Of a stretch of DNA of 64,000 nucleotides, positions 1 through 64,000 are shown piece by piece. The position numbers and the translations under genes are program-made. Origin of the DNA: an uncultured beta proteobacterium (GTDB taxonomy: Bacteria > Pseudomonadota > Gammaproteobacteria > Burkholderiales > Rhodocyclaceae); contig CAISOB010000056.1 of the NCBI GenBank assembly GCA_903886975.1, positions 4,935 to 68,934 on the forward strand, read 5' to 3'. How positions within the stretch are numbered: position 1 is the stretch's first letter; every line of letters starts with the position of its first letter. The notes beneath the pieces are model-generated. The model had not been told where the DNA came from, did not search any database, and worked only from the letters and a program-made list of their open reading frames with translations.

Positions 1-303
1 GACACCTGCCGCGCGCAGGCCGAGGGCAATGTGCTCTTCGGTCTCGGCGCGATCCTCTACCAGGAGAACAACGTCAAGGACGGGCGGATCGTCGAATCGA
101 ACTTCCACAACTTCAGGCTGCCGCAAATCGGCGAAATGCCGAAGGTCGAGACGCTGCTTGTGCCCACCGGCGGTTTCTGGGGCGGCCACGGCGAAGCGGC
201 GATTCTGGCCCTGGCCCCGGCCGTCTGCAACGCGGTCTTTGCCGCAACCGGCCAGCGTGTCCGCTCGCTGCCGCTCAAGAACCACGATTTGCGCTTGGCC
301 TGA
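1..303 (+). CDS. C-terminal fragment of a xanthine dehydrogenase-family (IorB-like) molybdopterin-binding subunit, truncated by window start
   Basis: Frame 1 is open from base 1 (DTCRAQAEGNVLFGL...SNFHNFRL...GGHGEAA...AVCNAVFAATGQRVRSLP), the typical end of Mo-hydroxylase large subunits. Confidence 0.9.
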   Translation, partial: DTCRAQAEGNVLFGLGAILYQENNVKDGRIVESNFHNFRLPQIGEMPKVETLLVPTGGFWGGHGEAAILALAPAVCNAVFAATGQRVRSLPLKNHDLRLA

Positions 304-424
304 ATCCTTCCCGACCGCCGCACCTTGACCCCGGGCGGCTTGATCAGGGGCCGGCTTTGCGCGCAAAATCCATGCGCATGCTCTAACAATACTTCTATCG
401 GAATCACGGTCCGGAGGGTTGCTC

Positions 425-907
425 ATGGCGAACTACCGTTTGATGGTCAATGGCAAAGAGCAGGTGGTCGAGTCATGGGACCCGAATCAGCCGTTACTCT
501 ATGTCCTGCGCAATCAGCTCGGCCTGCACGGCGCGAAATTCGGCTGCGGCCTCGGTCAATGCGGCAGCTGCACCGTGCTCATCGACGGCGAGGCGATATT
601 TTCCTGCGTGTACCCGGTGTCGGCGGTGGTAGGCAAGAAGATCACCACGCTCGAGGGCATCGGCAGCGCCGAAAAGCCGCATCCGGTGCAGGCCGCCTTC
701 ATCGCCGAACAGGCCACGCAGTGCGGCTATTGCGGCAGCGGCATGGTCATGGCGAGCGTCGCCCTGCTGCAAGAAAAGCCGCGCCCGAGCAATGCGGACG
801 TGAAGAGCGCGCTGGCCGGCAACCTTTGCCGCTGCGGCTCGCACGACCGCGTGCTGCGGGCGGTGCAACTCGCCGCTCAAGGCATACCCGGCAAGAAGGG
901 AGCTTGA
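425..907 (+). CDS. (2Fe-2S)-binding small subunit of a Mo-hydroxylase (IorA/CoxS-like)
   Basis: KFGCGLGQCGSCTV...C, QCGYC and NLCRCG motifs; ATG at 425 preceded by GGAGGG. Confidence 0.95.
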   Translation: MANYRLMVNGKEQVVESWDPNQPLLYVLRNQLGLHGAKFGCGLGQCGSCTVLIDGEAIFSCVYPVSAVVGKKITTLEGIGSAEKPHPVQAAFIAEQATQCGYCGSGMVMASVALLQEKPRPSNADVKSALAGNLCRCGSHDRVLRAVQLAAQGIPGKKGA

Positions 908-908
908 G

Positions 909-3119
909 ATGAAGATCAGCGACGTTTCGCTTGCGCGCCGTGAATTTCTCAAGGGCGGGGCGTTGGTCATCGGATTCTCGCTCACCGGCCTGCCGCTCGC
1001 GCTGGCCCAAGCGACGGATGCACGCACGCCGCATACGCTCAATCTCGACGAAGTCGACGCCTTTCTCGCGGTGCGCAAGGACGGTTCGGTGATTGTCTAT
1101 TCGGGCAAGGTCGATCTCGGCACCGGACATCGCATCGCCATGCGGCAGATCGTCGCCGAGGAACTGTCAATCGATCCGGCGCGCATCGATCTGATCGAAG
1201 GCGATACCGCCCTCACGCCCAACCAGGGGCCGACCGCCGGCAGCACCGGCGTGATGCGCGGCGGCATGCAGCTGCGCCAGGCTGCGGCGACCGCGCGCGA
1301 AGCCCTGCTCGCGCGCGCGGCGGCGCACCTGCAGACGGGCGCGAGCGAACTCATCTTCAGTGACGGCTACGTGGGCACGGCAACGGCGCGCGTTGCCATT
1401 GCCGAACTCGTGGGCGACCGCGCCTTCGGCGTCAGGATGAACCCCAAGGCGCCGCTCAAGAATCCGGCGCAATACAGCGTCGTCGGCAGGTCGCTGCCGC
1501 GCCCGGATCTTCCGGGCAAGTTCACCGGTCGCCATACGTATGTCCACGATTTCACGCTGCCCGGCATGCTGCATGGACGGCCGCTGCGCCCGCCGGCTGT
1601 CGCCGCCCGGCTGCTCGAAGTCGATGCGGCATCGATCGCCCATCTGCCCGGTGTGCAGGTGGTGCGCATCAAGGACTTTCTCGGCGTCGTGGCCAGCGAC
1701 GAATGGGCGGCGGTACGCGCCGCGCGCGAACTGAAAGCGCGCTGGAGCGCGGGCAGCGGCTTGATCGGCCATGACAATCTCGCGCTGTGGGCGCGCCGCG
1801 GACCCTTCGTGAAGGACGAAATCGTCGTCAGCAAGGGCGACACCAGCGATCTCGCGAACGATCCGCGCCAGTTCGCTGCGAGCTACCAGTGGCCGATCCA
1901 GTCGCACGCCTCGCTCGGGCCATCGTGCGCGGTCGCCGACGTGCGCGCCGACAGTGCAATGATCTGGAGCGCCTCGCAGGCGACGCACCGCTACCAGCCG
2001 GCTTATGCGCAAATGCTCGGCCTGCCGCTCGAGAAGGTGCGTCTCATCTATCTTGACGGTTCGGGCTGCTATGGGATGAACGGCCACGACGACGCGGCGG
2101 CCGACGCCGCGCTGCTGTCCAAGGCCGTCGGCAAACCGGTGCGCGTGCAATGGATGCGACAAGACGAGCTCGGCTGGGATCCAAAAGGGCCGCCGCAATT
2201 GCTCGCGCTGCGCGCCGCGCTCGACGCGCAGGGCCATATCGACGCCTGGGAGGCCGAGATGTGGGTGCCGCTGGCCACCGCCAACCTCGAGCATGTACCG
2301 CTGCTCGCGCCTTCCGACGCCGGCATCGCGCAACCGGCCGGGCAAATGGTCGGCCTGGTCACGCAGAACGCCGATCCGCCCTATCGTGCGGCCCGGGTCA
2401 AAGTGACGGCGCACTGGCTGGAACCGGCGCCCTTGCGCCCGTCGAATATTCGCGCGCCCGGCAAGGTCGCCAACTGCTTCGCCGTCGAAGCCTTCATCGA
2501 CGAACTCGCGGTAGCGGCGAAAATCGATCCGCTCGAATTTCGCCGGCGCGACCTCACCGATCCGCGCGGCATCGAAGTGCTCGATCGCTGCGCCGCGCTG
2601 ATCGGCTGGAAGCCTGCAGAAGCCATGCGACGACGGACGGGCGCCATGGCCCGCGGCCGCGGCATCGCCTACGTGCACTACAAGCACAACGAAACCTATG
2701 TGGCGATGGCCATGGACGTCGAGGTGGTGAAGAAAAGCGGCGAGATCCGCGTCAAGCGCGTCGCTTGCGCCCACGATTGCGGCCTGATGATCAACCCCGG
2801 CGCAGTGCGCAACCAGGTCGAAGGCAATATCCTGCAGGCCCTGTCGCGTAGCTTGTTCGAGGAAACGACTTTCGACAGCCAGCGGGTGACCAGCGTCGAT
2901 TGGGGAAGCTATCGCATCCTGCGCTTTCCCGAAGCGCCCGAGCTCTTGATCGACCTGATCCAGCGCACGGGAGAGCCGCCGCTCGGTGCCGGCGAGGCTG
3001 CGTCATCGCCGGTTGCGGCGGCGCTGGCCAACGCTGTTTACGACGCCGTCGGCGTGCGCTTGCGCACCGCGCCCTTCAGTGCAGAGCGCGTACTCGCGGC
3101 CTTGCGCGCGACGGCCTGA
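909..3119 (+). CDS. Xanthine dehydrogenase-family molybdopterin-binding large subunit with Tat signal (IorB/NicB-like, no cytochrome c domains)
   Basis: ARREFLKGG twin-arginine motif; GKVDLGTG, QVEGNILQ and GAGE motifs; starts 1 nt after the small-subunit stop. Confidence 0.92.
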   Translation: MKISDVSLARREFLKGGALVIGFSLTGLPLALAQATDARTPHTLNLDEVDAFLAVRKDGSVIVYSGKVDLGTGHRIAMRQIVAEELSIDPARIDLIEGDTALTPNQGPTAGSTGVMRGGMQLRQAAATAREALLARAAAHLQTGASELIFSDGYVGTATARVAIAELVGDRAFGVRMNPKAPLKNPAQYSVVGRSLPRPDLPGKFTGRHTYVHDFTLPGMLHGRPLRPPAVAARLLEVDAASIAHLPGVQVVRIKDFLGVVASDEWAAVRAARELKARWSAGSGLIGHDNLALWARRGPFVKDEIVVSKGDTSDLANDPRQFAASYQWPIQSHASLGPSCAVADVRADSAMIWSASQATHRYQPAYAQMLGLPLEKVRLIYLDGSGCYGMNGHDDAAADAALLSKAVGKPVRVQWMRQDELGWDPKGPPQLLALRAALDAQGHIDAWEAEMWVPLATANLEHVPLLAPSDAGIAQPAGQMVGLVTQNADPPYRAARVKVTAHWLEPAPLRPSNIRAPGKVANCFAVEAFIDELAVAAKIDPLEFRRRDLTDPRGIEVLDRCAALIGWKPAEAMRRRTGAMARGRGIAYVHYKHNETYVAMAMDVEVVKKSGEIRVKRVACAHDCGLMINPGAVRNQVEGNILQALSRSLFEETTFDSQRVTSVDWGSYRILRFPEAPELLIDLIQRTGEPPLGAGEAASSPVAAALANAVYDAVGVRLRTAPFSAERVLAALRATA

Positions 3120-3174
3120 AGGACGTTTCGCGATTCAGTGCGCGCGCGACAACTAGGGAAATGCTGAATAACTC

Positions 3175-3240
3175 GTCACACCGGCGAAAGCCGGTGCCCA
3201 GTGCCTAGGCCTACTGGATTCCGGCTTTCGCCGGAATGAC
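3175..3240. repeat. REP doublet (BIME-like), copy 1
   Basis: GTCACACCGGCGAAAGCCGGTGCCCAGT, 10-nt spacer, inverted ACTGGATTCCGGCTTTCGCCGGAATGAC; between convergent genes. Confidence 0.9.
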
Positions 3241-3265
3241 GGCAAAAGACTTAAGCAGCGTTTTC

Positions 3266-5683
3266 CTAGACAATCTCAAGTTCGTCGGGCAAGAGATTGG
3301 GGAGATCGATGGCCATTTCGGCGCTGATGCGCGCGACGGTTGAGGCAAAATCGACGGCCGCAACTGCGCGCGAAAACAGGTAGCCCTGGCCGTAGGCGCA
3401 GCCCATTTCACGCAGCAATGCGAGCTGGCCGGCGTCCTCGACGCCCTCGGCGACGACTTTCAGGCCCAGGCTTCCGGCCATGGTGATGATCGCCTCGACC
3501 AGCGTGCGATCGCTGTTGTCGGCGCTCATGTCCATGATGAAGGATTTATCGATCTTGACGGTGTCCATGGCGAAACGCTTGAGATAGGACAGCGACGAAT
3601 AGCCGGTGCCGAAATCGTCCAGAAAGATGCACAGGCCGCAGGCGCGCAGTTCCTCAATCCAGCGTTGCGCGATGTCGATATCGTTCATCAGCACGCCTTC
3701 GGTGATTTCGATGGCGATGGCATGGGGCGGCAAGTCGTGGCGCCGCAGCGCATCGAGTACGACCGCCGGCGGCAGGTCGTCGGGAATCTGCGAAGCGGAG
3801 ACGTTGACCGAAACATACATCTCGAATCCGTCGCGGCGCCAGGCGGCCGCATGCATGCACGCGCCCTCGAGCACCTGCCGGCCGATTTCGCCGATCAGGC
3901 CGACGCGTTCGGCAAGCGGTATGAAGATTTCGGGCGAAATGAAACCGCGCGCGGGATGTTGCCAGCGCAACAGGGCTTCGGCGCCGGCCATGCAACCGGT
4001 ACGCAGGTCGATGATCGGCTGGAAGGCAAGGCACAGCTCGCCGCCATTGACGGCGAGACGCAAGTCATCCTCGAGCCGGCGCCGATGTTCAACCACCATC
4101 TGCAATTGCTGGTCGAAGAAGCGGTAACCCGTCGTGCCGACGCTGCGGCTCGCTTCGCGCGCGCTGTTCAATGCCAGTTCGGCGCTGCGCAAGAGCTGCG
4201 GCATATCGGCGCCATCCTGCGGGAAGAAAGCGACGCCGATGCTGGCGCCGATCAGCACCGACTCGCGTCCGACCGCGTAGTGCTCGCAGAGCAGCGCATG
4301 CATCGCCTCGATGCGCGGCGCCAGCGCTTCGCGCGCGTCGGCGCCGGCGAGGATCAGCACGAAGTCGTCGCCGCCGGTGCGCGCCAGATAATCGTCGGGC
4401 TGCACCGTGGCCCGGATGCGCTTGGCCACCTTCAGCAGGACCTGGTCGCCGACCGGGAATCCCATCGCGTCATTGACCAGCTTGAACCCATCAAGGTCTA
4501 TCATGACAATGGCAAACGGTGGCGTGTCGGCATCGACTGTGGAGAAAGCCTGCAGCAGCCCCTGACGGTTGAAGAAGCCGGTCAATGGGTCGGTGACGGC
4601 GAGCCGGCGCGCGGTCATTTCCTCGCGCTTGCGCGTCGTGACGTCGGTGATCGTGCCCTGCATGCTGCCATCGCCGAGCGGCATGACGGCAACATGCAGC
4701 CAGCGTTCATCGCCGCGCCGGCCGCGTAGAAGAAAATCGTCGGCGCACGGGAGCTGCGTTTGGGCACAGCGATGCAGCAGATCGATCAGTTGCGCGCCCT
4801 CGCTCCAGCCCGCTTCGATCAGCCGGCGCGGTTCTTCCGCGACCGTACGCGAGAGCCAAGTGAGCGAGATGAAAGCCGGGTTGAAGGAGGCCAGGCGGCC
4901 GTCGATGTCGGCGACAAAAATCCCCGACGAAGCATGGTCGAAAAGATTCTGGTACTTGCGCTGCGCGATTTCGTGCTGCCGCCGCAGTTCGCGCTCCTGG
5001 TTGAGCGTGCTCACCAGCCGCCCGGTCAGATCGTTGATGTCGCCGACCAGGCGGCCGATCTCGGTGCCGGCGTGGCCCTCGGGGATGGCCAAGGCACCGC
5101 CGTTGACCGGATCGTGCCGGTGCATGCGGTCCGAGGTCGCCTTGATCGGGCGCACGACGACGAGGAAGACCATCCCGGCCGTGCCGACGATCACCAGCAG
5201 CAATTGGGAAAGCAGCATGAGCAGGGCGTAACGCGAATTGTCGTCCACCCGTTTGTAGATCGCATCCCAGTTGGCATCGAGGCTGATGCCGCCAATCACT
5301 TCGGCCTTCTTGAATGGCGAGCGCAGGACGCGGTCGACCGGCGGCTGATTGGCGAATTGCGTCGCCGAACGTTCGGCACGGGCGAGTACCGTCGGGCCGG
5401 CGGAAATCGTCACGCGTTGCACCTCGCTATTGCGCAGCAAGCCCTGCACGACCTCGCGCGCCAACTGCTCGTCGTTGGCGAAAATGGCCACGCTGGCAGT
5501 GCTCTCGACGGCGTCGAGGAGTTCGCTCAGGCGTTGCAGCGCTTCGCCGTGGCCGCGCGTCGCGACCTGCTCGCGAATCACCAGACTGGACAAGCCGCCG
5601 AGCAGCACCGTGATCAGCGTGACGGCGGCCAGGCTGCGAAACACAATGCCCTTGAACCACGGTGTGAGCTGAGGGCTAGCCAT
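3266..5683 (-). CDS. Membrane-bound HAMP-PAS-GGDEF-EAL c-di-GMP enzyme
   Basis: Start MASPQL at 5683 (the 903-aa track ORF runs into the upstream gene); two TM segments, PAS, variant GGDDF, intact EAL and DDFGTGYSSL. Confidence 0.92.
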   Translation of the reverse strand: MASPQLTPWFKGIVFRSLAAVTLITVLLGGLSSLVIREQVATRGHGEALQRLSELLDAVESTASVAIFANDEQLAREVVQGLLRNSEVQRVTISAGPTVLARAERSATQFANQPPVDRVLRSPFKKAEVIGGISLDANWDAIYKRVDDNSRYALLMLLSQLLLVIVGTAGMVFLVVVRPIKATSDRMHRHDPVNGGALAIPEGHAGTEIGRLVGDINDLTGRLVSTLNQERELRRQHEIAQRKYQNLFDHASSGIFVADIDGRLASFNPAFISLTWLSRTVAEEPRRLIEAGWSEGAQLIDLLHRCAQTQLPCADDFLLRGRRGDERWLHVAVMPLGDGSMQGTITDVTTRKREEMTARRLAVTDPLTGFFNRQGLLQAFSTVDADTPPFAIVMIDLDGFKLVNDAMGFPVGDQVLLKVAKRIRATVQPDDYLARTGGDDFVLILAGADAREALAPRIEAMHALLCEHYAVGRESVLIGASIGVAFFPQDGADMPQLLRSAELALNSAREASRSVGTTGYRFFDQQLQMVVEHRRRLEDDLRLAVNGGELCLAFQPIIDLRTGCMAGAEALLRWQHPARGFISPEIFIPLAERVGLIGEIGRQVLEGACMHAAAWRRDGFEMYVSVNVSASQIPDDLPPAVVLDALRRHDLPPHAIAIEITEGVLMNDIDIAQRWIEELRACGLCIFLDDFGTGYSSLSYLKRFAMDTVKIDKSFIMDMSADNSDRTLVEAIITMAGSLGLKVVAEGVEDAGQLALLREMGCAYGQGYLFSRAVAAVDFASTVARISAEMAIDLPNLLPDELEIV

Positions 5684-5687
5684 CGGG

Positions 5688-6113
5688 CTATTCCGCGATC
5701 TCGAAAACGACGACGAACCGCGAATCGACGCGGGCCTTGTCGACGTAGGCCAGCGCGTCGGGATGCAGCAGGACGATTTGCAAGGCGTCCTCGTTGCTGC
5801 CGGCGATGCGCGGCGGCCGGGTCTTGCCGGAAAATACCAGGCGCGACCAGTAGGCGTTGATCTCGGCCAGATTCTTGTCGACGAGCTGCCGATAGAAGCG
5901 CGCTTTGAGCGCCGAATCCGCGGGCTGGTCGATCGGTTCGGCGGTAGCGCCCGAGGCCAGCCGGCGGTAGCGGCCAAGATAGATATTGGTCACTTCGTCC
6001 TGCGACAGACGCGTGATGCCAGCCTTGGGATTGGCCACCACCACCCAGTCCGCGGCCGCCGCCGGCCAGGCGGCGGCAAGCAGCAGGATCAGGAGCGCGT
6101 GCGCGGTCTTCAT
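5688..6113 (-). CDS. Small periplasmic protein resembling the phosphate-ABC substrate-binding-like family (141 aa)
   Basis: Signal peptide MKTAHALLILLLAAAWPAAA; VVVANP and AYWSRLVFSGKTRPP motifs; 4-nt gaps to both neighbours. Confidence 0.8.
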   Translation of the reverse strand: MKTAHALLILLLAAAWPAAAADWVVVANPKAGITRLSQDEVTNIYLGRYRRLASGATAEPIDQPADSALKARFYRQLVDKNLAEINAYWSRLVFSGKTRPPRIAGSNEDALQIVLLHPDALAYVDKARVDSRFVVVFEIAE

Positions 6114-6117
6114 CGCA

Positions 6118-7404
6118 TCAAAAGATGAAGTCGAGGCACAGACTGAGCACATCGGTGTGCCCATTCCAGCCGGCTTCGCTGTGCGCGAAGGGAAAGCGCG
6201 AAGCGGAAGTGCCGCGGACCGCGTCCCACTGCACCTTGAGCGCCATATTCTGGCGAAAGTCCCAGCGCGCGCCGAGCGTATAGGTGTTCTGGTCGGCGGT
6301 CGAGGCGACCATGATCTGGTCGAAGGCCTGGTTGAGCGCGGCAAAAGGCGCGACATCGGGCAGGCCCGTCGTATTAGGTTTGAACTTGCTTCGCCACCAC
6401 GACACGCCGGCGAAGGGTGTCACCGGCCCGAGGCGGTAACCGGCCAGCACGTAGCCGGCGCGCGAATTCTGGAAGACCTCGGTCTCGTGATGAATGCTGT
6501 TGAGCATTCCCTGGACCTGCAGGGGACCGTCGTCATACACCGCCCCGACCGAATAGAAGCGGGTGGTCGTGTTGCGGGTCGTCAGCGCGTCTGCGGCAGC
6601 GATGGCGCTCGGATAGCCGAAAGTGGCGCCAACCGATCGCAGCGTGTCCGGCAAGGGCGCGAACTTGATATCGTTGGAAAATTTTATGCTGGCGGTATTG
6701 GCACGCAGCAGCCAGGGCCCGGCCTGGTAATCGAGCACCAGGCCGGCTACCGGCGAACCACTGGTATCCCACACGCCGGGAGCTCCCGTCGCCTTTTCGT
6801 GCGTCGCGCCGCCGAACAGTTTGCCGCGCACCAGCCCGTCGCCGAGCGGCAAGGTGACGCTGGCGTCGGCGCCGTCAAAATGGGAGAAGAAGAGCGGGCC
6901 GAAGAAATCCGACGGCGGCCGGACCGGCAGGTAGGAATAGCCGACCAACCGCGAATCGGCGAGCATCATGAAGTCGGCGCCGATGCGCCCGGCGCGCAGC
7001 GACAGGCGCGCATCCGGATCCCATTTGGCGAAGGCCCACATCACTTCCGGATTGTGGCTGCCATCGTAGTGATAGCGGCTGACCACCTGCCCGACCAGTT
7101 CGACGGTCGGCGTGGCTCGCCAATTGGTCTGCACGCCGAACAGCGTATCGATGAGTCCCGACCAGTGGTCCGAGATACCCTTGGGTTGCGACAGGTCGCG
7201 CACGAACTCGACCTGGTCGGACGACGATCGCGCGATGCCGAGCGTGCCGAAGCCGCTCAGGCTCAGGTTCGATTCCGGGGTCGGCTCCGCGGCGTCCGCA
7301 GCCGCAGCCCCAGCATGAACGGGAAGGCCGAGGACGGCAAGGCACCCGAGCAGCAGGAAACTATTGTATGCGCTGGCTGCGAAGCGCGCCGGTTTGGCAT
7401 TCAT
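6118..7404 (-). CDS. Putative outer-membrane beta-barrel (porin-like) protein
   Basis: Signal peptide, LSLSGFGTLG start of mature chain, amphipathic strands, C-terminal DFIF ending in Phe. Confidence 0.78.
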   Translation of the reverse strand: MNAKPARFAASAYNSFLLLGCLAVLGLPVHAGAAAADAAEPTPESNLSLSGFGTLGIARSSSDQVEFVRDLSQPKGISDHWSGLIDTLFGVQTNWRATPTVELVGQVVSRYHYDGSHNPEVMWAFAKWDPDARLSLRAGRIGADFMMLADSRLVGYSYLPVRPPSDFFGPLFFSHFDGADASVTLPLGDGLVRGKLFGGATHEKATGAPGVWDTSGSPVAGLVLDYQAGPWLLRANTASIKFSNDIKFAPLPDTLRSVGATFGYPSAIAAADALTTRNTTTRFYSVGAVYDDGPLQVQGMLNSIHHETEVFQNSRAGYVLAGYRLGPVTPFAGVSWWRSKFKPNTTGLPDVAPFAALNQAFDQIMVASTADQNTYTLGARWDFRQNMALKVQWDAVRGTSASRFPFAHSEAGWNGHTDVLSLCLDFIF

Positions 7405-7741
7405 TTCTTGTTCTTATCCCTGGTCGTCGACGCGCGAAAAATTTGAGCCGCGGACCGCGCAAAGTCCGCGCAAGCACTGCTAGGATAACTTAAAGTCGCC
7501 CTGCCCTTGTGGCCTGGTTTGCCTTTTCACAATTCTAATTGCATTTCACCCCGACCTAGAATGGCTGACTGAAACCGTCCGAATCAGGCCTCCAAGAGAG
7601 GATATTCGCAGAACAATCACTGCTTGTGCATCCGTAGTTTCCGCAATAAGGACGCGCGGTCTCAGAGACGACCGGAACCCGGCGCCGGCTGAGCGGCAAA
7701 GCTCGGGATGCTTCACCGGCCTGCGGGTCGGCCGCGCGCCC

Positions 7742-8701
7742 TCAAGCCAACGCTGCGTAAAAATCGACCATCCGCTTGCGCAGCGCGGCGTCCGGCAAAC
7801 GCCCGCGCCCGGCCTGCAGGTTGTCGATCATGTAGACGGGCTTGTCGGTACCGGGGATGACGCAGGTCACGGCCTCGTGCGCGAGAATAAATTTGAGGAA
7901 GAACTGGCCCCAGCTTGCCGCATCGAATTCCGCGGCCCAGACCGGCAATTCCTTGCCGCGCACGGCGCTGAACAGTTTGCCGCGGCCGAACGGCAGGTTG
8001 ATCAGCACCGCCGCCCCGGCGTCGCGGGCCGCCGGCAGCAAGCGCTCCTCGACGCTGCGATCGGCGAGCGAATAATTGACTTGGATGAAATCCGGTTTCT
8101 CGCGGCGCATCACCGCGACCAGCCGTTCGTGCGCCTCGTCGACGTAGTGCGTGATGCCGAAATAGCGGCAGATTCCGGCCTGCTTCCATTCGCGCAGTTG
8201 GGCGATCTGCGCGGCGGTATCGCGGTCGCTCGTACCGACGTTATGCAATTGCATCAGATCGAGCTTGTCGCTGTGCAAGCGGCGCAGCGATTGCTGCATC
8301 TCGGCCTGGGCTGAGGCGCGGTCGGTGGCGCGCACCTTGGTCGCGACGAATGTCCGCGATCGCGCGCCCATCTCGGCGAGCAAATCGCCGACGACGTTCT
8401 CGGCGCTTGCGTAGGATGGCGCCGTGTCGATCAGCCGGCCGCCGCCGTCGAACAGGGTTTGCAAAACAGCGCGCCGTTCGCGGCGCTGGGCCGCATCGTC
8501 ACCGACATCGAAAACGATGGAGGTGCCGAGTCCGATCACCGGCAGCTGTTCGCCGCTGACCGGAATCGCCCGGCTGCGCAGCGGTTCAGCCGCCCCTGCA
8601 GGCCAGTCGGGAAACACTGTCGCCGCGCCGCCGGCGACACCCAGCGCGAAGAATCTTCGGCGCGAAAGACAAACATCCGGTGCGGCGATTCGATGGCTCA
8701 T
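7742..8701 (-). CDS. Aldo/keto reductase with Tat signal peptide
   Basis: SRRRFF twin-arginine motif, AGA-A cleavage-like site; AKR tetrad motifs IDTAPSY, VATKV, DLMQLHN; VIPGT cofactor loop. Confidence 0.93.
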   Translation of the reverse strand: MSHRIAAPDVCLSRRRFFALGVAGGAATVFPDWPAGAAEPLRSRAIPVSGEQLPVIGLGTSIVFDVGDDAAQRRERRAVLQTLFDGGGRLIDTAPSYASAENVVGDLLAEMGARSRTFVATKVRATDRASAQAEMQQSLRRLHSDKLDLMQLHNVGTSDRDTAAQIAQLREWKQAGICRYFGITHYVDEAHERLVAVMRREKPDFIQVNYSLADRSVEERLLPAARDAGAAVLINLPFGRGKLFSAVRGKELPVWAAEFDAASWGQFFLKFILAHEAVTCVIPGTDKPVYMIDNLQAGRGRLPDAALRKRMVDFYAALA

Positions 8702-8702
8702 C

Positions 8703-10070
8703 TCATGCTCCTTTGCTTGAAAGCGGTTCGGCAAGCGAGCGAGCGCGGCGCTCCTGCGCGCGGCCGAGTGCGATGGCCAGCGCAGCCCAGGCCAGCATCA
8801 GCGGCAGGCTTGACGCGGAGATCGCGGCGAGGTCGAGTCCGGCGGCGCGCAGCGTCGCGAAGAGCCAGCCGTTGAAAGCGTCGGCGCCGCGAAAGACGAC
8901 AATGTCGATGACATTCTTGGCCTTGTATTTTTCGGCGCGCTCGACGACCGTGAAGAACACCTCGCGCGCCGGGTTGGAAACGGCGAAATTGGCGGTGCGC
9001 TGTATCGCCTGGAAAGCGATGACCACCGCCAGAGTCGGCGAAACCCAGAGCACCAGGAAACCGAGCGCAAATACGCAAGGCAGAAAGGCCGCGGCGGCGC
9101 CGACGCCGAAACGCGTGATCAGGCGGCCGGTGGCAAAGCATTGCACGATGATCGTCAGGATGCCGATCGAGAGGTCGATGCTGGCGAAGATGCGCACGCG
9201 CACCGCCGGATCGTCGGAGGCTGCGGCGACGATGCTCGCCTGTTGGAAGTAGAGGAAGGTTCCGGCCAGCGAGAGCAGCGCGACCCACAGAGCGATGCCG
9301 CCGAGGTAAGGCGAGCGCAGCAGCAGCACGATGCCGTCGAGCCAACTGCCGCCCAGCGACCCCGAAGGCGCGCCGGGCGCTGCCAATGGCGCGCTGGGCC
9401 GAGCGGCGGCAGCGGCATCCGCCGCTGCGTGGGCCGCCAGCGCCGCAACCCGTTCCAGGCGGCGCGCGCAATACACGGCAAGTTCCAGGAACAGCGCGGC
9501 GATAACCAGCAAATTCACCGGCCCGAGCGGCGCCGCCAGACCGACGGTCAGCAAGGGTCCGAGCAGCGCTCCGGCGGAGCCGCCGGCGGCAATGAAACCG
9601 AACAGCCGCTTGCCCTGTTCGCTGGCGTAAAGATCGGCCATGAAGGACCAGAAGACCGAGACCGTAAACAGGTTGAAGACGCTGATCCAGACGAAGAACA
9701 CCCGCGCCACATAGACCTTGCTGACGTCGAAAGTCAGCAGCAGCCAGAACAGCGCAATGTTGATGACGAAGAAATGGTAGACCAAGGGGATGAAGCGCTG
9801 GCGCGGCAGGCCGGCGACGACGGCGCCGAACAGCGGCACGGCGGCGAGCATGACGACGAAGGTGGCGGTGAATAGCCATTGCAGGTTGCGCACGCCGCCG
9901 GCGATGCCCATTTCGTCGCGCAGCGGGCGCAGCACGTAGTAGCCGGCGAGCAGACAGAAGAAATAGGCGAAGGACCAGAGCAAGGCCGGAATTTCACCGC
10001 TGCGCACCGCGACCACGCGTGCCAGCGCGCGCTGCAGCCGCGCGACGCGGTCCGGATCGTGCGGAATCAC
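8703..10070 (-). CDS. MFS transporter of the ATP:ADP antiporter (AAA/TLC, NTT-like) family
   Basis: About 12 hydrophobic segments; YYVLRPLRD, FWSFMADLY..EQGKRLFGFIAAGG and KYKAKNVID motifs. Confidence 0.8.
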   Translation of the reverse strand: MIPHDPDRVARLQRALARVVAVRSGEIPALLWSFAYFFCLLAGYYVLRPLRDEMGIAGGVRNLQWLFTATFVVMLAAVPLFGAVVAGLPRQRFIPLVYHFFVINIALFWLLLTFDVSKVYVARVFFVWISVFNLFTVSVFWSFMADLYASEQGKRLFGFIAAGGSAGALLGPLLTVGLAAPLGPVNLLVIAALFLELAVYCARRLERVAALAAHAAADAAAAARPSAPLAAPGAPSGSLGGSWLDGIVLLLRSPYLGGIALWVALLSLAGTFLYFQQASIVAAASDDPAVRVRIFASIDLSIGILTIIVQCFATGRLITRFGVGAAAAFLPCVFALGFLVLWVSPTLAVVIAFQAIQRTANFAVSNPAREVFFTVVERAEKYKAKNVIDIVVFRGADAFNGWLFATLRAAGLDLAAISASSLPLMLAWAALAIALGRAQERRARSLAEPLSSKGA

Positions 10071-10112
10071 ACAGCCTGCCTCAAGGCGAAGACGCGATCG
10101 GCTTTTGCGATC

Positions 10113-10856
10113 TCAGGGCTTGAGCGACAGTGCGTCACGCAATTGCGCGGCGGTCAGGGCCTTGCCGAACACCGGCATGCCTGGATCGAATTCGCGCGCC
10201 CGCGCCAGCGGACCGACGACGACGGGCTCGAATCCCGCTTCCTGCACCAGTTTGACGGCGCTGGCCAGGGCCTCGCCATCGTCGCTGGCGAGCGGGATCG
10301 CGACGCGCTCGCCGGCGCGGTGCGCTTCGCTTTGCAGCATGCGGTAGCCGACCGAGTTGAACGCACGCACCAGGCGCGCCCCCGGGAGCAGGCGCGCCGA
10401 ACTGATTCCCGCACCGGCGGCCTTGGCCTCGTTCGCCATGTCGCCGTCGCGCTGCGGAATCGGGTTGCAGGTGTCGAGCACGACCTTGCCGCGGATCTCG
10501 TCAGCAAGATCGCGCCCGAGTTGCGGCAACGCGGCGTAAGGCACCGAGATCAGCAGGACCTCGCCGTAAGCCGCGGCCTGCTTCGGCGTTCCGGCATGCG
10601 CGCCGGCGCCCAAGCGCGCGGCCAATGACTGGTCGTAAGCCAGGTCGAGCGAGGAAAACATCACTTCGTGGCCGGCTTTGAGCCACAGCTCGCCGAGCGT
10701 ACCGCCGATGTGCCCCGACCCGATGATGCCGATTTTTGCGCCCGACACGTCGGCGGCGCCGGCGCTGCGCGTCATGAGCCCCAGGCCAAGTCCGGCCACG
10801 CCGGCGACGACAAGGAAGCGGCGCCGGTTGATGTTTGTGAATGCATGCTTGTTCAT
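10113..10856 (-). CDS. NAD(P)-dependent oxidoreductase (F420:NADPH oxidoreductase-like family) with Tat signal
   Basis: NRRRFL twin-arginine motif and hydrophobic stretch; Rossmann IGIIGSGHIG; DTCNP and VRAFN motifs. Confidence 0.88.
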   Translation of the reverse strand: MNKHAFTNINRRRFLVVAGVAGLGLGLMTRSAGAADVSGAKIGIIGSGHIGGTLGELWLKAGHEVMFSSLDLAYDQSLAARLGAGAHAGTPKQAAAYGEVLLISVPYAALPQLGRDLADEIRGKVVLDTCNPIPQRDGDMANEAKAAGAGISSARLLPGARLVRAFNSVGYRMLQSEAHRAGERVAIPLASDDGEALASAVKLVQEAGFEPVVVGPLARAREFDPGMPVFGKALTAAQLRDALSLKP

Positions 10857-11084
10857 CGCGGTCCTCCAGAAGTAATTCTGACCAAAGTCTCAGCGGGTCG
10901 AGGGCTGCCGCCGCAGCGCTACTCCCGCCGGGCCACCAGCGCCCGGCGATTAGAGTTTCATCATAATTCCGATTGAAAGCGCAGAGCAAGCTTGCGACTT
11001 GCCAGCGAATTAACCATAATGAATCAAGGGAATTAGACCAAATTGCCGCAGCCTCGGAAAACGCGTCTTCGCAGGTGGCAAAAG

Positions 11085-11726
11085 ATGAAGAGAGAGCAGT
11101 TGCAGGACAGGCTTTACGATCTCATACCGCTTTTCTATATCGGCGTCGGGTTGATCACGCTGGGCGCTTTGCGCAGCGGTCTGGCAATCGTCAGCGGGCT
11201 GGCCTTGCTTTCAGCCGGGTGGCTGGCGTGGTGGCTGCCGCAACACGAGCGCCAGGCCTACGAGGCGCAACACAAGGCTGGCGCCGATCGGAGCGACGAG
11301 CCGGCGCCGATCAAGTGGCAGAAATCGTACGAGACCGGCCACCCGGTCATCGACACGCAGCACCGGCGGCTGTTCATCCTCGGCAACGCATTGATCAACG
11401 CTGTGGCGTCAAAACTGCCGCATTCCGACCTCGAATGGCTGATCGACGAACTGATCGATTACATCACCCGGCATTTTTGCGCCGAAGAGTCGGCGCTGAC
11501 CGCGATCAACCATCCGAGTTTCACCGAGCACCAGGCACTTCACCGCGCGCTGCTCGCCAAGGCGCAGCAGATGCACGACCGCTTCCATCGCAGCGCGACG
11601 ATTTCCCCCGAGTTCCTGGACTTTATCGCACACGACATCATCGTCGATCATCTCTGCAAGGAAGTTGCCGAGTTTCGCGCGACCCTCGAAGCGGCGCCCG
11701 AAACGAAAGACATTACCGGTAGCTAG
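11085..11726 (+). CDS. Hemerythrin-domain protein with N-terminal transmembrane segments
   Basis: Two hydrophobic helices, then W..SYETGHPVIDTQH, HFCAEE, EHQALH and DHL. Confidence 0.85.
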   Translation: MKREQLQDRLYDLIPLFYIGVGLITLGALRSGLAIVSGLALLSAGWLAWWLPQHERQAYEAQHKAGADRSDEPAPIKWQKSYETGHPVIDTQHRRLFILGNALINAVASKLPHSDLEWLIDELIDYITRHFCAEESALTAINHPSFTEHQALHRALLAKAQQMHDRFHRSATISPEFLDFIAHDIIVDHLCKEVAEFRATLEAAPETKDITGS

Positions 11727-11783
11727 GCAAGAACTGGGCAAAGGTGTAGCGTCGCCGGACGCATGCGGCAAAAAGGCCCCCCA

Positions 11784-12464
11784 ATGACGCGCTTCATTCT
11801 GCTCGCGCTTCTCGCCTGCGGACTTGCTTTGCCGGCCGCTGCCGACGATTGGCCCGCGCTCAAGGTTGGCGCGCAAACGGTCTGGGACGCGCAGTCCGAT
11901 CCGGCGACACACACCCGCTTCATTCCAATGCAGTTGATCGTTCCCGGCGTGTGGGACGGTTCGCAACGCATCGAGTTGCCGCCCGCGCGCAACTACGAAG
12001 CCGAGGAAACGGTGTGGAACGGGCCGCAAGCGTGGACCAACCCCTATACCGGCGAGACGCTGCAGGTCTATGACCGGCAACGGACGACGCGGCGCGAAGG
12101 GCACGTCGAACAGAAGATGGCGTTGCGCGCCGATCAGGCAGCCATCGGCCGCGTCTACGATTCGCGCTTCGGCGCATCGGTCTGCGATCAGGAAGCGAAG
12201 TTTCCGCTCGGCTTCTGGAAGCAGGGTGAAGTCCGCACTTACGACTATGTTTGTCTGCGGACTGTCGACGGTCGCGTGCTCAGCCTGCACCGGCGTGCGC
12301 GCATCACGATCGAGGAAATCGACTACGAATACCGCGGCATGGCGCACAGCCTGCGCTTCGCCTGGTATTACACCGACAGCGACAGCGGCGAGGTGCTCGA
12401 TCATCGCACCTACATCTTCGCGCCGGGGCCCGGGCTCGTCGTGCACGACCGGCGCTGGCGATAG
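11784..12464 (+). CDS. Secreted hypothetical protein
   Basis: Signal peptide MTRFILLALLACGLALPAAA; backbone-like codon usage; no family recognised. Confidence 0.7.
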   Translation: MTRFILLALLACGLALPAAADDWPALKVGAQTVWDAQSDPATHTRFIPMQLIVPGVWDGSQRIELPPARNYEAEETVWNGPQAWTNPYTGETLQVYDRQRTTRREGHVEQKMALRADQAAIGRVYDSRFGASVCDQEAKFPLGFWKQGEVRTYDYVCLRTVDGRVLSLHRRARITIEEIDYEYRGMAHSLRFAWYYTDSDSGEVLDHRTYIFAPGPGLVVHDRRWR

Positions 12465-12472
12465 GGCTTCGG

Positions 12473-13816
12473 TCAGTTCGCAGGAAACCCTGGCTCTTGC
12501 CGAGATCCGGCGCGCGGGAACACGACCCGCGCGAGCAAGCCGCCCGAATCGGAATTGGCAAGTTCCACCACGGCACCGTGCCGGTCGGCAATCGTGCGCA
12601 CGATCGACAGGCCGAGGCCGCTGCCGATGATCCCCTTGTCATCATCACTGCTGCGCCGGTAAAAGCGGTCGAAAACACGCGCGCGCTCGGCGGCGGGGAT
12701 GCCGGGGCCGGTGTCGGCGACTTCGAAATAGGCTTGGCCGTCGCGCACGCCGCAGGCCACATCGACGCGGCCGCCGGCGGGCGTATAACGCAACGCATTG
12801 GTGACGAGATTGGATAGCAGGATGCGCAGCGCGTCGGCGTCACCCGACACCTGCGCGGCTTCGTCGGCCTGCGTCACGCCGAGATCGATGCACCTAGCGC
12901 CGGCCAGCGGCGCGAGTTCGACGACGACATTGCGCGCCACTTCGGCAAGGGCTACCTGCGCCTTGCGATATTCGGCAGCGCCGGGCTCATGACGGGCCAG
13001 GGTCAGGAGTTGCTCGACCGCATGCGTGCTGCGCAAGAGGCCGCTCCTTAGTTCGGCAAGCGCCGCCGTCCTGTCGGCTTCGCTGCTGGCGCGCTCGACC
13101 AACTGCAACTGCAGCTGCAGCGCGGTGAGCGGCGTGCGCAGTTCGTGCGCGGCGTCGGCGACGAAGGCACGCTGCGCCGCGAGCGCGGCCTTGAGCCGGG
13201 CCAGCAAATCGTTGAGCGACAGCGCCAGCGGTTTGACTTCTTCAGGAACGTCGCCGACGGCAAGCGGCGTCAGCGAGTCGGGGGTGCGCGCCTGCACCGA
13301 TCGTGCGAGCTGCGCCAAGGGCCGCAAGCCGCGGCTGACCAAAAGCCAAATCAGCAAGGCCAGTGCCGGCAGCAGAACGAAGAAGGGCTTGAGCGTACTC
13401 CACGCGGCGTCGGCCGCAAGCTGATTGCGCACGCGCATCGGCTGCGCGACGGCGATCGTCAGACCGTGGTACTGCAGGGCGAATACCCGCCAATCGCCCT
13501 CGCTGCTCGCCGAGGTCGAATAGCCGAGGCGCGTGAGTTCAGGCAGCGACTGGTGCGGCCGCGAATAATAGACCTTGAGCCCGGAGAGGTCCCAGACCCG
13601 AATCACGTAGTCGAGACTCTCGTCGCTGGCCAGTGCCTCGGCCGGCCCCTGGAAAGTCTGATCGCGCAGCGACAGCGCGATCTGCTGCAGCTGGTAATCG
13701 AACAGCGAACCGGCCTCGTCGCGCGCCGCCCGGTAAGTGGCCCAGCCGCCCAGCAGCATCACCACGGTCATGGCGACGAGCAGGGCGAAGAGCAAATGGC
13801 GGCGTATTGAATTCAT
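12473..13816 (-). CDS. Sensor histidine kinase (QseC/PmrB-like)
   Basis: Two TM segments, HAMP, H-box DAAHELRTPL, NLVTNALRY, DTGPGI and GSGLGL; overlaps the regulator stop (ATGA). Confidence 0.95.
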   Translation of the reverse strand: MNSIRRHLLFALLVAMTVVMLLGGWATYRAARDEAGSLFDYQLQQIALSLRDQTFQGPAEALASDESLDYVIRVWDLSGLKVYYSRPHQSLPELTRLGYSTSASSEGDWRVFALQYHGLTIAVAQPMRVRNQLAADAAWSTLKPFFVLLPALALLIWLLVSRGLRPLAQLARSVQARTPDSLTPLAVGDVPEEVKPLALSLNDLLARLKAALAAQRAFVADAAHELRTPLTALQLQLQLVERASSEADRTAALAELRSGLLRSTHAVEQLLTLARHEPGAAEYRKAQVALAEVARNVVVELAPLAGARCIDLGVTQADEAAQVSGDADALRILLSNLVTNALRYTPAGGRVDVACGVRDGQAYFEVADTGPGIPAAERARVFDRFYRRSSDDDKGIIGSGLGLSIVRTIADRHGAVVELANSDSGGLLARVVFPRAGSRQEPGFPAN

Positions 13817-14475
13817 GACTGCTGCGGCACCAGATAGCCGACGCCGCGCACATTGCGTATCCATTCGGCACCGAGCTTGCGGCGCAAGGAATGGATATAG
13901 ACTTCGACCGTATTGCTCTCGATTTCCTCTTCCCAGCCATAGAGTCTATCCTCGAGCTGGGTGCGCGACAGCGGCACGCCCGGCTGTTCGAGCAGCGCGT
14001 GCAGCAGCGCAAATTCGCGCGCTGAAAGATTGACCGGCGCGCCGTGCAGCAGGACTTCATGCGTCGCGGGATTCAGGGTCAGCGCGCCGTTTTCGATCAG
14101 CGGCGATGCCCGACCCGCCTGCCGGCGCAGCAAGGCGCGGATGCGCGCCGACAGTTCATCGAGGTCGAAGGGCTTGACCAGATAATCGTCAGCGCCGGCG
14201 TCTAAGCCCTTGACCCGGTCGGCGACCGCATCGCGCGCCGTGATCACCAGTACCGGCAAGGCCAGGCCCCTTCGGCGCAGGCCAGCGAGCAGTTCGAGCC
14301 CGCTCTTCTTCGGCAAACCGAGGTCGAGCAGGATCATTTCATGCACGCCGCCCGCCAATGCCAGCTCGGCTGCCGCGCCGTCGCGTACCCAGTCGACCGA
14401 ATAGCCTTCCTGGCGCAGGCCGCTCTGCACACTGGCGCCTATCATCGCGTCATCCTCGACGAGCAGCAGGCGCAT
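13813..14475 (-). CDS. OmpR-family response regulator (QseB/PmrA-like)
   Basis: LLVEDD, LLDLGLP, GADDYLVKPF and RNVRGVGY motifs. Confidence 0.96.
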   Translation of the reverse strand: MRLLLVEDDAMIGASVQSGLRQEGYSVDWVRDGAAAELALAGGVHEMILLDLGLPKKSGLELLAGLRRRGLALPVLVITARDAVADRVKGLDAGADDYLVKPFDLDELSARIRALLRRQAGRASPLIENGALTLNPATHEVLLHGAPVNLSAREFALLHALLEQPGVPLSRTQLEDRLYGWEEEIESNTVEVYIHSLRRKLGAEWIRNVRGVGYLVPQQS

Positions 14476-14666
14476 CTATTTGCCTCATACCGATCTTTCG
14501 CTCACGCCTAAAATGACGCGACCACTAGCCTCTGTTATAGCGGATTTTGTCAAGCCGGCGCAATGCCCAGGCAATATAAAGATCGGGGCCAGGCGCAAGA
14601 AACGGATGGCCAAGCCCATTCTTCGTAGGAACAATGGCAGCCGTAGCAAGCCAAAAGCGATTCATC

Positions 14667-15554
14667 ATGGACATTGCGAGCCTCTTTCGACTCTTTCTGC
14701 TGGCCGCCATCTGGGGCGGTTCATTTCTCTTCCTGCGCGTCGGCGCACCGGTTTTCGGCCCGCCGGCGCTGATCGCCCTGCGCGTCGGTATCGCCGCTGT
14801 CTTTCTGTGGCTGACTGGTTTGTGGCTGAAAAGGCGTCTCGAATTTGCGCGCCACTGGAAACACTACCTGATCATCGGCCTGCTCAATTCGGCGCTGCCC
14901 TTCCTGCTCTTTGCTTACGCTGCGCAATCGCTTTCGGCGTCATTGCTATCTATTCTGAATGCGACGTCGCCGCTGTTCGGCGCGCTCATCGCGGCGCTCT
15001 GGTTGCGCACGACGATTACGCCATCTGTCGCGGTCGGCCTGATTCTCGGCCTGGCGGGCGTTGTCCTGCTGGTCGGCAAGGGCGTCGCGCTGGCCGGGCA
15101 GGCGGGATGGCCGGCTATTGCCGCCGCGCTGATTGCGCCCCTGTCCTATAGCGTCGCCAGCACCTATACCAAGGCGAGACCGACATTGGCGACATCGGCC
15201 ACGCCCTTCGCCAACGCCCACGGCAGCATGTGGATGGCGACCCTGCTCGTTCTTCCCCTGCTGTTCATCGCGCCGGTCCGGCAAATGCCGCTCGCCGGCG
15301 ACTGGGCGGCCGTCGCGACGCTCGCCATCGTGTGCACCGGCGCCGCCTACCTGCTCTATTTCCGGCTGATTCAGGACGTCGGGCCGACACGGGCGCTTTC
15401 GGTGACCTTTCTGATCCCGGTTTTCGGCGTCCTTTGGGGTGCACTTTTTCTTAACGAATCGATGGGCTGGGAAGCCCTTGGCGGCGGCGCGCTCGTCCTC
15501 ACCGGGATCGCGCTGACCAGTGGCTTGCTGAAATTGCCGCGCCGACCTCGATGA
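14667..15554 (+). CDS. DMT/EamA-family transporter
   Basis: About 10 TM segments; LAAIWGGSFLF and VTFLIPVFGVLWGALFLNE. Confidence 0.92.
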   Translation: MDIASLFRLFLLAAIWGGSFLFLRVGAPVFGPPALIALRVGIAAVFLWLTGLWLKRRLEFARHWKHYLIIGLLNSALPFLLFAYAAQSLSASLLSILNATSPLFGALIAALWLRTTITPSVAVGLILGLAGVVLLVGKGVALAGQAGWPAIAAALIAPLSYSVASTYTKARPTLATSATPFANAHGSMWMATLLVLPLLFIAPVRQMPLAGDWAAVATLAIVCTGAAYLLYFRLIQDVGPTRALSVTFLIPVFGVLWGALFLNESMGWEALGGGALVLTGIALTSGLLKLPRRPR

Positions 15555-15602
15555 ATGCCCTGGACCGGCCCGCGACCCGCCAAGGGAAACGCTAATTCAT
15601 TC

Positions 15603-15669
15603 GTCACACCGGAGAAAGCCGGTGTCCAGTTCATCGCCTTTACTGGATTCCGGCGTTCGCCGGAATGAC
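15603..15669. repeat. REP doublet, copy 2
   Basis: GTCACACCGGAGAAAGCCGGTGTCCAGT, 11-nt spacer, ACTGGATTCCGGCGTTCGCCGGAATGAC; between convergent genes. Confidence 0.9.
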
Positions 15670-15693
15670 GAGTTACCGCTTCATCAGCCATCC

Positions 15694-16002
15694 CTAGCGG
15701 AAAAATTCCTCGAGGCGCTCGAACACCGCATGGTCGGCGCCGTGCCGGCGCACGGCCAGGACGTCTTCGAGCTTTTCGAGCTGCCGGATCATCTGGTCGA
15801 GACGCGCATCTTCGTTGACCAGTAGCCAGATGCGGCTGGCTGCGCCGTCGCCGACCGGCATGACCAGGATGCCTTCGACGTTGAAGGCGCGCCGTGAGAA
15901 CAGGCCGACGACGTGCGACATCACGCCGGCATGGTTGTTCACATCGAGTTCGAGCACCGCGGCGCCGAGCGCCTGGTTTTCGCGTTGGGTGATTGAATTC
16001 AT
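15694..16002 (-). CDS. ilvN: Acetolactate synthase small (ACT) subunit, short IlvN type (102 aa)
   Basis: LELDVNNHAGVMSHVVGLFSRRAFNVEGI ACT motif; starts 2 nt after the ilvB stop. Confidence 0.9.
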   Translation of the reverse strand: MNSITQRENQALGAAVLELDVNNHAGVMSHVVGLFSRRAFNVEGILVMPVGDGAASRIWLLVNEDARLDQMIRQLEKLEDVLAVRRHGADHAVFERLEEFFR

Positions 16003-16004
16003 TT

Positions 16005-17687
16005 TCAGCCTCCGATCATGTCTTTGTTGGACGCACCCGGCGCGACCATCGGCAGGACCTGTTCGCCCTCTTCGATGCGCGCGTGGATCAGCACCGGACC
16101 GCGCGTGCCCAGCGCCGTGCGCAGCGCGGCGAGCGGCTCTTCGACGTGATTGAGGTCGAGCGTCCGCCAGCCGAAGCCTTCGGCGATGCGCACGAAATCG
16201 GGACCGGTCTGATATTTGGAGGCGAAGACGCGCTCGCCGTAGAACATCGTTTGCTGCTGCGTGACGAGGCCCAGCGAACCGTTGTTCATCAGCACCACCT
16301 TGACATTGACATCGAGTTCGGCGGCGGTCGCCAATTCCTGGATGTTCATCAGGATGCTGCCGTCGCCGGAAAAGCAGACCACCGTGCGCTGCGGTTCGGC
16401 GAGCGCGGCGCCGATCGCCGCCGGCAGGCCGAAGCCCATGGTGCCGAGGCCGCCCGAAGTCAGCCACTGGCGCGGCCGGCGCAGCGGATAGGTCTGCGCC
16501 ACGAACATCTGGTGCTGGCCGACGTCGGTGGTGATCGTCGCTTCGTCGTCGAGGCAGCTGGCGACCGCGTCGATCAGCCCGTAGGACGTGCGCGGATTGC
16601 CGATTCCCGGCGTGCGCAGCGGCTGCGCGGCTTTCACTTCGGCAACGCGCGACAACCAGGATTCGCGCAGCGTGGCTTTGACCCGCAGCAAGAGCTGATC
16701 GAGGCAGGCCTTGACGTCGCCGGTCACACCGATGTGGGCCGTCTTGACCTTGTCGAGTTCGGAACGATCGATGTCGATGTGAATGACTTTGGCGTGCGGA
16801 CAAAAGGTCGCCACCTTGCCGGTTGCGCGGTCGTCGAAACGCGCGCCGACGGCGATCAGCAGGTCGCATTCGTCGAGCAGCAGATTCGTGTAGCGCGCGC
16901 CGTGCATGCCCAGCATGCCGAGCGATAGCGCGTGATCGACCGGCATCGTCCCGAGCCCCATCAAGGTCATCACGGTCGGCAGGCTGGCCTTCTCGGCAAG
17001 TTCCACGGCCTGCCTGGCAGCGCCGGAATGCACGACGCCGCCACCGAGGTAAAGGATGGGCTTTTCGGCAGCGGCTATCATCGCCGCCGCGCGGGCCATC
17101 AGATCGGCGGCCGGCGGCGCGACCGCAGCGGCCACGCCCGGCTGCGGCCAGGTGCTGACCTCGATGCGCTGGTTCTGCACATCCTTCGGAATGTCGATCA
17201 GCACCGGGCCGGGGCGACCGGATACCGCGAGGCGGAAAGCGCGCGGAATGACCTCGAGCAGTTCCCCGGCCGAAGCCACGAGAAAATTGTGCTTGGTGAT
17301 CGGGATCGAGAGGCCATAGGTATCGACTTCCTGAAAGGCATCGGTGCCGATCATCGCGGTCGGGACCTGACCGGTGATCGCGATCAGCGGAATCGAGTCG
17401 AGCTTGGCGTCGGCGATGGCGGTCAATAGATTGGTCGCGCCGGGGCCCGAACACGACAGGCAGACCGCCGGCTGGCCGCTGACGCGCGCCATGCCCTGCG
17501 CGATGAAACCGGCGCCCTGCTCGTGGCGCGCGAGGACATGGCTGATCTGCGTCGATTGCGACAGGGCGTCGTAGACCGGCAGGATGGCGCCGCCGGGGAT
17601 GCCGGTGACGATACGGACGCCCTGCCTTTCGAGCAGGCGCACGACGATTTGCGCGCCGCTCAGGGTTTCGGTTTGATCGCTGGACAT
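16005..17687 (-). CDS. ilvB: Acetolactate synthase large subunit
   Basis: ARHEQGAGF, SGPGATN, GTDAFQE, TSGGLGTMGFGLP and TPP motif GDGSILMN...NN; SD GGAG upstream. Confidence 0.95.
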   Translation of the reverse strand: MSSDQTETLSGAQIVVRLLERQGVRIVTGIPGGAILPVYDALSQSTQISHVLARHEQGAGFIAQGMARVSGQPAVCLSCSGPGATNLLTAIADAKLDSIPLIAITGQVPTAMIGTDAFQEVDTYGLSIPITKHNFLVASAGELLEVIPRAFRLAVSGRPGPVLIDIPKDVQNQRIEVSTWPQPGVAAAVAPPAADLMARAAAMIAAAEKPILYLGGGVVHSGAARQAVELAEKASLPTVMTLMGLGTMPVDHALSLGMLGMHGARYTNLLLDECDLLIAVGARFDDRATGKVATFCPHAKVIHIDIDRSELDKVKTAHIGVTGDVKACLDQLLLRVKATLRESWLSRVAEVKAAQPLRTPGIGNPRTSYGLIDAVASCLDDEATITTDVGQHQMFVAQTYPLRRPRQWLTSGGLGTMGFGLPAAIGAALAEPQRTVVCFSGDGSILMNIQELATAAELDVNVKVVLMNNGSLGLVTQQQTMFYGERVFASKYQTGPDFVRIAEGFGWRTLDLNHVEEPLAALRTALGTRGPVLIHARIEEGEQVLPMVAPGASNKDMIGG

Positions 17688-17739
17688 GGTTTTCTCCTTC
17701 AAGCTGCTGCTGCGGTTGGCGGTTTGGCCGGGCGGAATG

Positions 17740-17774
17740 AAAAAACCCCGCTCGGTCTGCACCGGCGGGGTTTT
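17740..17774 (-). terminator. Attenuator intrinsic terminator upstream of ilvB
   Basis: Minus strand AAAACCCCGCCGGTGCAGACCGAGCGGGGTTTTTT: GC stem plus T6 between the leader ORF and the ilvB start. Confidence 0.88.
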
Positions 17775-17792
17775 GGAATCTGCTGTCGCTTC

Positions 17793-17954
17793 CTAAGCTT
17801 CGACTCGCTTCTTTCTCGACCTCGGCGGCGCATAGGCTACCCATACGATGCGTACTACACGTACCACGGGTGCTGCACCGACCCGAATGACGAACGCCGC
17901 CGCCATCGCGAGCGCGATAAGCAGGGTCAGGGCGTGAGCGTCAAATGAAGGCAT
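17793..17954 (-). CDS. ilvBN leader (attenuator) peptide, IvbL-like, 53 aa
   Basis: MPSFDAHALTLLIALAMAAAFVIRVGAAPVVRVVRIVWV...; 16 of 53 codons are Leu/Ile/Val, with five GTA codons in one cluster; stop lies 18 nt before the terminator. Confidence 0.8.
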   Translation of the reverse strand: MPSFDAHALTLLIALAMAAAFVIRVGAAPVVRVVRIVWVAYAPPRSRKKRVEA

Positions 17955-18048
17955 GGTCGACTCGTCAAGAAATGAAACGCGAAGCGCAATTAGAAACGAC
18001 TCTGGCGAAAAAAACAAGCCTTTATTAATCGGCGACCAGGGGCGCCGA

Positions 18049-20667
18049 TCAAGCCAGTGCCTTGTCAACAACCTCAAACACGTCGCGTGACAGGCCCGGC
18101 CGCTGCTTCAGCGATTCGAGCGCCGCGCGCGCATGGCCCTGGCGCACGGCGTCGAAGCGCCGCCAGCGGTCGAAGCAGCGCGTGAGGCGCGCGGCGATTT
18201 GCGGATTGAGCGGGTCGAGCACTGCGATCTCGCCGGCGAGGAAGCGGTAGCCCTCCCCGTCCGCTGCGTGGAAGTGGCGATGATTGGCGCCGAAGCTGCG
18301 CAGCAGCGCATAGACTTTGTTCGGGTTGCGCCGATCGAACGCTTCGTGACGCGTGAGCGCCTCGACGCGCGCCAGCGTTCCGGGCAAGTGGCTGCCGGCC
18401 TGCACGGCCAGCCACTTGTCGACCGCCAGCGCCTCGCTGCGCCAGCGAGTATAGAAAGCCGCAATCGCCGCCGCGCCGGCCTCATGCGTGCCCGGCGCGT
18501 TGGCCAGGACGGCCAGCGCGGAGAATTCGTCCGTCATATTGTCGGCGGCAGCGAATTGTTGTTGCGCGAGCGCGCGATATTCGCTCGAGTCGAGTTCGTT
18601 GAGGTAAGCGAGACAAAGATTGCGCAAACGCCGGCGCGCGACCTGGCCCGATTCAGGCTGGTACGCGCCGCTCGGCGCCAGAGCCGAGTACACGCTGGCA
18701 AACTCGCTCGCCAGGCCCGTGGCCAGATAACGCGCGAGGCCGCTGCGCGCGGCGTGCAGCGCTTCCGGATCGACGATATCCATCTGCTCGGCGAGCGTCG
18801 CTTCGCCGGGCAGGGTCAGCGCCTCGGCGATGAAAGCCGGATCGCCGCCGCCGCGCAGCACTTCGCGCGCGGCTTCGAGCACGCTTTCCGGCCAGCGCAC
18901 GGATTGCGCCGCGCCGCCGCGCGCCGCCGCGAGAATCAGCTGGCCGAACAGCCGCTGCCCGGCTTCCCAGCGGTTGAAGGGATCGCTGTCGTGCGCGAGC
19001 AGATGCGCGAGTTCGGCTTCGCTGTACGCGAATTCGAGGACGACCGGCGCCGAGAAATTGCGCAGCAACGACGGGACCGGTGGCACCCGGATATTTTCGA
19101 AAACGAAAGTCTGTTGCGGCTCGGTCAACTGCAGGACGCGCGTCGTGCCTGCGCCATTGCCGAGGTCAAGATCGCCGCCATCCAGGCCGAGCAGTCCGAC
19201 GGCGACGGGAATCAGGTAAGGCGCCTTTTCGCCTTGCCCGGGCGACGCGATGCAGTGCTGGCTCAGCGACAGGGTGTAGCTCAAGCGCTTCGCGTCATAA
19301 CTGCCGTGAGCGGTCACTGTCGGCGTTCCGGCCTGGCTGTACCAGGCCATGAAGGGTTTGAAATCGAAGCCGGCGGCATCGCCCATCGCCGCGACGAAAT
19401 CGTCGCAGGTCACGGCCTGCCCGTCGTGGCGCGCGAAGTAGAGGTCCATGCCGCGCCGGAAAGCGTCCTTGCCGATCAGCGTATGGATCATGCGCACGAC
19501 TTCGGCGCCTTTCTCATAGACGGTCGCCGTGTAGAAGTTATTGATTTCGAGATAGCTTTCGGGCCGCACCGGATGCGCCATCGGACCGGCATCTTCGGGA
19601 AACTGCGCGGCGCGCAGGCCGCGCACTTCGCGAATGCGGGCCGTCTCGCGGCTGTGCCTGTCGGCGCCGAATTGCTGGTCGCGGAAAACCGTCAGCCCTT
19701 CCTTCAAGGACAACTGGAACCAGTCGCGGCAGGTGACGCGGTTGCCGGTCCAGTTGTGGAAATATTCGTGCGCGATGACCCGGTCGATGTTCTCGAAATC
19801 GACGTCGGTGGCCAGATCGGCGCGCGCCAGGATGTACTTGGTGTTGAAGACGTTGAGGCCCTTGTTCTCCATGGCGCCCATGTTGAAGTCGCCGACCGCG
19901 ACGATCATGTAGTGGTCGAGATCGCACTCGAGGCCGAAAGTCTCTTCATCCCAGCGCATCGCTTTCTTGAGCGCGGCCATGGCGTGTGCGCACTGATCGA
20001 GCTTGCCCGGCTCGACGTAAATCGCCAGCTGCACGTCGCGGCCCGAAGTGGTCCGGTAGCTGTCGCGCCGCACATCGAGTTTGCCGGCGACCAGCGCGAA
20101 GAGATAGCAGGGCTTCTTGAACGGGTCCTCCCAGCTTGCATAATGGCGGCCGTCGGCCTCATCGCCGCTGCCTGCGGGGTTGCCGTTGGAAAGCAGGATG
20201 GGGAAAGCGGACTTGTCGGCATGAATGGTGACGCTGTAGCGGGCCATCACGTCGGGCCGGTCGAGGAACCAGGTGATGCGGCGGAAGCCCTGCGCCTCGC
20301 ATTGCGTAAAGTAGCCGTCAGCGCTGCGATAGAGTCCCGAAAGCTGGGTGTTATGGTCCGGCCGGATGCGCACGCGCGTTTGCAAAGTGCAGTTCGCCGG
20401 CGGCGCGTTCACGATCAGCTGCTGCTCGCTCAGGCGATAGGCGTCGGCCGTGAGCGACTGACCATCAATGCTGACCGAGAGGGTTTCGAGATGGTCACCG
20501 TCGAGCGTGAGCGGCGCCGTGCCGGCGACCGCAGCATTGCGTAAACAACGTAGCGTGGCGGTCACCACGGTCCCCTCGGCACGAATATCGACATCGAGGT
20601 GAACGGTGCTGATCAGCCAGGGCGGCGGCGTATAGTCGATCAGTCGGACGGGCATGGCATTGGGCAT
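18049..20667 (-). CDS. pepN: Aminopeptidase N (M1)
   Basis: FTQCEAQGFRRIT, GAMENKGLN and HEYFHNWTG motifs; C-terminal NPNKV..L. Confidence 0.97.
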   Translation of the reverse strand: MPNAMPVRLIDYTPPPWLISTVHLDVDIRAEGTVVTATLRCLRNAAVAGTAPLTLDGDHLETLSVSIDGQSLTADAYRLSEQQLIVNAPPANCTLQTRVRIRPDHNTQLSGLYRSADGYFTQCEAQGFRRITWFLDRPDVMARYSVTIHADKSAFPILLSNGNPAGSGDEADGRHYASWEDPFKKPCYLFALVAGKLDVRRDSYRTTSGRDVQLAIYVEPGKLDQCAHAMAALKKAMRWDEETFGLECDLDHYMIVAVGDFNMGAMENKGLNVFNTKYILARADLATDVDFENIDRVIAHEYFHNWTGNRVTCRDWFQLSLKEGLTVFRDQQFGADRHSRETARIREVRGLRAAQFPEDAGPMAHPVRPESYLEINNFYTATVYEKGAEVVRMIHTLIGKDAFRRGMDLYFARHDGQAVTCDDFVAAMGDAAGFDFKPFMAWYSQAGTPTVTAHGSYDAKRLSYTLSLSQHCIASPGQGEKAPYLIPVAVGLLGLDGGDLDLGNGAGTTRVLQLTEPQQTFVFENIRVPPVPSLLRNFSAPVVLEFAYSEAELAHLLAHDSDPFNRWEAGQRLFGQLILAAARGGAAQSVRWPESVLEAAREVLRGGGDPAFIAEALTLPGEATLAEQMDIVDPEALHAARSGLARYLATGLASEFASVYSALAPSGAYQPESGQVARRRLRNLCLAYLNELDSSEYRALAQQQFAAADNMTDEFSALAVLANAPGTHEAGAAAIAAFYTRWRSEALAVDKWLAVQAGSHLPGTLARVEALTRHEAFDRRNPNKVYALLRSFGANHRHFHAADGEGYRFLAGEIAVLDPLNPQIAARLTRCFDRWRRFDAVRQGHARAALESLKQRPGLSRDVFEVVDKALA

Positions 20668-20846
20668 GGGTCTTGTATTCCGCAGGAGGTTCAAACACGA
20701 TGATAAGGGAAAAGTCTTGGCAATGCCTCGGCCCCGGGGCCGGCACCCTCCGGCAAGGCGAAACTTTTGCCGCCGGGCGCTGACAAACCTTCGCTTTTCG
20801 AGCCTTCCCTGAAAATGATGCCGTTCAACTAAAACGAGGAATCACT

Positions 20847-21350
20847 ATGACAACGACAGTCACCCGTGCCGGCAGCCCGATCGAGGTCGCCGGCGATTTC
20901 CCGAAAAAAGGCGCCAAGGCACCGGCCTTCTCGCTCGTCGACGCGGACCTCGCTGACCGCACACTCGAGAACTACGCGGGCAAGCGCAAGGTCTTGAACA
21001 TCTTCCCGAGCATCGATACGCCGACCTGTGCAATGTCGGTGCGCAAGTTCAACCAGCGCGCCAACGATCTGACCAATACCGTCGTGCTGTGCATTTCCGC
21101 CGACCTGCCTTTCGCGCAAAAACGCTTTTGCGCGGCCGAGGGGCTGGCCAATGTCGTCAACCTGTCGACCTTGCGCGGCAGCGAATTCTTCAAGAACTAC
21201 GGTGTCGCTCTTGCCAGCGGCCCGATGGCCGGCCTGGCGGCGCGCGCGGTCGTCGTTCTCGACGAGAACAACACGGTACTGCATAGCGAACTCGTTCCCG
21301 AGATCAAGAGCGAACCGGATTACGACGCCGCGATCAAGGCCTTGGGCTGA
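20847..21350 (+). CDS. tpx: Thiol peroxidase
   Basis: [24 protein letters not shown] and ELVPEI..EPDYDAA. Confidence 0.97.
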
Positions 21351-21951
21351 GCGCCGGGCCGGCGGCCCAGGCGCGGTAGACGCGCAGCGCCACTTGCGCG
21401 TCGTTGGCGGCGTACAGCAGCTGGCGTTCGGCCAGGCGCGCGCTGGCCCAGTTGCTGGTGCCGATCTTCTTCGACTTCTGCAGGCGCGCCGCGAAGAAGT
21501 GCGCGACGGCGACCTTCGCACCGACGGTTCCCGGATGTTCTTCGCTGCGCAGCTCTTCCCCGAGGTCGAGGAAATGTTTGAGCTCGATATCCAGCCTCGA
21601 TTTCAACACGCTCAGGTCGTTGCCCAAGCCAAAGCCGACCTTGAGCACGCGCGGTGATTCGAGAATGGTCTTCAGCTCGGGCGCGGCTGGCAAGCGCGGG
21701 ATCTGGAACAGGTAGACCCGCGTCTCGAGCGCGAGCTGAACGAGGTGCGGGCCGGTCGACTGCTCGCCCTTGAGAAAAGTCGGCTTCGACTCGGTATCGA
21801 AACCGATTACATCGGCCGCCAGCAGCGCGGCCAGCGCTTCGTCGGCGAGCCCCGGCGAATCGACCACGGTGATATCGGCCAGGGTAATTCCAGCGTAGGC
21901 CGGGAGATCGGCGGCGCGCAGCGCTGCCCGGTTGAAAGAAACGTCGCTCAA
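21334..21951 (-). CDS. 3'-5' exonuclease (DEDDy, WRN/RNase D-like)
   Basis: GFDTE, GNDL and YAANDA Exo motifs; probable TTG start at 21951 next to the upstream stop. Confidence 0.85.
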
Positions 21952-21952
21952 G

Positions 21953-22630
21953 TCAGCGCTCCGCCATCCGGGCGGCGAGCCAGGTCCCGATCGCATCGAT
22001 TTCTTCCGGGCAGACCGAATGCGGCATGTGGTATTCAAGCCACTGCACGCGATAGCCGTTGTGCACGAGAAAATCGCGTGCGGCGCGGCCCAGCGCGATC
22101 GACAGCACCTGGTCTTCGCGGCCATGCGCAGCGAAAACCGGAATCGCCTTGTTGATCTCGGTCGCGTCCTCGAGCAGGCGCGCAGGACTCGGAATGTAGG
22201 TCGACAGCGCGATCAAGCCGGCAAGTTTCTCCGGGTAGCTCAGCGCGGTCGTGTAGGCGATGGCCCCGCCTTGCGAGAAACCGGCGAGAAAGATTCGGTC
22301 GCTGGCCATGCCGCGCTCATTTTCGCGCGCGATCAGGCGACCGACCGCCTCAACGGACGCGGTGATCCCGGCCTCGTCGACGCGACGGCTGTTGCTCTCC
22401 AGCGAAATGATGTCGTACCAGGCTCGCATCGCGTAGCCGCCGTTGCAGGTGACCGGGATGACCGGCGCGTGCGGAAAAATGAAGCGGACGCCGGGCGGCT
22501 CATCCAGCCCCAGTTCCGGCACCACGGGGACAAAATCCGAGCCATCGGCGCCGAGGCCGTGCAGCCAGATGACCGAGAACTCCGGATTGTCGTGCGTCTC
22601 GACTTCGATAGCGGGCAATAAATCGTGCAA
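21953..22630 (-). CDS. Carboxylesterase/phospholipase (alpha/beta hydrolase)
   Basis: WLHGLGADG, MRAWYDI, GFSQGG nucleophile motif and MPHSV. Confidence 0.93.
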   Translation of the reverse strand: MHDLLPAIEVETHDNPEFSVIWLHGLGADGSDFVPVVPELGLDEPPGVRFIFPHAPVIPVTCNGGYAMRAWYDIISLESNSRRVDEAGITASVEAVGRLIARENERGMASDRIFLAGFSQGGAIAYTTALSYPEKLAGLIALSTYIPSPARLLEDATEINKAIPVFAAHGREDQVLSIALGRAARDFLVHNGYRVQWLEYHMPHSVCPEEIDAIGTWLAARMAER

Positions 22631-22835
22631 TGAAATCTCCTGATCAAGAGCGATTACGACTTGCTAGTGTATTGGATACGGTCGCCTTGTACGAATTGTT
22701 GCTTCTCGCGACGGCAAAATTCCGGTTCGGCGTTACACTCTCATCCCTGCGCGTCGCCGATCGACGCCTCGCGCCTCCTCCCACCCGCGCCGCGTTTGAC
22801 CCGTGGCCCCTTGCACAACCTCGAAAGCCGATTCC

Positions 22836-23321
22836 ATGCACCCTGTCCACGATACGGATGTCGTCCTGCTGATGGCCACGGCCCTGGCGGCAAAGCGGCG
22901 GCCGGCCGAATTGGTCGAGATCATCGCGGCCACCGATCTACTGGCCGGCGCAATCCCCTCCGAAGGAAAACTCGCCGATGCGTTTCAACGGCTCTCCGCC
23001 TGCGGCTTGATCTGCGCCGTCGGGGACGCCTACACGCTGTCGCCGGAAGCGCAGAAGATCATGAGCGGCACACGCCGAAAAGCCGATACGCAGGAGCGCA
23101 TCGTCAACATCAAAGAGAAGCTCGCCGCCTTCGCAGCGCAAGGTGAATCTGCGGCGATCACGTTCAGCGCCGCGCAACTCGGCGCGGCGATTCTCGCGCA
23201 CCGAACGGCCGTCAAAGCGCCCGGCAAGAACCTGCTCCTGCCCAAGCCGCAAGCAGACGCCGCCACCAAGCCCGGGCAGCGCCAGCGCAAACCCTTGCCC
23301 AGCAACCGGCGCAAGGCATGA
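22836..23321 (+). CDS. Hypothetical protein coupled to dbpA
   Basis: Backbone-like codon usage; ATGA overlap with the dbpA start. Confidence 0.65.
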   Translation: MHPVHDTDVVLLMATALAAKRRPAELVEIIAATDLLAGAIPSEGKLADAFQRLSACGLICAVGDAYTLSPEAQKIMSGTRRKADTQERIVNIKEKLAAFAAQGESAAITFSAAQLGAAILAHRTAVKAPGKNLLLPKPQADAATKPGQRQRKPLPSNRRKA

Positions 23322-24739
23322 TCGACGAATCCGCAACAAATCCGGCCGGCGCTTCCTTCGACGTGCTGCCGCTCTCGCCGCGCGTCCTCGCCACCTTGCA
23401 GCAACTCGGCTACCTGACGATGACACCGATCCAGGCCGCCAGCCTGCCGATCGCTCTCGCCGGCCACGACCTGATCGCCCAGGCCAAGACCGGCAGCGGC
23501 AAGACGGCGGCCTTCGCGCTGACGCTGCTGACCAACTTGAATCCGCGCCGCTTCGCCGTGCAGGCCATGGTGCTGTGCCCGACGCGCGAGCTTGCCGACC
23601 AGGTGACGCAGGAAATCCGGCGCCTGGCACGCAGCGAAGACAATCTCAAGACCATCGCGCTCTGCGGCGGCACGACGCTGCGCCCGCAAATCGCCAGCCT
23701 CGAGCACGGCGCGCATATCGTCGTCGGCACACCGGGGCGCATCATGGATCACCTCGAGCGCGGCAGCCTCAAGCTCGATGCGCTGGGCACCCTGGTGCTC
23801 GATGAAGCCGACCGCATGCTCGACATGGGTTTCTACGACGATATCGCCTGCATCGCCAAGCGTTGCCCGGAAAAGCGCCAGACGCTGCTGTTCTCGGCGA
23901 CCTACCCGGAGGGCATCGCCAGCCTGGCGCGCCTGTTCCTACGCGACCCGCAGGAAGTGAAACTGCTCGAGCAGCACGCCGGCAGCAAGATACGCCAGCG
24001 CTTCTACGCGGTGAAACACGACGAGCGCCTGGCCGCGGTCGCCATGCTGCTCAAGCACTATCGCCCGGTCAGCGCGCTCGCTTTCTGCAACACCAAGCAG
24101 CAGTGTCGCGACCTGGTCGAGCTGCTGCAAGCGCAGGGCTTTCATGCCCTGACCCTGAACGGCGATCTCGAACAGCGCGAGCGCGACCAGGTGCTGATCC
24201 AGTTCGCCAATCGCAGCTGCCCGGTGCTCGTCGCTACCGATGTCGCGGCGCGCGGCCTCGATATCGCGCAGCTCGAAGTGGTGATCAACGTCGATGTCAC
24301 GCCCGATCCGGAGATTTACACCCACCGCATCGGCCGCACCGGCCGCGCCGACGAGGACGGCTGGGCGTTCAGCCTGTGCGCGCCGGCTGACAAGCGCCGT
24401 GTTGCGGCGATCGCCGCAATGACCGGCGGCGAACCCGAATGGCACAGCCTGGGCGCGCTGCAAAACGGCGACGATGCACCGCCGCTGCCGGCCATGGTCA
24501 CGCTGCAGGTGCTCGGCGGACGCAAGGAAAAAATCCGCGCCGGCGATATCCTGGGCGCCCTGACCGGCGAGGCCGGCGGCGATTTCAAGTTCACCCGCGA
24601 ACAGGTCGGCAAAATTACCGTGACCGAACAATCGACCTACATTGCCGTGGCGCGCGGCCTGGCCCGCGCCGCCATCGACAAACTCTCGGCCGGCAAGGTC
24701 AAGGGCAAGAGCGTTAAGGTCCGCTTCCTGGAAGATTGA
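23318..24739 (+). CDS. dbpA: ATP-dependent RNA helicase DbpA
   Basis: AKTGSGKT, PTRELA, DEAD, SAT and HRIGRTGR motifs; C-terminal GGRKEKIRAGDILGAL RNA-binding domain. Confidence 0.96.
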   Translation: MIDESATNPAGASFDVLPLSPRVLATLQQLGYLTMTPIQAASLPIALAGHDLIAQAKTGSGKTAAFALTLLTNLNPRRFAVQAMVLCPTRELADQVTQEIRRLARSEDNLKTIALCGGTTLRPQIASLEHGAHIVVGTPGRIMDHLERGSLKLDALGTLVLDEADRMLDMGFYDDIACIAKRCPEKRQTLLFSATYPEGIASLARLFLRDPQEVKLLEQHAGSKIRQRFYAVKHDERLAAVAMLLKHYRPVSALAFCNTKQQCRDLVELLQAQGFHALTLNGDLEQRERDQVLIQFANRSCPVLVATDVAARGLDIAQLEVVINVDVTPDPEIYTHRIGRTGRADEDGWAFSLCAPADKRRVAAIAAMTGGEPEWHSLGALQNGDDAPPLPAMVTLQVLGGRKEKIRAGDILGALTGEAGGDFKFTREQVGKITVTEQSTYIAVARGLARAAIDKLSAGKVKGKSVKVRFLED

Positions 24740-24978
24740 GTACCAAGCGGGTGCCCGCGAAAATTTTCGGGGCTGAGCCTGCCGGATCTCGTCCAACTTT
24801 CGGCAGACTCAGGGCGAGCGGACTTCAAAAACCGTCTCGCCGGGCCGATAAGCTTGCCGCCTGACACCATCTCCCGCCTTCACGCTTGCTTACAACTCAA
24901 GACAAACCCTTACGCAAGCGCGTCGGTCATCGCCGCATGCGGCGCGTTATTGAAAGGGTAGTCTTACCGGAGCTGATC

Positions 24979-25125
24979 ATGAAAAAGATTGTCCTTCTCG
25001 TTATCGCCGTGCTTGCCCTCACCTCCCTCTCGGCCTGTGTGATCGCGCCGCCTTTCGCCTATCCCTATTACGGCGAGCCGCATCGGCACTACTATCACGA
25101 TGGCGACTGGGGGCGGCACTGGTAG
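24979..25125 (+). CDS. Small predicted lipoprotein (48 aa)
   Basis: MKK plus hydrophobic core and lipobox LSAC; SD-like GGAG upstream. Confidence 0.75.
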   Translation: MKKIVLLVIAVLALTSLSACVIAPPFAYPYYGEPHRHYYHDGDWGRHW

Positions 25126-25279
25126 GCCCGATACGGTTCCAAAAAGAATGTAAGTGACGCTGGGCGGCGGTACAATCAAGGGCGCAAGCCGCCCCAAACC
25201 GCTCCGAATGCTCTTGCAGGCGACCGCAATTCCGGCTTCCCGATGCCGGCCCGCAATATCCTCGCCATTGAGCCCAGCA

Positions 25280-25687
25280 ATGAACTGCCTGTCTTCTTTC
25301 TTATTGAAACGTATCGTCCTGATCGTTTTCCTGCTTGGCGCCCTGCCTGCCTTGTCCAGCGAGCACGGTGGCGCTGCTTCCGCGCCGGCGCCGATGCAGT
25401 TCATCGTCAATATCGGCGATTCGGTGGCGACGATGCGCGTCCTGCAGGTCACCATCGCCCTCGAATTTGCCCACGCCGAAGCAGCGCAGCTCTTGGCCGC
25501 GATCCGGCCCAAGGTTCAGCACCGAATCATTCTTCTGCTCTCCAGCGAACAGGTCGCCAGCTTGCAGACGGTCAAGGGCAAGCAGGATTTGCAGGGGCGG
25601 CTGCTCAGCGAACTCAACGGTTTGATCGACGAGACCAGCGAGACCGGCGTCAGTGAAGTGTTCTTCACGAACTTCATCATTCAGTGA
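25280..25687 (+). CDS. fliL: FliL-like protein
   Basis: FIVNI...LQVTIALE, PKVQHRIILLLS, KGKQDL...LN and VSEVFFTNFIIQ terminus. Confidence 0.8.
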   Translation: MNCLSSFLLKRIVLIVFLLGALPALSSEHGGAASAPAPMQFIVNIGDSVATMRVLQVTIALEFAHAEAAQLLAAIRPKVQHRIILLLSSEQVASLQTVKGKQDLQGRLLSELNGLIDETSETGVSEVFFTNFIIQ

Positions 25688-25717
25688 ACAAAGCCGGCGG
25701 GCTGCGCCGCCGGCTGG

Positions 25718-26902
25718 CTACGCGCCGCGGCTCTTGGCGAGAAGCGCCAGAGGAAAGCGCACGAATTTGCGCAACACACCGGACAGCAGGCGCCGCGCTG
25801 CAGACGGCGGCAGGCCGCCGGCACATTCGACGCGATTGCGGCCTTTGTGCTTGGCCTGGTAGAGCGCCTTGTCGGCGGCGGCCAACAACTGCTCGGCGCA
25901 TTGCGGATTATCGTCGGCGAGATTCCTTGCCGGCAGCATCGACAATCCGATCGAGATGGTCACCTTGATCGCCTGTCCGGAATGCGCCTTGAACGGTTTC
26001 TCTTCGACGCTGGCGCGAATCCGTTCGGCGATGTGATGCGCATGGTGCAGCTCCGATTTCGGCAAGAGCGCGACAAATTCCTCGCCGCCATAGCGGGCGA
26101 TCGTATCGCCCGAGCGCAGCTGCGATTGAATCAGCCTGGCCACCCCGCGCAGCACCTCGTCTCCGGTCTGATGCCCGTAACTGTCGTTGATGCGTTTGAA
26201 CTTGTCGATATCGAGGAAGATGCACGCCAGCGGATGCTTGTAGCGGCGCGCCTGACTGATTTCCACCGGGCAGCGGTGCTCGAAGTAACGGCGGTTCTGC
26301 ACGCCGGTCAGCACGTCGGTCAGACCGACCATCTTCAATCGTTCCTGCGAGAGCGCGTTCTCCAGGCAGATGGCGACGATCTGCGCCAGGCGCTCGAGGA
26401 AATCCGTTGCGCAGGCGCTGTTGTAGCGGTCCGCGGACGCGCTGCCGACATTCAGGCTGCCGATCAGTTCGCCGCGCCGGGTGAGCGGCAGAAGGGCGAC
26501 GCTACGAATGGCGCCGGTCTTGAATAGCGCCTGGTGTCGCCCAGCGTCGAACTCGCCCAGACAGGGGCGTCGCTTTTCGCCATACTGGATATCGAGCGCT
26601 TGCGCCGAACCGAGCAGCGTCAAGTCGGAAAAGCCCGTTTCGTCGAGCGGCCCGTTCTCAAGAATCTGCCGCGCCTCATCGTCGCGATCGACCAGCGCGA
26701 GAGTGACGTATTCTACCGCGAAAGCCTGCTTGTATTCGCATAGCAGCAGGCGCAGCAATTCGCGCAGCGAGCCCGCGGCGATCAGCTGCCGCTCGAGTTG
26801 GTCGAAACGGCGCATCTTGTCTTCATTGCACCGCGCCTCATTGAGCAGCGCTTCCAGCTGCTGGCGCAAAGAGAAATTCTCGGACTGCAGTGGACTGTTC
26901 AT
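25718..26902 (-). CDS. Diguanylate cyclase with N-terminal GAF-like (DUF484-like) domain
   Basis: DVLTGVQNRR, DIDKFKRIND..GHQTGD, RSGD I-site and GGEEF active site. Confidence 0.9.
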   Translation of the reverse strand: MNSPLQSENFSLRQQLEALLNEARCNEDKMRRFDQLERQLIAAGSLRELLRLLLCEYKQAFAVEYVTLALVDRDDEARQILENGPLDETGFSDLTLLGSAQALDIQYGEKRRPCLGEFDAGRHQALFKTGAIRSVALLPLTRRGELIGSLNVGSASADRYNSACATDFLERLAQIVAICLENALSQERLKMVGLTDVLTGVQNRRYFEHRCPVEISQARRYKHPLACIFLDIDKFKRINDSYGHQTGDEVLRGVARLIQSQLRSGDTIARYGGEEFVALLPKSELHHAHHIAERIRASVEEKPFKAHSGQAIKVTISIGLSMLPARNLADDNPQCAEQLLAAADKALYQAKHKGRNRVECAGGLPPSAARRLLSGVLRKFVRFPLALLAKSRGA

Positions 26903-27006
26903 TGTTATTTTAACGGCATGAAAATCAGATTCTTCAGTGCATTCTGAAGCCAAGGCAGATCATGCCGATGACTTAAGCGCAATCCGGCGCGCAACGTCAG
27001 ATGAAT

Positions 27007-27321
27007 TCAGCCCGGCCGGGCGCCGCCGCCGAAGAAGCGCTTGAACACCTTGTAGGGAAAGCACACCAGCTTTACCAGCCAGGGCCAGAGCCAGGCAATG
27101 ATCAAGGTCGGGATGCCAATGATGAACAGCGCCGCCAAAACACCCATCCTGACGTCGGCATTCGGCGAATCCCAGAACAACCACAGGACAAAGACCCCGA
27201 GGCTCCAGAAGGCGCCCAGGCGTACCCCTTTGTGCGCATCGAGACAGACCCAGCGAAAGAACCCACCGGCGATAAAGGGGAGGATGAAGAACACGAATAT
27301 TTCAACGGGTTTCCAGGACAT
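27007..27321 (-). CDS. Small membrane hypothetical protein
   Basis: 104 aa, about three hydrophobic segments; no family recognised. Confidence 0.6.
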   Translation of the reverse strand: MSWKPVEIFVFFILPFIAGGFFRWVCLDAHKGVRLGAFWSLGVFVLWLFWDSPNADVRMGVLAALFIIGIPTLIIAWLWPWLVKLVCFPYKVFKRFFGGGARPG

Positions 27322-27558
27322 CAGCGATCACTCCGGCGGCTGGTGACGCAGTATAAGACAAATTGACGCAGGCCATCCCCGCGACATTTCAAATTGGCTC
27401 TCCGAATGCCGGAAACATTTTGTCCGTTATACTTCCACTCGCGCATCGATCGATGAGGCCAAGGCTTCGAATGAATCGGCCAATGCGTGGTCAGACGGCG
27501 ACGCAGTGAGTCAAAATGAGCTAAATTACGAAATATCGATGACAACAGGAGAAATGAA

Positions 27559-27846
27559 ATGTCGGAAAAAACAACCCCGCGCCGCCAGTTCCTGAAGATC
27601 GGCGGCGCCGCCCTGGCCATGATCCCGGTCATGATTGTTTCCGGTCGCAGCGAAGCGGCGACCAATGCCGCTTTGCGCACCGCACTGAAATACCAGGCCA
27701 AGCCCGAAGGCGACAAGCGTTGCGGCACCTGCCTGCAATTCATCCCCGGCAAGACTGCCACCGCACCGGGCGGCTGCAAGGTCATTCCGAATGACACGGA
27801 AATATCGCCGCAGGGCTATTGCACGGCCTGGGTCAAGAAGCCCTGA
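27559..27846 (+). CDS. hip: High-potential iron-sulfur protein (HiPIP), Tat signal
   Basis: PRRQFLK Tat motif; four Cys in CGTC..F...GCKV...ISPQGYCTAW; ALKY. Confidence 0.93.
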   Translation: MSEKTTPRRQFLKIGGAALAMIPVMIVSGRSEAATNAALRTALKYQAKPEGDKRCGTCLQFIPGKTATAPGGCKVIPNDTEISPQGYCTAWVKKP

Positions 27847-27950
27847 CCAATCCGCTTGTGCCGATACACCGCAGTAAAGCCGGCGTCCGGCACGGCCGAT
27901 GAGCAGCGGGCGAACATGCAAAGCCCGATGAGGCGATAAAGGGAGACAGA

Positions 27951-28520
27951 ATGCCGGAAAGTGCACGCACGCACTACGGATCGATTGCGCAGATATTCCA
28001 TTGGATTACGGCGATCCTGGTGCTGATCGCATTCATCTACGGGCCGGGAGGATCCGAGCAGCGCGTGTATTTGCCGAGCCGCGATTTTGACCGGCAACTG
28101 CACGAGACCCTGGGTCTGTGCGTCTTTGCGCTCGCTTCTTTGCGCGTCATGTGGCGCCTGGTCGACAAGCAGCCCGATCCGCCGCAGATTGCCCGCTGGA
28201 TGGAAATTGCCGGGAAGTCGGTGCAGGGTCTGCTCTACCTGCTGCTATTTGCGGTGCCAATGACGGCAATTGCCGGCGCCTGGCTTGAAGGGCATCCGCT
28301 GACGCTGCTCGCCGGCCTGCAGATTCAATCCCCGGTCGGAGCGGCACACGATCTCGGTTTGAGGTCCGCCAAGATTCACACCCAGCTCGGCGACGCGATT
28401 CTCTGGCTGGCCGGATTGCACGCGCTGGCAGCGATCTACCATCATGCCGTCCTCAAGGATCGCGTGCTGACTTCGATGCTGCCGCGCTGGCTGCGCCTGC
28501 GACAAGCGGACGGGCGTTGA
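27951..28520 (+). CDS. Cytochrome b561 (CybB/YceJ-like)
   Basis: YGSIAQIFHW, LHETLG, KIH and LHALAAIYHH..LKD; four TM segments. Confidence 0.9.
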   Translation: MPESARTHYGSIAQIFHWITAILVLIAFIYGPGGSEQRVYLPSRDFDRQLHETLGLCVFALASLRVMWRLVDKQPDPPQIARWMEIAGKSVQGLLYLLLFAVPMTAIAGAWLEGHPLTLLAGLQIQSPVGAAHDLGLRSAKIHTQLGDAILWLAGLHALAAIYHHAVLKDRVLTSMLPRWLRLRQADGR

Positions 28521-28554
28521 GGCGAGCCAGCTTTTCGACTGGCGCGCGCAAACC

Positions 28555-29616
28555 ATGCGAAGAAGACAGTTTCTCGGCTATTGCGCTGCCTCCGGGCTGT
28601 CGTCGGCGCTATGCGGACAGAGCATCGGCGGCGAACCGCAAGAGTCGACCGGCAATCCGGCAACGGCCGGTCTGTTGATCGCCGATCCGCATGCTCATCC
28701 CTACCCGATCAACGCCACCCGATCATACGATCCGGCCAAGCCCTTGCTCGAAATCATGGCGCAAATCAACATGGCGCTCAGTGCGTTTGCGGCCGTCGGC
28801 GATCTGGCTTACCACTCGCGGCGCTTTGGCACGCCCTTCATGGATACCCGGGATCAACTCCTTCCGGTCAAGCGCCTGGAAGAAAAAGGGCAGATTCGCC
28901 TGGCGCTGAGAGCGGCGGATCTGCCGGTGATCGCCACGGCGGGCAAGCCGCTCGTCGGCCTGATGGCCATCGAAGGCGGCGATGCGCTTGAAGGCCGGCT
29001 GGAAAATCTCGATACCTTCCATGCCTATGGGGTTCGCATGCTGACCCTGGTGCACGACCGCGACAACGAACTCGGTTACAACCAGCGGTCGGGCAATGAC
29101 GGTCGCTTGTCGCGCTTCGGCATCGATGTCGTCGAGAAAATGAACAAGACGGGAATGCTGGTCGACGTTGCCCATGCCAAGACCCAGACCCTGCAGAGCA
29201 TCGCCGAGGTCAGCGCGATGCCGCTGATCGATTCGCACACGAGCCCATTTCTCCCCGGCGAGGAAGGCACGGGGCCGCGCCGCTTGCGCACCTGGCAGGA
29301 AATGGAAATCGTCGCCGGGACGGGCGGCGTAATTTGCACCTGGCCTCTTGCCTATTCCGGCAAGATCGGGCATCGAGACTCGCTCAAGGACTGGGCCGAG
29401 GAAATCGTACGCATGAAGACGCGCCTGGGCATCGAGCACTGCGGTCTCGGCACCGATGGCGGCGGCGGTCTGCCGCATTTCGTCCAGGGTTGGAAATCGA
29501 TCGCCTCACTGCCGGACCTGATCGGCGAAATGCGCAACGCGGGTTTGACGCAAGACGATATCGCGGCCTTTGTTGGCGGCAACGTGCTGCGCCTGCTCGG
29601 CAAGATTCTGGCCTGA
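28555..29616 (+). CDS. Membrane dipeptidase-like (M19) amidohydrolase with Tat signal
   Basis: MRRRQFL; AIEGG, GVRMLTL, GRLSRFG..VVEKMN..GMLVDVAH and GIEHCGLGTD. Confidence 0.85.
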   Translation: MRRRQFLGYCAASGLSSALCGQSIGGEPQESTGNPATAGLLIADPHAHPYPINATRSYDPAKPLLEIMAQINMALSAFAAVGDLAYHSRRFGTPFMDTRDQLLPVKRLEEKGQIRLALRAADLPVIATAGKPLVGLMAIEGGDALEGRLENLDTFHAYGVRMLTLVHDRDNELGYNQRSGNDGRLSRFGIDVVEKMNKTGMLVDVAHAKTQTLQSIAEVSAMPLIDSHTSPFLPGEEGTGPRRLRTWQEMEIVAGTGGVICTWPLAYSGKIGHRDSLKDWAEEIVRMKTRLGIEHCGLGTDGGGGLPHFVQGWKSIASLPDLIGEMRNAGLTQDDIAAFVGGNVLRLLGKILA

Positions 29617-29677
29617 ACAATCGTCGCGCGAAGACGCGCCGCGGCAGATAGGCCGCGAGCGCTCGCGAACCCCCGTC

Positions 29678-30520
29678 CTATTTCGTCTCGGGAAAATCCG
29701 CGCCCAGCGACACTTGCCGCCATTTCTCCATCTCGGCGCCGAATTCCTTGAACTTCGCTGCGGTCGTATCGTACGCCGGCCGGCCGAGCAGCAAATGCAG
29801 CGGCGGCTCGGGCGATTCGACCGCCTCAATGATGGCCTGCGCGGCGCGCACCGGATCGCCGGGTTGCTTGCCGCTGTTGCCCTGCACATTGGCGCGGCGC
29901 GCGCCGGCGGATTGGGCATATTCGGCAATCGCCCGCGTCGGCGTTTTCAGCGAACGGCCCGCCCAATCGGTGCGGAACGGGCCCGGTTCGACGATGGTGA
30001 CCTTGATCCCGAGCGGCGCGGTTTCCTTGGCCAGTGCTTCGGACAGGCCTTCGACGGCGAATTTGGTGGCGTTGTAATAGCCGACGCCAGGGAAACCGAC
30101 GAGGCCGCCCATCGACGAGATGTTGACGATGTGGCCGCGTCCGCGTTTGCGCATGCCCGGCAGCACCGCCTTGGTCATGTCGGCCAGGGCGAAAACGTTC
30201 GTCTCGAACATCGCACGGACTTCATCGTCTTCGCCTTCCTCGATCGCCGCAAGATAACCGTAGCCGGCGTTATTGACCAGCACATCGATTTGTCCGAAGC
30301 GCCGCTCGGCCTTCTCGATGACCGCGGCGATTTGTGAGCGCTGGGTAACATCGAGCGTTGCGACCAGCGCATTTTCGCTGGCAGCGAATTCATCGAGTGT
30401 CGCCGGATTGCGTGCGGTCACGACCACGTTGTTGCCGCGGCGGAGCAGCGCCCGCGCCAATTCGCGGCCGAAGCCCGTTGAGCAACCGGTGATGAGCCAG
30501 ACCGTTTTGTTGATAGCCAT
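29678..30520 (-). CDS. Short-chain dehydrogenase/reductase
   Basis: WLITGCSTGFG, NNAG, YNATKF and VEPGPFRT. Confidence 0.93.
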   Translation of the reverse strand: MAINKTVWLITGCSTGFGRELARALLRRGNNVVVTARNPATLDEFAASENALVATLDVTQRSQIAAVIEKAERRFGQIDVLVNNAGYGYLAAIEEGEDDEVRAMFETNVFALADMTKAVLPGMRKRGRGHIVNISSMGGLVGFPGVGYYNATKFAVEGLSEALAKETAPLGIKVTIVEPGPFRTDWAGRSLKTPTRAIAEYAQSAGARRANVQGNSGKQPGDPVRAAQAIIEAVESPEPPLHLLLGRPAYDTTAAKFKEFGAEMEKWRQVSLGADFPETK

Positions 30521-31051
30521 AATTAACTCCCGTTCAGAGAAAGGACAAATTGAAGAAGCGCAGACGATTGAGGCCAAAGCAAGCTTACGCGATTGTAGAC
30601 CATAGGCTGGCGATCGAACTCATAACCATGACCCGCGATGCTGCCGCCAACCTCCAAGCAACCAAATCTGGCGGTGCGACAACACGTCCGGGGTCGCAAA
30701 CCGGCGCAAGGATCAAGCGCGTTCGTCGATCCTCGAGGGGCGACTTTCGGCGAGCCGGTTCACCCTTGTTCCGCCGATGCGGGATTAAACGTATTCCATT
30801 AGAGGCTCATGCCGAGGCGCCTTGTTCAGCGGTGGCGGAACATAGAATGTCGGCAATCAGCCAGAAGGGAACCTGCGATGGCACGCAAACCGAAGGCCTG
30901 GCGCTACCGTAGCGAAGAAAGGGCGCCTTTTTTGAGAAGATAGCGTGATTTCGAAAGCCAAGTTCATTGGCACTCGATAGGAAGCAAGCTATTGTGCGCG
31001 TAGATGTTCGTGATTTTGACCAAAAGCATTTTTAAGTTTGAGGCAAAATAA

Positions 31052-31780
31052 ATGAATATTGAGACGGAAACTGATTTCGCAGGAATTTCTAGTGACAGCC
31101 CCTACTGTGAAGAATTTGTTGTTATGACATACACGAGCGGCGGATTCAGCGTAATCCCTTCGGGGTTTTTTCGCGATTGGTTCGATCGAGAGGCACAAAT
31201 CGGATCCTTTTACATTGGGCGCTGCTCAGGACTCGGTGTGGGATCGATAGCAAAGTATGACTCCAATCAACAAAGCTTGCGGGTCGGTCGATTTGTCTCA
31301 GTGGGATTGCGACTAAGATTCTTGCTGAATGGGCAGCACGAATCTCGAACAATTTCAACAAGCATGTTGTCAATTTACGGCATGGGCATCACGAATATCT
31401 CCCCGCCTCAGTATGCAGATTCAATTATCAGGAACGATGTTTGGATTGGTGATGAGATGATGATGCTTGGTGGCGGCATTATTGAAAATGGCTGCATTAT
31501 TGGTGCCCGATCGCTTCTGCCGCCTAATTTTCGGTCGGAGCCGTATGGAATCTATGCCGGAAATCCCGCACGCCTGATACGTTTTCGTTTCCCTGAGAGG
31601 GTGCGAGAAGCTTTACTGGATCTGGCTTGGTGGGAAATGCCACTCAGTTGGATACGTGACAACAATGACGCCTTCCTTGCAGACCTGACTCAGGACGAAG
31701 GACTAAGTTTGGAATTGCTCGCGGTACTTAAGTCTAGAAAGATGGAAGCCCTCGCGCTCGCGCATCACCAGTCTGCTTAG
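31052..31780 (+). CDS. Hexapeptide-repeat O-acetyltransferase (CatB/Vat-related), low GC
   Basis: NGQH, IRNDVWIG, GCIIGARS and YAGNPARLIRFRF...LAWW motifs. Confidence 0.82.
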   Translation: MNIETETDFAGISSDSPYCEEFVVMTYTSGGFSVIPSGFFRDWFDREAQIGSFYIGRCSGLGVGSIAKYDSNQQSLRVGRFVSVGLRLRFLLNGQHESRTISTSMLSIYGMGITNISPPQYADSIIRNDVWIGDEMMMLGGGIIENGCIIGARSLLPPNFRSEPYGIYAGNPARLIRFRFPERVREALLDLAWWEMPLSWIRDNNDAFLADLTQDEGLSLELLAVLKSRKMEALALAHHQSA

Positions 31781-31945
31781 GGTACGAAGCTGATGTCGGG
31801 ACTGCCCATTTGAACGCCCGCAATGGGTCAGCCGTACGGTGACGGCTATTCAAAGCCGCCATCGGCCTCGAGCAGATTGCCATTCTGCAGCTTGGCAGAT
31901 GGCGCCATTCAGCCCGAGGCAATACAACGAAGACCCGCCCCAACT

Positions 31946-32236
31946 CTACTTGTCACCGCGTCCGCGACCGCTTTCCAGGTTGTGCACATGGACATGCCGG
32001 CCGGCCTGAATATCTTGCGTGGCTAGGCCAATGGTTTCCCCGTATTTGACGATCTTGTCGCCCTTACGGATGTCGCGCACCGCAAACTTGTGACCGAAGG
32101 AAATCGGATCGACCACGTGGACGGTGACCGGTTTCCCGCCGATACTCATCGACACATCGACGTCAGGCCCTATCGCCTCGACGGCGGTGGCCGTATTGTC
32201 GGCCGGATTCATCACAACCGCTTTTGCTGTTGCCAT
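31946..32236 (-). CDS. SAF-domain small subunit of a UxaA/GarD-family dehydratase
   Basis: DNTATA, GHKFA..DI..G..IVKYG..IG.A..DI..G.HVHVHNL. Confidence 0.92.
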   Translation of the reverse strand: MATAKAVVMNPADNTATAVEAIGPDVDVSMSIGGKPVTVHVVDPISFGHKFAVRDIRKGDKIVKYGETIGLATQDIQAGRHVHVHNLESGRGRGDK

Positions 32237-32248
32237 CTTATCTTTCCC

Positions 32249-33412
32249 CTAGAGTGACGGTCCGATCCGATGGATCGCGAAATCGTTGAAGCCAAGCACT
32301 TCGGCCTTGCACAGCTTGCCCGACGCGGTTTCTATCATGTCATCGAAAATGAAATGCCCGACCTCGGCCACCGTCGCCTCGCCGGTGACGATGGCGCCTG
32401 CGTCAAGATCAATGTTGTCATTCATTCTCGCAAAGAGTGCGCTGTTCGTGGCTACCTTGATGGTGGGCGCAATCGGAGAACCGCAACAGGTGCCCCTACC
32501 GGTCGTGAAGATGACGATCTGGCAGCCGCCGGCGACCATGCCAGTGATCTGTTCGATATCCTGACCCGGCGTATCCATCCAGACGAGTCCCTTCTTGGTC
32601 ACCGGCATGGCGTAGTCGATGACATCCTGCAGCGGCTTTGTCCCCGCCTTGTAGACACAGCCCAGCGATTTCTCCTCGATCGAGGAGAGACCGCCCTCGA
32701 TGTTTCCCGGCGTCGGTTGCCCGCCGCGCATATCAACGCCCATGTCGGTCGCCTGCTTTTCACAGCGGGCGATGACCTCGAAACAGCGCCGGGCGACTGC
32801 GGGACTTACCGCGCGCGCGGCGATGATATGTTCGGCGCCGATCAGCTCGGTGGTCTCGGCCAGGATCACGCTGCCGCCGGCTTCGATCAGAAGGTCGCTG
32901 GTCTTTCCAAGCGCCGGATTTGCCGAGATGCCGGAACAGGCGTCCGATCCCCCGCATTCGGTGCCGAGGATGAGTTCGGAAACGTCGATCGGCTCACGAG
33001 TCTGGCGCGAAGCTTCGGCCAACATTGCGCGCGCCACCCGCGCGCCTTCGGCCGTGGCTTTCACCGAGCCGCCCTCGTCCTGGATGATGACAAGGTGAAC
33101 ATGTTTGTACGGGCAGGCTTTCTTGATATCCGCAACCACGTCCTGTGCCCTGAGCGTTTCGCAGCCCAAGCCGACGACGATGACGCTGAAGACGTTCGGG
33201 TGAGTGCCGTGTGCCGATATCACGTGCCGCGAGAGTTCGAGGTCGGCGCCGATCTGGGTACATCCATTCTGGTGCTCGACATAGACGGCGCCTTTCACCA
33301 TTTCCGCGATGCCTCGCGCGACGCGGTTGGCGCAGATGACGGCCGGGATCACCAGCACATGGTTGCGAATGCCCGCCTTGCCGTCAGGACGGCGATAGCC
33401 CATGAATTTCAT
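32249..33412 (-). CDS. UxaA/GarD-family (altronate/galactarate) dehydratase large subunit
   Basis: GYRRPDGKAGIRN, GLGCE, ECGGSD, GNIEGGLSSIEEKSLG and FTTGRG. Confidence 0.92.
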   Translation of the reverse strand: MKFMGYRRPDGKAGIRNHVLVIPAVICANRVARGIAEMVKGAVYVEHQNGCTQIGADLELSRHVISAHGTHPNVFSVIVVGLGCETLRAQDVVADIKKACPYKHVHLVIIQDEGGSVKATAEGARVARAMLAEASRQTREPIDVSELILGTECGGSDACSGISANPALGKTSDLLIEAGGSVILAETTELIGAEHIIAARAVSPAVARRCFEVIARCEKQATDMGVDMRGGQPTPGNIEGGLSSIEEKSLGCVYKAGTKPLQDVIDYAMPVTKKGLVWMDTPGQDIEQITGMVAGGCQIVIFTTGRGTCCGSPIAPTIKVATNSALFARMNDNIDLDAGAIVTGEATVAEVGHFIFDDMIETASGKLCKAEVLGFNDFAIHRIGPSL

Positions 33413-33513
33413 AACGCACACTCCCTGTATTTTGAATTGACGCCACGAATGGTCTCTTTCAGGCGAGACCTCTTCGGCAGCGCCGTGAATCATAAACCAG
33501 AACGCGAACGACG

Positions 33514-33542
33514 AAAAAACAAAAACGCCCCGCAAGGGGCGT
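33514..33542 (-). terminator. Intrinsic terminator after the FAD oxidoreductase
   Basis: Minus strand ACGCCCCTTGCGGGGCGTTTTTGTTTTTT; preceded by a second perfect hairpin at 33553-33583. Confidence 0.8.
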
Positions 33543-33594
33543 CACCGCGAAATTCCGACTGCCAGACCGTCCGGCAGTCGGAAGATCGGCTTGC

Positions 33595-35007
33595 TCAGGC
33601 CCGGTCCAACTCCAGATTGGCACGCTGACCGACGAGCACTTCCTGGACCTTGCGCACGTTGACCTCGCGCGGCTCGACACCGTCGAGTGCCGCGACCGCA
33701 GCCACGACACCCGATCCCTGGCCGATCGCGAAAGCCGTACCCATCACCCGCATCGAACCGTGCGCCTCGTGCGACGCCGAGATATTGCGACCGGTCATCA
33801 CCAGCCCGTCGATCTTCTTCGGGATCAGACAGCGCAGCGGAATGTCGTAAGGCGCCTTGGGTTTGATCCAGGTGCTGCCGCCGGCCTCATAACCCTTGGC
33901 ACCGGTCGGGTCATGGATGTCCACCGGAAAAAAGCCGCGCGCCACCACATCGGGGAAACGATGTCCCTCGACCGCGTCTTCCTCGCTCAGAATGTACTCG
34001 CCGACAACGTGGCGACTTTCGCGCACACCGATCTGGATTCCCGTCGACGACACATAGGCGTTGTTGAAGGCCGGCACGTACTTCTTCATGAACTCGGCAA
34101 GCGACATCGCCTGCTGCCGGCCGGCGATCTCGGCCTTGGTGAAATCGTCCGGGTCGGTGCCGCGCAGCTTGCCGATCCGGGTCGAATTGAAGACGATCGT
34201 CCCCTCGTACATCGTGCTCTGCAACAGCACGGTGTCGCGGCCAATATCCAGATCGCCGTTGGCCTTGGCTTGCGCAACGGCCTTGCGAAAGCCTTGCGCG
34301 ACGAAGTAGCGCTGGTTCATATGCGGCGGCAAAGGCACACGCGAATGGAGGTCGGACATCCATTCGAAGTCGTCGGGATTTTCGTCGATGTACTTCTTGA
34401 GTTGATCGATATCGACATTCGACATCTCGAAGAACATGGTCATCGGCTGGCCGAGGTTGTCGGCTTCGCGACCCCACTTGAACTCGGCGCCGGCGCGTGC
34501 CGCGACGTCACCGTCGCCGGTCGCATCGACGATGACCTTGGCCAGCACCTTCGACAGGCCGGCCTTGTTGGCCACGAGCAGTCCTTTGACCTTGCTGTCC
34601 TCGACGACCGCCCCGGCGACGAAGGTGTGCAGCAGCAGATTGACGCCCGACTCCTTCATCATGTCGAAAGCCACTTTCTTGTAGATCTCGCGGTCGAAGT
34701 AAGCCATGTAGGATCCGGAGCCGTATTCGGGCACGCATTTGAGGTGTCCCGTGCTGCCGCCGGCCGCCATCAAACGTTCGACGAGTTCCTGCGGAATACC
34801 CATCGTGATTTGCTGATCGTCGTAGTGGAACGGCGAAAACGGGCCAACCGACGCCGCCGTCGCCATGCCGCCGAGAAACCCGTACTGCTCGACCAGAAGC
34901 GTGCGCGCGCCGGCGCGGGCCGAGGCGAGCGCGGCGATCAGCCCCGAGGGGCCGCCGCCGGCGACGATGACATCCGATTCACTGTGTACTTTGATATCCA
35001 TGTCCAT
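33595..35007 (-). CDS. FAD-dependent oxidoreductase (FAD_oxidored/PF12831-like), substrate unknown
   Basis: VIVAGGGPSG, EQYGFLGGM, DATGDGD, GVRESR, YDIPLRCL and GRNISA..AHGSMRVM. Confidence 0.88.
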   Translation of the reverse strand: MDMDIKVHSESDVIVAGGGPSGLIAALASARAGARTLLVEQYGFLGGMATAASVGPFSPFHYDDQQITMGIPQELVERLMAAGGSTGHLKCVPEYGSGSYMAYFDREIYKKVAFDMMKESGVNLLLHTFVAGAVVEDSKVKGLLVANKAGLSKVLAKVIVDATGDGDVAARAGAEFKWGREADNLGQPMTMFFEMSNVDIDQLKKYIDENPDDFEWMSDLHSRVPLPPHMNQRYFVAQGFRKAVAQAKANGDLDIGRDTVLLQSTMYEGTIVFNSTRIGKLRGTDPDDFTKAEIAGRQQAMSLAEFMKKYVPAFNNAYVSSTGIQIGVRESRHVVGEYILSEEDAVEGHRFPDVVARGFFPVDIHDPTGAKGYEAGGSTWIKPKAPYDIPLRCLIPKKIDGLVMTGRNISASHEAHGSMRVMGTAFAIGQGSGVVAAVAALDGVEPREVNVRKVQEVLVGQRANLELDRA

Positions 35008-35019
35008 GCTGATTCTCTT

Positions 35020-36294
35020 TCATTTACCTGCGTTATAAGCCGCTGCTGCGGTGTCCAGTGCCTGCTTCGGATCGACGTTCTGTGCGAGCACGCTTTGGAT
35101 GGCCTTGGCAAGCTCCTCGGAGAGCTTGTTGAAATCGCTGGGCGTGCGACCGATACGTCCATAAGTTCTGGCATAGGCGGTCCAGCTCCGCACTTCCTGA
35201 CCGGCAGGGTTGTCGGTAAAGAACGCGTTCTCGTAGGTCGAGATGCGGCTCGGCATGACGCCCGCCGCGGCAAAGGCCAACTGGGATTCGGTGCTGGTGT
35301 AATACTTGATGAAACGCCACGCGCCTTCGCGGTTCTTGCTGTTGGCGCCGATCGTCAGCGTCTGCCCAGCCAAGCGGGCGGGTGACGGTTTATCTGCGGT
35401 AAAGCCGGGGATCGGCGCAGTCTGCAGGTTAGGACCCGTGGCGCTTGCCGCGCGGCCGGCGGCGACGCGGTAGCTGCCCATGAACGTCATGGCGGTGGTC
35501 CCGGCCTTGAAACTCGACATGGTGTCGTCGATGCTCATGCTGATCACCGACTGGCGCATCGCCTTCTTCGCCACGAGGTCGCGTATCCAGGTCATCACAC
35601 GCACTCCGGCCGGGCTGTTGATGGTCGTTTTTCCGGAGGCATCGAAGAGATCGCCGCCGGCCGCCCACAGGAGCGGCGTGAAGGTTTCGATCGCGCCGGC
35701 GCCCAGGGATCCGGTGGAAGCGCCAAAGCCGAAGCCCATGATCTGATCGGTACTGAGCTTGGCGCCTGTGGCGGTCAGTTCATCGAGCGTCTTCGGAACC
35801 CCCACGCCGGCATTCTTCAACAGATCGGCGCGGTACCAAAGCATCCACACCCGCGTTTCCCAGGGCACGGCCATCTTCTTGCCATCGAAGGTGAAGAAAT
35901 CGAGCTTGGTCACGAAGTCGTTGAGGAAAGTCGCGGGCTCCTTGGCGAGCAGATCGTCGAGCGGGACGATCGTCTTGGCCGCGACGTGCAGCGCCAACTG
36001 GTCGGAATAGACGTTGAGAATGTCCGGGCCCTGGCCCGCGGCCGTCGCCTGGATCACGTTGTTGTCGATCCGCGCATAGGGAATGGACTCGATCTCGACG
36101 ACGTATTCCTTTTGCGATTTGTTGAATCCATCGGCTACGTGCTTGAGCGCAGTGGCCCGCGGATCGGTACCGGATGTCGCGAGAAAGGTCCACATCTTCA
36201 GCGTCGTCTGCGCGTATGCGGCCGTGGCCGCTGCGCAAAGAATGAGCGAGGCGAAAAGCAACTTCACCAAGCCATTCCGAATGCATATTTTCAT
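35020..36294 (-). CDS. Carbohydrate (CUT1) ABC substrate-binding protein
   Basis: Signal peptide; AGQGPDI and DGKKMAVPW...LWYRADLL. Confidence 0.9.
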   Translation of the reverse strand: MKICIRNGLVKLLFASLILCAAATAAYAQTTLKMWTFLATSGTDPRATALKHVADGFNKSQKEYVVEIESIPYARIDNNVIQATAAGQGPDILNVYSDQLALHVAAKTIVPLDDLLAKEPATFLNDFVTKLDFFTFDGKKMAVPWETRVWMLWYRADLLKNAGVGVPKTLDELTATGAKLSTDQIMGFGFGASTGSLGAGAIETFTPLLWAAGGDLFDASGKTTINSPAGVRVMTWIRDLVAKKAMRQSVISMSIDDTMSSFKAGTTAMTFMGSYRVAAGRAASATGPNLQTAPIPGFTADKPSPARLAGQTLTIGANSKNREGAWRFIKYYTSTESQLAFAAAGVMPSRISTYENAFFTDNPAGQEVRSWTAYARTYGRIGRTPSDFNKLSEELAKAIQSVLAQNVDPKQALDTAAAAYNAGK

Positions 36295-36325
36295 CGTACT
36301 GCCTCCATGTTTTGGATAGAGAACT

Positions 36326-37165
36326 TCAACCCTTGACCGCACCCGACATGAGGCCTTGGACAAGGAACCTTTGCAACAGAAAGAACGCAATGACAATCGG
36401 CAACAAAGCGATGACCGTGGCCGCCATCAGCTGCCCCCATTCGACGCCGTAGTTCGAGATATAAGTAAATAGCCCGACCGGAAGGAGGCGGCGCTGCTCG
36501 CTGATCGCCAGGGTGAAGCCGATCAGGAAATCGTTCCAGACGAACATGATGGCCATGATCGAACCGGCCAAGAGTCCCGGCCGGGACATGGGAAGGACGA
36601 TCAGATAGAAGGCGCGCAAGCGGCTGCAGCCGTCGACGAGGGCGGCCTCTTCGAGCTCCGCAGGAATCGATTCGAAAAAGCCCTTGAGCAGCCAGACCAG
36701 GGTCGGGACGTTCCACGCCGTATAGACGATGATCATTCCCAGGCGCTTGTCGTACAAGCCGGTGTGCACCGCCAGGTTGTAGAGCGGCACCAGAATCGCC
36801 ACGCCGGGAATCATCGAGGTGGCGAGCAGGCCGACCATCAGGGCCGCCTTGCCACGGAAACTGAAACGGGCCAGTCCATACGCCGCGTGCACCGACAACA
36901 CCAGCGCGAAGATCACCGAAGCCGACGTCACGATGATGCTGTTCCTGAAATAGATCGGCAAATTCGACTGCTGCCAGACCTCGCGGAAGCTTTGCAAGGT
37001 CGGCGGATTGGGAACCCACAGCGGCGGATAGGCAAGGATCTGATCTGCGGGTTTCAGCGAGGTTGTCAGCCCCCACAGCAATGGGAACAGCGCCAGCGCC
37101 GCAACGCCCAGAGCCGCGAGCACGAAGAAGATCGTGCCAACCGATCGCGCAGCTTTCCCGTTCAT
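36326..37165 (-). CDS. Carbohydrate ABC permease (MalG-like)
   Basis: EAA loop IPAELEEAALVDG; YFRNSIIV. Confidence 0.93.
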   Translation of the reverse strand: MNGKAARSVGTIFFVLAALGVAALALFPLLWGLTTSLKPADQILAYPPLWVPNPPTLQSFREVWQQSNLPIYFRNSIIVTSASVIFALVLSVHAAYGLARFSFRGKAALMVGLLATSMIPGVAILVPLYNLAVHTGLYDKRLGMIIVYTAWNVPTLVWLLKGFFESIPAELEEAALVDGCSRLRAFYLIVLPMSRPGLLAGSIMAIMFVWNDFLIGFTLAISEQRRLLPVGLFTYISNYGVEWGQLMAATVIALLPIVIAFFLLQRFLVQGLMSGAVKG

Positions 37166-38079
37166 CCCTTGGGCCTCCCCAGCGTGCGGATATAGAACAG
37201 GCTGAAGACGAGGTTGATCACCGTGACGATCAGCCCCAGGGCCGCACCTTGGCCAAGGTTCCAGCTCTCAAAGCTGATTTTCAGGACGAGCAGCGCCAGC
37301 GTCTCGGTGGAAGCCAGCGGGCCACCGCCGGTGAACACGTAGACCAGGGTCACCATGTTGAAATAGAGCAGCGTCAGCTGGATCACCACCACCAGCAGGG
37401 TGGAGCGGATCAGCGGAATCGTCACATAGAGAAAGCTCGTTATCGGCCCGGCGCCGTCGATGTAAGCGGCTTCATAGAGGTCGCGCGGAATCGTCTGCAG
37501 CGCGGCCAGCATGAGCAGCGTCGCTTGCGGATAGCTCGACCAGACGTTGATGCCGACCAGCGCGACCATGGCCCACGTCGGCGAAGCGAGTATCGCCGTG
37601 CGGACTCCGCCGATCGCATCGATCCCGTAGGTCACCGGACCGAAGTCGGCATTGAGCAGCCAGGCCCACAGCAGCGCCGTCACCGTTTGCGAAACCACCC
37701 AGGGCAGGATGGCGACGGTACGCAGCACGCCCTGCATTTTTGACTGGCGATTGAGCAGCAAAGCCACGCCCAGGCTGAACGGCAGCACCAGCAGCAGTGA
37801 TCCGATCGTATAGACCAGCGAGTTAACGCCGGCATGCCAGACCACCGGATTGTGCGCCAGGTCGATGTAATTCTTGAGCCCGACAAAGCCTGCCTTCTCG
37901 GCGTACTTCGTCGCATAAAGGCTCAGCGACATCGCGTCGAACACCGGATAGATCGACACCAGCACGACGAGGAGGATCGCCGGCCCGATGAACAGGACCG
38001 CGAGCCCGTGCGCGCTCAAGGCCGCAGCCAGGCGACTAGGCGGAGCGGCGACGCTGTCCTGCCCGCTCATCGCGGTCAT
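37162..38079 (-). CDS. Carbohydrate ABC permease (MalF-like)
   Basis: LQTIPRDLYEAAYIDGA; FVGLKNY. Confidence 0.93.
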   Translation of the reverse strand: MTAMSGQDSVAAPPSRLAAALSAHGLAVLFIGPAILLVVLVSIYPVFDAMSLSLYATKYAEKAGFVGLKNYIDLAHNPVVWHAGVNSLVYTIGSLLLVLPFSLGVALLLNRQSKMQGVLRTVAILPWVVSQTVTALLWAWLLNADFGPVTYGIDAIGGVRTAILASPTWAMVALVGINVWSSYPQATLLMLAALQTIPRDLYEAAYIDGAGPITSFLYVTIPLIRSTLLVVVIQLTLLYFNMVTLVYVFTGGGPLASTETLALLVLKISFESWNLGQGAALGLIVTVINLVFSLFYIRTLGRPKG

Positions 38080-39140
38080 AGCAGGTTACCGCCGGTTTCG
38101 GCGTCGAACAGATGAATCGACTCGGGCACCGGCCGCAGGGGCAGATTCTCGCCGACAACAATATTGCGCCGTTCGCGCAGCACGCACGTCAGTTCCTGAC
38201 CGGCGGCGCGGACGACAACGTGCATCTCCGGCCCGGTGGGTTCGACTACCATCACCTCGGCCCCGAAGCCGCCCTCGCCCAGACGCAGATCTTCGGGACG
38301 AAAACCGCAAACCAGCTTGCGTCCCGGCGCGGCTGCCGGCAGCCGCGCCAAAGGTATCGAAAGACCGCTGTCGGACAGGAATCGCGGCTCGCCGTCTGTG
38401 GCCACGCGCCCCGCCACGAAGTTCATCGACGGCGAGCCGATGAAACTGGCAACGAACAGGTTGGCCGGCCGATCGTAAAGTTCGAGCGGCCCGCCCATCT
38501 GCTCGACGACACCATCGCGCATGACAACGATCCGGTCGGCCATGGTCATCGCCTCGATCTGATCGTGGGTGACATAGACAGTCGTGGTTCGCAGCCGCTG
38601 GTGCAGCATCTTGATTTCGGCACGCATGGCCACGCGCAGCTTGGCGTCGAGATTGGACAGCGGCTCATCGAAGAGAAACACCTGCGGGTCACGCACGATG
38701 GCTCGGCCCATCGCCACGCGCTGGCGCTGGCCGCCCGAGAGCTCGCGCGGATAGCGCGCAAGCAGCGGTTCGAGGCCGAGCACGTCCGCCGCACGCTTGA
38801 TGCGCTGTTCGATTTCTCTGCGCGCTACGCCCTTGAGCTTGAGGGAGAAAGCCATGTTGGCCCGGACGTTCATGTGCGGGTAGAGCGCATAGCTCTGAAA
38901 CACCATGGCGATGTCTCTGTCCTTCGGAGCCAGGTCATTGACCCTTCTCTCGCCGATCCGGATATCTCCGGAAGAAATCGACTCAAGGCCGGCGATCATG
39001 CGCAGCAGCGTCGATTTTCCACAGCCCGAGGGGCCGACCAGAACGGCGAACTCCCCATCTTCTATCGTGATATCGACGCCACGAATCACCTCGACCGGTC
39101 CAAAATTCTTGTGAACGTTACTGATGATCAAGCGCGACAT
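38076..39140 (-). CDS. Carbohydrate ABC ATPase (MalK/UgpC-like)
   Basis: GPSGCGKST, LSGGQRQR, DEPLSNLD and YVTHDQ; TOBE tail. Confidence 0.95.
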   Translation of the reverse strand: MSRLIISNVHKNFGPVEVIRGVDITIEDGEFAVLVGPSGCGKSTLLRMIAGLESISSGDIRIGERRVNDLAPKDRDIAMVFQSYALYPHMNVRANMAFSLKLKGVARREIEQRIKRAADVLGLEPLLARYPRELSGGQRQRVAMGRAIVRDPQVFLFDEPLSNLDAKLRVAMRAEIKMLHQRLRTTTVYVTHDQIEAMTMADRIVVMRDGVVEQMGGPLELYDRPANLFVASFIGSPSMNFVAGRVATDGEPRFLSDSGLSIPLARLPAAAPGRKLVCGFRPEDLRLGEGGFGAEVMVVEPTGPEMHVVVRAAGQELTCVLRERRNIVVGENLPLRPVPESIHLFDAETGGNLL

Positions 39141-39419
39141 TGGTTGGCTCCCTTGACGGCGTCCGGAACCGGGTGGCGGCAGGCCTCGCGCCGACGGTGC
39201 AAGGGCCAGGCTTCATCGCTGGCTGCAATCCGCGGCGCGAGAAAACGGCCGGTGGTGTTCAATAGGCGGGGGGTCTCGAGAAGAGGCTTCTGACTACTGC
39301 AACGAATCTTGGATTGTGGCGAATGCTGCAAGTTTCCAGACCCTCAATTTAGTGATTCAAACGACCGGTTTTTCTGCCCCGGACTTCAGTCACCGCACAT
39401 GCCAGCGGAAGACCCATCA

Positions 39420-39442
39420 GAAACGAAAACACTTTTCGTTTC
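39420..39442. promoter_or_regulatory. Perfect 10-3-10 palindrome, candidate operator
   Basis: GAAACGAAAA-CAC-TTTTCGTTTC in the divergent region between the ABC operon and lysR. Confidence 0.5.
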
Positions 39443-39497
39443 GCGGCAATTCTCCGCCATTTATATCTGCAGTCAATTGAATCGAACTCGTAATAAT

Positions 39498-39514
39498 GAT
39501 AGGATTTTCCTATC
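39498..39514. promoter_or_regulatory. LysR-type T-N11-A operator
   Basis: GATAGGA-TTT-TCCTATC (ATAG-N7-CTAT), ending 14 nt before the lysR ATG. Confidence 0.7.
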
Positions 39515-39528
39515 GTTTGGAGACGCCA

Positions 39529-40467
39529 ATGGACTTTCGTCAATTCCGTTATTTCGTGACCACCGCCGAAGAACTGCATTTCGCACGGGCCGCCGAACGC
39601 CTTGGCATTACTCAGCCCTCGCTGAGCCAACAGATCAAATTCCTTGAGACGAGCATGGGCTTGCGGCTCTTCAACCGCGCCAAACGGCGCGTCGAACTGA
39701 CCAAAGCGGGGGCGGCTTTCCTGCTTGAAGCACGGGCGAGTTTGCAACTCGCGGACCGGGCGGTGCGCGTCGCGCAGGATACAGCGCGGGGGGAAGCAGG
39801 CCGGATCGACATCGGCATTGTCGGGTCTGTAATGTTCGATCTGAATTTCCCTCGCCTGCTCAAGGCCTATAACAGCGCACGCGAGGGCGTCCAGTTGGCG
39901 CTGCATGAGATGCCGATCCTCGCGCAACTTGAAGCCATGCACACCGGACACATCGATCTGGCCATCGTCCGCGAACCCCTGCCGCAAAGCATCCCCGACG
40001 ATCTGGATTACTTCACGCTGTCCAGCCAGCGCCTGGTCGCCGTACTGCCATTGGGGCATCCCTTGTCAGGGGCAAGCGCCGTGGCCTTGAAGGATCTCGC
40101 GCGGGACCCCTTCCTCGCCTTTCAGGACCCGGAGGGCGTCGGCATGGGGCATGTCTTGCTGACCACCTGCCGCGATGCCGGATTCGAACCGCAAATCAAG
40201 CAACGGGTTGCCGAAATCTCAACCTTGATCAGTCTCGTCGCCGTCGGCTTTGGCGTCAGCCTGGTGGTCGACATTCTCAGCCATCTGCAATTGCCAAGCG
40301 TACGGTACGTCCCGCTTGCCGGATTGGATGCGCGCTCGCAATTGCTTGTTGTCCACCGGCGCTTCGAACGTTCCGCGGCAGTACGCATCCTGCTGGAGGA
40401 TATCCGCGCCGCATCGCAGACCGTGACCAAACGCCGGGGTAAGGAAAATCGCAACGCCACGCGCTAG
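39529..40467 (+). CDS. LysR-family transcriptional regulator
   Basis: MDFRQFRYFVTTAEELHFARAAERLGITQPSLSQQI HTH. Confidence 0.96.
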   Translation: MDFRQFRYFVTTAEELHFARAAERLGITQPSLSQQIKFLETSMGLRLFNRAKRRVELTKAGAAFLLEARASLQLADRAVRVAQDTARGEAGRIDIGIVGSVMFDLNFPRLLKAYNSAREGVQLALHEMPILAQLEAMHTGHIDLAIVREPLPQSIPDDLDYFTLSSQRLVAVLPLGHPLSGASAVALKDLARDPFLAFQDPEGVGMGHVLLTTCRDAGFEPQIKQRVAEISTLISLVAVGFGVSLVVDILSHLQLPSVRYVPLAGLDARSQLLVVHRRFERSAAVRILLEDIRAASQTVTKRRGKENRNATR

Positions 40468-40508
40468 CATTCCGCCAATTTCGATGTTGATCAAGGCTGG
40501 AGGTTTCT

Positions 40509-41408
40509 ATGAAATGGTTTGATGGCTTCAATTCGATTGACATTCAAGTCAACGGCGTCCAAATTCATGCCCGCGTCCCTGCGGAGGGAATTGGTAATCG
40601 ACAGCCCTTGCTGTTATTGCACGGCTATCCGCAGAGCCATGTGCTGTGGCATAAGGTGGCGCAGGCTTTGCGCCATGACTATTTCCTGGTGATTCCCGAT
40701 CTGAGGGGTTACGGGAATTCAAGCAAACCGGCGGGACTTCCAGATCACAGCAATTACAGCAAGCGCGTCATGGCGCAAGACATGGTCGCGCTAATGGACT
40801 TTCTCGGGATCGAAATCTTTCACTTGTGCGGACATGACCGCGGCGGTCGGGTGGCGCACCGATTGGCGCTGGACCACCCCGGGCGCGTGCGGCAATTATG
40901 CCTTATAGATATTGTTCCCACTTTGGACACCTACGCCGCGACCGACTTCGAATTCGCGAAAGCCTATTACCACTGGTTCTACCTCATTCAGCCCGCCCCT
41001 CTTCCAGAGGCGATGATCGGCGGCGCTCCGACCGCGTACTTGCACGCGATGCTCGGTGGCTTAGGCTCAGGCGGAATCGATTACCTCGAACCGCAGGCAC
41101 TGGCCGAATACGAACAGCACATCCGTGATCCGCAGACGGTACACGGCATGTGCGAGGACTACCGGGCAAGTGCCTCGATCGACCTTGAGCACGATCGCGA
41201 TGGCCGGTCCAGGAACGACTTGATCAAATGTCCCACCTTGATACTTGTCGGAGAGAGAGGCGTGACCTATCGACTCTTCGATGTTGCCGATCTTTGGGCA
41301 GCTCAATGCGCCTTGCCGGTCACCGTGAAGAATCTTCCGTGCGGGCATTTCGTTCCCGAACAACTCGCCGAAGAAACTTCGGGGTGTTTGCGGAATTTCT
41401 ATGGCTAA
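40509..41408 (+). CDS. Fluoroacetate/haloacetate dehalogenase (alpha/beta hydrolase)
   Basis: LLHGYPQ, GHDRGGRVAHR, YYHWF, MCEDYRA and CGHF, matching the conserved family residues. Confidence 0.88.
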   Translation: MKWFDGFNSIDIQVNGVQIHARVPAEGIGNRQPLLLLHGYPQSHVLWHKVAQALRHDYFLVIPDLRGYGNSSKPAGLPDHSNYSKRVMAQDMVALMDFLGIEIFHLCGHDRGGRVAHRLALDHPGRVRQLCLIDIVPTLDTYAATDFEFAKAYYHWFYLIQPAPLPEAMIGGAPTAYLHAMLGGLGSGGIDYLEPQALAEYEQHIRDPQTVHGMCEDYRASASIDLEHDRDGRSRNDLIKCPTLILVGERGVTYRLFDVADLWAAQCALPVTVKNLPCGHFVPEQLAEETSGCLRNFYG

Positions 41409-41752
41409 AAAGCGGAGATTTCGCTGAGCCGTCTGTCTGACTACGCGGCGTCACTTCTCGTTCGGGGCGAGGCCTGCTTCCCCGCGCAAAACGCGAATTG
41501 ATTGAATCCCGTTCATCTTCGCCGCCCGCAAAGGCTCGCTTCATGGGCCTCTTCCCGAACAGGGTCGGCGAAAAGATCGCCGAGCGAGCGAGATCTGGGA
41601 CTTCTCCGCAATCTCCGGACCTCTGGAAGTGCTTTTTGGTAAATGATTGCCAAGGAGCGAAATCAGGTTTGACTGCAATTCCCGGAGCGGGGATACTTGC
41701 GCAAGGGCGTTGAAATGCCTATCCATTTAGCATACATGACGGGGGGCGCAAA

Positions 41753-42199
41753 GTGATCATAGGGATCGAGCATGTTGGACTGAGCGTCGCGAATCTCGAG
41801 CAGTCGCTGGCGTTCTACCGCGATCTGATCGGTTTTGAGCTGTTGCGCGTTCTCGACTGCACTCCCGAGGGCGCTCTCGGAACGGTGGTCGCGATGCCGC
41901 GATGCCGCGCACGGGTGGCACACCTGCTGCTGGACGGCCGGATGCTCGAGCTATTCGAATATGCCGAACCGCGCGGCCGGGTCCAGGCCGACGACGCCTG
42001 CCAGGCGAACCACGGATGGATTCACATGGGACTGACTTCGACGGATACGCGCGCCGACTACGCGCGCTTGCGTGCGCACGGCGTCGAGTTCTTGTCCGAA
42101 CCGGTCGAGTTCCGGCCGGGCGTCTGTATTGTCTATTTCAAGGGCCCGGACGGCGAGGTCGTGGAGTTGCGGCAGACACCGGGTGGCGTGGAGGGGTAG
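41753..42199 (+). CDS. VOC (glyoxalase/epimerase-like) metalloprotein
   Basis: IEHVGLSV, LELFEY, HMGL and GPDGEVVEL; GTG start. Confidence 0.88.
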   Translation: MIIGIEHVGLSVANLEQSLAFYRDLIGFELLRVLDCTPEGALGTVVAMPRCRARVAHLLLDGRMLELFEYAEPRGRVQADDACQANHGWIHMGLTSTDTRADYARLRAHGVEFLSEPVEFRPGVCIVYFKGPDGEVVELRQTPGGVEG

Positions 42200-42373
42200 G
42201 AAGAACCGTGGAACTGCGCCGCTCACATACACGACGATCTTCTCCTTGGTGTTGAAATACAATCAGCGGTGAGTTTGACAGCGGCCGAAGTTAATAAAAA
42301 GAATAACAGTAGTCAATATTAATTCATTTGTTTTGTATTCCCTAAACATCTAAAGTCCCCTCAGCGTAAGACG

Positions 42374-42392
42374 TGTTCGCGTACAACGAACA
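42374..42392. promoter_or_regulatory. Palindrome TGTTCG-N7-CGAACA, candidate operator
   Basis: Lies in the AT-rich promoter region about 80 nt upstream of the ALDH gene. Confidence 0.45.
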
Positions 42393-42470
42393 TAAATTTG
42401 TACGATCTGGTTGCCAGGACGACGCAGCGGTCAGGTCCTCCGTGAGTTGATAAAAAGGGGCGGGAGACGC

Positions 42471-43907
42471 ATGAGCGACATATTGCAGAACTATATCAAT
42501 GGCGGCTGGTGCGACAGTGCATCCGGCCAGACCTTTGTCAATGAGAATCCGGCGCGCCGCGGCTCGGTGCTGAACCGGGCGCAGGCATCGACCGCCGAGG
42601 ATGTCGAGGCGGCGATCGGGGCAGCGGCAACGGCGTTCAAACCTTGGAGCCGCACCCCGGTCTCCGAACGGCAGGCCGTCGTGGCCCGCTTCCTGGATGC
42701 GTTGGCGACGGCACGCGAGGAATTGGCGCGCATCGTTTCGCTCGAGAACGGCAAGACGATCGGCGAAGCGCGCGGCGAAGTCGATTCCGCCCTGCTGGAA
42801 GGCCGGCACCACCTGCAACAGATCAGCGTGTTCGCCGGGGAGTCGGCGCCGCGCGCCGAAGGCTCGATCACGGCCTGGGAGCAGTTGCACGCGCTCGGGG
42901 TCATCGGCGTAATCAGCCCCTGGAACTACCCGATGAACGTGATGTGCCGCAAGACGCTGCCCGCCCTGCTCACCGGCAACACGGTGGTCTTCAAGCCGGC
43001 CAGCTTCACGCCATGGTCGGCGGTCTTCATGGCCGGACTGTTTGAAAAAGCCGGCCTGCCGGCGGGTGTTTTCAACTGCGTGAGCGGTCTCGGCAGTACG
43101 CTGGGGAACAAACTGATCAAGCATCCGCGCGTGCGTGCGATCTCGTTCACCGGCTCGACCGAGGTCGGCCGCAAGATCCAGCTCCTGGCGGCCGAGGATT
43201 TCACGCGCACGCAACTCGAACTCGGCGGCAAGAGCGCCCTGATCGTGCTCGCCGACGCGGATCTCGATGCCGCCGTCGAAGCCACCGTCAAGGCCGGTTT
43301 CGGCTGCTCCGGGCAATGGTGCACCTCGACCAGTCGCGTGCTGCTGGCGGCGGAAATCGCCGAAGCCTACACGGCGAAACTGCTCGCCCGCTGCCAGGCG
43401 ATGAAGGTCGGCGATCCGCTCGACGCGGCCACCTCGATGGGACCCGTGGCCGGGCCGACGCAATTCGACGGCATTTCCGCGGCGATCGCCAAGGCCAAAG
43501 CGCAGGGCGCGCGACTGCGCTTTGGCGGCGTCTCGGACAACGCCGAGGGCTACTACATTCTGCCGACGGTTTTCGACGGCGTCACGCGCGACATGGCGAT
43601 CTTCCACGAGGAGATCTTTGGTCCGGTTCTCGCGCTGTCGACGGTCAGGGACCTCGACGAAGCGCTGACCTGGGCCAATGACGCCCTCTACGGCCTGTCG
43701 TCGGCGATCTTCACCAAAGACCTCGCGTCCGCCATGCGCTACGTGCGCGAGATCGAGGCCGGCATGGCGCACGTGAACATTCACAGCGGTTTCAAGACGC
43801 CGGAACTCCCCTTCGGCGGATGGAAAGAGTCGGGCTTCGGTCTGCCCGAGAACGGCAAGACCGGTCTGGAGTTCTTTGTGGAACGCAAAGCGGTTTATGT
43901 GGGGTGA
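42471..43907 (+). CDS. Aldehyde dehydrogenase (KGSA dehydrogenase/YcbD-like)
   Basis: SPWNYP, VFKPAS, SFTGSTEVG, LELGGK, GQWCTS and EEIFGPV. Confidence 0.9.
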   Translation: MSDILQNYINGGWCDSASGQTFVNENPARRGSVLNRAQASTAEDVEAAIGAAATAFKPWSRTPVSERQAVVARFLDALATAREELARIVSLENGKTIGEARGEVDSALLEGRHHLQQISVFAGESAPRAEGSITAWEQLHALGVIGVISPWNYPMNVMCRKTLPALLTGNTVVFKPASFTPWSAVFMAGLFEKAGLPAGVFNCVSGLGSTLGNKLIKHPRVRAISFTGSTEVGRKIQLLAAEDFTRTQLELGGKSALIVLADADLDAAVEATVKAGFGCSGQWCTSTSRVLLAAEIAEAYTAKLLARCQAMKVGDPLDAATSMGPVAGPTQFDGISAAIAKAKAQGARLRFGGVSDNAEGYYILPTVFDGVTRDMAIFHEEIFGPVLALSTVRDLDEALTWANDALYGLSSAIFTKDLASAMRYVREIEAGMAHVNIHSGFKTPELPFGGWKESGFGLPENGKTGLEFFVERKAVYVG

Positions 43908-43953
43908 GCGGAGAAGCTGAACCCTCATCCACGGATCACGACAAGAGAATGAC

Positions 43954-46119
43954 ATGAACGAAAAGAATATCCCCTCCCCCCCACCGCAACGGGCGCTGGC
44001 GGTTGACGATAAAGACTGGGCGGCGGTGCCGCTTGCGGAACTGCTGTGGATGTACCAGCAGATGACGCTGATCCGCGCCTTCGAACAAAAGCTGCTCGCC
44101 CTCAAGGACGAGGGCCTGGTCAACGGCCCGGTCCATACCAGCGTCGGGCAGGAAGCGATCGCGGTCGGCGCGGGTCTCGCGCTGCGCCGCCAGGATAAGA
44201 TCGGCGGCACGCATCGCGCCCACCACCAGTACCTGGCCAAGGCGCTCTGCGCCGTTGCGCCGAAGGGCTATGACCCCTTGCGCGACGGCTTGACGGGCGA
44301 GATGCAGGCGCACGTGCTGACCCTGCTCAAGGAGATCATGGGCCTCGCCGGAGGCTGCAGCGGCGGGCGCGGCGGGTCGATGCACCTGTTCAACAAGGAG
44401 ATCGGCGTCGCCGGCACCAACGCCATCGTCGGCGGCGGCGTGCCACCCACCACAGGCGTCGCCTGGGCCGACCACATGCGCGGCGAGGACTGGGTGACGG
44501 TCTGCTTCTACGGCGACGGCGCCGTCTACCAGGGCGCGGTTCACGAGGCTTGCAACATTGCCTCGCTGTGGGACGCGCCGATCATCTATGCGATCGAGAA
44601 CAACCACTTCGCGGTCGGGACTTCGCGCGACGACGGTTGCTCGGCAAAGCAATTGAGCCATGTGGCGGCGGCCTACGGCATGCCGGGCTTCCAGGTCAAC
44701 GGCATGGACCCGCTCTCCGTCAAGCTGGCCATCGAGCACATTCTGGCCGACCGCAATAACCTGCCGTGCTTCCTCGAAATCGACACCTGGCGGCACTTCC
44801 ATCACGCCGGCGGCATTCCCGGCAGCGCGTTCGGCTACCGCAGCAAGGAAGCCGAGGCGGAGTGGCACGCCCGCGATCCGCTGACCCAGTTCGCGGCGCG
44901 GCTGCGTCAGCGCAGCGTCAGCGACGCGGACATCGGCAAGCTGCAATCGCAAGCGCAGGCCTCGGTGGACGCCGCCGCGGCGGAGGTGCTGACCACCAAC
45001 GCCGCCGGCGCCAAGGCGATTCGCGAAGAGCTCTGGCCGACCGCCGAGAGCGCGCCGCGCGGCTTGCGCGACGAAGGTCTCGGCCGCATCGGCCCGTTCG
45101 TCGAGGCCGCCGATTGCGCCTGCACACGCGAGATCAAGTACTCGGACGCCATCACCGAAGTCACGGGGCGTTGGCTGGAAATCGACCCGGCCGTCGTGGT
45201 GATGGGCGAAGAAGTCTGCAACATGGGTGGTGGCGCCTACGGCGCGACCAAGGGGCTCGCCAAGATCTACCCCGGCCGCGTGCGCAACACCCCGATCACC
45301 GAGGCCGGCTTCTGCGGCATTGCCGGCGGCGCGGCAATGAACGGCATGCATCCGGTCGTCGAACTGATGTTCTCGAGCTTCGGGCTCGTCGCCGCCGACC
45401 AGCTCTTCAACCAGATCGGCCAGCTCGGCCATATTTACGGCGGCCACGTCTCCGTGCCGCTCATCTGCCGCACGCGCGTGGCGGCCGGACTGGGTTACGG
45501 CGCGCAGCACAGCCAGGATCCGGTGGCGCTCTTTTCGATGTTCCCGGGCTGGCGCATCGTGGTCCCGACGAACAGTTTCGACTACATCGGCCTGTTCAAT
45601 GCGGCAATGAAGCTCAAGAGCCCGACGCTGATCGTCGAACACCACGGCTTCTACGGCGAAGCCGGAATGATTCCCGCCGGAGCGGCCGACCACGTCGTCG
45701 AGATCGGCAAGGCGGCCGTGCGGCGCGAAGGCACGGACGTTACGGTGCTCGCCTACGGCTGGGGCGTGCGGCTCGCCGAGCGCGCGGCGGCGCAACTTGC
45801 GGAGGAAGGGCTGTCAGCGGAGGTGATCGACTTGCGCACGGTGGACGATGCGTCGATGGACTACGAAACGATCGGCCGCTCGCTGCGCAAGACCGGCGCG
45901 CTGCTGACCGTCGAAGAAGCGCAGGCCTGCAACGCGATCGGCGCGAAGCTCATCCGCGCCTGCGAACAGCGCTGGTTCGATTATCTCGACGCGCCGGCGG
46001 CGAGCATCAACGCCCTCGATATCCCGCTGCCCGTGTCGCGGCGTCTGGAGTTGTTGTGTTTGCCGGACCTGGAACGGACGGTGGCATTGATGCGAAAGGC
46101 GGCGCGCAGGGAAGTGTAG
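43954..46119 (+). CDS. Fused 2-oxoacid/acetoin dehydrogenase E1 alpha-beta subunit
   Basis: GRGGSMH and GDGA...ENN TPP motif (alpha); NTPITE.GF.G, VELMF and HSQ (beta); no lipoyl domain. Confidence 0.9.
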   Translation: MNEKNIPSPPPQRALAVDDKDWAAVPLAELLWMYQQMTLIRAFEQKLLALKDEGLVNGPVHTSVGQEAIAVGAGLALRRQDKIGGTHRAHHQYLAKALCAVAPKGYDPLRDGLTGEMQAHVLTLLKEIMGLAGGCSGGRGGSMHLFNKEIGVAGTNAIVGGGVPPTTGVAWADHMRGEDWVTVCFYGDGAVYQGAVHEACNIASLWDAPIIYAIENNHFAVGTSRDDGCSAKQLSHVAAAYGMPGFQVNGMDPLSVKLAIEHILADRNNLPCFLEIDTWRHFHHAGGIPGSAFGYRSKEAEAEWHARDPLTQFAARLRQRSVSDADIGKLQSQAQASVDAAAAEVLTTNAAGAKAIREELWPTAESAPRGLRDEGLGRIGPFVEAADCACTREIKYSDAITEVTGRWLEIDPAVVVMGEEVCNMGGGAYGATKGLAKIYPGRVRNTPITEAGFCGIAGGAAMNGMHPVVELMFSSFGLVAADQLFNQIGQLGHIYGGHVSVPLICRTRVAAGLGYGAQHSQDPVALFSMFPGWRIVVPTNSFDYIGLFNAAMKLKSPTLIVEHHGFYGEAGMIPAGAADHVVEIGKAAVRREGTDVTVLAYGWGVRLAERAAAQLAEEGLSAEVIDLRTVDDASMDYETIGRSLRKTGALLTVEEAQACNAIGAKLIRACEQRWFDYLDAPAASINALDIPLPVSRRLELLCLPDLERTVALMRKAARREV

Positions 46120-46465
46120 GCGTGAATACGTGGTCGATGACGGCACCCAGAAGAACTTGATGATCGTGATCGTCGTCGCACTCGACGCCGAGCAAGACAA
46201 CACCGCCGACAATGAATTCAACCGCCGCTTAGGGTTTTCAATCACCAGATCCTTGGTCGGTCTTATGTGGAGCGCCACATGATACCGACCTCTAATCTGT
46301 CAATCGAATTCGGCCAAGGCTGATTGTTCGGCCGTTCCAGCTCCTGTCGATGAGTTTGTCGAATACCCCTTTACGAACCTCGCCAGCGCAAAAACGGCAA
46401 GCCGGGTTAAATCAAGAGACTCTATGATCCCTTGATCTAGGGAAGGGCTGATCGAGTGGAAATTC

Positions 46466-46532
46466 GTCATTCCGGCGAACGCCGGAATCCAGTAAAGGCG
46501 ACGAACTGGACACCGGCTTTCGCCGGTGTGAC
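46466..46532. repeat. REP doublet, copy 3
   Basis: Reverse complement of copy 2 with 2 mismatches over 67 nt. Confidence 0.9.
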
Positions 46533-46601
46533 AAGTCAATCAGCGTTCCCCTAGCTGCTCATGTTGATGAATCCCATGTCTCCCGCATCAATCGAGCTCA
46601 G

Positions 46602-48425
46602 TTAAAAGAACATGGCTGGAAGGACCAGCGTAAACCACGGAAACGCCGTAATAATGAACAGCCCGACGAGCAGACAAACGAGATACGGCATGAACGGCAC
46701 GATTGATTTCCCGATGTCCAGCTTGGCAAAGGCGCAGGCGATGTACATCCCCATGCCGAGCGGCGGCAGGAAAAGTCCGATCCCCAGCGAGGCGATCACC
46801 AGGATACCGAAATGCAACTGGCTGACTCCGAATTGCGCGCACAGGGGCAGAAAGATCGGCACGAGAATCAGCATCGCGGGAAGGCCTTCCAGGATGCAGC
46901 CGATGAGGATGAACGTCAGGTTGCACAACACAAGGAAAATCAGCGGCGAGCTTGACAGATGGACGATCGTTTGCCCGACCATTTGCGGGACCTGGGCGAT
47001 CGACAGAATCCAGGAGAGGATCGAGGCGGTCCCGACGAGGAACATCACGCTGCCCGTCATGATCGAAGATCGCAGCAGAATGGGGATCATGTCGCTCCAT
47101 TGGATTTCCCGGTAGACAAACTTCCCGAGAATGAAGGCGTAGAGCACGGCGATCACGGAAATTTCCGTCGGCGTCGCCGCCCCCGCGATGATGCCGCCTA
47201 AAATGATCACGGGAAGCATCAGCGGAACGATGGCCCCTCCCGTTGCCTTGACGACTTGCTTGAATGTGGCCTTTTCATCGACGGGGAGACCCTGCCTGAC
47301 GGCTTGATAATAGATCAGCGCCATGATGCAAAGGGAGATGACGATGGCCGGGAGAAACCCGCCCATGAACAGCGCGCCGACCGAGATGCCGGTCATTCCA
47401 CCGAGGACCACCATGAGAATGCACGGCGGCACGAGAATCCCCATCGCCGTGGCCGCTGAGACAATGGAAACGCAGGTTTCCGACGAATACCCTGCCTTTT
47501 TCATCGCTGGAATCAGCAGTGAAGCGATCGCCGAGACGTCGGCCACCGTCGAGCCGGAAATTCCGGAGAAGAAATATTCCGCGACCACCACGACCATTCC
47601 CAGGCCACCGCGGATATGACCCACCAGAACCTTCGCCAGAGCGACGAGCCGCACGGTCACCCCGCCGATATTCATCAGTTCGCCGGCCAGGATAAAGAAG
47701 GGCACGGCCAGAAGCGGAAAGGAATCGACCCCGCCGAACAGACGGGTATGGGTCACGACGAGCGGAATCTTCCCTTGCAAGAGCAGGAATTGCAGGCCGC
47801 CGATGCCAATCGCAAACGCGATCGGCATGCCGGCAGCGATGAAAACGAAAAAGGAAACGAGCATCACGGCAACGAGATTCCCGTTGGAGAATCCCCCTCT
47901 GCCGAAGACGAGGTAAAGGAATGCGCCCAGGGCGATGGAAGCGAGAAAGGAAACAACGAATATTTTTCTCTCCATCTTCAAGGCGCTAATCAGCAGATAG
48001 ATGGCCATCAGGGTGCCGGACAGCGCGATGGCGAAATAGAGATAGGAAAAGGGGATCATCATCACCGGCGTTAAATCGGTTGCCGTTTTCTGCATCATCA
48101 CGCCGCCCATGTAGGCGAGATAAATGCAGAAGTAGAGGATCAGGAAATCGGCGATCGCCGTGACATAAACCCGCGCCGCGGGTTTGAAGAGGCTGTGCAA
48201 CAGCGTTTCAACGGCGATATGGCCCTTCGTCTTGAGGGCCAGGAAGGCTCCCATAAAGGAGATCCAGATGAACAGGAGGCGCGCCATCTCTTCTGTCCAG
48301 TCGATCGGACTGTCGAAAACATAGCGGCTGACGACCTGGGCAAAGACGCATGCGTTCAATACCACCATGGCAATTGCAATGGTCCAGTCGAAAGTTTTCT
48401 CAGCGTGATTCTGCAAGGACGACAT
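46602..48425 (-). CDS. Fused TRAP transporter permease DctQ-DctM
   Basis: WTEEMARLLFIWISFMGA...GHIAV (DctQ), then LLAVPFFILAGELMN, ISGSTVAD and GILVPP (DctM). Confidence 0.92.
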   Translation of the reverse strand: MSSLQNHAEKTFDWTIAIAMVVLNACVFAQVVSRYVFDSPIDWTEEMARLLFIWISFMGAFLALKTKGHIAVETLLHSLFKPAARVYVTAIADFLILYFCIYLAYMGGVMMQKTATDLTPVMMIPFSYLYFAIALSGTLMAIYLLISALKMERKIFVVSFLASIALGAFLYLVFGRGGFSNGNLVAVMLVSFFVFIAAGMPIAFAIGIGGLQFLLLQGKIPLVVTHTRLFGGVDSFPLLAVPFFILAGELMNIGGVTVRLVALAKVLVGHIRGGLGMVVVVAEYFFSGISGSTVADVSAIASLLIPAMKKAGYSSETCVSIVSAATAMGILVPPCILMVVLGGMTGISVGALFMGGFLPAIVISLCIMALIYYQAVRQGLPVDEKATFKQVVKATGGAIVPLMLPVIILGGIIAGAATPTEISVIAVLYAFILGKFVYREIQWSDMIPILLRSSIMTGSVMFLVGTASILSWILSIAQVPQMVGQTIVHLSSSPLIFLVLCNLTFILIGCILEGLPAMLILVPIFLPLCAQFGVSQLHFGILVIASLGIGLFLPPLGMGMYIACAFAKLDIGKSIVPFMPYLVCLLVGLFIITAFPWFTLVLPAMFF

Positions 48426-48530
48426 TATTCAGCACACCTTTCGTATCGGGTGAAGACGTGTTACATGAGTGGAGAGGAATCGCCAAGGCGAGTCCTCTCC
48501 ACTGTGTCACTGACTTATGGGTTGAGAAAC

Positions 48531-49583
48531 TTAGTTCTTGCCGTACAGTTCTTTTCTGGATTTATCGATCTCTTTGAAGAGATAATCAACCCATTTCGCC
48601 GGAACCTTGGTCTTAACCCATTCGACGACCTTAGGCTGGGTTGCCTTGGCGAAGGAATCCAACTCGGCGGGGGTCGGCACATAAACCTCCATCCCCTTCT
48701 TGATCAGTTCATCCACACCAATCGCCGATGTGTACTGCTGCATGCCTCTATGAACAAGACCGGACGCCACTGCAGAATCTTCGACGATCCTGCGCAGATC
48801 CTTCGGCAGCTTCTGGAAGAAGGCATCATTCATGAAGGTGAAGTCAATGCTGTAGAGGTGTCCGTCCAGCGTCAGGTACTTTTGCACCTCATAGAACTTC
48901 ATGGCCACGATCAGGGAAACCGGGTTCTCCTGCCCATCGACAACTTTTTGCTGCAATGACGTGTAAGTTTCAGCCCAGGCAACAGGCGTCGGCGAGGCGC
49001 CCAGAGCCCTTACCATCTCCATGTGGGCCGGGTTCTCCATCGTCCTCATCTTCATGCCTTTCATATCCTCAGGCTTATGGATGGCGCGAACCCGGTTGGT
49101 GAAGTTGCGGTACCCGTTTTCGGTAATCGTGAGAGTCCTGACACCGGTCTTCTTCCGCATCTCCTCCATCAGGTCCCTGCCGAAAGGCCCGTCAAGGACC
49201 TTCCACGCGAGGGGCGCCGACTCGAAGAGATAGGGAATCCCCAGCACCAGGATTTCCGGAAAAATCCCAGGAACCGAACCTTCGCTCACATTGCACATCT
49301 CGACGGTACCCATCTTGACGGCTTCAAGCTGTTCGCGCTCGGATCCCAATTGGTTGGCCGGGTAAATCTCGACCTTGAGCCGGCCGTTCGATGCACTCTC
49401 GACCAGGTTCTTGAAGGTAACCGCGTCCCCATGCGCCGGGCCAAAAACCGGGTCCGGTGGATCGCCGTGGGCAAACTTGATCACAATGGGGGTCTCGGCG
49501 GCGGAAACTGCACTTAAACCCGACAGCGAAAGACTTAAAGCAAGGATAGAAACAGCCATCCCGAATAATTTTCTAATTCTCAT
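48531..49583 (-). CDS. dctP: TRAP solute-binding protein DctP
   Basis: IYPANQLGSE, NGYRNF, KMRTM (carboxylate-binding Arg) and VDGQENP. Confidence 0.93.
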   Translation of the reverse strand: MRIRKLFGMAVSILALSLSLSGLSAVSAAETPIVIKFAHGDPPDPVFGPAHGDAVTFKNLVESASNGRLKVEIYPANQLGSEREQLEAVKMGTVEMCNVSEGSVPGIFPEILVLGIPYLFESAPLAWKVLDGPFGRDLMEEMRKKTGVRTLTITENGYRNFTNRVRAIHKPEDMKGMKMRTMENPAHMEMVRALGASPTPVAWAETYTSLQQKVVDGQENPVSLIVAMKFYEVQKYLTLDGHLYSIDFTFMNDAFFQKLPKDLRRIVEDSAVASGLVHRGMQQYTSAIGVDELIKKGMEVYVPTPAELDSFAKATQPKVVEWVKTKVPAKWVDYLFKEIDKSRKELYGKN

Positions 49584-50144
49584 ATTGCCTCCCAGAAACG
49601 ATTAAGAATTTGCAAACAACAACGCCAGAGGATAGGAAATTCACCCCCAAGTGAAGTATCGCCGCGCTTTTGCCCATGTCAGCGGAGACCCGGTGCAACC
49701 TGTTAGCCTGACCGGAATTCCCCGAGTCTGCGAAAATGATTGTTGTCACCCCCTGCTTTTTTTGTGTATCAGCTTTTTTAAGTCTTATAGCACTAAGATT
49801 AAAATCTACATAATCGTATTATTCTATCGAATGATCTTAGAATCGGTATTGATATTTTCTGACACCCTAGGTCTCGCGGGTGCTTGCAAGCGAGAAGACG
49901 GTCCATATAGGACCTTCGAGACGCCAAATCCGGATTTTTGGCCAAAGGTCGGCGGTGCATTCATTTCCAGCCGTTCTGACTTAGGATGCATCCGCACTGG
50001 AGGCTAACCATCTGCCCATCGCTGTGCTGGCAGAACTAAAGAAAGGGCTTATCAGAAAATCTCGGAAGCCCTCACACTATTCTTGCCTGCCAACTGATCG
50101 ATGCAGTTCGCTTCATTCTGGGGCTGCTTATTTGTTCTGAAAGA

Positions 50145-51110
50145 TCAACCTTTTTGCAAGTCACCGACACGATGGCATGCGACAAAATGACTCGGCTCTA
50201 TTTCCATCAGCCTTGGTTCTTCCTTCGAACACATCGGAATAGCATAATTGCAACGATTGACAAACCGGCAAACCGGTTCGGGATTGATGGGGGATGTGAT
50301 CTCCCCGCGCAGCAGGAGCCTTTCCGGCCGATTGTGGATCCTTGGTACAGGAATCGCGGAAAGTAGCGCCTGCGTATAGGGATGCATCGGATTTGCAAAA
50401 AGCGCCTCCGAGGGTGCTTTTTCAACCATGCGGCCGAGATACATCACCGCAACATCATCAGAAAAATGATTGACCACCGCAAGGTTATGGGTGATAAAAA
50501 TGTAGGTCAATCCCATTTCCCGCTGAATCTTCTTCATCAAGTTCAGAATCTGCGCTTGAATGGAAACATCCAGAGCGGAAACCGGTTCATCGCAGATGAT
50601 GAACTTCGGATTCATGGCCAGCGCACGGGCGATCCCGATGCGCTGACGGCGGCCGCCGTCCAGTTCATGCGGGTAGGTGTTGACCAGTCGCTCCGCCAAA
50701 CCAACGGTATCCATCAGCTCCATGACGCGCATGAACCGCTGGTCTGGATCCGGAATCATATCGGACAGAATGAGAGGTTCTTCAATCGTTTGAGTAATGG
50801 TTTTGCGGGGGTTCAACGAAGAAAACGGATCCTGAAAAATCAGCTGCATATTCCTGCGCATATGCCGCATTTCCTGCTTGTTCAGTTTCAGTATGTCGAC
50901 ACCGTCGAAAATGACACTGCCGCTGGTCGGTTCCACGAGCCTCAGAATCGCGCGGCCAATCGTCGTTTTGCCACAGCCTGATTCGCCCACGATACCCAGC
51001 GTTTTCCCCCTTTCCAGCTTGAAACTCACGCCATCTACCGCATGGAGCATTCCTTTAGGTACTTTATAATATTTTTTGAGGTCCTTGACCTCCAATAGAA
51101 CGTCACTCAA
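50145..51110 (-). CDS. Oligopeptide/dipeptide ABC ATPase (OppF/DppF-like)
   Basis: GESGCGKT, FQDPFSSLNPR, DEPVSALDVS and C-terminal Cys-rich zinc motif. Confidence 0.94.
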   Translation of the reverse strand: MSDVLLEVKDLKKYYKVPKGMLHAVDGVSFKLERGKTLGIVGESGCGKTTIGRAILRLVEPTSGSVIFDGVDILKLNKQEMRHMRRNMQLIFQDPFSSLNPRKTITQTIEEPLILSDMIPDPDQRFMRVMELMDTVGLAERLVNTYPHELDGGRRQRIGIARALAMNPKFIICDEPVSALDVSIQAQILNLMKKIQREMGLTYIFITHNLAVVNHFSDDVAVMYLGRMVEKAPSEALFANPMHPYTQALLSAIPVPRIHNRPERLLLRGEITSPINPEPVCRFVNRCNYAIPMCSKEEPRLMEIEPSHFVACHRVGDLQKG

Positions 51111-51122
51111 AGCAATATCTCC

Positions 51123-52133
51123 TCACAGCATGCTCTCATTCGTGTCTGTGTATAAATGGCATTCCACGCAATGGGTTTCGCTGAGCCATTTATTTTCAGG
51201 CACAGACCGGGAGCAGACCTCCATCGCATAATCACAGCGGGGATGGAACGGACACCCGGATGGCAGGTTCGTAGGATCGGGCATCAATCCTTTGACGGGT
51301 TTGAGTTCGGAGCGTCTGGCCCCGATATCAGGCAGCGCATCGAACAGGCCCTTGGTGTATGGATGCCGCATATGGTCGAAGATATCTTCCAAGGTGCCAT
51401 GCTCGATAATTCGCCCGGCATAAGCGATGGAAACCTCATCACACACTTCGGCCACGATTCCAAGATCGTGTGTGATCATGAGCATCGACATATGATATTT
51501 CTGCCGCAGCTCATTGATCAGTTTGAGCACTTGCGCCTGAATGGTCACATCCAAAGCGGTCGTCGGCTCGTCGGCAATGAGCAGATTCGGATTGCAGGTC
51601 AGTGCGATGGCAATAACGACACGCTGCTTCATACCCCCGGAAAATTGGAATGGATACTCATTGGAACGCTCGCTTGGGATCCCGACCAGTTCGAGCATCT
51701 CTTTAGCCTGTTTAAGCGCCTCTTGCTTGCTGACCTTGCGATGAATCTCGATGCTTTCGGCAATCTGATCGCCAACCGTATGAACCGGGTTCAGCGAGGT
51801 CATCGGATCCTGAAAGATCATCGCAACCTTGTCGCCGCGGATAGCCTCCAACTCGAGCTCGCTCATCGCCAGAACGCTTCGGCCCTCGAGCAATATTTCA
51901 CCTGAAAGAATTTTCCCCTGCGGTTCCGGGACCAGATTAAGAATAGATAGCGCCGTGGTGGTCTTGCCGGCGCCGGTCTCGCCGACCAGACCCAGGGTCT
52001 TGCCGGCCTTGATTTCAATGTTCACACCGTTGACAGCTTTCACCACCTCGTCATCACTAATATAGTGAATCACAAGATTCTTTATCTCGAGCGTGGTTTG
52101 CTGTTCGTTCGGCTTTTTCATTTCCATATTCAT
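51123..52133 (-). CDS. Oligopeptide/dipeptide ABC ATPase (OppD/DppD-like)
   Basis: [26 protein letters not shown] and GCPFHPRC. Confidence 0.94.
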
Positions 52134-52134
52134 G

Positions 52135-53037
52135 CTATTTCAACCTCGGATCCAGCGCATCACGCAAGCCGTCGCCCAACAGGTTGAGCGAAAGGATCGT
52201 CATGAAAATCGCCATGCCCGGCGCGATGACGATGTAGGCGTAGTCACGCATGTAAACGCGGCCGGAGGCGAGCATGTTCCCCCATTCGGGAATAGGCGCC
52301 TGAATCCCGAGGCCGATGAAGCTCAGCGCCGAAATCGTCAATATTGCGTTGGCCACATACAGTGTGACTTGGACCATGATCGGGCCGAAGCAATTGATCA
52401 AGACATGATGGGTAATGATGTGGGTGTTGGTTGCCCCAATGGCTCTTGCCGCCTCCACATACTCGATGCCACGCACCGTCATCACCGCCGAACGCACCAG
52501 ACGTGAAAACTTTGGCGTGAAGGCGAGCCCGATAGCGATCGTCAAATTCACCAGGTTCGTGCCGAACGCAGCCACAATCGCCAGTGCCAGCAGCACGTCA
52601 GGCAGGCATAAAAACACATCCATGCAACGCATGATCACGTCGTCGATTTTGCCGCCCAAATAACCTGCAATGGCGCCCAATGCACCGCCGACGAATAAGG
52701 CAAACGCGATGGCCGCACAGCCGACCACGAGAGAGATGCGCGCGCCGTGCACGATGCGGGCCATGATGTCCCGCCCTAGTTCGTCGGTGCCGAAAATATG
52801 CGCGGCGCTTGGCGAGTGCAAGCGATTGGGCACATTGATTCGTATCGCCTCGGTGTCATAACCGGCGATCAATGGCGCAAAAATAGCGACGAGGACAATG
52901 AAAACAAAAATAACCAGGCCGACGACAGCCAGTTTATTGCGCAAAAATCGAGTCCAAATCTCCTGCAGGCGACTCTTCTTCTTGTATTGCTTGAAGAAGC
53001 CCTTTCTCGTTGTATATTTCGCTATCGTTTCGTCCAT
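52135..53037 (-). CDS. Oligopeptide ABC permease (OppC/DppC-like)
   Basis: [19 protein letters not shown] and PEWGNML. Confidence 0.94.
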
Positions 53038-53039
53038 GG

Positions 53040-53981
53040 CTAGTCCTTCCCCGCGCCGTACTGCGCTTTAATTCTGGGGTCCACGTACGCATAAACAATA
53101 TCGACGATCAGGTTCGAGATGGCGATGCAAACGGCCATGATGACCAAACAACCGATAACGGTGGGCGTGTCTCTCTTGTTAATCGATTCAAGCAGCAGTC
53201 TGCCTGTGCCGGGGATTGAAAACACCGTCTCGGTCAATACGACGCCGCCAAGCAAAGTGCCGATGTCCATGCCGATCACGGTAATCGTCGGCATCATGGA
53301 ATTCTGCAGCGCGTGTTTGATGACCACATCGACCGCCTTGACGCCTTTGGCCTTTGCCGTACGAATGTAATCCTGCCGTATGACTTCGAGCATCGAAGAA
53401 CGCGTGATTCTCATGATGTTAGCCATATAGTTGCCGCCCAGAGCAAGGCAGGGCAGTATGAAACTGGCAAAGCCATCCTCAAGGCCGCTCGAAGGCAGCC
53501 AGCCAAGGTGTACCGAAAAAAGCAGGATCAGCAAGAGTCCCAGCCAGAAGATCGGAAAGGATATGCCAAGGAGTCCGGCCACCATGGTCAAATTGGAGAA
53601 CACGGAATAGGGTTTGACCCCCGAGTAGACGCCAATAGGAACGCCCACAACGACACAGAACAGCATCGCACCCAACACGACCTCGAGCGTGTTGGGGAAA
53701 CGGGCCAGCAGCTGTTCGCCAACGGGAGCCCGGGTGATATAGGAAATGCCGAAATCGCCTTGAACCAGATTCGCCGTGTAGTGAAAAAACTGAACGAGGA
53801 ATGATCGGTCAAGACCTAATTCCGCTTTGACTCTCGCACTCGCCGCTTCCGTCCATTCATTTCCCAGGATGATGTTGGTTGGATCACCGGGAACAAACCA
53901 CATGATGGTGAACACGACGAACGTTACTGCCAGGACAACCGGAATCATGGCAAATAAACGCTTCACAATAAATTTGAGCAA
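53040..53981 (-). CDS. Oligopeptide ABC permease (OppB/DppB-like)
   Basis: VPGDP, LGLDRS, DYIRTAKAKG and YAYVDPRI. Confidence 0.94.
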   Translation of the reverse strand: MLKFIVKRLFAMIPVVLAVTFVVFTIMWFVPGDPTNIILGNEWTEAASARVKAELGLDRSFLVQFFHYTANLVQGDFGISYITRAPVGEQLLARFPNTLEVVLGAMLFCVVVGVPIGVYSGVKPYSVFSNLTMVAGLLGISFPIFWLGLLLILLFSVHLGWLPSSGLEDGFASFILPCLALGGNYMANIMRITRSSMLEVIRQDYIRTAKAKGVKAVDVVIKHALQNSMMPTITVIGMDIGTLLGGVVLTETVFSIPGTGRLLLESINKRDTPTVIGCLVIMAVCIAISNLIVDIVYAYVDPRIKAQYGAGKD

Positions 53982-54000
53982 CTAATTCACTCCCATAAAC

Positions 54001-54034
54001 GACATGTTCCCCAACTCAAGCCGGGGAACATGTC
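54001..54034. other. Intercistronic 12-bp stem-loop between SBP and permease
   Basis: GACATGTTCCCC-N10-GGGGAACATGTC with no U tract. Confidence 0.7.
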
Positions 54035-54068
54035 GGAGGTCCGTCGAACCTGAACTACAGCAGCTGGG

Positions 54069-55625
54069 TCAATAGTGCAGTTTGTAGTAGTTGTGGGGCA
54101 TCTCGACGTTGATCTCGATGCCCTTCAGATCTTTATTGGCGAGCGCATACATGGTGTTGACATACAAGTCGGCCTCAGGCGCCTCGTCGGCCATGAACGT
54201 CTGGATTTCTTTATAAACTGCCGCACGCGGATTGTTATCGAAAGAAACGGTGCGCGCTTTGTCGATCATAAGATCCAGTACAGGGTTTTGATACCAGACG
54301 CGATTTACGCCGCCGATACCGGCCTTGGTAAACCGACGCGCCAGGAACATATCTGGATCCCAGTAACAACCCCAGCTGGTGATGAACATCGGCGCTTTGT
54401 GGGCCTGAATGGTTTGCGCAAATACGGCGTTCTCGATTCGCTTCACCGTCGCATTGATGCCGATGGCTTGCAAGTAAGACTGCACCAGCACGGCCATCCG
54501 TTCCGCCTCGTCACGGAAGACGATGATTTCGGTGTCGAATCCGGCAACACCCGACTGCTTCATCAGCGCTTTGGCCTTCTCGGGATCGTAGCTGTATTTG
54601 TTTCCGGGATTATTGACTGCGCCAAGAACGGTCGGAGCAAAGGTGGCATTGTTGAATACGACGGTGCCATGACCGTTGTGACCGACTTCGAGGAGCGCCT
54701 TGCGATCAACGGCAAAGTTGATGGCCTGACGAACCAGCTTGTTGTCAAACCCCTTTTGCGTGTTGTCGTAGCCCAGATGCCACATCGTTTGCGACGGGTG
54801 CTCCCAAAGCTGCAGATTGGCGTTGGCCAGCACGCGATCGTAATCGACGGTATCGAATACGACGTTGATATCCGCTTTCTTGGTTTCCACGGCGATCGTT
54901 CGGCCGCTGCCTTCCGGAATGATCTTGAAGGTCAGGGACTTGTTGAGCGCTTTGTCCTTTTGATTGAAATAGCCATCAAAACGCTCCATGACCACGCTGT
55001 CGCCGATCACACGGCTCTTGAACTTGTAGCGTCCCGTTCCGATTGGATTGCTCCAGTCTTTCGACACCTCGGCCTTTTCCAAGTAGGCCTTGGGAACGAT
55101 GCCGCATGAGACATGGGTCAACGCGGTGGGCAGCGCCGGATAGGGACCGAAGGTTGTTATTTGAAGCGTGCTGTCGTTAACCTTGCTAATCTTGTCCACC
55201 GGCTTGAACAAGGCGCCAATCGCAGTGCCTTTCTGGGTTCTCTGCAGGGAGTAGACAACGTCATCGACCGTCAAGTCCTTGCCGTCATGGGTTTTGACAC
55301 CCTTGTAAATTTCGAACTGCCACGTCGAATCATTGAGCCGTTTAAAGCTCTTGACCAATTCCGGCACGTTGCCGAGATATTCATCCTGCGCGAATAAATA
55401 GCTGTAGATGTTGGTAATAATGTATCGGTTGGAAAGGTCGGAAGTGTTGATCGGGTCGAAAGACACCATGTCCAGCTGCTGAACAACCGTAATGTTCTCG
55501 TTGAGCTTCGCGCCGGGTTCCACCTTGATGGTTGGCACTGCAAGCTTGGGTGGAACCGCGGATGCCACGGTTGAAATCACGCCTAGAGCTAACAAAATAG
55601 ACATTAATACAAGGCTCTTTCTCAT
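54069..55625 (-). CDS. Family-5 (OppA/DppA-like) substrate-binding protein
   Basis: Signal peptide; FDPIN, PIGTGRYKF, VRQAINFAVDR and YDPEKAK. Confidence 0.93.
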   Translation of the reverse strand: MRKSLVLMSILLALGVISTVASAVPPKLAVPTIKVEPGAKLNENITVVQQLDMVSFDPINTSDLSNRYIITNIYSYLFAQDEYLGNVPELVKSFKRLNDSTWQFEIYKGVKTHDGKDLTVDDVVYSLQRTQKGTAIGALFKPVDKISKVNDSTLQITTFGPYPALPTALTHVSCGIVPKAYLEKAEVSKDWSNPIGTGRYKFKSRVIGDSVVMERFDGYFNQKDKALNKSLTFKIIPEGSGRTIAVETKKADINVVFDTVDYDRVLANANLQLWEHPSQTMWHLGYDNTQKGFDNKLVRQAINFAVDRKALLEVGHNGHGTVVFNNATFAPTVLGAVNNPGNKYSYDPEKAKALMKQSGVAGFDTEIIVFRDEAERMAVLVQSYLQAIGINATVKRIENAVFAQTIQAHKAPMFITSWGCYWDPDMFLARRFTKAGIGGVNRVWYQNPVLDLMIDKARTVSFDNNPRAAVYKEIQTFMADEAPEADLYVNTMYALANKDLKGIEINVEMPHNYYKLHY

Positions 55626-56401
55626 ACTTTAGACCCCCTTAAGAATTCGCCAGTCCAATAAGCGCAAGGACTATTGAGTAATGAAATAAAAGAACTTCGC
55701 CGCCAAATTTGCCGCATAGCCGCTCACGACGGCGGTACTGAGCAATTTTGGATTCCACGCCTTTCCACCCGGATTTACTTCTGCCGACTTTACACGCTTG
55801 CGATCAATGTCCGAAGGACGAGGATAGGAAATTCAACTGCACAACCCAAAGTATCCTTGGCTTCTGCGCTTCGGTCAATGGCAAAATTTCGCCTTGAAAA
55901 CGCGAGTTAAACGGCGGGTTAGGCTTGCACCGCACTCCAACGATTGGCAATGCGGGGCGCCGTTTAGTGAATGACCGGTTCGACGCTAGCCTCGAGTTGG
56001 ACGGCGGTTCTAGAGAAAATTCCGGCACTTCTCTTCATGGCCGGTTCGCAAAGCTGCCCAATGACCGGCTCGGAGAATCGAAATGTACCCATCGGCATCC
56101 GGGGCCTGGCGGCAAAGCATTGAGTCGATTTCGCGGCAATGTGACCGCCGTTTCGGGCAACTGTCGTAGTAGCCTCATCCACGCTTGCGGCAGGTTCGGT
56201 CATTTCCTCGACCAGGCCACCCCGATGCGCGGAGTGCATGCCTTCGGTTTCGGGCAGCCCGGACTCGATGATCCGCGGAAGATCTTGGCCGGGACCGTGG
56301 AGAAAGGCGTGCAGATCGTGGGCAGCGGCGGAAATGAAAGGAATGCGATCGGGACCGATGGCCGGGAATTTGAGCACGCCTCGCGAAATGATCCGCGCAG
56401 A

Positions 56402-57145
56402 TCAATCCATGACAAAACCACCGTTCACATCCAGGATCTCACCGGTGATGTAACGGGATTTCTCCGATGCAAGGAAGGCGACGGCATCGGCCACGTCCTG
56501 AGGCCGGCCGAATTCCTTCCAGGGAATTTTCTCGGCGGTGGCCCGAATCGTCTCCTCCCCCCAGATCGCGGTCATGTCGGTGGCGATCGGTCCCGGACAC
56601 ACGGCATTGACGTTGATCTTGAACGCCGCGGCCTGCATGGCGAGGGATTTGGTGAAACAGATGACGCCGGCTTTGGAGGCCGAGTAATGCGCCCCGGCGA
56701 CGAGTCCGCCGATCTTGCCGGCGGCCGAGGCGATGGAGATGATCTTGCCGCTGCCCTGCTCCTTCATGACGCGAAACGCCTCCCGGCTCATCAGGAAGGT
56801 GCCGCGCATGTTCACGGCGAAGATGCGGTCCCACTCGGCGACCGTGATGTCGAGGATGGGCAACTCGCGGCCGATGGCGGCGTTGTTCACCAGGATGTCG
56901 ACGGTCGGCGAGAGCGCTTTCACCGCCTGGTATAAGGCAAGCACCGAGGCCTCTTCGCCGATGTTCACCTCGATCGCCACGGCCTTGCCGCCATGGCCAT
57001 TGATCGAAGCCGCAGTTTCGCGCGCCTTGGCGATTTCCATATCGGCCACCACCACCAGGGCGCCGGTTAATGCGAGCGTCTCGCAGATGGCCTTGCCGAG
57101 CCCCTTGGCTCCGCCGGTGACAATGGCTGTTTTCTGGTCGTTCAT
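56402..57145 (-). CDS. SDR oxidoreductase (FabG-like fold)
   Basis: TGGAKGLG, NNAA, YSASKAG, VCPGPI and ITGEILDVNGG. Confidence 0.93.
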   Translation of the reverse strand: MNDQKTAIVTGGAKGLGKAICETLALTGALVVVADMEIAKARETAASINGHGGKAVAIEVNIGEEASVLALYQAVKALSPTVDILVNNAAIGRELPILDITVAEWDRIFAVNMRGTFLMSREAFRVMKEQGSGKIISIASAAGKIGGLVAGAHYSASKAGVICFTKSLAMQAAAFKINVNAVCPGPIATDMTAIWGEETIRATAEKIPWKEFGRPQDVADAVAFLASEKSRYITGEILDVNGGFVMD

Positions 57146-57177
57146 GGGTTCTCCGTGGGGTTGTAGGATGGCGGCGC

Positions 57178-58260
57178 TCAGGGCAGCAGCGCAGCCAGGT
57201 CCATGTGGTAATCCTGGGCCAGGCCCTCATGCCGCTGCAGCACGTCTTCGGGCAGGAGGATGCCGTCGCGCAGGGCGACATCGCGCCGCTCCCATTCCAT
57301 CTCGCCGGGCAGATAGATGCGATCGGTGCCGGCGGCGCGCGGGGCGTTGCGGATCTCGCGGATGATGCCGTCGACGCGCGTCTTGAACTGCGCGATCGGC
57401 ATGATCGCGTCGACATTGATGGCGATGAAGCAATGCCCCTGGCTCAAGGGCCGCGAATCGGGGGTGATCCAGATCTTCACTTCGTCGAGCACCTGTGCGC
57501 CGGTCAGGGCGCCCGCCAGAAGCTCGATCATCAGGGCGATGCCATAACCCTTGTGGCCGGCCATCGGCAGCAGCACGCCTTTCTCGGGATATTCGCTGGC
57601 ATCGGTGGTCGGGCGTCCTTCATCGTCGACCACCCAATTGTCGGGAATGGGCTTGCCCAGCACTCGGGCAGCCAGGACCTTGCTCGCCGCGACGATGCTC
57701 GTCGCAATGTCGAGGACGATCGGCCGCTCCTCGCCGGCCGGAACCGCGTAGGAGAAAGGATTGGTACCGAGGATCGGTGTGCGTCCGCCCGGTACGGCGA
57801 CCATCGGATTGGCGTTGGTCATCGCCAGGCCGATCATGTCATGCTCGGCGGCCATGTTGGCGTAGTAGGCGCAGGCGCCGAAATGGTTGCTTCCACGAAC
57901 CCCGACGTAGGCGATCCCGGCCGTCTTGGCCTTCTCGATCGCCAACTGCATCGCTTGTACCGCAATCACCGGAGCCAAGGCAAAATGACCGTCAATGAGA
58001 GCCCAGGCCGGCCCCTGCGAAACGACTTCCGGAACGGCCTTCAGGTCGACCCGATCCGCAGCCAGCTTCATCAGGGGGCGGAGCTGTTTCGACCCATGGG
58101 TGAAGGTGCCCCAGGTGTCGGTGGTGACCAGTACCTCTGAGGTGACGCGCGCATCTTCCTCACGCATACCGGCACGAAGCATGGCGTCGATGCAGAATGC
58201 ATTCAGACGCGATGCCGGAACGCGGGTGGTGAGCAATTGATGCAGGATGCTGTCAGACAT
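57178..58260 (-). CDS. Ldh_2-family (malate/lactate/ureidoglycolate/sulfolactate-type) dehydrogenase
   Basis: THG, SNHFGA, LGTNP, DIATS, GHKGYG and YLPGE. Confidence 0.92.
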   Translation of the reverse strand: MSDSILHQLLTTRVPASRLNAFCIDAMLRAGMREEDARVTSEVLVTTDTWGTFTHGSKQLRPLMKLAADRVDLKAVPEVVSQGPAWALIDGHFALAPVIAVQAMQLAIEKAKTAGIAYVGVRGSNHFGACAYYANMAAEHDMIGLAMTNANPMVAVPGGRTPILGTNPFSYAVPAGEERPIVLDIATSIVAASKVLAARVLGKPIPDNWVVDDEGRPTTDASEYPEKGVLLPMAGHKGYGIALMIELLAGALTGAQVLDEVKIWITPDSRPLSQGHCFIAINVDAIMPIAQFKTRVDGIIREIRNAPRAAGTDRIYLPGEMEWERRDVALRDGILLPEDVLQRHEGLAQDYHMDLAALLP

Positions 58261-58571
58261 GCGCAAGTCGTTGGTTATGACGCTTCAGCCCCGAGCCAAT
58301 AGCGTTGTTCTTTTAACGGTTCAAGAGGGTCTCGCCACTATCGCACAAATCCGGCGACCAAGATAGAGTTCCATCGCACAACACGTCGCCCGGTTTGCCG
58401 TCGGAACTGTGGATGAAGGTCGGGATGTTGCCGCGTTGGTCGAGCTGGTGTTATTGTCGATGAGTTGACGACGCTGCGAGATCGATCATCGACACAGCGG
58501 GTTATGAGAATCTTCCTCGCATAAACAAGCCACGGTATTAAGTGGCGCTGATATTTTAATAGGGACTTGCT

Positions 58572-59384
58572 ATGAGATACGCTCTTGAAGGAAAAGTGGC
58601 GGTAGTTACGGGGGGAGGCGGAGCAATTTGCGGCGAGATTGCGGCGAATCTTGCCTTGGAAGGCGTGCGGGTTGCCGTGTGCGATCTCTCTCTGGATAAC
58701 GCGAAGCGCAAGGTGGATGGCATTGCCGCGGCCAAGGGTGTGGCGATGGCCGTCGAGTGCGATGTCACTTCCAAAGAGAGCGTTGCCTCGGCAATAGAGA
58801 CCGTTGTCGCCAAATTCGGCACGGTGGATCTTCTCGTTAACGGAGCGGGCGGCAGCCGCAAGGAATGTACGACCTCTCCCGAACTGGAGTTCTTTGATAT
58901 CGCTCCGGAAGCTTTGACAAGCACAGTTGCGCTCAATTATATGAGCGCGGTCATTCCATCGCAGATCGTTGGACGCATATTCGCGCAAAAGAAGTCCGGG
59001 GTTGTTCTTAATATCGCATCGATTGCGGGCATAAGTCCGCTCACTCGGGCGGTCGGATACTCGAACGGCAAGGCTGCTCTCATTAGCTTCACCGAGTGGC
59101 TGGCGGTTCACATGGCGCAGAACTATGCGTCGACAATTCGAGTGAACGCAATTGCTCCCGGATTTATGCTCACCGATCAGAACAGATTCCTCCTTGTTGA
59201 CGAGAAGACCGGTGTGATGACTGAAAGAGCTCAGAAGATACTCGCAAACGTTCCGATGGGTCGCTACGGCAACCCTGAAGAGATCGTCGGTGCCGCGCTT
59301 TGGCTTCTGTCGGATGCTGCAAGCTTCGTGACCGGGGCGGTTGTGCCTGTGGATGGCGGATATACCGCTTTCTCCGGCGTATAG
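58572..59384 (+). CDS. SDR resembling D-mannonate oxidoreductase (UxuB/fructuronate reductase-like)
   Basis: TGGGGAIC, NGAGG, PLTRAVGYSNGKAA...FTEWLAVH, LTDQNRFLL and DGGYTAFSGV. Confidence 0.85.
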   Translation: MRYALEGKVAVVTGGGGAICGEIAANLALEGVRVAVCDLSLDNAKRKVDGIAAAKGVAMAVECDVTSKESVASAIETVVAKFGTVDLLVNGAGGSRKECTTSPELEFFDIAPEALTSTVALNYMSAVIPSQIVGRIFAQKKSGVVLNIASIAGISPLTRAVGYSNGKAALISFTEWLAVHMAQNYASTIRVNAIAPGFMLTDQNRFLLVDEKTGVMTERAQKILANVPMGRYGNPEEIVGAALWLLSDAASFVTGAVVPVDGGYTAFSGV

Positions 59385-59725
59385 ATGAAAGGACGCTTCA
59401 ACGTCCACCAACGCGTACCGCCGACCCCAACGGCCCGTGAGCTTGCTCCAGAGCGGCCGTTATTCGGCCATCCATCCACTAGGCGGCGTGGTGTTGCAGC
59501 CCTTCGCCTGATACTCGCGCTGCTCATGGACGTCAGCGAGGGCGTTTTTTGGCATTTTCCCGGCGGCCGATGTGCTTGTTTGCTTTAAACTGTCGGCCAG
59601 GGAGATCGCGATGATAACTGCAGCAGCGAACGGCCAGCAGCGCCTGTTAGGCCGGAGAACGACGAAACCCCGGGGCACTTGCACGCTAACTGCAAGTCGA
59701 ATCCAGGCCTCGTCCTGTAGCCGCG

Positions 59726-60646
59726 ATGACTGAACCGCGAACGGGAAATCCGCAGGTCTTTCGTGGAATAATGTTGGTCATGACGGCCGTTGCGATTTTC
59801 TCCGTCCTCGATTCTCTGTCCAAATACCTGACCCGTTTCTATCCGATCAATCTCGTCGTCTGGGCGCGCTTCACGTTTCATCTGCTTCTGGTTGTTGTCG
59901 TGCTCGGACCGCGTTATGGTCTTGCGCTGATACGCACCGCCCGTCCCGGCATACAGATCATGCGCGGCTTGTTGCTGGCCATTGCCTCGATTTTATTCGT
60001 CAGCGCATTGAAATACATGCCGCTCGCGGAAACGTCGGCAATCGCCTTTCTGGCTCCGCTGCTGGTCACCATGATGTCGGTGCTGTTTCTCAAGGAGAAG
60101 GTCGAACTCGCGCGCTGGATCGCCGTCCTTTGCGGATTTATCGGCGTCCTCGCCATCATCCGTCCGGGCAGCAGCGTTTTCACCTGGGCCGTGTTCCTGC
60201 CGATGGGCAACGCGATTGCCTACGCCGGGTACCAGATTCTCACGCGCCGTCTGGCCGGTCTGGAGAGTCCCTATACCTCGATATTCTATGCCGGCCTGGT
60301 CGGCGCGCTGTTGCTTTCGGCGATGCTGCCCTATTCTTGGGTACAACCGCAAAGTGCCCTGCACCTCGCCTTGCTTGTCATCAACGGCATGCTTGGCGGA
60401 CTCGGCCATCTGATCCTGATCAAGGCCTTCGAACATGCCCCGGCATCACGGCTTGCTCCTTTCAGCTACTCACAACTGATCTGGGTTACGGTCATCGGCT
60501 ATCTGACCTTCGGTGATTTCCCGGACTCCTGGTCGCTGGTCGGGATCGCCATTCTTATGGTCAGCGGAATCTACACCGCGACGCATCAGCGCAATTCAGA
60601 CCGGCTGCTGAACGGCGAACAGACGAACTTGCCGCCAGGCGCCTAG
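59726..60646 (+). CDS. DMT/EamA-family transporter
   Basis: About 10 TM segments; ALKYMPLAET and APFSYSQLIW. Confidence 0.92.
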   Translation: MTEPRTGNPQVFRGIMLVMTAVAIFSVLDSLSKYLTRFYPINLVVWARFTFHLLLVVVVLGPRYGLALIRTARPGIQIMRGLLLAIASILFVSALKYMPLAETSAIAFLAPLLVTMMSVLFLKEKVELARWIAVLCGFIGVLAIIRPGSSVFTWAVFLPMGNAIAYAGYQILTRRLAGLESPYTSIFYAGLVGALLLSAMLPYSWVQPQSALHLALLVINGMLGGLGHLILIKAFEHAPASRLAPFSYSQLIWVTVIGYLTFGDFPDSWSLVGIAILMVSGIYTATHQRNSDRLLNGEQTNLPPGA

Positions 60647-60868
60647 GGAAGCGCTGATCCATTCCTGGTTGGCTGCAAATGCCGAGCCCTTACCCGACCC
60701 GATCCGGTCACTTAGCTATAGAAAAGCCGGCCCCAAGTTGTCGTGCACCTTGTGCCATTGAAATAAATGACTTCTCCGACGAGCCGCACCAAATCTTCCC
60801 AACATCTATTTGATATTACGTCGTACTGCGCACCTGGTGGGAGCGTCTGTTCAGTTATGAAGACGGCT

Positions 60869-61633
60869 TCAGGCGCCTGCCCGTTCGTCGCGTCGGCGCT
60901 GTCGAGCCTCCTTGACATTGGCATGGGTGCCCAGGTAGTGCGCTTTCATCTCTTCGCTCGCCAGCAAATTGGCCGCCGTGTCGGCTAACATCACCCGCCC
61001 CGTCTCCAGCACATAACCCCGGTTGGCAATCAGCAGCGCCATCCGGGCGTTCTGCTCGACCAGCAGGATAGTCGTCCCGGCCTGGTTGATCTCCTTGATG
61101 ACCTTGAACACCTCCTGGATCAGAATCGGCGCCAGGCCCAGCGACGGCTCGTCCATGATCAGAAGCTTCGCTGCAGACATCAGCCCGCGCCCGATGGCCA
61201 GCATCTGCTGCTGGCCACCGGACAGCTGCCAGCCCAGGCGCCCCCGGAACTCCGCCAGCACAGGAAAGATCGTGAGGACGCGGTCGAGGTCTTTCTGGAT
61301 ATCCGCCTGGGAGACGCGCTTGCGCGGTGTCGCCCCGAGCATCAGGTTGTCCATGACGCTGAGACCCGGGAAGATGCGCCGTCCCTCCGGCACATAGGCG
61401 ATCCCGAGCTCGGCGATGTCCTCGGTTTCCATGTCGGTGATGTCCTGACCGAGGAACTCGATCTTGCCTTTCTTTGCCTTCACAAGGCCGGTAATCGTCT
61501 TGATGGTGGTGCTTTTGCCGGCACCGTTGGCGCCCAGCAGGGCGACGATCTCTCCGGGTTTTACGTCGAGCGTGACGCCCTTCAGCGCCTGAATGGCGCC
61601 GTACCAGCTTTCGATTCCATCAACCTTAAGCAT
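60869..61633 (-). CDS. livF: Branched-chain amino acid-type ABC ATPase (LivF-like)
   Basis: GANGAGKS, VPEGRRIF, LSGGQQQML, DEPSLGLAP and LVEQN. Confidence 0.93.
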   Translation of the reverse strand: MLKVDGIESWYGAIQALKGVTLDVKPGEIVALLGANGAGKSTTIKTITGLVKAKKGKIEFLGQDITDMETEDIAELGIAYVPEGRRIFPGLSVMDNLMLGATPRKRVSQADIQKDLDRVLTIFPVLAEFRGRLGWQLSGGQQQMLAIGRGLMSAAKLLIMDEPSLGLAPILIQEVFKVIKEINQAGTTILLVEQNARMALLIANRGYVLETGRVMLADTAANLLASEEMKAHYLGTHANVKEARQRRRDERAGA

Positions 61634-63455
61634 TCCCCACCTCCGTCCCCAGGTAGGCGTCGATCACCTCCTGGTTCGTCTCGATCTCTTCGGCGGTCCC
61701 TTCCGCGATCTTCCGGCCGAAGTTCAGCACCGTGATGTGGTCGGACACGTTCATGACCAGGTTCATGTCATGTTCAACCAGCAAAATGGTGATGCCCCGC
61801 TTGCTGATCTGGAACAGAAGATCGACCAGCGTTTCGGTCTCGGCGGCATTCAGGCCCGCCGCCGGCTCGTCGAGCAAGAGCAGCTTGGGATCGGAAACCA
61901 GGGCCCGCGCCATCTCGAGCAGCCGCTGCTGCCCGTACGGCAGGCTGTTTGACTGCGCAAACTCCTTGCCTTTCAGACCGACGAAGGCCAGCATCTCGAT
62001 CGCCTTCGCCCGCATTACGGACTCCTCGGCCCGCTGCCAGGGCGGATGGAAAATACTGCTGATGAGGCCGGACTTGGACTGGCACTGCTGGCCGATCAGC
62101 ACATTGTCCAGCACCGTCAGCGCGCCGAAGAGACGGATGTTCTGGAAGGTTCTGGCGATGCCGAGCGCGGTGATGACATGCGGCTTGCGACCGGCGATGG
62201 CCGCCCCCTCGAGGCTGATCTCGCCGCCGGTCGGGATGTACAGACCGCTGAGCATGTTGAGGGTCGTCGTCTTGCCCGAACCGTTGGGCCCGATGAGCGC
62301 CTGAATCTCGCCGCGCCGGACCACCATGTCCACCCCGTCCACCGCCTTGAGCCCGCCGAATTGCTTGGCCAGCCCTTTGACGGTGAGCAGCACCTCGCCG
62401 GCGCCGCTGCCCTTGGTAACGGCGACTGCCTTTGCACTGGCGATTTCGCCGCTGGTGGAAGATGCGGCAACCTGTCGCGCCGCCGTCGAACCGGCATTCC
62501 ACCAGGTGCGCAGCCGCGTGCTGACGCGCAGGTGGCTCACCAGACCGGCGATGCCGCTCGGCATGTAGATCATGATCAGCACGATGCCCGCCGCATAGAC
62601 CATCATGTAGTAATTCTTGAGAAAGCGCAGCACCTCCGGGAGCAGCGTCAGCAGTACGGCGCCGACGATGGAACCGATGGCCGAACCGTTGCCGCCGAGC
62701 ACCGCCATGACCAGCAGCATCACCGACTGATCGAAGGAGAAGGTATCCGGGCTGATGTAGTGCGAGCAGCTGTGCGCGAACATCCAGCCGCCGAATCCGG
62801 CATAGCCCGCCGAAAGGGCGAAGGCCATGATCTTGTAGAAAGTCGTGTCCACCCCGGTCGTTTCAGCAGCCATCTCGTTCTCGCGGATGGCCATGAAAGC
62901 GCGGCCGACACGCGAGTCTTTGAGATTGATGGCGCCCCAGGTGAACAGAATCAGCGCCACGGCGGCGACGTAGAAGAAGTCGCCGGGCTCGTCCAACTCA
63001 TGCGAGCCGATCCATGCCGACGGTATCTTGATGATGCCGTCGGAACCGCCGGTCAACCAGATCGCATTGACCAGAACGAGTTGCAGGATGATCCCGAAGC
63101 CGATCGTCGCCATCGCCAGATAGTGGCCCGAGAGCTTCAACGTGGGAATGCCGAGCAGCACGCCGAAGGAGGCCGCCATGAAGAAAGCGGCGAACATGCC
63201 GATCCATACGGGAACGCCCAGCTGCGTCGTGAGCAGGGCCGAAGTGTAGGCGCCTATGCCCCAGAAAGCGGCCTGGGCCAGCGACAGCTGGCCGGCGTAG
63301 CCGAGCACGATGTTCAGGCCGATCGCGGCAATCGAGAAGCTGATGGCCAGGTTGATCAGATTCAGCCAATAGCTGCTCGCCACCACGCGCGGGAACACCA
63401 CAACAGCAACGACGAGGAAAGCAAGGAGGAGTAGTTTTTTTGTGTTGGTGTTCAT
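61626..63455 (-). CDS. Fused LivM permease-LivG ATPase
   Basis: GYAGQLSLAQ and SRVGRAFMAIRENE (LivM); GPNGSGKT, TFQNIRLF, DEPAAG and VEHDM (LivG). Confidence 0.9.
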   Translation of the reverse strand: MNTNTKKLLLLAFLVVAVVVFPRVVASSYWLNLINLAISFSIAAIGLNIVLGYAGQLSLAQAAFWGIGAYTSALLTTQLGVPVWIGMFAAFFMAASFGVLLGIPTLKLSGHYLAMATIGFGIILQLVLVNAIWLTGGSDGIIKIPSAWIGSHELDEPGDFFYVAAVALILFTWGAINLKDSRVGRAFMAIRENEMAAETTGVDTTFYKIMAFALSAGYAGFGGWMFAHSCSHYISPDTFSFDQSVMLLVMAVLGGNGSAIGSIVGAVLLTLLPEVLRFLKNYYMMVYAAGIVLIMIYMPSGIAGLVSHLRVSTRLRTWWNAGSTAARQVAASSTSGEIASAKAVAVTKGSGAGEVLLTVKGLAKQFGGLKAVDGVDMVVRRGEIQALIGPNGSGKTTTLNMLSGLYIPTGGEISLEGAAIAGRKPHVITALGIARTFQNIRLFGALTVLDNVLIGQQCQSKSGLISSIFHPPWQRAEESVMRAKAIEMLAFVGLKGKEFAQSNSLPYGQQRLLEMARALVSDPKLLLLDEPAAGLNAAETETLVDLLFQISKRGITILLVEHDMNLVMNVSDHITVLNFGRKIAEGTAEEIETNQEVIDAYLGTEVGNA

Positions 63456-63464
63456 CGCTGCGCC

Positions 63465-64000
63465 CTATGCCTTCTCGGCGATCTTCTCGCCGAAGAATCC
63501 CTGCGGACGGACGAGGAGCACCAGGATCAGAATGATGAACGCAAAGGCATCGCGATAGGCGCTTGAAACGTAATAAGCGCCGAAGACTTCGACCACGCCG
63601 AGGAAAATCCCCCCCGCGATGGCGCCGGGAACGCTGCCGAATCCGCCGACAATGGTCGAACAGAAGGCCTTGAGACCGAGCATGCCGCCCATCTCCTTGG
63701 TGACGAAGAAGATCGGTCCGACCAGAATCCCCGCCGCCGCTCCGAGGATCGAGCTGTAGGCGAAGGTGATGGCGATCATGATCGTCACCCGGATGCCGAG
63801 CAGCCGCGCCATCTCTTTGTCCTGAGCAGTCGCCTGCAGCATCTTGCCGAGCTTTGTCCGTTCGAAAAGGAAATACTGGAAACCGAGCAGCGCGAGGGTG
63901 CACAGGATGATGACGATATATTGGGGATCAACATACACCCCGAACAGGTTGAGCGCCTCCGAGGCGGTTGGCCGCGGCATCGGCATGGGCTCGGCGCCGA
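63465..64000 (-). CDS. livH: LivH-like permease, 5' part outside the window
   Basis: RTKLGKMLQATAQD and KAFCSTIVGGFGSVPGA. Confidence 0.9.
   Translation of the reverse strand, partial: GAEPMPMPRPTASEALNLFGVYVDPQYIVIILCTLALLGFQYFLFERTKLGKMLQATAQDKEMARLLGIRVTIMIAITFAYSSILGAAAGILVGPIFFVTKEMGGMLGLKAFCSTIVGGFGSVPGAIAGGIFLGVVEVFGAYYVSSAYRDAFAFIILILVLLVRPQGFFGEKIAEKA

Follow-up and report, generated by a model that had tools for sequence, protein, structure and literature searches.

The 64,000-nucleotide stretch of DNA analysed here (hereafter the window) carries on its minus strand a two-gene ilvB-ilvN operon encoding the large subunit and the short regulatory subunit of an AHAS of the AHAS I type (Table 1). 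The operon is preceded by a small leader ORF and an intrinsic terminator, the U-run of which is separated from ilvB by 53 nt, and ilvB itself is provided with a Shine-Dalgarno sequence (AAGGAG at 17699-17694; ATG at 17687). Upstream of the leader, 95 nt away and on the same strand, lies pepN (aminopeptidase N), and the downstream neighbour of the operon is a convergent EamA transporter gene. Past the ilvN stop and before the EamA gene, two GC-rich hairpins without U-runs, ATTCCGGCG-AA-CGCCGGAAT and ACACCGG-CTTTCT-CCGGTGT, are found at 15606-15668 on the minus strand; these may represent REP-like elements or a bidirectional stop.

Table 1. Features of the ilvB-ilvN locus, in window coordinates.
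Feature	Coordinates	Strand	Basis or remark
Candidate -35 hexamer TTGTTT (relatives TTGCAx)	18012..18017	minus	Putative; aligned with conserved TTGCA(T/A/C) in 7 close relatives
Candidate -10 hexamer TCTAAT	17989..17994	minus	Putative; conserved in relatives
Leader ORF, ivbL-like	17793..17954	minus	53 codons + TAG; start ATG 17954, TAG 17795-17793
Region 1 (UCGGGUCGGUGCAGCACC), 5' strand of protector hairpin 1:2	17869..17886	minus	Minimum-free-energy fold; includes CGGTGCAG 17880-17873
Regulatory codon cluster, codons 30-39	17838..17867	minus	VVRVVRIVWV
Region 2 (UGCGCCGCCGAGGU)	17819..17832	minus	Pairs with region 1 or region 3
Region 3 (ACCCCGCCGGUGCA), whole terminator 5' arm + loop bases	17758..17771	minus	Antiterminator partner of region 2
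Intrinsic terminator	17740..17770	minus	Stem-loop 17770-17746 + U6 17745-17740
ilvB, AHAS I-type large subunit, 560 aa	16005..17687	minus	NF006016, 979 bits (cut-off 870)
ilvN, short AHAS I-type regulatory subunit, 102 aa	15694..16002	minus	NF006036, 157.6 bits (cut-off 128)

Translation of the leader ORF gives the peptide MPSFDAHALTLLIALAMAAAFVIRVGAAPVVRVVRIVWVAYAPPRSRKKRVEA, in which codons 30-39 read GTG GTA CGT GTA GTA CGC ATC GTA TGG GTA, with five GTA among them. An earlier note on this DNA had described the 53-codon leader in these terms and had placed the unit of leader and terminator at 17740-17954; both the codons and the coordinates proved exact, with all elements on the minus strand. 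The leader N-terminus, MPSFD, aligns with MFPSDD, MPRFHNDD and MHFERNDD of relatives, which backs ATG 17954 as the start; no clear Shine-Dalgarno sequence was found for this ORF. The early Leu and Ile codons to which the same note had drawn attention were considered as regulatory codons and ruled out, as they are unconserved in relatives and lie 5' of region 1 and thus have no predicted regulatory role. As to the description of the leader as unannotated, the exact peptide is not among a collection of 15 billion proteins in which the IlvN of the same contig is found, so that the leader ORF has been left uncalled in public annotation. Rfam cmscan, with E up to 10, returned chance or terminator-like matches only, e.g., the 3' hairpin of the P6 sRNA.

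Upstream of the leader, the conserved arrangement TTGCAx-17-TCTAAT suggests a promoter, with a predicted transcription start at ~17982. The -35 candidate of the window stands 17 nt from the conserved TCTAAT, and TCTAAT or TTTAAT is kept in the window and at the related loci L125, L119, L123, L126, L120, L001, and L002, although the -35 hexamer is weak and was unreported by a strict sigma-70 scanner. The E. coli ilvBN promoter is under cAMP-CRP control. The intrinsic terminator that had been claimed to follow the leader starts 18 bases past the leader stop and reads AAAA-CCCCGCCGGU-GCAG-ACCG-A-GCGGGG-UUUUUU, the 3:4 pairing with its A/U flanks having a predicted energy of -23.5 kcal/mol; the A bulged from the stem caused a simple consensus terminator scanner to overlook it. 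The octamer CGGTGCAG occurs twice, at 17880-17873 and at 17764-17757, from which the earlier note had read alternative pairings, and such pairings are indeed predicted, in that the duplicated CGGUGCA forms part of regions 1 and 3, which compete for UGCGCCG in region 2. In the minimum-free-energy fold, region 1 is paired with 17842-17819, the isolated 1:2 hairpin amounting to -29.5 kcal/mol and the 1:2 duplex to -20.1 kcal/mol, with the Val codons in the apical part. With a transcript ending after the terminator loop and Val codons 30-37 masked by a ribosome footprint, the 2:3 duplex (-18.2 kcal/mol) is predicted instead. Whole-transcript minimum-free-energy folds carrying the ribosome mask always retained the terminator; as such folds are uninformative on a kinetic switch, truncated transcripts were folded instead. 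Folding of the terminator against the antiterminator, which had been put forward as a check, therefore predicts all of 1:2, 2:3, and 3:4, and as modelled these pairings follow the classical protector, antiterminator, and terminator logic: they are mutually exclusive, and on thermodynamic and comparative grounds the codons are so placed that a stalled ribosome would free region 2.

The ivbL regions of Escherichia and Serratia align base for base with the window terminator and with the competing segment. Shared with both are ATGCGCCG in region 2, GATTCC(A/C)AAACCCCGCCGG(T/C)G over the spacer and 5' arm, and CCG(A/G)GCGGGGTTT in the 3' arm, and the alignment of the window with the enteric sequence (A2) contains 19 consecutive identical bases over the spacer and the terminator 5' arm; GATTCCAAAACCCCGCCGG and the GNNCGTGT core are likewise among the nucleotide segments held in common with enteric ivbL. 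Judged from these alignments, the window element is a divergent homologue of ivbL and not a mere analogue, and the likeness to E. coli ivbL-ilvBN that had been remarked upon extends from the shared VVRVV core of the peptide to homology at the level of the RNA. The window peptide has no match among Pfam or NCBIfam models, and PF08049 (IlvB_leader), searched up to E=10, leaves it unmatched while scoring the E. coli peptide at 72.6 bits. However, PF08049 models enteric peptides, and the peptide is not the conserved entity, so that this miss is no argument against homology of the RNA.

The locus is very probably a ribosome-mediated, ivbL-type attenuator of the two-gene ilvB-ilvN operon for a second acetolactate synthase. 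The ilvBN leader-peptide attenuator proposed in the earlier note is accordingly upheld as to its downstream genes, both of which exceed the equivalog cut-offs of NF006016 and NF006036. The assignment draws upon the sequence elements, their conservation, homology to ivbL, the thermodynamics of pairing, limited 2:3 covariation, and a Val-specific GUA bias, with the promoter, leader translation, kinetics, and valine response entering the model as predictions. This model proposes that transcription would begin ~27 nt upstream of the leader ORF. Where no ribosome is stalled, regions 1 and 2 would form a long hairpin with the Val codons atop, region 3 would then be free for region 4, and the terminator would halt RNA polymerase 53 nt short of ilvB. 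Where charged tRNA-Val is scarce, the ribosome would stall on the GUA-rich codons 30-37, melting the hairpin and covering region 1, upon which the freed region 2 may pair with region 3, such that no terminator forms and ilvBN would be transcribed.

Upstream DNA was taken from 40 ilvB orthologues of the family. At all 40 Rhodocyclaceae loci ilvB is preceded by a small, Val-rich ORF whose core resembles VVRVV, and the terminator, CCCCCGCCGG...CCGGCGGGGG-UUUU, was detected at 37 of the 40; the VVRVV core is common to these 40 leaders and to 11 enteric ones. Leader and terminator accompany ilvB despite a different upstream neighbour, several relatives having an acyl-CoA synthetase there. In an alignment of 39 sequences (A1), 80.7% of cells retain pairing in the 2:3 helix, vs. 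33-52% when the partner is slid, and the region 2 core GC(G/A)(C/U)CG is kept in 39 sequences. Pair 117/197 of this helix is compensatory (GC 30, AU 6, GU 2), two more pairs vary by wobble, and the same compensatory column covaries with the terminator 3' arm (U-A vs. C-G), as expected for a strand with two partners. Region 3 hardly varies, which limits the covariation seen in 2:3. Dinucleotide shuffling of each sequence gave weak tests of the 2:3 complementarity in this GC-rich RNA (median z -0.74; p<0.05 in 8/40), and support for this helix was thus drawn from positional conservation and pair counts. From the minimum-free-energy folds a consistent 1:2 structure was not definable family-wide, as partners differ among relatives. 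It was also observed that in nearly all lineages, enterics, Rhodocyclaceae, and other phyla alike, the Val run is interrupted midway by one conserved Arg codon (CGY, giving VVRVV), and that in Rhodocyclaceae this codon makes the palindrome UACGCGUA. Further afield, Val-rich small ORFs occur ~100-270 nt upstream of an ilvB-type match at six loci (L009, L022, L023, L027, L031, and L035) that bear the labels Planctomycetota, 'delta proteobacterium', Nitrospirales (Nitrospirota), Desulfovibrionaceae, Verrucomicrobiota, and Binatia MAGs.

The leader stop of most family members falls inside region 2 (GCG UCG UAG CGGG). In the window it lies 24 nt past region 2, and in the subgroup of the window about 8-23 nt past, and with the stop past region 2 the window geometry is less canonical than that of most of the family. 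The window also carries a 1-nt deletion, GAGG-TCGAG vs. GAGGGTCGG in its close relatives (L119, L123, L125, L126, and L001), which converts the leader tail from APSRVGRR* to APPRSRKKRVEA* and lengthens the ORF but leaves the region 2 RNA intact (17793-17832); a frame-shifted tail over an intact region 2 argues that selection acts upon the RNA and the Val run and not upon the peptide. It is conceivable that the deletion and the displaced stop, together with the lack of ilvN in the sole further genome of this genus, mark a decaying relic, i.e., an ivbL homologue that no longer regulates in this genome. However, this is improbable, as the leader ORF is still open, the Val/GUA cluster, regions 1-3, the terminator, and the promoter hexamers are intact, and ilvB and ilvN are intact and above their equivalog cut-offs. 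In addition, stops 8-22 nt past region 2 occur elsewhere in the close group, which indicates that such a geometry is tolerated.

Of the Val codons in ~1,300 long, high-GC3 ORFs of this genome (a 4.03-Mb, 61% GC assembly), 4.4% are GTA, and in a scan of six frames no site of the assembly other than the leader had five or more in-frame GTA within 10 codons; another GTA-rich site, C27:32748, was rejected as a leader, being the antisense strand of a Tyr/Pro-rich gene. The five GTA codons are thus as striking against a high-GC gene set as the earlier note had held, but they are not peculiar to this genome and constitute a family-wide trait. Among the Rhodocyclaceae leaders counted (L119-L158, L001, and L002), 207 of the 370 Val codons are GTA (56%), vs. 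47/1698 (2.8%) in the adjacent ilvB coding sequences, 3/108 (2.8%) in enteric leaders, where GUG/GUC make up 100/108, and 29/129 in leaders from other phyla. The bias is confined to valine, as A-ending codons reach 56% for Val vs. 2-14% for the other four-fold sets (Ala, Gly, Pro, Thr, Ser, Arg, and Leu) in the same leaders. The genome has one tRNA-Val gene each for CAC, GAC, and UAC (41 tRNAs detected), and GUA is probably decoded only by the single tRNA-Val(UAC); the choice of GUA probably tunes the stall either to this isoacceptor or to a slow rate of decoding. Attenuators are known for biased regulatory codons, of which the rare CUA of leuL is the paradigm (PMC1183508). The bias may in part be structural, with UACGC pairing with GCGUA inside the Val region; however, enteric homologues function with GUG/GUC.

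Nucleotide conservation of GUAGUAGUA and UACGCGUA throughout the family goes beyond what Val coding needs, and the switch might accordingly be read not by the charging of tRNA-Val but by an RNA-binding protein or Rho acting at the GUA/UAG repeats, with translation merely permissive. This is more improbable still than decay, since the GUG/GUC usage of the homologous enteric attenuator shows the GUA motif to be non-essential, all lineages conserve the frame of the ORF and the identity of Val, and the E. coli ivbL homologue is an established ribosome-mediated attenuator. Hardly credible is a functional micro-protein, proposed from the hydrophobic peptide (LTLLIALAMAAAFVI...) and the proximity of pepN on the same strand, with the hairpin ending the micro-protein gene or pepN and ilvBN read from its own promoter, as the peptide is poorly conserved outside the Val run and frame-shifted in its tail, in contrast to the conserved RNA segments, leader and terminator are found with ilvB irrespective of the preceding gene, the scanner finds no promoter-like site in the short gap between U-run and ilvB, and both the region 1/region 3 duplication and the 2:3 complementarity would be purposeless.

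The best IlvB matches are in Rhodocyclaceae at 64-79% identity (Accumulibacter, Propionivibrio, Azospira, Azonexus, and Zoogloea), followed by Enterobacterales at ~63%, and the source that had been called a probable betaproteobacterium is, by its relatives, of Rhodocyclaceae type. IlvN of this type occurs in 51 of 121 genomes of the GTDB family, spread over 39 of its 89 genera. The pepN neighbourhood of the same-genus genome, examined for an empty site, proved not to be syntenic. In an IQ-TREE phylogeny of 47 IlvB sequences, as in a quick tree, the Enterobacterales clade (100/100) nests inside Rhodocyclaceae, the branches that place it there having supports of 99/98, 100/99, and 99/96, and the window IlvB groups with that of Rhodocyclaceae and enterics, sharing a single starred clade with the latter. 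The nesting compared loci L010-L033 (enterics) with L119-L158 (Rhodocyclaceae), and forcing the Rhodocyclaceae IlvB together was 55.8 log-likelihood units worse (p-AU 0.008), for a group that was named only once the first tree was known. Those Rhodocyclaceae leaders that are nearest the enteric clade have GNAP or similar residues at their C-terminus, as in E. coli IvbL. An enterobacterial-type unit possibly acquired by this lineage, as the earlier note had it, is therefore not favoured: given the nested enteric clade, transfer from enterics to this Rhodocyclaceae lineage appears unlikely, and the reverse direction, from a Rhodocyclaceae-like donor to enterics, is more plausible on the IlvB phylogeny and the 51/121 genomes. 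The ilvBN unit and its leader appear to have moved or descended as a whole.

The same note had supposed ilvBN to encode a second AHAS isozyme, and a genome search found a separate ilvI/ilvH-type AHAS on another contig (C106:32166-34339), which makes the ilvBN of the window the second. Upstream of this housekeeping ilvI (C106:34340-35100) neither a leader ORF nor a terminator was found; the interval holds a divergent gene resembling a sigma factor.

The attenuator is well conserved, unannotated, and of a known type (ivbL), and the points of wider interest are the lineage-wide GUA bias and the enteric nesting. An uncalled regulatory mini-gene is predicted to explain control of the second acetolactate synthase here, and the same control would extend to ~40% of Rhodocyclaceae, including relatives of the wastewater-relevant Accumulibacter, Propionivibrio, Azonexus, and Zoogloea, whose leader goes undetected by the present models of Pfam, NCBIfam, and Rfam. 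Association of the attenuator with ilvB seems to reach well beyond Proteobacteria. According to a survey of 2017, AHAS I is essentially confined to gamma-proteobacteria (PMC5727371), beside which its wide occurrence in Rhodocyclaceae may be set. Homologous attenuators that rely on rare GUA in Rhodocyclaceae but on GUG/GUC in enterics offer a natural experiment on regulatory codons vs. the host tRNA pool. More tentatively, and with some doubt, the Rhodocyclaceae ivbL elements, in which the rarest Val codon of the genome is used almost to the exclusion of the others, may have become sensors of a single isoacceptor, the enteric ivbL-ilvBN having come from a Rhodocyclaceae-like betaproteobacterium and having been re-tuned from GUA to GUG/GUC thereafter. 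If so, the operon would answer to the charging or abundance of tRNA-Val(UAC) and not to general valine supply, and the enteric unit would have been acquired leader included. Under simple selective-charging theory, an isoacceptor that is seldom used is expected to remain charged (PMC1183508), and sensors of this kind would provide a clean natural test of that theory.

Among known systems, the leader of Corynebacterium glutamicum ilvBNC (ilvB-II motif) resembles that of the window in its Val/Ile/Leu-rich uORF and three-hairpin model (PMC10272879, PMC11857589). However, it belongs to an unrelated lineage and AHAS type (long small subunit) and has no sequence similarity, and the relation is one of analogy, not homology. 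E. coli ilvL-ilvGMEDA and leuL have in common with the window ribosome-mediated attenuation and biased regulatory codons, but they serve other operons, use multivalent Ile/Leu/Val or Leu codons, and have no sequence homology to it. The closest counterpart is ivbL-ilvBN of E. coli and Salmonella, ilvBN being listed among attenuated operons (PMC1183508). Compared with E. coli ivbL, the window leader has 53 codons vs. 32, a 22-nt insertion follows its region 2 and the ORF runs past that region, its Val codons are GUA and not GUG/GUC, its Val run is interrupted (VVRVVRIVWV), and its peptide is too divergent for PF08049. Nevertheless, orthologous AHAS I large and short small subunits are encoded downstream in both, the leader holds a VV(V)RVV core, the terminator GATTCCAAAACCCCGCCGG..CCG.GCGGGGTTT and region 2 ATGCGCCG align, and the three-pairing logic is the same.

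Follow-up and report, generated by a model that had tools for sequence, protein, structure and literature searches.

A fused E1 alpha/beta enzyme encoded beside an aldehyde dehydrogenase points to a putative thiamine-dependent step with a probably borrowed lipoyl partner

The pairing of a fused E1 alpha/beta enzyme with an aldehyde dehydrogenase (ALDH) in a Propionivibrio-like genome points to an undescribed thiamine-dependent step, the lipoyl partner of which is most likely borrowed from elsewhere in the genome. E1 enzymes are textbook parts of three-enzyme complexes acting on pyruvate, 2-oxoglutarate, branched-chain keto acids or acetoin. The explanation that we prefer, with a probability of roughly 0.4, is that the protein is an auxiliary E1 that would cleave a ketol or a 2-oxo acid, release an aldehyde to the ALDH and hand the acyl moiety over to an E2/E3 core from another locus. 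The genes concerned, in the window of 64 kb (the whole stretch of DNA that was analyzed), are listed in Table 1.

Table 1. Features of the fused E1 locus and its surroundings (positions of the window)
Feature	Position	Strand	Size, domains or basis
LysR regulator	39496..40467	+	Pfam; upstream neighbour of module
Alpha/beta hydrolase	40509..41408	+	Pfam; upstream neighbour of module
VOC (glyoxalase-fold) gene	41753..42199	+	148 aa; PF00903 at 9e-18
ALDH, NAD(P)-dependent, non-acylating	42471..43907	+	478 aa; PF00171 at 1.5e-159
Fused E1 alpha/beta ThDP enzyme	43954..46119	+	721 aa; PF00676 + PF02779 + PF02780
Two REP-like palindromes, between E1 and TRAP genes	46468..46529		sequence reading
TRAP fused DctQ-DctM permease	46602..48425	-	PF04290 + PF06808; convergent with E1
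TRAP DctP-type solute-binding protein	48531..49583	-	PF03480 at 3e-88

A preliminary description of this DNA had reported an ALDH gene, a 46-nt gap and an E1 fusion devoid of a lipoyl domain, followed by REP elements and convergent TRAP genes, and the open reading frames, the Pfam matches and, for the palindromes, the sequence itself bear it out on each of these points. The reported lack of E2 and E3 in the window holds as well: an E2 profile built in this analysis and run over all frames retrieved no E2 or lipoyl ORF, and the sole lipoamide dehydrogenase-like signal on the contig was a weak FAD-motif match in an unrelated flavoprotein. The palindromes read ATTCCGGCG-AA-CGCCGGAAT (46468-46490) and ACACCGGC-TTTC-GCCGGTGT (46510-46529). 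The unit had been taken as ALDH plus E1; that pairing is real, but the VOC gene, which had been left out, is conserved as part of the module, with orthologues (58-84% identity) beside ALDH-E1 in the related loci L015, L016, L023 and L017; in L045 and the sister clade, too, VOC genes flank the E1. The LysR regulator and the alpha/beta hydrolase, at first candidate members, were dropped, since neither is conserved beside the module (no counterparts in L015, L041, L042 and L016).

Judged by its sequence, the fused protein (721 aa) is an alpha/beta-type E1 (as in PDH, BCKDH and acetoin complexes) with a complete catalytic apparatus. It comprises an alpha part (residues ~1-350), a linker of ~45 aa and a beta part (~393-716), and it carries an E1_dh (PP) domain (PF00676, 1e-54), transketolase-like PYR and C-terminal domains (PF02779, 7e-26; PF02780, 6e-26), the ThDP/Mg motif, the catalytic Glu and two His, while lipoyl and E2 domains are absent from its Pfam matches. 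The motif GDG187-189 (G187-D188-G189)...NN216-217 and E419 (within GEEV) do not vary among 30 members of the family. Its PDB matches are the E1 alpha and beta chains of PDH and BCKDH (1e-35 to 1e-57), the best being human PDH E1, on which H284 maps to alpha-His263, E419 to beta-Glu59 and H519 to beta-His128; both active-site histidines are invariant in the family alignment. In human PDH E1, alpha-His263 and beta-His128 are used in decarboxylation as well as in reductive acylation. The alpha2beta2 PDH E1s (human PDHA1/PDHB and the Geobacillus stearothermophilus enzyme) are the closest known proteins by sequence and structure matches and share the motif and catalytic residues; the present enzyme, in contrast, is a single chain, has no E2 of its own and shows a two-residue insertion in the active-site His loop. 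The position of human alpha-Met200 is occupied by an invariant Val, which indicates that the pocket differs from that of human PDH E1. NCBIfam scores were best for the 'y' type of PDH E1 alpha and for PDH E1 beta, but stay well below the equivalog cut-offs of TIGR03182 / PRK11892 (248 bits versus 394 for alpha and 264 versus 454 for beta).

The open frame of the ALDH reaches back to 42411; its likely start at 42471 gives 478 aa, which is also the length of the L015 and L022 orthologues. The protein scores below every NCBIfam equivalog cut-off (best, KGSADH-like, 443 bits versus 770) and its nearest PDB entries are generic BADH/ALDH2 types; neither comparison gives a clue to its substrate. The aligned VOC proteins show a His/Glu/His/Glu metal-ligand pattern, as in glyoxalase I-type enzymes, and this, together with the PDH E1s as best family and structural matches, would suit the E1 of a conventional 2-oxoacid dehydrogenase, to which the ALDH supplies the substrate. 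In this scheme, a 2-oxoaldehyde of the methylglyoxal type (e.g., from lactaldehyde or a deoxy-sugar fragment) would be handled by the VOC protein, the ALDH would make a pyruvate-like 2-oxo acid, and the E1 would decarboxylate it onto an E2 acting in trans; genes of lactaldehyde- and pyruvate-producing pathways (FAH, D-2-hydroxyacid DH, LarA-like) indeed lie near the module in Akkermansia. We nevertheless consider this scheme decidedly unlikely for several reasons: (i) the PDH equivalog scores are far under their cut-offs; (ii) at least one E2 is present in all carrier genomes tested, and an extra pyruvate E1 would be redundant, given the aceE-aceF-lpd set of this genome and the canonical fused E1ab-E2 of Akkermansia G043; (iii) the Val in place of Met200 implies a different pocket; and (iv) VOC and ALDH would form two parallel routes for one substrate, an odd pair to conserve jointly.

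The E1 falls in a well-supported, monophyletic clade with members in Propionivibrio-like, Planctomycetia, Kiritimatiellae, Lentisphaerae and Akkermansia genomes and on many metagenome contigs. Whether homologues keep company with an ALDH rather than an E2 had been proposed as a check, and within the clade they do. Of the 47 loci for which 1.5 kb or more of upstream sequence is available, an ALDH lies directly upstream of the E1 in 27-29 cases, and aldehyde:ferredoxin oxidoreductase (AOR, PF01314/PF02730) takes its place in 3 (L047, L072 and L080), which brings the loci with either gene to about two thirds (~30/47); the gene-order listing adds L118 as a further locus with AOR in this position. 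Such non-orthologous replacement speaks for aldehyde oxidation as the coupled step. In other phyla, ALDH orthologues with 73-88% identity immediately precede the E1. VOC genes are frequent in the clade loci as well. Neither E2 nor E3 occurs within up to 10 kb in ~50 clade loci from several phyla; the E2-less arrangement is shared at 72-92% identity among close loci, and the module crosses phyla at 77-92% identity. The compact three-gene unit VOC-ALDH-E1ab is most likely to be read as a self-contained, horizontally mobile catabolic module. Transfer between phyla is argued here from the patchy distribution and the tree, since the GC content of the unit (65-67% versus 61% for the genome) is too mildly raised to serve.

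The same conservation effectively refutes the view that the locus is the functionless remainder of an E1-E2-E3 operon that was truncated or is decaying. Such a remnant would account for the missing E2 and E3 and for the rearrangement next to the E1, where the TRAP genes are inverted relative to L015 and the genes downstream in L015 are located on contig C57 of this genome; against it stand an unbroken frame of 721 codons, a full set of catalytic residues and the recurrence of the E2-less order in the ~50 loci across phyla. That an E2 normally follows the homologues, which the preliminary description had named as the mark of a truncated operon, is true of the sister clade (42% identity) and not of the E1's own clade.

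The usual surroundings of the clade are those of 6-deoxyhexose catabolism, with RhaT, GH78, GH95, SDRs, lactonase-type hydrolases (cyclase, PF04199, or Amidohydro_2, PF04909) and LarA-like genes, and with FAH (in some loci only) and malic-like genes as further neighbours. Non-phosphorylative 6-deoxyhexose clusters combine an SDR sugar 1-dehydrogenase and a lactonase with either a dehydratase and an aldolase or a KDR dehydrogenase and an FAH hydrolase; neither dehydratase nor aldolase was seen in the recurrent gene core of the clade. Beside the module in the 64-kb window itself there is no SDR, lactonase-type hydrolase, RhaT, GH78, GH95 or FAH gene. The steady association with aldehyde oxidisers and VOC proteins, the rhamnose/fucose loci and the usual lack of E2/E3 suggest either a plug-in E1 that broadens the substrates of a resident lipoyl core or a ThDP-dependent cleavage step missing from maps of deoxy-sugar pathways. 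PVC bacteria play a major part in the degradation of glycans from algae and mucin, and either reading would alter how the 'BCKDH E1' annotations common in these bacteria are read. Literature searches retrieved no paper describing this E1 family; one that was consulted (PMC13524815) deals with a different nickel enzyme and is silent on the E1.

The distribution of E2 bears on whether the enzyme works alone, as the preliminary description preferred, or borrows an E2, which it had offered as the second choice. A stand-alone ThDP lyase or decarboxylase that has lost its need for E2 would cleave a ketol or decarboxylate a 2-keto sugar acid, the ThDP-bound fragment would be protonated to a second aldehyde, and the ALDH or AOR would take up the aldehyde(s). 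This would agree with (i) the lack of cis-encoded E2 and E3 in the great majority of the clade, in contrast to the sister clade, which has both, (ii) a monophyletic clade, consistent with a single loss of cis E2, (iii) transfer between phyla as a compact unit, (iv) the ferredoxin-linked AOR at some loci, and (v) the tight and persistent adjacency of an aldehyde-oxidising gene. On the other hand, the member at L045 (77% identity) is encoded in one operon E1canon-E2-VOC-ALDH-E1ab-VOC with gaps of 1-9 nt, an E2 lies 0.9 kb upstream in L020 and L082, and a lipoyl-domain gene starts 86 nt after the E1 in L071. Both histidines for reductive acylation are invariant, although they also serve decarboxylation, and we know of no alpha/beta-type E1 that functions physiologically without E2. 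An E2 was present in every carrier genome tested (12/12, against 303/401 or 76% in a Verrucomicrobiota sample), a comparison too weak to decide on E2 dependence, given that background and the relatedness of the genomes. On balance, independent action appears somewhat unlikely. Borrowing is the better supported half of the earlier reading, given the E2 and E3 genes within the operons of the sister clade, the E2 of L045, the lipoyl start in L071 and the 12/12 genomes with E2.

In the sister clade (~42% identity over the full length), the operons have the order E1ab-VOC-E2-LpdA(-ALDH), and in the tree both this clade and the outgroup are E2-linked. Its members, from Caballeronia insecticola p2, Pseudomonas oryzihabitans, Phaeobacter inhibens, Rhodococcus opacus and Paenarthrobacter plasmids, are uncharacterised and annotated as 'alpha-ketoacid dehydrogenase subunit alpha/beta'; they share the fusion and the VOC, SDR and semialdehyde-type ALDH partners, but have their own E2 and LpdA directly downstream and are accompanied by branched-chain-type ABC transporters and shikimate-DH-like genes, not by rhamnose/fucose genes. 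Canonical fused E1 alpha/beta proteins (668 aa with E2 in Akkermansia L032; 855 aa with E2 and E3 on contig C21 of this genome) have the same fusion order and Pfam domains, and both E1 types occur in one gene string on Akkermansia-type contigs, yet the canonical proteins are only 29-35% identical to the clade, are separated from it by a long branch and always have their own E2. A precedent for borrowing is the 2-oxoglutarate dehydrogenase OdhA/Kgd of Corynebacterium and Mycobacterium, which shares the E2 of PDH (AceF/DlaT); like the E1 proposed here, it uses the core of another complex for want of a dedicated lipoylated E2. It is, however, an E1o-type homodimer with a succinyltransferase domain, of unrelated architecture and with a central-metabolism substrate.

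The E2 sets of the genome, which the preliminary description had proposed to count, number three complete E1-E2-E3 sets (contigs C21, C14 and C98), each core with its own E1 and none with an orphan E2. The set on C21 lies in a sugar-linked operon (TAL/FSA-SDR-E2-E3-E1ab) and is the sole other alpha/beta-type, sugar-linked set. According to the explanation that we prefer, ThDP would attack a carbonyl group, either in a ketol derived from a sugar or in a 2-oxo acid, the bond beside this carbonyl would be broken, and the freed aldehyde fragment would be oxidised to an acid by the neighbouring ALDH (AOR in anaerobes), while the acyl-ThDP intermediate would pass to the lipoyl arm of a core from another locus, here one of the three sets. 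The nature of the substrate, the cleavage of a ketol, the direction in which the ALDH is coupled and the choice of E2 are inferred; a sugar acid, suggested earlier as substrate, fits the 6-deoxyhexose context and the TRAP link. Several observations sit uneasily with this explanation: (i) for a module that crosses phyla, with ~50 loci lacking E2/E3, docking on a resident, divergent E2 is awkward; (ii) this genome has no orphan E2, and the E2 on C21 is only ~30% identical to that in the L045 operon; (iii) no SDR adjoins the module in this window to make the ketol; and (iv) the ALDH could work before the E1 instead of after it.

A candidate ketol would be acetoin-like, e.g., CH3-CO-CHOH-R formed by oxidation of the 6-deoxy end. 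In a full scheme built on it, which we consider unlikely as a whole, a sugar acid would be oxidised near its methyl end to this methyl ketol, the E1 would cut it in the manner of acetoin dehydrogenase into an acetyl unit and a C4 acid-aldehyde, the ALDH or AOR would turn the latter into a tartrate-type diacid, and a malic-enzyme-like neighbour would then process the diacid; in Propionivibrio, a trimmed version of the route would be supplied with an acid imported by the TRAP transporter. If true, it would constitute an undescribed 6-deoxyhexose step and a rhamnose/fucose route with neither dehydratase nor aldolase. The acetoin dehydrogenase system consists of the E1 AcoA/AcoB, the E2 AcoC and the E3 AcoL, together with butanediol or acetaldehyde dehydrogenases. 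There, an alpha/beta-type ThDP E1 splits a ketol C-C bond into aldehyde and acyl, a direct analogue of the chemistry proposed, and the clusters of both contain SDR and aldehyde-oxidising genes; the enzyme described here differs in its fused alpha and beta parts, the lack of E2/E3 in cis and the deoxy-sugar or TRAP context. The resemblance is mechanistic only: no Aco-specific model is among the NCBIfam matches of the E1 and the context is not aco-like (acoC, acoL, acoR/X).

The ThDP-bound fragment could also be transferred rather than oxidised. E1, transketolase and DXS share a fold, and a transketolase- or DXS-like carboligase would take a two-carbon (or larger) unit from a ketol and transfer it to an aldehyde, and would require neither a redox step nor E2. 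TAL/FSA-like genes adjoin the module in L015, L041 and Akkermansia and the host is rich in split transketolase-like pairs, as this would lead one to expect. Against it, the nearest relatives whose partners are known are linked to E2/E3, the histidines specific to E1s are conserved and the constant partner is an aldehyde oxidiser, neither an aldolase nor an isomerase, all of which makes transfer highly improbable.

With the auxiliary E1 as the preferred explanation, the module in the Propionivibrio-like genome may serve a carboxylate imported by the adjacent TRAP transporter. In L015, a contig from a congener, the order is co-directional (TRAP-P, TRAP-QM, VOC, ALDH, E1), with 87% identity for the TRAP-QM and 86% for the DctP-type orthologue, and TRAP genes are also linked to the module in L041. 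The solved structures nearest to the DctP-type protein are 4p9k/4pak, 4pdh and 4pdd, relatives whose ligands we take to be D-erythronate and pantoate.

ALDH and the fused E1 alpha/beta (E1ab) are separated by 46 nt, and Pfam detects no lipoyl or acyltransferase domain in E1ab, so that frames and Pfam both agree with what the preliminary description had said of this pair. For ALDH, the start at 42471 is preferred, as it matches the 478-aa length of the orthologues. The VOC gene turns out to be part of the same unit, while conservation of the LysR and alpha/beta-hydrolase genes 5' in the window alongside the VOC-ALDH-E1ab module was not found. The reported lack of E2 and E3 also held: run over all frames of the 64-kb window, a profile constructed from nine E2 proteins matched neither an E2 nor a lipoyl ORF, and a lipoamide-dehydrogenase model matched no E3 on its contig. 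What is new here is an E1 that lacks its own E2 and E3 and is fixed to an ALDH/VOC module; our literature searches found no published description of the family.

Features of the window, of compared loci (L) and of other contigs of the same genome (C)
Feature	Position	Strand	Remarks
alpha/beta hydrolase	40509-41408		begins 41 nt past LysR gene
VOC gene	41753-42199	+	just 5' of ALDH
ALDH	42471-43907	+	frame open from 42411; Pfam Aldedh 1.5e-159
Fused E1ab	43954-46119	+	721 codons; Pfam E1_dh + Transket_pyr + Transketolase_C
TRAP genes	3' of E1ab	convergent with E1ab	Pfam
REP-like palindromes (2)	46468-46529		read from sequence: ATTCCGGCG-AA-CGCCGGAAT; ACACCGGC-TTTC-GCCGGTGT
AOR directly 5' of fused E1	L047:3041-4795; L072:3077-4813; L080:1716-3446; L118:3540-5282		
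Sister-clade plasmid loci	L119; L120; L121; L122; L123		Caballeronia insecticola p2; Pseudomonas oryzihabitans; Paenarthrobacter ureafaciens; Phaeobacter inhibens; Rhodococcus opacus
E1-E2-E3 set	C98		sucA-type E1, E2, E3
E1-E2-E3 set	C14		aceE, E2, E3
E1-E2-E3 set	C21:44831-52724 (L125:6831-14724)	-	TAL/FSA-like (604 aa), SDR, E2, E3, fused E1ab (855 aa)
Second aceE-type (homodimeric) E1	C120:2300-4960		no adjacent E2
Split transketolase-like pairs	C32 ~126.0-127.7 kb; C41 ~108.5-110.2 kb; C52 ~0.35-1.8 kb; C57 ~5.5-7.0 kb; C103 ~4.6-6.4 kb		

Across 30 family members, with a mean column identity of 66%, the GRGGSMH motif, the ThDP/Mg motif (G187-D-G...N216-N217) and H284, E419 and H519 are invariant, and residue-level alignment to human PDH E1 alpha and beta equates the last three with alpha-His263, beta-Glu59 and beta-His128. 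Since these catalytic residues are in place and scores against PDH E1 equivalogs fall far under the cut-offs, E1ab is predicted to be a catalytically complete alpha/beta-type E1 and, judged by sequence, not a PDH orthologue. In contrast to human PDH E1, the phosphorylatable Ser264 is replaced by Ala, and Met200 by a Val invariant in the family.

The preliminary description had asked whether homologues keep company with ALDH rather than E2. Of the 47 loci whose upstream sequence spans 1.5 kb or more, 27-29 have ALDH directly 5' of E1ab; in about 50 loci of the clade, neither E2 nor E3 is within reach. At the same position, three of the 47 (L047, L072 and L080) carry a tungsten-type aldehyde:ferredoxin oxidoreductase (AOR) instead, and the gene listing of a further locus, L118, has the same order; these metagenome contigs presumably derive from anaerobes. 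The substitution of AOR for ALDH at an identical position argues for non-orthologous replacement and for aldehyde oxidation as the coupled function. The constant partner of E1ab oxidises aldehydes. No aldehyde is formed in a plain 2-oxoacid dehydrogenase reaction, but acetoin-type ketol cleavage does release one. We infer that the latter is the best-fitting chemistry: the CH3-CHOH-CHOH end of a 6-deoxy sugar would be converted to a ketol by an SDR, as SDR-type gluconate 5-dehydrogenases provide a precedent for, and E1ab would cleave this ketol to give an aldehyde for the neighbouring oxidiser. Alternatively, ALDH might act first, oxidising a 2-oxoaldehyde to a 2-oxo acid that is then taken by E1, an order consistent with the glyoxalase-like His/Glu/His/Glu ligand set of VOC and with the PDH-like best matches of E1ab.

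The sugar context comes from neighbour clustering of 91 loci (the window, 9 genome contigs, 3 phylum-search loci and 78 metagenome contigs; simple longest-ORF calls in the compared loci). VOC proteins recur on either side of E1ab. The recurrent cluster has SDR and LarA-like genes on one strand and, on the other, GntR, a PF04199 'cyclase' hydrolase, RhaT, SDR, ALDH and E1ab, followed by GH78 rhamnosidases or a malic-enzyme-like gene; variants include GH95, Amidohydro_2, Zn-ADH, and M24/creatinase-like or FAH hydrolase genes, and the recurrent core contains no sugar-acid dehydratase or aldolase. This RhaT/GH78/SDR-type neighbourhood suggests that most hosts use the family in 6-deoxyhexose catabolism. 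Metagenome contigs L068, L069, L076-L078 and L104 share a rhamnose-type cluster (GntR, PF04199, RhaT, SDR, ALDH, fused E1, LarA-like and SDR, with GH78 rhamnosidases), in which the PF04199 protein occupies the expected place of the lactonase and which has neither a dehydratase nor an aldolase within 10 kb. Three Propionivibrio-like contigs link the module to a TRAP transporter instead, in three different arrangements, of which the congener contig L015 has a single co-directional operon, TRAP-P, TRAP-QM, VOC, ALDH and E1ab.

The closest contig to the window's E1ab, at 92% identity, is from an uncultured Propionivibrio; the next relatives (72-84%) are in MAGs of Planctomycetia, Lentisphaerae, Akkermansia and Kiritimatiellae. 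Out of 24 further genomes of the genus a single one has the gene, as do 7 of 401 sampled Verrucomicrobiota genomes, and in the tree the window's E1ab nests among PVC sequences; this indicates a patchy gene that has passed between phyla.

Whether E1ab acts alone or borrows E2, both of which had been proposed, can be argued from two sides. The E2/E3-less loci and the module's crossing of phylum borders count against a need for E2. For reliance on an E2/E3 core in trans, which we consider more likely than independence from E2, there are several lines of evidence: (i) plasmid-borne homologues of ~42% identity from cultured bacteria (L119-L123) lie in SDR-E1ab-VOC-E2-LpdA operons that also encode a semialdehyde-type ALDH and a shikimate-dehydrogenase-like protein; (ii) this clade is sister to the E2-less one (53 rows, SH-aLRT 95), and, since the canonical fused E1s that form the outgroup are E2-linked too, cis E2 appears to have been lost once; (iii) L045, from the >70% identity subclade of the window's protein, reads canonical E1ab, E2, VOC, ALDH, E1ab (721 type) and VOC, the genes overlapping or set 1-9 nt apart; (iv) E2 lies 0.9 kb upstream of E1ab in L020 and L082, the sole E2 of an Akkermansia genome (G043) belongs to the same gene string as E1ab, 10 kb upstream of it, and in L071 a lipoyl-domain ORF begins 86 nt past E1, at the contig end; and (v) E2 is present in 12/12 carrier genomes tested versus 303/401 in the phylum sample, which is weak support. 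The plasmid operons are of an uncharacterised type that comes with genes for a GntR regulator and a branched-chain-type ABC transporter, and could serve as a tractable model of the family as a whole.

The count of E2 paralogs suggested earlier gave three complete E1-E2-E3 sets in the genome, each E2 with its own E1 and none without; the orphan E1s are the window's E1ab and the second aceE-type gene. The C21 E2 is only ~30% identical to that of L045 and so does not point to a partner for E1ab in this genome. The C21 E1ab has a long N-terminal extension, and its operon is adjoined by a divergent LysR gene, and the opposite strand carries TAL/FSA, xylose-isomerase-like and PfkB genes; the operon constitutes a second sugar-linked thiamine/lipoyl system, outside the window. 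The 4-Mb genome also holds five split transketolase-like gene pairs, that on C57 accompanied by TAL-like, SDR and Zn-ADH genes. Counterparts of the C57 genes directly follow E1 in L015, so a rearrangement parted them from E1 in the window's genome; the pair of REP-like palindromes marks the site at which gene order differs from L015.
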